Virus record (IMG/VR): IMGVR_UViG_2617271049_000016
Strand: one strand, 5' to 3'
Origin: a virus
Lineage: Duplodnaviria; Heunggongvirae; Uroviricota; Caudoviricetes
Length of the DNA stretch: 21,678 nt
Positions 1-21,678 of this stretch are shown here, one piece after another (within the stretch, counting starts at the first letter, position 1; every line of letters begins with the position of its first letter). The position numbers and the translations under genes are program-made. The notes under the pieces were generated by a model. That model did no database searches and was not told where the DNA came from. It saw only the letters and a program-made list of their open reading frames with translations.

Positions 1-10210: not shown

Positions 10211-10489
10211 TTACCTCCAGATCCGTTGCTGGAAAGTGCGGGACGCACGTGGTGGGCGTTCGGAATAAGGCAGCCTGACAGAGATTATCCAGTGCCGATA
10301 GTCGAGACTGAGAGCTTTCTTAACCTCGAACCCGCGCCTGCGGTAAGAATGAATCAGCCATTCGGCCTGTTCTGCAGTGCATGGAGGGTGCTGGAACCAT
10401 TCAGACTTGAATGCGTGAGAATACCGCCCGTGCGTGCAGGCAAGAACGGGCGAATTATCAGAATTGTAATATTTTGCGTTGCGTGCCAT
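10211..10489 (-). CDS. Hypothetical protein (92 aa), coupled to ydfU
   Basis: ATG at 10489 with a GGAGA SD 6 nt upstream; its stop overlaps the ydfU SD; protein-like composition. Confidence 0.45.
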   Translation of the reverse strand: MARNAKYYNSDNSPVLACTHGRYSHAFKSEWFQHPPCTAEQAEWLIHSYRRRGFEVKKALSLDYRHWIISVRLPYSERPPRASRTFQQRIWR

Positions 10490-10555
10490 CGGTTTTCTCC
10501 GGTGGCACGGTGTTACTCAGCGGGAGTTCAGCCCCGCGCAAGATTGTAGATGAGT

Positions 10556-10807
10556 TTATTCTCCTGAAAAAGCAGAAAAGCCAGCTTTTATTCCGATCTC
10601 TTTCAATGCCTGTAATGAAGTGACAAACTCACCTTCGCGCAAGATAAATCCGTCCGTGACCCGAGCATCCACAAAATTAATTAACGCAGCCCCATTCTTT
10701 CGCAAACACATAATGCGGTAATGACTAACAAGATTTCCATTTTCAACGCACACAGCATAGAGGCCATCTTCACAAAAAATTTTACGCAGTTCTTCGATGT
10801 TCATCAT
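10556..10807 (-). CDS. rem: Rem-like protein (83 aa)
   Basis: Intact ORF MMNIEELRKIFCEDGLYAVCVENGNLVSHYRIMCLRKNG...; position between ydfU and hokD. Confidence 0.7.
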   Translation of the reverse strand: MMNIEELRKIFCEDGLYAVCVENGNLVSHYRIMCLRKNGAALINFVDARVTDGFILREGEFVTSLQALKEIGIKAGFSAFSGE

Positions 10808-10937
10808 CAGAATCCTTCCGGATAATTAGCTCTCCCCTTTAAGGGACCATCCCTCTTATCCCTGCGCGCTACTTAAGTATTTTTGATTCTATTCCGGCAC
10901 CGTCAAGAACTTCAAACGCGTTGAAAATAAAAACAAA

Positions 10938-10955
10938 AACCCGCCGAAGCGGGTT
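10938..10955 (-). terminator. Rho-independent terminator downstream of relB-relE-hokD
   Basis: cccgc-cgaa-gcggg hairpin followed on the minus strand by TTTTTGTTTTT. Confidence 0.6.
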
Positions 10956-11023
10956 AAGTGCGGGTGCGTTGAGGATGCCTGCCACATCAGAGGTGGCGAG
11001 GGATTTCTCCCCCGCCGGGTCTC

Positions 11024-11179
11024 TTACTCCTCAGGTTCGTAAGCTGTGAAGACAGCGACCTCCGTCTGGCCGGTTCGGATTCGTACCTCGCAGAGGTCTT
11101 TCCTCGTTACCAGTGCCGTCACTATGACGGTTAAACAGATGACGATCAGGGCGATTAACATCGCCTTTTGCTGCTTCAT
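11024..11179 (-). CDS. hokD: Hok-family type I toxin (51 aa)
   Basis: Manual translation MKQQKAMLIALIVICLTVIVTALVTRKDLCEVRIRTGQTEVAVFTAYEPEE; too short for the ORF track. Confidence 0.85.
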   Translation of the reverse strand: MKQQKAMLIALIVICLTVIVTALVTRKDLCEVRIRTGQTEVAVFTAYEPEE

Positions 11180-11250
11180 AGCCTGCTTCTCCTGTCAACG
11201 CAAAGCAGAAGTGTCACCTTCGGTGCGAAACAGAGATGTCATGCTTTGGT

Positions 11251-11531
11251 TCAGAGAATGCGTTTGACCGCCTCGCTATATACTTCCGAGCGTTCTCTTT
11301 TCCCAACAGAAATCACGAAAACGACAACTTTCTCGTCTATAACCTGGTATACAAGGCGATAGACCGGAGCTTAATCTTGTAACAATCAGGCATACCACGG
11401 AGCTTGTTTGCTTCAATCCGGGGTGACTCAAGTACTTCAACCAGCTTCTTTTTCAACTGTTCACGTACCGTCGAGCCCAGCTTTCGCCATTCCTTTAGTG
11501 CCCGCTCGTCAAAATCCAGAAAATACGCCAT
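11251..11531 (-). pseudogene. relE: relE toxin gene with an apparent 7-bp deletion causing a frameshift (64-aa truncated product)
   Basis: N-terminal frame MAYFLDFDERALKEWRKLGSTVREQLKKKLVEVLESPRIEANKLRGMPDCYKIKLRS then shifts; the RelE C-terminus YRLVYQVIDEKVVVFVISVGKRERSEVYSEAVKRIL is intact in the other frame down to the native stop at 11251; about 7 nt are missing relative to RelE as I recall it. Confidence 0.65.
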
Positions 11532-11770
11532 CAGAGTTCATCCAGCGTCACACGTACTGGCTTAGGATTACGAAGCCGTTCTTTCACTATCTCCACAAGT
11601 TCAGCATCTTCATCACTCAGGAGTGTCTGTTTGAACGGCAAGCGTTCATTGTCAGCGATATACTCGAGCATGAGACGAAGCGCTTCAGAAGGAGTTACAC
11701 CCATTTTTTCAAGCGCGGCGTAAGAACGCGCTTTAAGTTCATCGTCAATACGCAGGTTAATGCTACCCAT
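11531..11770 (-). CDS. relB: RelB antitoxin (79 aa)
   Basis: MGSINLRIDDELKARSYAALEKMGVTPSEALRLMLEYIADNERLPFKQTLLSDEDAELVEIVKERLRNPKPVRVTLDEL; its stop overlaps the relE ATG. Confidence 0.9.
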   Translation of the reverse strand: MGSINLRIDDELKARSYAALEKMGVTPSEALRLMLEYIADNERLPFKQTLLSDEDAELVEIVKERLRNPKPVRVTLDEL

Positions 11771-11781
11771 GTCTTACACCT

Positions 11782-11807
11782 CTTGTAATTACAAATGTCA
11801 TTACAAG
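11782..11807 (-). promoter_or_regulatory. relBE operator/promoter region (relO-like inverted repeats)
   Basis: cttgtaattacaa and tgtcattacaag palindromic repeats starting 12 nt upstream of the relB start. Confidence 0.55.
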
Positions 11808-12100
11808 TATCGCACTACAACATGCTTAGGGCAAGTCACGAAGGAAGTCAGAAAGTAGTCGTAAGAACGGTGATCACTGTCCGCTTTGTGCCAGGAGCAG
11901 CCATTGCTAAGTCCATCCTGTATTGTGCAGGTCAGCTCGTTTTTAAAGAGTCCGGCCATCATCTTACTGGTACAGACACCATATACTTTGTGACGGTCAG
12001 GCTACATATGCACAACTCAACTTATTCATCTATTTTTTGCTTTAGCATGTCAGTGTTGCTTTCTCGTCGGCGGGTGAGCGGTGACCTGACCTGTCGATAA
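11795..12100 (+). CDS. ydfV: YdfV-like ORF (101 aa); coding status doubtful
   Basis: ORF at the Qin ydfV position; overlaps the relB promoter region; low-complexity composition. Confidence 0.3.
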   Translation: MSLQVSHYNMLRASHEGSQKVVVRTVITVRFVPGAAIAKSILYCAGQLVFKESGHHLTGTDTIYFVTVRLHMHNSTYSSIFCFSMSVLLSRRRVSGDLTCR

Positions 12101-12252
12101 AGGAACGTAACACGTTTTATGCAACACCCGCATGCGGCAGAAAATTATTGCCGAACGTTTACCCCTGTCAACAAGCTTTACTTTCTGAGGCGCGCCAGCC
12201 CGCGAGGAAAACAATCTGAACATCAAACAATTAATGACACAAGAAATACGAT

Positions 12253-12279
12253 TAAAGATTTTTTTGTGCATGCCGATAG
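12253..12279 (+). promoter_or_regulatory. Sigma-28 (FliA) class 3 flagellar promoter for flxA
   Basis: TAAAGATT, 11-nt spacer, GCCGATAG against consensus TAAAGTTT-N11-GCCGATAA; AGGAG SD follows before the flxA ATG. Confidence 0.75.
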
Positions 12280-12302
12280 TGCTTTTTTAAAAGGAGAAAT
12301 CT

Positions 12303-12635
12303 ATGTCTGTCACAATTCAGGGAAATACCTCAACCGTTATTTCAAACAACTCCGCCCCGGAAGGAACATCAGAAATAGCCAAAATCACAAGACAAATTCA
12401 GGTGCTGACTGAAAAGCTTGGGAAAATCTCATCGGAAGAGGGGATGACGACACAGCAGAAAAAAGAAATGGCTGCATTGGTACAGAAGCAAATTGAAAGC
12501 CTCTGGGCTCAACTGGAGCAGTTGTTAAGGCAGCAGGCAGAGAAAAAGAATGAAGACGCGACAGTTCAGCCTGATAAAAAAGAAGAGAAAAAAGACGATA
12601 CAAATACCGCTGGCACCATTGATATTTACGTCTAA
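12303..12635 (+). CDS. flxA: FlxA (FliA-regulated protein, 110 aa)
   Basis: MSVTIQGNTSTVISNNSAPEGTSEIAKITRQIQVLTEKLGK...; sigma-28 promoter upstream; terminator downstream. Confidence 0.85.
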   Translation: MSVTIQGNTSTVISNNSAPEGTSEIAKITRQIQVLTEKLGKISSEEGMTTQQKKEMAALVQKQIESLWAQLEQLLRQQAEKKNEDATVQPDKKEEKKDDTNTAGTIDIYV

Positions 12636-12649
12636 GTGACAGCCGTATT

Positions 12650-12672
12650 GTGGCCCTCATCGGGCCACTTTT
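12650..12672 (+). terminator. Rho-independent terminator of flxA
   Basis: gtggccc-tcatc-gggccac stem-loop followed by TTTT. Confidence 0.6.
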
Positions 12673-13071
12673 CGCCATCAGCCTTTTCTTTAAAGACATA
12701 TTATCTTTGTATCATTTCTGATAGTTAACATTACAAGATATAAGTAATGGACGCACTCCCAATTAGTCTATTTAAATCGCCACGAGTTTAACTGACAACC
12801 CATGATCAATTATGAATTGCAACTATTTCTGTAGTCACTTTTGTGGGGACAGTCCACAAAACTGCCAACTTCCGCTTCTTGCTCTTAGCGGACATTAGCA
12901 TAGGCTATTTACCATAACGCCTCATTACGCGCACCGCCCAGACTGACTCAGCGCGTTTCTGGCATATCCCCGGTAAAACAAGTAACAAACCACCCGAAAA
13001 TGAACACCAGAAACGCGACTTAAGAATCTACCCTATGAATGGATATGCACTCAACCGAATCGATCTTGGTT

Positions 13072-14281
13072 TCAATCTTTTTTATCGGGATCAGGCTTCT
13101 TTTTAGGTAACTTCGGGGGCTTAACTTGCTGATGACTTTGCGTTCGGCGCGTAAGCCAGGGATGGTCAGCTTTAGGTTTAACATAGTATTTTGAGCGTAA
13201 ATCAATACGGGCATTATCCACTCGTTCATGGACACTCTTTTCATCATCCAGTGGTATAGGCTCCGGGCCATCAACATACTTTTCCCAGCCCAGCGCTTTC
13301 CCGTCATACAGAACGTTAATTTCACCGTCAAAGTTCTCGCATACAGTAACAACCGAATGCCTAAGTCGATATCCCCGGCCCTCACTGCGTACCTGAAACG
13401 CACTGCTTTTGTACTGGAAAGTGAGATTTTTAGACAGAACGCGCTTCGCCTGTAGGCTGAAGATATAACCCAGTTCCTCTTCAGAATGGTGCACATCAAG
13501 ATGAGCATTATCAGTAGTACGAGGCGACGTAGCGAACCGGTTGTTATAGGCTTCAATAAAGGTCGGCAACCATGCATTTGGCATGGATTGGCTCGATGCC
13601 CAGTGTCTTTATCGCACGAGTGAACTGGGTCAGCTCACCTTCCCGCTCTGGGTTATTTACCCTGAATATACTCTGTCTATCAGAGTAGAGAGCGAGCGGT
13701 ACGCCATGATCATTAAGGTAACCCCGGAGGGTTTCCATGTAAGCCCGGGTTGTTTCAGCAGGCACAAAACGCAACGCCATCAACGCACTGGTGGCATCAT
13801 CAATGAAAACGATCAGTGTACATCTGGGGCCTCGATTTTCAAACCAGTCATGAGGTGAGCCATCAATCTGGATCAGTTCACCGTAAGATGGTCGTCGCAT
13901 GCGGCGTTGATATATACGGGCAATTTTACGACGGCGTTCACGCCATAACCCCTCTTCTATCATCCACTTTCTGAGAGTTTCAACGGATAAAGATAAACCG
14001 TGTATCTCGCGCAATTTTTCGCACGCAAACGTAGGTCCAAAATCAGCGTAACGGCCTTTGAGGAGTGAAATTACTGTTGCTCTGAATTCAGTAGAAAAGG
14101 AATTATTAGGACGCTTTCCACGTCGGTGGGAAACCAGACCAGAAGGCCCTTCATTTCTATACCGTTGCACCAGACGTTTAACCTGCCGAATAGAAATGCC
14201 AATGCGTGCCGCAGCTTGTTCCTGAATAATCTGAAGTCGGTGGAGTTCCTTATGACTCATCGTAACAGTCTCTTTGATCAT
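13072..14281 (-). pseudogene. rve-type DDE transposase/integrase-like gene (HTH plus integrase core), split across two frames by an internal deletion
   Basis: ORF A (13553-14281) has an HTH and the first two catalytic Asp (IQIDGS..., LYSDRQ); ORF B (13072-13584) has the post-catalytic NAWLPTFIEAYNNRF segment. The two frames overlap at 13553-13584 and the expected Glu-containing segment is absent. Confidence 0.6.
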
Positions 14282-14615
14282 GAAAAATCCCCCAGAGAAT
14301 TGTCTGGGGACATTTTAGAATGGTTCAAAGGGGACATTACAGCTTGGTGTTAACAATAGCCTGCTTCTCCGTGCCTTTCGGCACGTAAGAGGCTAACCTA
14401 CATGTGTCTAGCATGAAATTGGCCTCAGATTAATGTTAAGCGTCTTGCAGGACGCGTAATGTTAACTGGGGCTTTTCTCTATCTGCCGTTGGTGTCCATG
14501 CCCGAGGCAGATAGCCTCAAGCACCCGCAGTCATTCTACTTAACTAAGATTTCCCCGCAAACCGTTTTTGTCCAGCACAGTAAATATCCAACTAAACCAA
14601 TGGAGTTCGCTGTAT

Positions 14616-14795
14616 TTACCGCCAGTATTCAATGCACATGACCGCCATGAACACCCCTAAAAAAAGGGCATTTATATATCCAAATATTAATATCAAAACA
14701 TCAACTTTTTCCATATACCTTGCTGTGAAGATGATGGGCATACATGATGCGAACAACCAGAACGCAACAAACAAAAACTGCAATGCGTTTTTCAT
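14616..14795 (-). CDS. Small hydrophobic two-TM membrane protein (59 aa), function unknown
   Basis: ATG at 14795 preceded by AGGAGG with 5-nt spacing; MKNALQFLFVAFWLFASCMPIIFTARYMEKVDVLILIFGYINALFLGVFMAVMCIEYWR. Confidence 0.5.
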   Translation of the reverse strand: MKNALQFLFVAFWLFASCMPIIFTARYMEKVDVLILIFGYINALFLGVFMAVMCIEYWR

Positions 14796-15049
14796 TATTC
14801 CTCCTACAATCAATGTGCAATTACATTTAAACACACCTCAATTTGGCCGGACATATAAATATCTAAACCAGAAAAAATCACTTACATAGCGTTACAAACT
14901 CTTTAGTCTAAAGGTTCATCGTAAAACATTCCCCATACTTATCAGTCCGTTCCGCGCCAGGTAGCTCATTGCCTTATCTGGCAACCTGTAATCAGGTTTC
15001 CGCTTTTTCAGTTGGCTGGTCGTTTAACCGACATAGTTAATCCATTAAT

Positions 15050-15337
15050 CTAGTTGCCGGATGTTGGTGGATTTTCGCGTTTTAGTTGTTCATAAAAGTG
15101 CACAGCTTTAACCAGTTCTTCTGATGTAACTGGGACTGGTGAGGCAGTGAATAAGGCCTGAATTTGATAGTTCGGCCTGTCGTTACAATCCTCTTTTTTC
15201 GGTACATATTTCCAGTCACCAGACCACTACTTCCCCTGAAAGTCCGTAACGCCTTTTTTCACGTAGCGATATCGCCATGCCACTGGTTTTGCTTGCCCCG
15301 CCGTTTCATGCCCTTCCTGATAATTAATCTCGCTCAT
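15050..15337 (-). pseudogene. 95-codon ORF interrupted by one in-frame TAG (at 15227-15229)
   Basis: MSEINYQEGHETAGQAKPVAWRYRYVKKGVTDFQGK-TAG-WSGDWKYVPKKEDCNDRPNYQIQALFTASPVPVTSEELVKAVHFYEQLKRENPPTSGN; the distal part has no start codon of its own; the ATG overlaps the stop of the upstream ORF (ATGA). Confidence 0.45.
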
Positions 15338-15525
15338 TCATCGCCCCACTCATCACAATATGCTTCGACCGGAGTTTTTCCCGCTTCATAGTCATCACGC
15401 TAGGATTCGACATCAGCAGCACTTCCACCGCGTAACTCACCATAGTCCATTAATAGTTCATCCCGCTCTTCAAAACTGATGTTATATTTAGCTGAACAAA
15501 AATCAGCCACTTTGTTCTTCCTCAT
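15334..15525 (-). pseudogene. 62-codon acidic ORF interrupted by one in-frame TAG (at 15400-15402)
   Basis: MRKNKVADFCSAKYNISFEERDELLMDYGELRGGSAADVES-TAG-RDDYEAGKTPVEAYCDEWGDE; its TGA stop overlaps the ATG of the next ORF. Confidence 0.35.
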
Positions 15526-15947
15526 CGTCTTTTATTTCGTGGTATGAGTAATTGCAGTAGTTAAAGAAAATTTCTTATGCTCCGTCATGAATTTCCTCAG
15601 GTGTTGCGTCATCGTCCACTTCGAATACATCCTCAAAATCTCCACCAGCTATTCCCGTTTCAATAATAATTTTGAACTTTCGCATTTCACTACCGCCCTT
15701 TCGGGCGGCCTCCTGATGTTCTGAGGGTGCAGAAATCCATCCGGTTAAGGATTAAATTTTATTTACAGAACTGAATTTAATTATTCAGATATACGTATCT
15801 GTAGCCTTACGAATCTACTCACTGGATGCCTCTTTCATAAAAATAATCCAGTGGGTTTTATCGTTTTTTCCCTGTTCGTTGACAGATAACAGGTTTTCTG
15901 TCTGTCAGTGCCAGAATCTGGCTTACCGGTATTTGCGTTTCATTCCA

Positions 15948-16304
15948 TTAAAAAATCAGAACGCCGTGCGGCCTCAACACCCGAAAGGCTTCTTTAAATC
16001 TCTGTCGCGAATCATCACGCCAGGCATCTTTATTCAGCCGTCCATATTTCTTTCCCATCCAGGCGTTATCACCAACACTCTCAAGATGCGGAGGGTCTAA
16101 TACAACCATCGAAAAAGATGCGTCTGCAAATGATAATGCACGAAAATCTGCGATAATGTCAGGGCTGATAATCAAGCGTCTCCCATTGCGTAATGTGTAT
16201 CCTTCTTTTCTGATATCGCTGAATATCGCCCGTTCGTCAGACTTATCGAACCAGAACATGCGGCTGCCACAGCACATATCAAGAATGGTTGCCGGTGCAC
16301 TCAC
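15948..16304 (-). pseudogene. N-terminal fragment (118 aa) of an amino-methyltransferase-like protein (motif I-like, DPPH motif), C-terminus missing
   Basis: ILDMCCGSR (motif I-like) and VVLDPPH (motif IV-like) about 55 aa apart; the ORF ends with no downstream continuation in any frame; the start overlaps the stop of the upstream 140-aa ORF. Confidence 0.45.
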
Positions 16305-16723
16305 TGCGCCACGTCCTGAAAATTACCCTGATAGAAAGCCAGTATGCGCTGCATAACTTCGCTCTTCCGGCACTCGCGACAGATTATGTTTAGGCGACTG
16401 TCGTAGCGACGTATTTCTCCGTCAGGTGATGACCAGATAAGGTCCGGATCAACCACAGCAGGTTTCTTCACCTTTGCCCTCGAGAGTTTTTTGCGGGCGT
16501 TTTGCCAGTCCTTACGCGCCTGTTCAGAGGGGAATAACCCGTAGCCGGAGTTGTATACATCGCCACTGGCTACCAGCTCTCTGGCAAGAACGCTCATCAG
16601 ATATCTAGTCGCACCTGTTTTAGCTTCCAGTTGCCGTAACGTCTCACGGCCGCTCTGGCGCACGAGTTCCACCACCTGCCATTTAATTTTTTCCCGCTCT
16701 TCTTGTGTAAAAACTTTTGCCAC
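16301..16723 (-). CDS. Hypothetical protein (140 aa), translationally coupled to the methyltransferase-like gene
   Basis: Intact ORF MAKVFTQEEREKIKWQVVELVRQSGRETLRQLEAKTGATRYLMSVLAREL...; ATGA overlap with the downstream gene. Confidence 0.5.
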   Translation of the reverse strand: MAKVFTQEEREKIKWQVVELVRQSGRETLRQLEAKTGATRYLMSVLARELVASGDVYNSGYGLFPSEQARKDWQNARKKLSRAKVKKPAVVDPDLIWSSPDGEIRRYDSRLNIICRECRKSEVMQRILAFYQGNFQDVAQ

Positions 16724-16763
16724 AAGTCCCCCTTAAAATTACCTCATGACCTGAAATCAACAC

Positions 16764-16988
16764 TTATCCTCTGAAACCAGGCGGAATTTCTGTATCCGGT
16801 TCAGAAATATGATTAACACAACGCTGTACAGGTGAACGTCCCAGGCGGATGACCAGTTCGTCCCATTTTTCGCGGAGCTTTGACGGGCTCATGATGTTTT
16901 TTACCCAGAATGGATCTCGCTGAACCCGACCAAACATTTCGCAAATTTGTCTGTGGCTTCTGCCATCCAGCATCCGCATTGTGCGCAC
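16764..16988 (-). CDS. Hypothetical protein (74 aa) with a possible HTH, divergent from the dicB operon
   Basis: Intact ORF ...SHRQICEMFGRVQRDPFWVKNIMSPSKLREKWDEL...; function not recognised. Confidence 0.35.
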   Translation of the reverse strand: MRTMRMLDGRSHRQICEMFGRVQRDPFWVKNIMSPSKLREKWDELVIRLGRSPVQRCVNHISEPDTEIPPGFRG

Positions 16989-17095
16989 GTCATTGGCCCA
17001 GGCAGTCCAGTTATCCGGCGTTAATTGTTAACTGGTTAACGTCACCTGGAGGCACCAGGCACTGCATCACAAAATTCATTGTTGAGGACGCGATA

Positions 17096-17284
17096 ATGAA
17101 AACGTTATTACCAAACGTTAATACGTCTGAAGGTTGTTTTGAAATTGGTGTCACTATCAGTAACCCAGTATTTACTGAAGATGCCATTAACAAGAGAAAA
17201 CAAGAACGGGAGCTATTAAATAAAATATGCATTGTTTCAATGCTGGCTCGTTTACGTCTGATGCCAAAAGGATGTGCACAATGA
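17096..17284 (+). CDS. dicB: DicB cell-division inhibitor (62 aa)
   Basis: MKTLLPNVNTSEGCFEIGVTISNPVFTEDAINKRKQERELLNKICIVSMLARLRLMPKGCAQ; GAGGA SD 9 nt upstream. Confidence 0.8.
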   Translation: MKTLLPNVNTSEGCFEIGVTISNPVFTEDAINKRKQERELLNKICIVSMLARLRLMPKGCAQ

Positions 17285-17472
17285 ATTCAGCATTTGTGCT
17301 TGTTCTGACAGTTTTTCTTGTTTCCGGAGAGCCAGTTGATATTGCAGTCAGTGTTCACAGGACAATGCAGGAGTGTATGACTGCAGCAACCGAACAGAAA
17401 ATTCCCGGTAACTGTTACCCGGTCGATAAAGTTATTCACCAGGATAATATCGAAATCCCGGCAGGTCTTTAA
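17281..17472 (+). CDS. ydfD: YdfD-like small lytic membrane protein (63 aa)
   Basis: MNSAFVLVLTVFLVSGEPVDIAVSVHRTMQECMTAATEQKIPGNCYPVDKVIHQDNIEIPAGL; ATGA overlap with the dicB stop. Confidence 0.7.
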   Translation: MNSAFVLVLTVFLVSGEPVDIAVSVHRTMQECMTAATEQKIPGNCYPVDKVIHQDNIEIPAGL

Positions 17473-17564
17473 AACAGTTCCGTAATAAATATCCGGTTTC
17501 ATTCTTATATGCCAGCAATGGCAGGGATTTGTTCATCCTTAAATCTGTCATGAGGTTAAAACAA

Positions 17565-20039
17565 ATGAGTAAAGTCTTTATTTGCGCCGCTATTCCTGAC
17601 GAACTGGCAACAAGGGAAGAAGGCGCTGTGGCTGTAGCCACAGCCATTGAAGCTGGCGACGAACGCCGTGCTCGAGCAAAATTTCACTGGCAATTCCTGG
17701 AACATTATCCGGCTGCTCAGGACTGCGCTTATAAATTTATTGTCTGCGAGGATAAACCTGGCATACCCCGCCCTGCCCTCGATTCATGGGATGCTGAATA
17801 TATGCAGGAAAACCGCTGGGATGAGGAGTCTGCTTCTTTTGTCCCGGTTGAGACTGAATCCGATCCGATGAACGTCACTTTTGACAAGCTGGCCCCTGAA
17901 GTACAGAACGCTGTCATGGTTAAGTTCGACACATGTGAAAACATCACCGTTGATATGGTTATTAGCGCACAGGAATTGTTGCAGGAAGACATGGCAACAT
18001 TCGACGGACATATCGTTGAAGCGTTGATGAAAATGCCAGAAGTTAACGCCATGTATCCGGAGCTTAAGTTGCACGCCATTGGGTGGGTTAAGCATAAATG
18101 TATTCCTGGTGCTAAATGGCCCGAAATTCAGGCAGAGATGCGCATCTGGAAAAAACGTCGCGAAGGTGAACGCAAGGAAACCGGAAAATACACGTCTGTT
18201 GTTGATCTCGCCCGCGCCAGAGCCAATCAACAGTACACTGAAAATTCAACAGGAAAAATCAGCCCGGTCATTGCTGCCATTCATCGCGAATACAAGCAGA
18301 CATGGAAAACACTGGATGACGAACTGGCCTACGCTCTCTGGCCTAGTGATGTGGATGCCGGAAACATTGACGGCAGCATCCATCGCTGGGCAAAAAAAGA
18401 AGTTATCGACAACGACCGCGAAGACTGGAAGCGTATCTCGGCATCAATGCGCAAACAGCCTGATGCCCTTCGCTACGACCGCCAAACTATTTTTGGCCTT
18501 GTCCGTGAGCGTCCGATCGACATTCACAAAGNNNNNNNNNNAGCACTGAACAAATATATCTGCGAATACCTGACGACAAAGGGCGTGTTTGAGAATGAAG
18601 AAACAGACCTGGGCACTGTTGATGTTCTCCAGTCATCAGAAACACAAACTGATGCAGTGGAAACTGAGGTATCTGATATCCCAAAAAATGAAACCGCGCC
18701 GGAAGCTGAACCATCTGTAGAGCGTGAGGGGCCGTTCTATTTCCTCTTCGCAGATAAGGACGGAGAAAAATACGGTCGCGCAAACAAACTCTCTGGTCTG
18801 GATAAGGCACTGGCTGCTGGCGCCACTGAAATCACAAAAGAAGAATATTTTGCCCGAAAAAATGGCACATACACGGGCTTACCGCAAAATGTAGATACCG
18901 CTGAAGATTCAGAACAACCAGAGCCGATAAAAGTTACCGCTGACGAAGTAAACAAAATTATGCAGGCAGCCAATATCAGCCAGCCTGACGCCGATAAGTT
19001 GCTTGCTGCATCACGTGGTGAATTTGTTGAAGGGATTAGTGACCCGAATGATCCGAAATGGGTTAAGGGGCTCCAGACCCGCGATTCTGTGAACCAGAAC
19101 CAGCATGAATCGGAACGGAACTACCAAAAAGCGGAACAAAACAGTCCAAATGCGTTACAAAACGAGCCAGAAACGAAACAGCCTGAACCAGTAGCGCAAC
19201 AGGAAGTGGAAAAAGTCTGCACCGCCTGCGGTCAGACCGGCGGCGGCAACTGCCCTGATTGTGGCGCGGTGATGGGCGACGCAACATACCAAGAAACATT
19301 CGATGAAGAGTATCAGGTTGAAGTTCAGGAAGATGATCCGGAGGAAATGGAAGGCGCTGAACATCCACACAAGGAGAACACTGGCGGCAATCAGCATCAC
19401 AATAGCGATAATGAAACTGGCGAGACGGCAGATCACCCAATTAAGGTGAACGGTCATCACGAAATCACATCCACCAGCAGGACGTGTGACCATCTAATGA
19501 TCGACCTTGAAACCATGGGAAAAAATCCTGATGCCCCGATCATCTCAATAGGTGCAATATTTTTCGATCCGCAAACCGGAGATATGGGACCGGAATTTAG
19601 TAAGACTATCGATCTGGAAACTGCTGGCGGAGTCATTGATCGGGACACCATTAAATGGTGGCTTAAGCAATCACGCGAAGCGCAATCTGCCATTATGACC
19701 GATGAAATCCCGTTAGATGATGCACTGTTACAATTGCGAGAATTTATCGACGAAAACTCCGGTGAATTTTTTGTTCAGGTTTGGGGAAATGGAGCCAACT
19801 TCGACAACACGATTTTGCGCCGTTCATACGAACGGCAGGGGATCCCCTGCCCGTGGCGTTACTACAACGATCGCGATGTACGCACAATCGTTGAGCTGGG
19901 GAAAGCCATAGACTTCGATGCCAGAACGGCTATTCCATTCGAAGGTGAGCGCCATAATGCACTTGATGACGCCCGTTACCAGGCAAAATACGTTTCAGTT
20001 ATCTGGCAAAAACTGATCCCGAGTCAGGCTGATTCTTAA
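17565..20039 (+). CDS. ydfE: Large prophage exonuclease-family protein (824 aa): YdfE-like N-terminal domain, RecE-like acidic linker with a Cys4 zinc ribbon, C-terminal DEDDh (DnaQ-like) 3'-5' exonuclease domain; contains a 10-N gap
   Basis: ATG at 17565 with GAGG 9 nt upstream. C-terminal motifs MIDLETMG (Exo I), VWGNGANFD (Exo II) and [13 protein letters not shown] (Exo III). [31 protein letters not shown] resembles the RecE linker as I recall it. The frame is maintained across the N-run. Confidence 0.7.
18531..18540. other. Run of 10 N (assembly gap or masked bases) inside the exonuclease gene
   Basis: Literal n characters in the sequence; the only ambiguous bases in the window. Confidence 0.99.
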
Positions 20040-20111
20040 TGTTCAACTGTCGCCGGTTGTGACTGGTATTCTGCAACCGGCGCTCGTCTGATGTAAGAGA
20101 TAAAGAAATCG

Positions 20112-20363
20112 ATGAGCGAAGTAATCATGATTGTCTCTCCCGGCAAATGGGTATCCGAAGAGCAGTTAATTGCGCTGAAAGGAATAAAAAAAGGTACGTT
20201 AAAAAAGGCCCGGGAAAAATCGTTTATGGAAGGAAGGGAATATAAGCATGTCGCTCATGACGGTATGCCATGGGATAACAGTCCATGCTTTTACAACCTG
20301 GAAGAAATTGATCGCTGGATTGAGCGCCAGGCATCAGCGAGACCAAGACGTCATCTTACTTGA
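20112..20363 (+). CDS. Excisionase (lambda Xis-like, 83 aa)
   Basis: EGREYKHVAHDG resembles the lambda Xis DGREYLFHE region; position immediately upstream of int. Confidence 0.6.
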   Translation: MSEVIMIVSPGKWVSEEQLIALKGIKKGTLKKAREKSFMEGREYKHVAHDGMPWDNSPCFYNLEEIDRWIERQASARPRRHLT

Positions 20364-20397
20364 CTAAAAGCCACACTAACTAATGAGAGAAGTTGAA

Positions 20398-21678
20398 ATG
20401 AAATATCCGACAGGCGTGGAAAACCATGGAGGGAAATTACGTATCTGGTTTGTTTATAAAGACGTAAGAGTCAGGGAAAATCTGGGGGTTCCTGACACAG
20501 CAAAAAACAGGCGCGTTGCAGGTGAACTACGCTCCTCTGTTTGTTACGCAATAAAAACTGGTGTTTTCGACTATGCAAAACAGTTTCCCTCCTCACGCAA
20601 TCTGGAAAAATTTGGTGAGGCCCGACAAGATTTAACCATAAAAGAACTGGCTGAAAAATTTCTGGCACTGAAAGAAACTGAAGTCGCCAAAACATCACTC
20701 AACACATACCGTGCCGTCATCAAAAATATCCTGAGCATAATCGGTGAAAAAAATCTTGCCTCATCGATTAATAAAGAAAAATTACTGGAGGTTCGTAAAG
20801 AGTTACTGACTGGATACCAGATCCCCAAAAGTAACTATATTGTTACACAACCAGGGAGATCGGCTGTAACTGTAAATAATTACATGACAAATCTTAACGC
20901 CGTGTTCCAGTTTGGTGTTGATAACGGTTACCTGGCAGATAATCCGTTTAAGGGGATCTCGCCATTAAAGGAATCAAGAACCATTCCGGATCCTCTTTCG
21001 CGGGAAGAATTTATCCGTCTTATCGATGCGTGCAGAAATCAGCAAGCAAAAAATTTATGGTGTGTTTCTGTTTATACTGGAGTTCGCCCTGGTGAGCTGT
21101 GTGCACTTGGATGGGAGGACATAGATCTGAAAAATGGAACAATGATGATCAGGAGAAATTTAGCAAAAGACCGTTTCACGGTACCAAAAACACAGGCGGG
21201 AACCAATCGGGTCATTCATCTTATTAAGCCAGCAATCGACGCTCTCCGGAGTCAGATGACATTAACGAGACTGAGCAAAGAGCATATCATTGATGTTCAC
21301 CTCAGAGAGTATGGCAGAACAGAAAAACAAAAATGCACCTTTGTTTTTCAACCTGAAGTGTCAGCGAGAGTAAAAAATTATGGTGACCATTTTACCGTTG
21401 ACTCAATAAGGCAGATGTGGGACGCAGCGATAAAACGTGCCGGACTCCGCCATCGAAAATCATATCAGTCGAGACATACTTATGCCTGCTGGTCGCTGAC
21501 AGCTGGTGCTAACCCGGCATTTATAGCAAACCAGATGGGCCATGCAGATGCGCAAATGGTATTTCAGGTATACGGAAAATGGATGTCTGAAAACAATAAT
21601 GCACAGGTAGCTTTGTTAAATACACAGTTAAGCGAGTTTGCCCCAACCATGCCCCATAACGAAGCAATGAAAAATTAA
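20398..21678 (+). CDS. intQ: Tyrosine site-specific integrase (426 aa from ATG at 20398), apparently intact, stop at window end
   Basis: Catalytic signature ...YTGVRPGEL..., ...SRHTYACW... and ...MGHADAQMVFQVYGKWM...; terminal position reading toward the presumed att site outside the window. Confidence 0.8.
   Translation: MKYPTGVENHGGKLRIWFVYKDVRVRENLGVPDTAKNRRVAGELRSSVCYAIKTGVFDYAKQFPSSRNLEKFGEARQDLTIKELAEKFLALKETEVAKTSLNTYRAVIKNILSIIGEKNLASSINKEKLLEVRKELLTGYQIPKSNYIVTQPGRSAVTVNNYMTNLNAVFQFGVDNGYLADNPFKGISPLKESRTIPDPLSREEFIRLIDACRNQQAKNLWCVSVYTGVRPGELCALGWEDIDLKNGTMMIRRNLAKDRFTVPKTQAGTNRVIHLIKPAIDALRSQMTLTRLSKEHIIDVHLREYGRTEKQKCTFVFQPEVSARVKNYGDHFTVDSIRQMWDAAIKRAGLRHRKSYQSRHTYACWSLTAGANPAFIANQMGHADAQMVFQVYGKWMSENNNAQVALLNTQLSEFAPTMPHNEAMKN

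What the first reader, a model, noticed from the sequence alone, without database searches (positions are those of the whole stretch)
11251..11531. relE toxin gene appears inactivated by a 7-bp deletion while relB and hokD are intact
The relE frame reads normally to ...CYKIKLRS and then shifts. The remaining RelE C-terminus (YRLVYQVIDEKVVVFVISVGKRERSEVYSEAVKRIL) is encoded intact in a different frame and ends at the native stop. Relative to RelE as I recall it, about 7 nt encoding the Ser-Gly dipeptide are missing, with CT microhomology at the breakpoint. The truncated 64-aa product would lack the C-terminal catalytic region. This is the classic outcome for a toxin-antitoxin pair: toxin lost, antitoxin and operator retained.
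Basis: partly seen in the sequence, partly recalled or inferred. Interest (0 to 1): 0.55.

Follow-up and report, generated by a model that had tools for sequence, protein, structure and literature searches.

The report
relE toxin gene killed by 7-bp deletion
In this E. coli prophage the well-known RelE toxin gene has been broken by a real, inherited 7-base deletion while its antitoxin gene relB, the operator and the neighbouring hokD gene are untouched, which is an ordinary case of a toxin-antitoxin pair decaying toxin-first.

Summary
Window 11000-11800, which covers relO, relB, relE and hokD, is base-for-base identical to E. coli K-12 except for one 7-bp gap in relE. K-12 reads CCGGT[CTTCAGG]CTATCG, and the junction lies at window 11361-11363 with a 2-nt CT ambiguity. 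The reading frame yields RelE residues 1-57 plus IALYTRL and a stop (64 aa). Residues 60-95 are still encoded, out of frame, up to the native stop.

The deletion is not an assembly artefact. The identical 64-aa product is encoded on 17 contigs from independent NCBI, ENA and Logan assemblies, in the same Qin-like prophage and 99.7-100% identical to the window. It is rare and derived: none of 5,426 complete E. coli genomes has the junction, while 1,202 carry the intact site, including the closest relative.

The truncation removes Arg61, Arg81, Tyr87 and about half of the fold, so a dead toxin is the best reading. This is inferred from published work, not tested here. RelB probably remains as a weaker autorepressor without its co-repressor.

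This is an ordinary pseudogene of a textbook gene, and the allele is already in public databases, labelled as a toxin. Whether relB is kept by selection or simply has not yet decayed cannot be told. Interest is low.

The parts
11783..11806 (-). relO operator (TTGTAATGACAT + TTGTAATTACAA, four RelB hexad sites overlapping the relBE promoter), intact
   Evidence: Exact single match in the window. The sequence and its function are taken from PMC2812701. Identical to K-12.
11531..11770 (-). relB antitoxin gene, intact, 79 aa; its stop codon overlaps the relE ATG by one base (position 11531)
   Evidence: ORF list. DNA identical to K-12 relB. Pfam RelB PF04221 covers positions 1-82/82, E=1e-32.
11337..11531 (-). 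Truncated relE reading frame: RelE residues 1-57, then 7 frameshifted residues (IALYTRL) and a premature TAG at 11337-11339
   Evidence: Pfam ParE_toxin covers only profile positions 2-64 of 89 at 23.6 bits, against 51 bits and 2-87/89 for intact RelE.
11361..11363 (-). Deletion junction: 7 bp of K-12 relE (CTTCAGG / TTCAGGC / TCAGGCT, i.e. codons Ser58-Gly59 plus one base) are missing; the placement is ambiguous over the 2-nt CT microhomology
   Evidence: Alignment to K-12 and to the closest complete genome L013.
11251..11361 (-). relE 3' remnant: codons Tyr60-Leu95 plus the native TGA stop, sequence-identical to K-12 but now out of frame and untranslated
   Evidence: Frame-2 translation. Identical to K-12.
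11024..11179 (-). hokD (relF), third gene of the relBEF operon, intact 51-aa Hok-family ORF; no adjacent Sok antisense RNA
   Evidence: ORF. Identical to K-12. Pfam HOK_GEF E=1e-23. No sok match in 10850-11900 at E<=1. Co-transcription with relBE is reported in PMC3598666.

Best explanation
relE in this window is a genuine, lineage-specific pseudogene. A 7-bp deletion occurred between two CT dinucleotides in the chromosomal, Qin-like-prophage copy of relBE-hokD. This is consistent with replication slippage or microhomology-mediated end joining. The deletion shifts the frame after Ser57, and translation ends 7 codons later. The 64-aa product keeps the N-terminal part of RelE, including Lys52 and Lys54. 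It lacks Arg61, Arg81 (general acid), Tyr87 and helix alpha3, which is about 40% of the protein including roughly half of the beta-sheet core. It is therefore expected to be unfolded or degraded and unable to cleave A-site mRNA (inferred). relB, its operator and its translation signals are untouched, so RelB should still be made and should still repress PrelBE. Without its co-repressor it should bind relO with more than 10-fold lower affinity and no cooperativity, and it should be more exposed to Lon. That predicts a partly derepressed relB-'relE-hokD transcript (inferred from PMC2812701). The allele arose once, recently, in a clone whose prophage is otherwise nearly identical to relatives with intact relE, and it has been inherited vertically. 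It is one step in the usual toxin-first erosion of a chromosomal toxin-antitoxin locus inside a decaying prophage.
For: The deletion is the only difference from K-12 across 801 bases of relO-relB-relE-hokD. It is one of only 9 differences in 10.7 kb of colinear prophage. The exact 64-aa product is in NCBI nr, ENA and Logan and is encoded on 17 contigs from independent assemblies, always with the same neighbours (flxA, ydfV, relB, hokD, rem, ydfU). Those contigs differ from the window by 0-4 changes over up to 20 kb. One metagenome scaffold has a clustered 16-SNP patch far from relE. L003 carries the deletion but lacks the 1.16-kb element at window 13299-14459, so the allele has persisted through at least one later rearrangement. 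It is derived and rare: the junction 40-mer is found in 0 of 5,426 complete genomes, the intact 47-mer in 1,202, and the closest complete genome, L013, has an annotated intact relE. The junction is also absent from the GTDB representatives and JGI metagenomes. The Pfam toxin domain is only two-thirds covered. Catalytic roles of Arg81, Tyr87 and Lys52/54 come from PMC5027501 and PMC3507626, and R81A alone is used as the non-toxic mutant (PMC3507626, PMC2812701). Toxin-first decay as a general pattern is from PMC13617665. Independent relE knock-outs exist elsewhere: plasmid relE interrupted after nt 158 by a Tn3-family inverted repeat, and a 1-nt frameshift allele, P0012.
Against: There is no functional test, so loss of toxicity, instability of the fragment and derepression of the operon are all inferred. 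Lys52 and Lys54 are retained. Raw reads of the source assembly were not available, and the window is from a draft, as shown by a 10-N run at 18532-18541. The deletion mechanism is a guess, since a 2-nt microhomology is weak evidence. The independence of the 17 contigs rests on different accessions and projects, not on metadata I could inspect.
Confidence: 0.9

Rival explanations
1. The 7-bp gap is a sequencing or assembly error in a draft genome, and relE is really intact.
For: The window comes from a scaffolded draft, as shown by the 10-N run at 18532-18541. No complete genome carries the junction.
Against: The identical allele is on 17 contigs from different NCBI, ENA and Logan assemblies and a metagenome. 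The site is not a homopolymer or simple repeat. Seven-base deletions are not a typical platform error. One carrier (L003) has a different local haplotype.
Confidence: 0.02
2. The orphaned relB is kept by selection as an anti-addiction or regulatory module. The deletion removed a costly toxin, and RelB is retained to neutralise RelE from incoming plasmids that carry near-identical relBE copies. On this reading the locus is a domesticated antitoxin and not a decaying remnant.
For: relB, relO and the translation signals are perfectly conserved. Near-identical relBE copies exist on plasmids: 37 plasmid places have the intact relE site, and plasmid relB in L010/L011 differs by 1 aa and has the same operator. 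The anti-addiction concept and the orphan-antitoxin argument are set out in PMC7354431. Orphan antitoxins are abundant in E. coli (PMC10790755).
Against: The whole 10.7-kb segment has only 6 SNPs relative to K-12, so conservation of relB carries no signal of selection. The deletion is simply recent. The allele is rare. The prophage around it is decaying in other ways too, with a 3.1-kb loss and an IS. The mechanistic description is the same as in the best explanation, and only the evolutionary reading differs.
Confidence: 0.12
3. The 64-aa RelE fragment is still functional as a non-toxic partner. It binds the RelB C-terminus, acts as co-repressor and/or shields RelB from Lon, giving a toxin-free but fully autoregulated module.
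For: The fragment retains the N-terminal part, including Glu14, which forms a salt bridge with RelB Arg65 in the complex (PMC3507626). Pfam still just recognises the fragment at 23.6 bits against a cutoff of 23.
Against: RelB residues 50-79 bind the folded RelE core by displacing helix alpha3 (PMC3507626). The fragment lacks residues 58-95, which from my knowledge of the RelE fold make up about half of the beta-sheet core, and it carries 7 unrelated residues. No test was possible.
Confidence: 0.05
4. Ribosomal frameshifting or transcriptional slippage restores the frame and yields a RelE lacking Ser58-Gly59.
For: The downstream coding sequence is perfectly preserved up to the native stop.
Against: There is no X XXY YYZ heptamer anywhere in the 64-codon frame. 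The only homopolymer of 5 or more bases (AAAAA at nt 78) lies far upstream of the junction and in the wrong place to restore the frame. Preservation of the 3' part is explained by the deletion being recent.
Confidence: 0.01

Closest known systems
E. coli K-12 relBE(-relF/hokD) operon of the Qin cryptic prophage (relB b1564, relE b1563, hokD b1562)
   Same: Same locus and same gene order: flxA, ydfV, relB, relE, hokD, rem, ydfU. 801/801 aligned bases are identical, including the relO operator, the relB/relE 1-nt overlap and hokD.
   Different: Seven bases of relE are missing, giving a 64-aa truncated product in place of the 95-aa RelE. The surrounding prophage also differs from K-12 outside 2539-13256.
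Eroded chromosomal type II toxin-antitoxin loci / orphan antitoxins (toxin-first two-step decay; PMC13617665, PMC7192599, PMC10790755)
   Same: The toxin ORF is truncated by a small deletion while the antitoxin ORF and operator stay intact. The locus lies in a mobile-element remnant.
   Different: Nothing substantive. This is a very young example in which the toxin 3' part is still sequence-perfect.
Plasmid-borne relBE with relE interrupted by a Tn3-family transposon (P0003; e.g. CP026764.1)
   Same: Same relBE family: relB differs by 1 aa, the operator is the same, and relE is identical for its first 158 nt. The toxin is again the gene disrupted and relB is left intact.
   Different: It is an independent event with a different mechanism, a transposon end inserted after codon 52, on a different replicon (plasmid). 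It is much more common: 198 contigs listed and 391 index blocks.
Laboratory non-toxic RelE(R81A)
   Same: Loss of Arg81 alone is enough for RelE to be handled as a non-toxic active-site mutant (PMC3507626, PMC2812701). The natural allele loses Arg81 and more.
   Different: R81A is full-length and folded and keeps its co-repressor function. The natural allele lacks 38 residues and probably loses co-repressor function as well (inferred).

Membership tests
RelE mRNA interferase (E. coli relE orthologue, RelE/ParE superfamily) | Orthologous sequence at the orthologous locus | tested here: met
   All 281 remaining bases of relE are identical to K-12 relE, in the same gene neighbourhood.
RelE mRNA interferase (E. 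coli relE orthologue, RelE/ParE superfamily) | Uninterrupted ~95-aa reading frame covering the whole toxin domain | tested here: not met
   The frame ends after 64 codons, and ParE_toxin profile coverage is 2-64/89 against 2-87/89 for intact RelE. It is therefore filed as a relE pseudogene, not as a RelE toxin.
RelE mRNA interferase (E. coli relE orthologue, RelE/ParE superfamily) | Catalytic residues Lys52/Lys54, Arg61, Arg81 and Tyr87 present in the product | tested here: not met
   Lys52 and Lys54 are present. Arg61, Arg81 and Tyr87 lie downstream of the frameshift (residue roles from PMC5027501 and PMC3507626).
RelE mRNA interferase (E. coli relE orthologue, RelE/ParE superfamily) | Ribosome-dependent mRNA cleavage or growth inhibition relieved by RelB | not testable with these tools
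   This needs expression of the cloned allele.
Type II toxin-antitoxin operon relBE (regulatory half) | Intact RHH antitoxin gene upstream, overlapping the toxin start, with the relO operator in the promoter | tested here: met
   relB is 79 aa with a full Pfam RelB match. The TGATG overlap is at 11531. relO is an exact match at 11783-11806.
Eroded TA locus / orphan antitoxin | Toxin disrupted and antitoxin intact, with the disruption derived relative to intact relatives and real rather than an artefact | tested here: met
   The intact site is in 1,202 complete genomes and in the closest relative L013. The deletion allele is on 17 independent contigs.
Anti-addiction module | Chromosomal antitoxin neutralises the toxin of a homologous plasmid system and reduces post-segregational killing | not testable with these tools
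   Only the precondition was checked: near-identical plasmid relBE copies exist.
hok/sok type I toxin-antitoxin locus (for hokD) | Hok-family ORF | tested here: met
   HOK_GEF PF01848 E=1e-23, 51 aa, identical to K-12 HokD.
hok/sok type I toxin-antitoxin locus (for hokD) | Adjacent Sok antisense RNA | tested here: not met
   No RF01794 match in 10850-11900 even at E<=1. The only sok match in the window is at 14355-14526.
Programmed ribosomal frameshift | Slippery heptamer or homopolymer at the frame junction | tested here: not met
   No X XXY YYZ site in frame and no run at the junction.

The most novel reading that the evidence does not exclude
The clone has converted a prophage relBE addiction module into a toxin-free, RelB-only locus that is kept by selection. 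RelB would act as an anti-addiction factor against the near-identical relBE systems carried by enterobacterial plasmids. The loss of RelE co-repression would raise relB (and hokD) expression to make that protection effective.
Probability: 0.1. Interest if true: 0.4.

Novelty: already known. Interest (0 to 1): 0.12.

Why it matters
It matters little beyond bookkeeping. The case gives a clean, very young natural example of toxin-first erosion of the model relBE locus: every other base of the operon is unchanged, and the toxin 3' half is still sequence-perfect. Isolates carrying it are natural relE-null, relB-positive strains. They could be used to test ideas about RelB-only autoregulation, anti-addiction against plasmid relBE, and hokD expression without RelE. 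It also flags an annotation problem. Public records name the 64-aa product 'type II toxin-antitoxin system RelE/ParE family toxin' and do not mark it as a pseudogene, so TA-repertoire surveys that count toxins by domain hits would score this dead locus as intact.

Tried and rejected
(1) Assembly artefact: rejected because of independent recurrence and the non-repetitive context.

(2) Looking for the allele in complete E. coli genomes, GTDB species representatives and JGI metagenome contigs found nothing. The positive control with the intact junction worked, so the negatives are meaningful for the complete genomes. The allele was found only through the exact-protein index.

(3) Recoding: no slippery site.

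(4) An internal restart producing the C-terminal part: the only in-frame start is a GTG at 11316, which gives 21 aa and has no purine-rich Shine-Dalgarno-like sequence upstream. Rejected.

(5) A Sok-type antisense RNA near hokD that the deletion might affect: none found.

(6) A literature search for a prior description of this allele found only general work on orphan antitoxins and TA erosion.

(7) Li et al. 2009 (PMC2682910), on RelB displacing the RelE C-terminal helix, is not held in the library. The point was taken from PMC3507626 instead.

(8) I did not run structure prediction on the fragment. A single-sequence model of a 64-aa truncation would not be decisive.

Full report
**What is in the sequence.** On the minus strand of window 11024-11806 lies the relBE-hokD operon of a Qin-like cryptic prophage. 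Its parts are as follows.
- The relO operator is at 11783-11806.
- relB is at 11531-11770 and encodes 79 aa.
- A 64-codon reading frame at 11337-11531 begins with the RelE N-terminus.
- hokD is at 11024-11179 and encodes 51 aa.

The 64-aa product is RelE residues 1-57 (...PDCYKIKLRS) followed by IALYTRL and a TAG. A different frame of the same strand reads YRLVYQVIDEKVVVFVISVGKRERSEVYSEAVKRIL and ends at the native TGA at 11251-11253.

**Check against a reference.** A megablast of window 11000-11800 against 5,426 complete E. coli genomes gave 99.1% identity for all the best hits. Each spanned 808 reference bases for 801 query bases. I fetched the K-12 MG1655 locus (L001) and aligned it. All 801 bases are identical, and there is one 7-base gap inside relE. 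K-12 reads CTC CGG TCT TCA GGC TAT CGC (Leu55 to Arg61), and the window reads CTC CGG TCT ATC GCC. The missing bases can be written CTTCAGG, TTCAGGC or TCAGGCT, so the exact microhomology is the dinucleotide CT.

**Real or artefact.** The window is from a draft assembly, since it contains a run of 10 N at 18532-18541. However, the exact 64-aa sequence is already in the large protein collection. It has NCBI accessions EFA4167501.1, EGM7110267.1, HBA2894734.1 and MBI0594143.1, and one source name gives E. coli O80:H45. It is encoded on 17 contigs from different sources:
- GCA_012247285.1 and GCA_963455775.1;
- Logan assemblies of SRR12183884, SRR22703839, SRR12939034, ERR9752062 and ERR10033194;
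- an ENA metagenome scaffold.

In every case the neighbours are the same: flxA, ydfV, relB, the 64-aa ORF, hokD, rem and ydfU. The site is not a homopolymer. An assembly error repeated identically across these projects is not credible.

**How common, and which state is ancestral.** A 40-mer centred on the junction can only seed a megablast hit if the deletion is present. It matched none of the 5,426 complete genomes. The control 47-mer with the 7 bases present matched 1,202 genomes, with 37 of the matching places on plasmids. The junction 31-mer was also absent from the GTDB species representatives and from the JGI metagenome contigs. The closest complete genome I examined is USDA-ARS-USMARC-51408 (L013). 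It differs from the window by 7 substitutions and a 1-base indel over 11 kb and has an annotated intact relE. The deletion is therefore derived and rare.

The carrier contigs are nearly identical to the window.

| Contig | Differences from the window |
|---|---|
| L005 | 0 in 7,106 bases |
| L009 | 0 in 1,747 bases |
| L002 | 4 in 20.2 kb |
| L004 | 1 in 13.8 kb |
| L003 | 2 in 9.7 kb |

This points to one clone, and probably one mutational event. L003 has the deletion but lacks the 1.16 kb at window 13299-14459, so the allele has outlived at least one later rearrangement. Across the 10.7 kb that is colinear with K-12, only 6 substitutions and two T-run indels accompany the 7-bp deletion. So the perfect preservation of relB, hokD and the relE 3' remnant reflects recency and carries no signal of selection.

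**What it does: shown and inferred.**
- Shown: the frame is broken after Ser57.
- Shown: the product covers only positions 2-64 of the 89-position ParE_toxin profile and scores 23.6 bits, against 51 bits for intact RelE.
- Shown: Arg61, Arg81 and Tyr87 are not in the product, whereas Lys52 and Lys54 are.
- From the literature: Arg81 is the likely general acid, Lys52 or Lys54 the general base, and Tyr87 is required and sits on helix alpha3 (residues 85-95) (PMC5027501, PMC3507626). RelE(R81A) alone is used as the non-toxic form for co-expression and crystallisation (PMC3507626, PMC2812701).
- Inferred: a fragment that lacks residues 58-95 is catalytically dead. From my knowledge of the RelE fold, those residues make up roughly half of the beta-sheet core, so the fragment is probably also unstable.
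- Regulation, from PMC2812701: RelB alone represses PrelBE. RelE raises RelB's affinity for relO more than 10-fold, confers cooperativity and protects RelB from Lon in vitro.
- Inferred: in this clone RelB is still made and still represses, but more weakly, so the relB-'relE-hokD transcript is probably somewhat derepressed. relB, relE and relF/hokD are co-transcribed from PrelBE (PMC3598666), and Rfam finds no Sok antisense RNA next to hokD. Any change in hokD expression would therefore come through this promoter or through polarity from the premature stop. None of this was testable here.

**Alternatives.**
- Recoding is unlikely. There is no X XXY YYZ heptamer in the frame and no run at the junction.
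- A residual role of the fragment as a RelB partner cannot be excluded but is unlikely, because RelB residues 50-79 bind the folded RelE core (PMC3507626).
- The most interesting open reading is evolutionary. An orphan RelB could be retained as an anti-addiction factor (concept in PMC7354431). The precondition is met, since plasmids carry relBE copies whose RelB differs by one residue and which have the same operator. Nothing in the present data favours selection over a recent neutral event.

**Context of recurrent loss.** The protein cluster that contains the 64-aa product holds several other truncated RelE forms.
- The commonest, P0003 (198 contigs listed), is a plasmid copy in which relE is identical for 158 nt. 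It then runs into a Tn3-family terminal repeat (GGGGTTTGAGGGCCAATGGAACGAAAACGTACG), followed by a 1,002-aa transposase, a resolvase and a beta-lactamase gene. relB is intact upstream in L010 and L011.
- P0012 is a 1-nt frameshift that reads into the same IALYTRL tail.

relE has thus been knocked out repeatedly by different mechanisms with relB left in place. This fits the two-step, toxin-first decay described for chromosomal TA systems (PMC13617665) and the abundance of orphan antitoxins in E. coli (PMC10790755).

**Comparison with what is known, and verdict.** The locus is the K-12 relBE-hokD operon and works as that operon does minus its toxin.
- As a relE orthologue it passes the sequence and synteny tests.
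- It fails the tests that define a functional RelE, namely a full-length frame and the catalytic Arg61, Arg81 and Tyr87. It is therefore a relE pseudogene next to an intact relB.
- It meets the definition of an eroded TA locus or orphan antitoxin.

I found no paper describing this particular allele. Even so, the kind of event is well known, and the allele is already deposited, named as a RelE/ParE family toxin and not flagged as a pseudogene. The finding is correct and ordinary, so interest is low.

Noticed in passing
window 18532-18541: A run of 10 N replaces 7 bases (ATCCCGT in L002, L003, L004 and L013). The window therefore comes from a scaffolded or masked draft assembly.
   Followed up: partly
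window ~17012 (junction); L013 15085-18192: The window lacks about 3.1 kb that is present in the closest complete genome: the 5' part of the phage O gene, ydaT, dicC, dicA, ydfA, ydfB, ydfC and the stretch just upstream of dicB. dicB and ydfD remain, but without the DicA repressor and probably without their promoter. Carriers L002-L004 show the same arrangement, with the DUF977 gene next to dicB.
   Followed up: partly
window 13299-14459: A 1.16-kb segment holds an IS-like transposase, seen as ORFs of 242 and 170 aa with HTH_23/28/29/32 domains and annotated ISNCY-family and partial in L013. It is present in the window and most carriers but absent from carrier L003, so it is polymorphic within the deletion-bearing clone.
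   Followed up: partly
window 14355-14526 (-): There is a full-length Rfam sok antitoxin match (RF01794, 104 bits, gathering score 59) with no recognisable hok ORF beside it. It straddles the edge of the IS-like segment. This looks like a second hok/sok locus that has been disrupted.
   Followed up: partly
window 4071 and 4625: Two T-runs are one base longer than in K-12. The one at 4071 lies in ynfN, which RefSeq marks as frameshifted in K-12 but annotates as an intact CDS in L013. The window, like L013, has the longer T-run, the version annotated as intact.
   Followed up: no
L010 4001-4195, L011, L012 (plasmids, e.g. CP026764.1): Plasmid-borne relBE copies have relE interrupted after nt 158 (codon 52) by a Tn3-family terminal repeat, followed by tnpA, a resolvase and a beta-lactamase gene. 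The resulting 64-aa product, P0003, is far more common than the allele studied here: 198 contigs listed and 391 index blocks.
   Followed up: partly
protein cluster (P0004-P0015): Several further truncated RelE variants diverge at or just after Lys52, with tails such as MESMKNLG..., TLLLCVDRRSRL, DRKSVV and IVVVN. This suggests either a hotspot for insertions or rearrangements around codons 52-53 of relE, or contig ends.
   Followed up: no
NCBI records EFA4167501.1, EGM7110267.1, HBA2894734.1, MBI0594143.1: The 64-aa frameshift product is named 'type II toxin-antitoxin system RelE/ParE family toxin' in public records and is not flagged as a pseudogene. Domain-based TA surveys would therefore count it as an intact toxin.
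   Followed up: no
window 7228-7620 and 4332-4718 (-): Two full-length cspA thermoregulator matches (RF01766) lie upstream of the prophage cold-shock genes cspB and cspI. This is expected for Qin and nothing is unusual about them.
   Followed up: no
window 10934-11015 (-): A sub-threshold isrK-like Rfam match (25 bits, gathering score 50) lies just downstream of hokD. It is probably the hok mRNA 3' end or a terminator structure.
   Followed up: no
window 16770-16923 vs L006: The metagenome scaffold L006 carries the relE deletion but has 16 clustered substitutions in about 150 bp relative to the window. This could be a recombination patch or a metagenome-assembly chimera.
   Followed up: no
window 1-2538: The left end of the window is not colinear with K-12 Qin, with only bases 1-314 matching at 94.6%. 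In L002 the corresponding region holds a Phage_tail_L remnant and an IS110-family transposase.
   Followed up: no

Follow-up and report, generated by a model that had tools for sequence, protein, structure and literature searches.

Four Nonsense Codons and a Frameshift in Three Coupled Genes of a Qin-Type Cryptic Prophage of Escherichia coli: A Probable Case of Stepwise Gene Decay

Results

Organization of the Locus

The window, which is the whole stretch of 21,678 nucleotides that was analyzed, contains three small coupled genes, and the entire amber-bearing cluster is carried on the minus strand. The first gene (15503-15685) encodes a DUF7167 family protein, as recognized by Pfam PF23768, phrog_1997, and the PGAP annotation. 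The second, denoted here as ORF A, is related to a 58-aa protein of family phrog_519, and the third, ORF B (14916-15337), is related to a 141-aa protein of family phrog_660. All three are pseudogenes. ORF A was originally delimited as 15334-15525; the ATG at 15525 is an in-frame codon upstream of the homologous start, which is a GTG at 15510-15508 in the window and an ATG in the relatives. The start of ORF A overlaps the stop of the DUF7167 gene by 8 nt (15503-15510), with the sequence GTGGCTGA in the window and ATGGCTGA in the relatives. ORF A and ORF B were predicted to be linked by an ATGA overlap of stop and start. This overlap is present at 15337-15334 on the minus strand and is invariant in all of the aligned relatives.

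The in-frame TAG codons that had been reported at 15400-15402 and 15227-15229 are both found. The amber in ORF A (15402-15400) falls at codon 37 of 58, where the relatives encode a tryptophan (TGG). The first amber in ORF B (15229-15227) is also at codon 37, which is CAG or CCG in the relatives. The original prediction further held that the second open reading frame terminates with TAG. There is indeed a TAG at 15052-15050, but it is not the true terminus of the gene; it is an internal amber at codon 96, where the aligned loci L016 and L019 have CAG, and the gene ran on to 14916. When the codons of ORF B are aligned with those of the intact genes in L019, L016, and L017, a 4-nt deletion is seen between 15019 and 15018, and alignment with intact genes places the ancestral stop, TGA, at 14918-14916. 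The DUF7167 gene is interrupted at 15577-15575 by TAA (ochre), where the relatives have AAA (lysine). In total, four nonsense mutations and one frameshift are found within about 770 nt of the three coupled genes. ORF B also contains an A6 homopolymer at codons 27-28 (15254-15259) that is A6, A7, or A8 in the relatives, where the A7 and A8 tracts belong to frameshifted alleles of this gene.

The translation of ORF A from 15525 to 15334 is MRKNKVADFCSAKYNISFEERDELLMDYGELRGGSAADVES*RDDYEAGKTPVEAYCDEWGDE*, beginning with MRKNKVADF and ending with DVES before the amber codon. The translation of ORF B from 15337 to 15050 is MSEINYQEGHETAGQAKPVAWRYRYVKKGVTDFQGK*WSGDWKYVPKKEDCNDRPNYQIQALFTASPVPVTSEELVKAVHFYEQLKRENPPTSGN*, with MSEINYQ at the start, FQGK before the first amber, WSGDWKYVP after it, and TSGN before the second.

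The profile matches extend across the stop codons. With the TAA read as lysine, the DUF7167 product scores 51.6 bits against PF23768, relative to a cut-off of 24.4, and residues 2-53 cover profile positions 1-60 of 60, which places the restored protein within this family. The phrog_1997 profile aligns to residues 1-57 of the same restored product. The phrog_519 profile runs through the stop codon of ORF A (residues 4-63, E = 5.3e-14) and phrog_660 through the stop codon of ORF B (residues 2-93, E = 8.8e-29). Both phrog_519 and phrog_660 are families without an assigned function, and searches of Pfam and NCBIfam with the intact homologues of ORF A and ORF B returned no significant family. The structure predicted for the intact 141-aa homologue of ORF B from a 27-sequence alignment (mean pLDDT of 55.6 and pTM of 0.46) was too poor for a fold search. 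Scans with Rfam and for promoters and terminators gave nothing between 14916 and 15685 that would point to an alternative, non-coding role.

Identity and Setting of the Prophage

The window belongs to a lambdoid cryptic prophage of E. coli of the Qin type. It contains cspI, rrrQ, cspB, cspF, ydfT, ydfU, rem, hokD, relBE, flxA, dicB, ydfD, exo, xis, and int. Positions 2539-21678 match the prophage of E. coli ATCC 8739 in three blocks with identities of 99.6-99.9%, and the gene list of that prophage also includes nohA, ynfO, essD, and ydfW. In ATCC 8739, int adjoins rspB/rspA, which is the position of Qin in K-12. The window itself ends inside int, and the rspB junction is taken from the 99.6-99.9% identical ATCC 8739 prophage. 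The marker genes occur in Qin order, with integration beside rspB/ynfP. A published survey of 638 Escherichia/Shigella strains, in which Qin is treated as a cryptic ("grounded") prophage, found it at this locus in 48% of them, with a highly variable size and many mutations (Ramisetty & Sudhakari 2019, PMC6379469).

The prophage in the window shares with the Qin of E. coli K-12 both the integration neighborhood (int beside rspB) and the markers dicB, relBE, hokD, cspB, cspF, cspI, ydfT, and ydfU. The two differ in what has been retained. In the Qin stretch of MG1655 that was examined (1643000-1654000) the three-gene segment is entirely absent, and ydfX and dicC come immediately after ydfW. The copy in the window has kept this segment, but dicA, dicC, ydfA, ydfB, ydfC, and dicF are gone. 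These losses are due to a 3.1-kb deletion of the immunity region at about 17012, which has also taken the C-terminal part of an O-like gene and a ydaT-like gene, so that the operon lacks its upstream part. The prophage is damaged elsewhere: the remnant of an ISNCY transposase lies at 13020-14281, and the hok/sok locus is truncated such that sok alone survives (14355-14526).

The three small genes follow the replication genes and the genes for a DUF977 protein and a methyltransferase, and they precede the Q-antiterminator module, the block that contains hok, rem, ydfU, and ydfT (Q). By its place in the gene order, the cassette would be the counterpart of the dispensable nin region of lambda. 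Within the deleted 3.1-kb stretch were the Cro-like gene dicC and the region between dicA and dicC. If pR of lambda is taken as the model, the promoter of the operon with the three genes may have been situated in this stretch and would now be lost.

Sense Codons in the Homologues

For comparison, the cassette was placed in an alignment with records of phages and prophages that include vB_EcoS-640R1, vB_EcoM-606R7, vB_Apl-pPE4, ArgO145, the Rac prophage of strain 442/2, ST131 OY019088, and others. The original prediction had proposed such an alignment as the means of finding the sense codon at each TAG, and it provides one: TGG in ORF A and CAG or CCG in ORF B. The amber site of ORF A is TGG in 640R1, pPE4, ArgO145, the Rac prophage of 442/2, L013-L017, and L019. 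Codon 37 of ORF B is CAG in L017 and L019 and CCG in L004, L005, and L016, while codon 96 is CAG in L016 and L019. The ochre site of the DUF7167 gene is AAA in every aligned haplotype other than that of the window. Intact orthologues with a sense codon are thus found for all four stops (TGG, CAG/CCG, CAG, and AAA). The product of the intact ORF B gene has a length of 141 aa in L019 and of 171 aa in L016, and the stop of the gene is the TGA equivalent to 14918-14916. Among 27 homologues, the residue at the first amber of ORF B is variable (P, Q, S, L, or M) and stands beside a nearly invariant tryptophan.

The intact cassettes (vB_Apl-pPE4, ST131 OY019088, HP1-HP4 of the 442/2 Rac prophage, and ArgO145) have the same gene order as the window, with a DUF7167 protein, a 58-aa protein, and a protein of 119-171 aa. 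They have the same ATGA and ATGGCTGA overlaps, are 88-94% identical to the window in DNA sequence, and likewise follow the replication, DUF977, and methyltransferase genes. In these cassettes the third gene is modular, with variable N- and C-terminal extensions or replacement by an ead/Ea22-like gene, and the fourth gene of the 442/2 Rac prophage is itself frameshifted.

Phage vB_EcoM-606R7 has a TAG at the matching tryptophan codon of ORF A within a different flanking haplotype. This is an independent hit of the same codon. Chance is an adequate explanation for it, although it could hint at selection for loss.

Distribution of the Four Stops

The 851-nt segment is at least 99% identical in 508 complete E. 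coli records, with all four stops. The carriers include ATCC 8739, W, 042, IAI39, CE10, and UMNK88. When a query with all four stops restored was compared with the complete genomes, the best match was 99.5% identical (847/851), with four mismatches, and therefore no complete genome has this haplotype with even one of the stops repaired. A search pattern that left the codons free at both amber sites matched 18 metagenome and 35 IMG/VR contigs. All 53 of these contigs, which have flanks of the window type, have TAG at both sites, and 46 of them show all four stops; the remaining contigs are cut off or rearranged. The two-amber pattern gave no matches among the GTDB species representatives, a result that is uninformative beyond the absence of this exact haplotype there.

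These results bear on whether the TAG codons are errors of sequencing, as had been suggested initially, or of assembly, or whether the region consists of four genuine short genes in their own right or of non-coding DNA. The N-terminal pieces are sometimes annotated as coding sequences, as with the 36-aa "DUF7167 family protein" WP_001224658.1 and with coding sequences in phage PhiR42_1. However, the segments that follow the stops have no start codon, as was noticed originally, and they match the C-terminal halves of the intact homologues residue for residue as well as the PHROG profiles. Homologues that end at the TAG codons had been named as the sign of four separate short genes or non-coding DNA, and the genuine homologues do not end there. 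Errors are contradicted by the identity of the stops across the 508 records of complete genomes and the 53 contigs, which are independent, and by the failure of the restored version to come closer than 847/851. The probability of either of these explanations is negligible.

The segment is fully identical across distant strains of E. coli (ATCC 8739, W, 042, IAI39, and CE10), and such identity is not explained by vertical drift alone. The prophage segment has probably spread recently by horizontal transfer rather than by old vertical descent. A literature search on phage PhiR42_1 (GenBank PV340562), which is 99.9% identical, found no paper, and an active phage that carries the stops is not claimed here.

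Suppression and Recoding of the Amber Codons

It was also suggested at the outset that two amber codons in neighboring genes may have arisen or been tolerated in an amber-suppressor background. The ambers would then be decoded by a host suppressor of the supE or supF type, or by natural read-through, and the genes would still function as sus-like alleles. Three of the four stops are TAG, and the amber of ORF A is followed by a C. The tetranucleotide TAGC is a comparatively weak context for termination. However, of 5424 records only 155 have the supE allele (glnV with a CUA anticodon), and every one of the 60 that were listed is a laboratory strain, in most cases derived from K-12, such as C600, DH1, DH5alpha, and J53. 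None of these 60 is among the 30 carrier strains that were listed, and the Qin stretch of MG1655 that was examined lacks the segment altogether. Judged by the supE anticodon allele alone, the carriers do not constitute suppressor hosts; the amber haplotype resides in 508 records from natural isolates. The TAA codon and the 4-nt deletion are beyond the reach of an amber suppressor. ARAGORN found no tRNA gene in the window, and hence no suppressor tRNA(CUA). The changes found after the first stop of ORF B at invariant positions of the family (see below) also argue against decoding. We consider it very improbable that these codons are suppressed or read through.

A related explanation is that the phage uses a reassigned genetic code in which TAG specifies glutamine (code 15), such that the open reading frames are intact. 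The closest proteins in a collection of 5.8 billion, P0001 (96% identity), P0004, P0121, and P0122, have glutamine at exactly the positions of the TAG codons. The DNA that encodes these four proteins, however, has TAG at those positions, and translation with table 11 does not give the stored products. For these short contigs, the gene-calling programs had evidently settled on a code with TAG = Gln. The four proteins were rejected as intact homologues and are gene-caller artefacts. The genuine CAG alleles, P0007 of L017 and P0005 of L019, are translated correctly with table 11.

Phages in which TAG has been reassigned to glutamine have several in-frame TAG codons in neighboring genes, and the window resembles them in this respect. 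It differs from them in that it has no suppressor tRNA and in that TAG serves as a terminator elsewhere in the prophage (for rzpQ and ydfC, or 2 of 41 coding sequences). Its true homologues have tryptophan, glutamine, or proline at the amber sites, and at the site in ORF A the residue is tryptophan rather than glutamine. The ambers are accompanied by an ochre codon and a frameshift. The in-frame TAG codons are confined to one cluster in the window rather than being present in many genes, and TAG is not avoided as a terminator. Code reassignment can be set aside with near certainty.

Order of Events and Relaxed Constraint

The lesions are nested among the related haplotypes. In L013 and L008, from a haplotype of 92-94% identity, both ambers of ORF B are present and the DUF7167 gene and ORF A are intact. 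In L014, L003, and L015 the TAG nucleotides are found at the position of codon 37, but out of frame behind an A8 tract (a +2 frameshift); the region of codon 96 has been lost, and the DUF7167 gene and ORF A are again intact. The TAA codon and the TAG of ORF A are confined to the window haplotype among those aligned. This distribution indicates that ORF B was inactivated first and that the other two genes were inactivated later. The order of events within ORF B is one that we infer.

ORF B has been broken in other ways. In a sample of about 157 loci from metagenome and IMG/VR contigs, which is biased by the search patterns used, about 58 copies stop at the TAG of codon 37, about 50 are frameshifted (A7, A8, or deletion of a G), and about 48 are intact (171, 119, 104, or 129 aa). 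Insertions of IS elements are also found among the lesions in these contigs.

The substitutions that are private to the window lineage are those of relaxed constraint, with the caveat that mosaic recombination blurs such lineage-specific counts. ORF A has 15 private substitutions, consisting of 9 missense, 1 nonsense, and 5 synonymous changes, and its protein is nearly invariant across eight other loci. The 49 private substitutions in ORF B comprise 24 missense, 23 synonymous, and 2 nonsense changes. Three of the missense changes past the first amber, E58Q, G74E, and T47K, alter residues that show no or almost no variation among the 27 homologues, and thus a maintained read-through product of ORF B is unlikely. 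The changes G5C, T7A, V11I, W16R, H17D, and A24G of ORF A are also found in the intact allele P0123 of metagenome contig L020, and therefore not every missense change need post-date the inactivation.

Number and Type of the Stop Mutations

The number of stops is the neutral expectation and is no more than chance would produce. The DUF7167 gene and ORF A together have 25 private substitutions, and random placement of these yields 0.9-1.3 stops, with a probability of 0.24-0.39 for two or more. For the 49 private substitutions in ORF B, 2.2-2.5 stops are expected. The excess of TAG among the stops (3 of 4) is not significant (P of about 0.09-0.13).

All three of the ambers are G:C-to-A:T transitions, which is the commonest class of spontaneous mutation in E. 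coli. For ORF A, one can speculate that the mutation arose at a Dcm hot spot, where the ancestral TCC TGG would supply the site CCTGG and CCTAG would result if 5-methylcytosine in the other strand were deaminated. None of the 53 contigs combines the GTCGAATCC flank with a sense codon, and the other two ambers are outside of CCWGG contexts.

Discussion

The results described above make it very probable that the ambers are ordinary inactivating point mutations, and that they reflect the stepwise pseudogenization of three dispensable accessory genes in a defective prophage. The original prediction of nonsense mutation in a decaying prophage is upheld by the sense codons in the homologues, the PHROG profiles that cross the stops, the PGAP flags, and the damage to the remainder of the prophage.

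In the proposed sequence of events, ORF B would have been hit first, by two C-to-T changes that converted CAG to TAG at codons 37 and 96 and by the 4-nt deletion. ORF A would have been hit later, in the window lineage only, by a G-to-A change from TGG to TAG, and its start would have been weakened from ATG to GTG. The DUF7167 gene would also have been hit later in the window lineage, by an A-to-T change from AAA to TAA. Premature termination and the loss of translational coupling downstream would then remove the products, and no full-length protein would be made. The inactivated genes have since drifted without constraint, with ambers that are very probably neither decoded, suppressed, nor recoded. 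From the sequence, it appears that the three genes have neither expression nor function. There is probably no read-through, and the truncated N-terminal peptides of 36-41 aa are likely to be functionless.

In a rival explanation, selection rather than neutral drift led to the loss of the three genes, whose products could for example be costly or toxic upon derepression of the prophage, and the nonsense alleles would be adaptive "domestication" mutations. ORF B has been broken in many independent ways (TAG at codon 37, the A7 and A8 frameshifts, deletion of a G, and IS insertions), the same tryptophan codon of ORF A is TAG in two haplotypes (those of the window and 606R7), and the four-stop haplotype is common, with 508 records. 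However, the stop count equals the neutral expectation, intact alleles are also common (171-, 119-, and 104-aa forms, about 48 of about 157 loci in the pattern-biased sample), recurrence at one of roughly 20 sites that are a single step from a stop is not improbable, and none of the three families has a known phenotype. Selected loss is very unlikely on this evidence. Equally unlikely is a broader proposal, in which the repeated knock-outs, together with the unchanged spread of the four-stop haplotype among distant lineages of E. coli, reflect host selection for silencing a costly or toxic early function of the phage, or in which the N-terminal peptides of 36-41 aa have gained a function of their own. 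Neutral, stepwise decay is the explanation that we favor.

The finding is already known in kind, in that RefSeq flags two of the three genes as pseudogenes. In ATCC 8739, whose DNA is identical to the window over 14900-15750, PGAP annotates CJZ69_RS23740 as "hypothetical protein; frameshifted; internal stop" (14916-15337 of the window) and CJZ69_RS24235 as "DUF7167 family protein; internal stop" (15503-15685). The pseudogene conclusion is shared with that annotation. ORF A (15334-15510) is left unannotated in ATCC 8739, and neither the mutated codons nor the order of mutation is stated. In some genomes, what remains of DUF7167, a truncated fragment of 36 aa, is entered by PGAP as an ordinary coding sequence.

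As a textbook example of how the genes of a cryptic prophage decay step by step, the locus has little biological weight by itself. It does have consequences for annotation. Gene calls that read TAG as glutamine on short contigs have placed nonexistent "intact" proteins (P0001, P0004, P0121, and P0122) in the databases, and short contigs of this E. coli segment can be mistaken for phages with a recoded stop codon. The nested lesions, first those of ORF B and then those of ORF A and the DUF7167 gene, provide simple markers for the lineages of Qin-type prophages among strains of E. coli.

One metagenome contig, L020, has the window haplotype and differs from the window at 11 positions, 7 of which are clustered in 15382-15410. 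Within this interval the contig has the consensus sequence, TGG included. The pattern of differences points to a gene-conversion patch at 15382-15410, which may have been transferred in either direction.

Interrupted Gene Run

The original prediction described two coupled ORFs, each with an in-frame stop codon. Both ORFs were found to be interrupted, but the run comprises three genes rather than two, since the coupled DUF7167 gene located directly upstream of the ORF A/ORF B pair (15503–15685, minus strand) also contains an in-frame ochre codon. The codon at 15575–15577 is TAA in the window and AAA in every relative.

The amber site of ORF A was compared across other haplotypes. The contig locus L020 (ENA ERZ27268133 k141_51829) carries the window haplotype apart from 11 differences, 7 of which fall within 29 nt around the amber codon. 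The clustered differences correspond to positions 15382–15410 of the window, and the contig has the consensus sequence with TGG there. This patch is a short gene conversion, by which the amber allele was either repaired or brought into being. A homologue of ORF A with TAG at the same Trp codon was also located in phage vB_EcoM-606R7 (locus L004, ON470580; 1836–1946), within a different flanking haplotype. The amber codon is preceded by different codons in the phage (GCC GAT GCA TAG) than in the window (GTC GAA TCC TAG), and the TAG of the phage is independent of that in the window.

ORF B contains a run of six A residues (A6; 15254–15259, minus strand). In many relatives, namely, the loci L003, L014, and L015 and IMG/VR loci, the run has seven or eight residues (A7 or A8). 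These relatives have frameshifted ORFs of 40 or 85 aa, which annotators have called as proteins. For P0012, P0029, and P0033 in the databases, the reading seems to pass the TAG in a shifted frame and then to return to the frame of the family.

Database Entries and Genome Records

In four public metagenome-derived entries (P0001, P0004, P0121, and P0122; loci L008, L009, and L010), the TAG codons of the E. coli segment are rendered as Gln. These entries were rejected as intact proteins. Such proteins do not exist, and the Gln residues are the product of a TAG-reassigned code that was chosen by gene callers on short contigs. The entries thus place a false signal of stop-codon recoding in the databases.

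The 851-nt segment with the interrupted cassette is present at 100% identity in NZ_CP026085.1 (hit H11), a record of 4.83 Mb labelled E. coli DH5alpha. The Qin stretch examined from K-12 MG1655 does not have this segment, and other records bearing the DH5alpha label, among those listed with the supE allele, are ∼4.6 Mb. NZ_CP026085.1 may be mislabelled or may be no K-12 derivative.

Structure of the Prophage

Relative to the Qin-type prophage of ATCC 8739 (L001), the window has a 3.1-kb deletion with its junction at about 17012; the missing stretch is 18115–21220 of L001. The deletion cost the O-like replication gene its C-terminal part and removed the ydaT-like gene, dicC, dicA, ydfA, ydfB, and ydfC, together with the sRNA gene dicF. 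Beside it, dicB (17096–17284) and ydfD are retained. Because dicB was spared, it is left in the window with neither its known repressor nor its dicF neighbor.

The sok antitoxin RNA of a second hok/sok locus was matched by Rfam at 14355–14526 (minus strand, 104 bits). The toxin ORF of this locus appears to be cut off, since homology to relatives carrying hok/mok ends at ∼14356, where a remnant of an ISNCY-family transposase starts (13020–14281, minus strand).

Over positions 1–2538, the window has no alignment to the ATCC 8739 prophage at the equivalent place, and single-site coverage of the window by complete E. coli genomes never exceeds 93%. The prophage in the window is accordingly a further mosaic or rearranged variant. 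Matches to the cspA-type thermoregulator 5′ UTR were found at 7228–7620 and 4332–4718 (minus strand). They overlap cspB and cspI and extend upstream of them, which is what would be expected of Qin cold-shock genes.

What the first reader, a model, noticed from the sequence alone, without database searches (positions are those of the whole stretch)
16989..17095. dicB-ydfD toxic operon is present without the DicA/DicC control region or dicF found at this locus in K-12
DicB and the lytic YdfD are intact and head a plus-strand operon running through the exonuclease, xis and int. The DNA upstream of dicB contains no DicA or DicC homolog, no ydfABC and no dicF-like sequence. Instead there is a divergent 74-aa ORF with a possible HTH, and the 107-bp intergenic region carries the dyad-containing sequence GTTAACTGGTTAAC and an inverted CCTGG/CCAGG pair. 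How this operon is kept silent is therefore unclear.
Basis: partly seen in the sequence, partly recalled or inferred. Interest (0 to 1): 0.45.

Follow-up and report, generated by a model that had tools for sequence, protein, structure and literature searches.

The report
Promoterless dicB left by prophage deletion
A 3.1-kb deletion in a decayed Qin-type E. coli prophage removed the repressor genes, the only documented promoter of the toxic dicB-ydfD genes and the dicF RNA, so the genes are most likely silent through promoter loss rather than through an unknown regulator.

Summary
dicB (17096-17284) and ydfD (17281-17472) are intact and 100% identical to K-12. The window holds no dicA, dicC, ydfABC or dicF.

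The cause is ordinary prophage decay. Compared with the intact relative phage PhiR42_1, 3106 bp are missing. That segment holds the first 239 codons of replication gene O, cII, dicC, dicA, their operators, the dicBp promoter, ydfABC and dicF.

The "74-aa ORF with possible HTH" is the C-terminal stump of O. Pfam finds no domain in it.

Of the 107-bp spacer, 84 bp are identical to K-12's own dicF-dicB spacer. The two dyads are hairpins of a conserved prophage RNA element, a sub-threshold relative of Rfam STnc100. The deletion cut that element in half.

The operon is therefore most likely silent because its promoter is gone. This step is inferred, not shown.

dicB loci lacking this control region are not rare. 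A cII-to-leader version occurs in 181 of 5426 complete E. coli genomes. The exact junction in this window was found nowhere else.

One thing is odd. At least 12 different deletions end at the same nucleotide, TA|TCCGGCG, 84 bp upstream of dicB. This hot spot is unexplained.

The parts
16764..17012 (-). 3' remnant of replication gene O (codons 240-321 plus stop).
   Evidence: tblastn against O of PhiR42_1 gives residues 240-321 at window 17012-16767, 100% identity, E 1.2e-52. RefSeq annotates the KL53 equivalent as a pseudogene missing its N-terminus. No Pfam domain.
17011..17012 (.). Deletion junction ...CCAGTTA|TCCGGCG..., sharing only the TA microhomology. 3106 bp present in PhiR42_1 (L002 15586-18691) are missing here.
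   Evidence: blastn of the window against L002, L001 and L003. Three-way junction alignment.
17012..17095 (+). Native dicB leader, identical to K-12, which is the 3' half of an STnc100-like structured element. P4 hairpin 17017-17043 contains GTTAACTGGTTAAC. P5 hairpin 17045-17059 is CCTGG/CCAGG. The 3' strand of P1 lies at about 17060-17068. A predicted hairpin at 17075-17100 covers the SD (GAGGA, 17083-17087) and the ATG.
   Evidence: 100% identity to K-12. RNA folds. RNAalifold on 16 variants. Pair counts. RF02076 matches 17009-17059 at 18.4 bits, and the intact K-12 element at 34.4 bits, E 4e-6.
17096..17284 (+). dicB, intact, 62 aa.
   Evidence: Pfam PF05358 at 1.9e-40 over the full length. 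Identical to K-12.
17281..17472 (+). ydfD lysis gene, intact, 63 aa, overlapping the dicB stop codon.
   Evidence: Pfam PF07358 at 3.9e-26. Identical to K-12.
17565..20039 (+). Intact 824-aa exonuclease. K-12 ydfE is its IS2-disrupted remnant.
   Evidence: Pfam Rv2179c-like exonuclease domain at 2.4e-67. RefSeq and phage annotations. K-12 homology stops at 18331.
20112..20363 (+). Excisionase.
   Evidence: Pfam DUF1233 at 1.6e-31. Annotation.
20383..21678 (+). Integrase, complete. The window ends at its stop codon, and rspB follows in strain KL53.
   Evidence: ORF list. KL53 and PhiR42_1 annotations.
16301..16723 (-). It normally sits downstream of O in the PR (dicCp) operon and has lost that promoter too.
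   Evidence: Pfam PF06163 at 5.1e-29. Gene order in PhiR42_1.
15948..16304 (-). Class I SAM-dependent methyltransferase, in the same orphaned rightward early operon.
   Evidence: Annotation. Weak Pfam Methyltransf_11 match.
10556..10807 (-). rem, which encodes the antirepressor of DicA. In this prophage it has no DicA to act on.
   Evidence: Annotated as rem in KL53 and PhiR42_1. Its function is described in PMC10448788.

Best explanation
This is a Qin-type lambdoid prophage at the K-12 Qin site next to rspB. It has lost its whole immunity and early-left control region in one or two illegitimate deletions.

The lost segment runs from codon 239 of replication gene O to a point 84 bp upstream of dicB. 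It contained:
- cII;
- dicC (cro-like) and dicA (cI-like);
- the divergent dicCp and dicAp promoters with their operators;
- dicBp (the PL equivalent) with its operators;
- ydfA, ydfB and ydfC;
- dicF with its terminator;
- the 5' half of an STnc100-like RNA element.

What remains upstream of dicB is an antisense stump of O and the 3' half of that RNA element. The dyads belong to this half.

Shown: the deletion, its limits, and the identity of every remaining piece.

Inferred: because dicBp is the only promoter documented for ydfABC-dicF-dicB-ydfD, the dicB-ydfD-exo-xis-int block is now transcriptionally orphaned. It is silent, or nearly so, through promoter loss and not through repression. 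The genes to the left (O stump, DUF977, methyltransferase) have likewise lost dicCp.
For: - Collinear alignment to phage PhiR42_1 at 99.8-100% identity, with one 3106-bp gap at window 17011/17012.
- PhiR42_1 annotation of the missing segment: O, cII, Cro/DicC, cI, YdfB and YdfC. DicA-type HTH_3 and P22_Cro domains are confirmed there.
- Operators TTGTTAGTCATAACTAACAA and a TTGACC-N17-TAATCT promoter lie between dicA and ydfA, inside the missing segment.
- PMC10448788 states that dicBp lies upstream of ydfA, is repressed 22-fold by DicA, and that no other promoter was found in the region.
- The window has no homolog of the missing genes and no DicF.
- No plus-strand sigma-70-like site with a usable -10 lies in 16300-17125.
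- Sister deletions exist in independent complete genomes: KL53 type in 4 genomes, 042 type in 181, plus the PSJ-16 type.
Against: - No expression data exist for any strain carrying this junction.
- Consensus promoter scans are weak evidence. The likely dicBp itself (the TTGACC-N17-TAATCT site) scores only 8 of 12.
- Cam et al. 1988, as cited in PMC10448788, proposed a second promoter upstream of dicB.
- Two 9/12 plus-strand promoter-like sites at 16109-16157 could give read-through, and the dicF terminator that normally precedes dicB is gone.
- The exact junction of this window was found in no other sequence, so it cannot be cross-checked.
Confidence: 0.82

Rival explanations
1. dicB-ydfD is not silent. 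It is expressed at a low constitutive level from fortuitous promoters antisense to the methyltransferase, DUF977 or O genes, or from a weak promoter in the leader. The deletion also removed the dicF terminator. Low DicB levels could be tolerated and even useful for phage exclusion.
For: - Two 9/12 promoter-like sites lie on the plus strand at 16109-16157.
- An older report proposed a promoter upstream of dicB (cited).
- DicB protects against phages that use ManYZ (PMC6832061).
- dicB and ydfD remain intact in 181 genomes of the 042 type.
Against: - The promoter-like count equals the shuffle expectation: 9 found against a mean of 8.8.
- Three terminator-like hairpins lie between those sites and dicB.
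- The 2023 study found no internal promoter.
- A predicted hairpin occludes the SD and the ATG.
- Intactness may only reflect a recent deletion, since dicB is identical to K-12.
Confidence: 0.13
2. One reading: a replacement control module, in which the 74-aa or 140-aa protein binds the GTTAAC or CCWGG dyads and represses dicB.
For: - The dyads are real and rare by chance.
- TGTTAA-N4-TTAACG loosely resembles the DicA operator half-sites TGTTAG/CTAACA.
Against: - The 74-aa ORF is an internal fragment of O with no start signal of its own and no HTH.
- DUF977 sits in the same position in intact phages that also carry DicA.
- The dyads are present unchanged in K-12 and PhiR42_1, 1.1 kb downstream of dicBp.
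- The dyads form conserved RNA helices, with a compensatory change in P5 and different sequence but the same pairing for P4 in the Rfam STnc100 consensus.
- The operator spacing differs: 4 bp against 6 bp.
Confidence: 0.02
3. The junction is an assembly or consensus error in the source genome, and the true locus is of the KL53 type or is intact.
For: - The window differs from its closest relatives by two deletions of about 100 bp: 103 bp at 17012 relative to KL53, and 101 bp at 13579/13580 relative to both KL53 and PhiR42_1.
- The junction occurs in no other sequence searched.
Against: - The junction follows the same rule as at least 11 independent natural junctions, with a TA crossover at the same nucleotide.
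- Even if the 103-bp difference were an error, the KL53-type locus still lacks the whole control region.
Confidence: 0.03

Closest known systems
E. coli K-12 Qin cryptic prophage dicBF locus (dicC-dicA-dicBp-ydfABC-dicF-dicB-ydfD)
   Same: - Same chromosomal site.
- Window 2539-13256 and 17012-18331 are 99.9-100% identical to K-12, including the 84-bp leader, dicB and ydfD.
   Different: - The window lacks dicC, dicA, dicBp, ydfABC and dicF.
- K-12 instead lacks the methyltransferase, DUF977 and O, and has an IS2-disrupted exonuclease and integrase.
- The two are different deletion derivatives of one ancestor type.
Escherichia phage PhiR42_1 (PV340562.1), a complete relative
   Same: 88% of the window aligns at 99.8% identity in the same gene order.
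   Different: PhiR42_1 keeps the 3106-bp immunity, dicBp and dicF segment, plus 101 bp at window 13579/13580.
Sister deletion alleles in E. coli 042, KL53 and PSJ-16
   Same: They share the right end point TA|TCCGGCG and the same loss of dicA, dicC, dicBp and dicF, with dicB and ydfD intact.
   Different: The left end points differ: cII in 042 (181 genomes), O at 354 bp in KL53 (4 genomes), DUF977 in PSJ-16. The window's left end point in O, at 250 bp, is shared only with strain Res13, where it joins a different right site.
Rfam RF02076 STnc100 / PasD family of prophage sRNAs
   Same: - The intact K-12 dicF-dicB spacer aligns to all 206 model positions with the same helices.
- bioRxiv 10.64898/2026.05.13.724894 describes the family as prophage-borne.
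   Different: - The score is below the curated threshold: 34.4 against 47 bits. The window keeps only positions 91-140, at 18.4 bits.
- Here the element is an internal operon spacer. Whether it is ever a discrete sRNA is unknown.
Int-promoted lambda b-region deletions anchored at attP (recalled from my own knowledge of the classical lambda literature)
   Same: These are also families of deletions with one fixed end point and variable distal end points on one side only.
   Different: The fixed point here is not the prophage att. The att core is GAAATCCATAA, and no recombinase is implicated. This is an analogy only.

Membership tests
Qin-type dicBF operon | DicB protein (Pfam PF05358) | tested here: met
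   136.8 bits over the full length; identical to K-12.
Qin-type dicBF operon | ydfD directly downstream, overlapping dicB | tested here: met
Qin-type dicBF operon | dicF sRNA (RF00039) upstream of dicB | tested here: not met
   Searches give no DicF hit in the window. The same model scores 76.7 bits in K-12.
Qin-type dicBF operon | dicA/dicC immunity genes with operators upstream | tested here: not met
   tblastn E >= 0.69 for DicA and 5.1 for DicC; the segment is deleted.
Qin-type dicBF operon | dicBp promoter upstream of ydfA | tested here: not met
   The promoter region (L002 about 17569-17598) lies inside the missing 15586-18691.
Qin-type dicBF operon | Integration at the Qin site beside rspB | tested here: met
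   Window 20519-21678 matches K-12 intQ. In KL53 the same integrase abuts rspB. The window itself ends at the int stop codon.
Lambdoid replication initiator O (for the 74-aa ORF) | Full-length protein of about 321 aa, including the N-terminal two thirds | tested here: not met
   Only residues 240-321 are encoded.
Cro/CI-type HTH regulator (for the 74-aa ORF) | A recognisable HTH domain | tested here: not met
   no Pfam family at E <= 0.01. DicA and DicC of PhiR42_1 scored clearly in the same call.
DicA-type operator (for the GTTAAC dyad) | Palindrome TGTTAG-N6-CTAACA next to a promoter | tested here: not met
   Direct reading: the dyad is TGTTAA-N4-TTAACG. No promoter-like site is adjacent.
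Rfam RF02076 STnc100 | Score at or above the curated gathering threshold (47 bits) | tested here: not met
   Intact K-12 element: 34.4 bits, E 4e-6. Window remnant: 18.4 bits, E 0.084.
Rfam RF02076 STnc100 | Same helix architecture, kept by compensatory changes | tested here: inconclusive
   The full-length alignment uses the same helices. Three of 32 pairs have double changes, and the covariation score is 0.073 against 0.040 in shuffles (0 of 500 shuffles reach it). P4 is invariant because the search pattern fixed it.
Rfam RF02076 STnc100 | Expressed as a discrete small RNA | not testable with these tools
   Needs Northern blots or RNA-seq.

The most novel reading that the evidence does not exclude
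The left edge of the conserved block upstream of dicB (TA|TCCGGCGTTAATTGTTAAC, window 17011/17012) is a sequence-directed, one-sided deletion hot spot.

At least 12 independent deletions of 1 to 10.5 kb end at this nucleotide. They occur in E. coli chromosomes, IMG/VR prophage contigs and metagenomes. The left end points are scattered through ydfA, cII, O, DUF977, the methyltransferase and the ydfU region. The left sites share only TA, often TA-N-CC. No reciprocal products were seen.

This pattern would point to a fixed DNA end at that position. Candidate causes are a polymerase pause, a site-specific nick, or a protein or structure barrier to resection at the hairpin-rich element. Such an end would repeatedly strip the immunity region, dicBp and dicF from Qin-type prophages while sparing dicB.
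Probability: 0.45. Interest if true: 0.6.

Novelty: new variant of a known kind. Interest (0 to 1): 0.3.

Why it matters
For the finding as posed, the answer removes the puzzle. No hidden regulator needs to be sought, because the toxic genes have simply lost their promoter. Annotation should call the 74-aa ORF an O pseudogene.

The wider point is modest but useful. Work on DicB, DicF and DicA assumes the K-12 architecture. At least about 3.5% of complete E. coli genomes carry a dicB-ydfD copy stripped of dicA, dicBp and dicF: 181 genomes with the 042-type junction and 4 with the KL53-type junction. In these copies rem is an orphan antirepressor and DicB cannot be induced by the known routes.

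If the shared end point reflects a real site-specific process, it would be a tractable example of directed prophage domestication.

Tried and rejected
Source of the window:
- I looked for it through exact-junction matches in complete E. coli genomes, GTDB representatives and metagenome contigs, and through the junction-spanning 124-aa ORF in the protein index. None was found.
- The 74-aa product is on record only in contigs where O is split by a mutation, not at this junction.

dicA elsewhere in the genome:
- I could not test this. The source genome was not identified and the collection cannot be filtered by strain. It also matters little, because the operators and promoter are gone.

Causes considered for the hot spot:
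- Prophage Int acting at an att-like site: the att core GAAATCCATAA is unrelated.
- Chi-limited RecBCD resection: there is no Chi near 17012.
- A Tus/Ter barrier or a XerCD dif-like site: only partial resemblance by eye, not pursued.
- An unusually stable DNA hairpin: z-scores are only -0.7 to -1.7.
- An IS element or its remnant at the site: none in about 340 loci.
- Recombination between the two similar motifs at L002 18197 and 18692: the window junction crosses in TA, not in the shared GCGTTAAT.
- Selection alone: it cannot give single-nucleotide precision.

Ascertainment caveat: scans 2 to 4 required TCCGR at the boundary. Only scan 1 and the BLAST-derived loci are unbiased for end points to the left of the boundary.

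Full report
**1. What is at the coordinates**

The spacer 16989-17095 lies between the GTG of a 74-aa minus-strand ORF (16764-16988) and the ATG of dicB (17096).
- dicB (17096-17284) and ydfD (17281-17472) match Pfam DicB and DUF1482 over their full lengths.
- They sit in a stretch, 17012-18331, that is 100% identical to K-12 MG1655.
- Downstream on the same strand are an 824-aa exonuclease, an excisionase and a complete integrase.
- GTTAACTGGTTAAC (17027-17040) and CCTGG-N5-CCAGG (17045-17059) are each unique in the window and are not expected by chance.

**2. The control region is absent**

- tblastn with DicA, DicC, cII, YdfA-like, YdfB and YdfC from a complete relative finds nothing in the 21.7-kb window. 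The best hit has E = 0.026, for a 21-residue cII fragment.
- Rfam finds cspA-type leaders and a sok RNA but no DicF. A permissive scan of 16800-17300 also finds none.
- The same DicF model scores 76.7 bits in K-12.

**3. Why it is absent**

The window is a Qin-type prophage. In strain KL53 the same integrase abuts rspB, as intQ does in K-12.

Phage PhiR42_1 aligns to 88% of the window at 99.8% identity and in the same gene order. There is one 3106-bp gap, at window 17011/17012, corresponding to L002 15586-18691. According to the phage record and Pfam, the missing DNA holds:
- the first 239 codons of O;
- cII;
- Cro/DicC (P22_Cro domain);
- cI/DicA (HTH_3 domain);
- a YdfA-like ORF, ydfB and ydfC;
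- dicF.

Reading the phage sequence shows the palindromic operators (TTGTTAGTCATAACTAACAA and relatives). It also shows a TTGACC-N17-TAATCT promoter between dicA and ydfA. Ragunathan et al. 2023 (PMC10448788) state three things:
- the polycistronic dicBF transcript starts at dicBp, upstream of ydfA;
- DicA represses dicBp 22-fold;
- they found no evidence for another promoter in the region.

They note that Cam et al. 1988 had suggested a promoter upstream of dicB.

**4. The 74-aa and 140-aa ORFs**

- The 74-aa ORF is residues 248-321 of the 321-aa O protein. Identity continues to residue 240, exactly at the junction. Its GTG is an internal valine codon. The sequence upstream of the GTG, AACTGGACTGCCTGGGCCAATGAC, has no good Shine-Dalgarno match (direct reading). 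Pfam finds no domain in it.
- RefSeq marks the KL53 counterpart as a pseudogene missing its N-terminus.
- The 140-aa ORF is the DUF977 gene that follows O in intact relatives. It is not specific to this deletion allele.

**5. The dyads**

Eighty-four of the 107 bp (17012-17095) are the unchanged K-12 sequence upstream of dicB. The other 23 bp are O coding sequence.

In 198 distinct natural variants, a block from +1 to about +60 after the junction is nearly invariant, more so than the dicB coding sequence. Positions +4 to +28 were fixed by my search pattern, so only +29 to +60 count as evidence. A second conserved block lies 40-90 nt upstream, and a hypervariable spacer of 20-55 nt separates the two. 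RNAalifold predicts five helices:
- P1: GAUGCGGUG/CACCGCAUC, a closing stem;
- P2: a small hairpin;
- P3: GGA/UCC, closing the variable spacer;
- P4: contains the GTTAAC dyad;
- P5: the CCUGG/CCAGG hairpin.

Covariation is modest. Three pairs have changes on both sides, including one in P5, and the covariation score is 0.073 against 0.040 in shuffles.

The intact K-12 element aligns to all 206 positions of Rfam STnc100 (RF02076) with the same helices, at 34.4 bits and E 4e-6. That is below the 47-bit threshold. In that consensus P4 has different letters but the same pairing. The window keeps only model positions 91-140, at 18.4 bits.

STnc100 is a prophage-borne sRNA family related to PasD (bioRxiv 10.64898/2026.05.13.724894). 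The dyads are therefore best read as RNA helices of a truncated STnc100-like element, not as operators. A further predicted hairpin (17075-17100) covers the SD and the start codon.

**6. How dicB is kept quiet**

- Shown: the only documented promoter and both repressor genes are gone.
- Inferred: the operon is orphaned.

The supporting evidence is limited.
- The consensus scan finds no plus-strand site within about 940 bp upstream of dicB.
- My own scan finds nothing at 8/12 or better with a usable -10 in 16300-17125. This is weak, because the likely dicBp site itself scores only 8/12.
- The nearest candidates (16109-16157) are at chance frequency and are separated from dicB by terminator-like hairpins.

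I put promoter loss at about 0.8 and low-level read-through at about 0.13.

**7. How common the arrangement is**

| Junction type | Complete E. coli genomes (of 5426) |
|---|---|
| Intact dicF-to-leader joint | 3950 |
| cII'\|leader (strain 042 type) | 181 |
| O'\|leader (KL53 type) | 4 |
| This window's junction | 0 |

The window's junction is also absent from GTDB representatives, from metagenome contigs and from the protein index. The window is closest to KL53 on the left flank, with 1 mismatch in 3436 bp, but has 103 bp less of O.

**8. The unexpected part: a shared end point**

Every deletion allele I found ends on the right at the same nucleotide, TA|TCCGGCG (L002 18691/18692). The left end points, in L002 coordinates, are listed below.

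| Left end point (L002) | Location | Example |
|---|---|---|
| 17657 | ydfA 5' UTR (keeps dicA, dicC and dicBp) | L165 |
| 16606 | cII | L216 |
| 16588 | cII | L210 |
| 16528 | cII | 042 type |
| 16338 | cII | L333 |
| 15693 | O | KL53 type |
| 15585 | O | this window |
| 15177 | DUF977 | PSJ-16 |
| 15124 | DUF977 | L245 |
| 14852 | methyltransferase | L142 |
| 8640 | ydfU region | L050 |
| 8143 | ydfU region | L247 |

Three more junctions have left partners that are absent from PhiR42_1.

- The left sites share only TA with the right site. C follows at +2 in 9 of 11 and at +3 in 8 of 11, which resembles TATCC.
- No product keeping the left flank of the site with a new right partner exists in IMG/VR.
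- Strain Res13 uses the same left end point in O as this window. There it is joined to TA|CCCGCGTTAATAGCTAAC at the end of ydfC, a sequence resembling the hot-spot motif.
- The site is exactly the boundary between the variable spacer and the P3/P4 core of the RNA element.

Caveat: three of my four pattern scans required TCCGR at the boundary. Even so, a dozen different partners at one nucleotide cannot arise from random end points, and the unbiased scan gave 3 of 3 at this site.

I could not identify a mechanism. The prophage att core, Chi, an IS remnant and exceptional hairpin stability were checked and rejected. Ter and dif showed only partial resemblance by eye and were not pursued. A fixed DNA 3' end or a protected end at this position, followed by pairing at TA(N)CC, fits the pattern. 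That remains conjecture.

**9. Verdict**

This is a new deletion allele of a well-known locus and of low interest in itself. The recurrent end point is the only feature that deserves follow-up.

Noticed in passing
window 17011/17012 (L002 18691/18692); loci L001, L004, L005, L030, L038, L050, L142, L165, L210, L216, L245, L247, L333 and others: At least 12 different deletions (1-10.5 kb) in E. coli genomes, IMG/VR contigs and metagenomes share the right end point TA|TCCGGCG, 84 bp upstream of dicB. The left partners are scattered and share only TA(N)CC. No reciprocal products were found.
   Followed up: partly
L006 2573/2574 (E. coli Res13-Lact-ER02-39), compared with window 17011/17012: Res13 uses the identical left end point in O (...CCAGTTA|). 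There it is joined to TA|CCCGCGTTAATAGCTAAC at the end of ydfC (L002 18197), a motif similar to the hot-spot sequence. dicB in that strain is split by IS3.
   Followed up: partly
window 17012-17068; K-12 L003 17433-17642: The dicF-dicB spacer is a sub-threshold STnc100 (RF02076)-like multi-helix element: two conserved blocks around a hypervariable spacer of 20-55 nt. The same blocks precede genes other than dicB in other prophages, and some lie among tRNA genes. A bona fide STnc100 (143.7 bits) sits elsewhere in L213 (1401-1594).
   Followed up: partly
window 13579/13580: The window lacks 101 bp that are present in both KL53 and PhiR42_1, inside an ISNCY-family transposase pseudogene. The junction has a TTG microhomology. 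This is the second deletion of about 100 bp that is private to this window.
   Followed up: partly
window 14355-14526 (-) and ORF 14459-14641 (+): A second sok-type antisense RNA (Rfam sok, 104 bits) overlaps a 60-aa ORF on the opposite strand. It is probably a hok/sok-like locus in addition to hokD, and it is unannotated in the KL53 record.
   Followed up: no
window 10556-10807 (-): rem, the antirepressor of DicA, is retained although its target DicA and the operators are deleted. It is an orphan antirepressor.
   Followed up: no
window 16910-17284 (+): A 124-aa ORF starts antisense inside the O stump and runs in frame through the leader into dicB. In K-12 and mEp460_ev081 the in-frame extension starts at a GTG 12 nt left of the junction (annotated as a 94-aa DicB in LR597641). 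The deletion replaced that N-terminal extension.
   Followed up: no
window 315-2538 (ORF 1849-2553, minus strand): A minor tail protein L gene (Pfam 1.1e-100) lies in a segment absent from both K-12 and KL53. KL53 has truncated terminase genes at that position. This is another, different decay scar at the left end of the prophage.
   Followed up: no
L339 (PPompW_EH1846) 3250-3516; L340 (mEp460_ev081): Where DicB is only 61% or 87% identical in protein, the dicF-to-leader DNA is still about 99% identical to K-12. There is a mosaic boundary just inside dicB.
   Followed up: no
L002 18577-18964 (PV340562.1): The PhiR42_1 record does not annotate dicB. It carries antisense hypothetical ORFs over dicF and dicB instead.
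   Followed up: no
L331 (JAGZPX010000007.1): A contig in a MAG labelled Veillonella parvula carries this E. coli prophage sequence exactly. This is probably a binning contaminant.
   Followed up: no
L341-L348: The exact 74-aa product is also called in metagenome contigs where a full-length O gene is split into 243-aa and 74-aa ORFs. O is therefore disrupted by point mutation in other lineages too.
   Followed up: no
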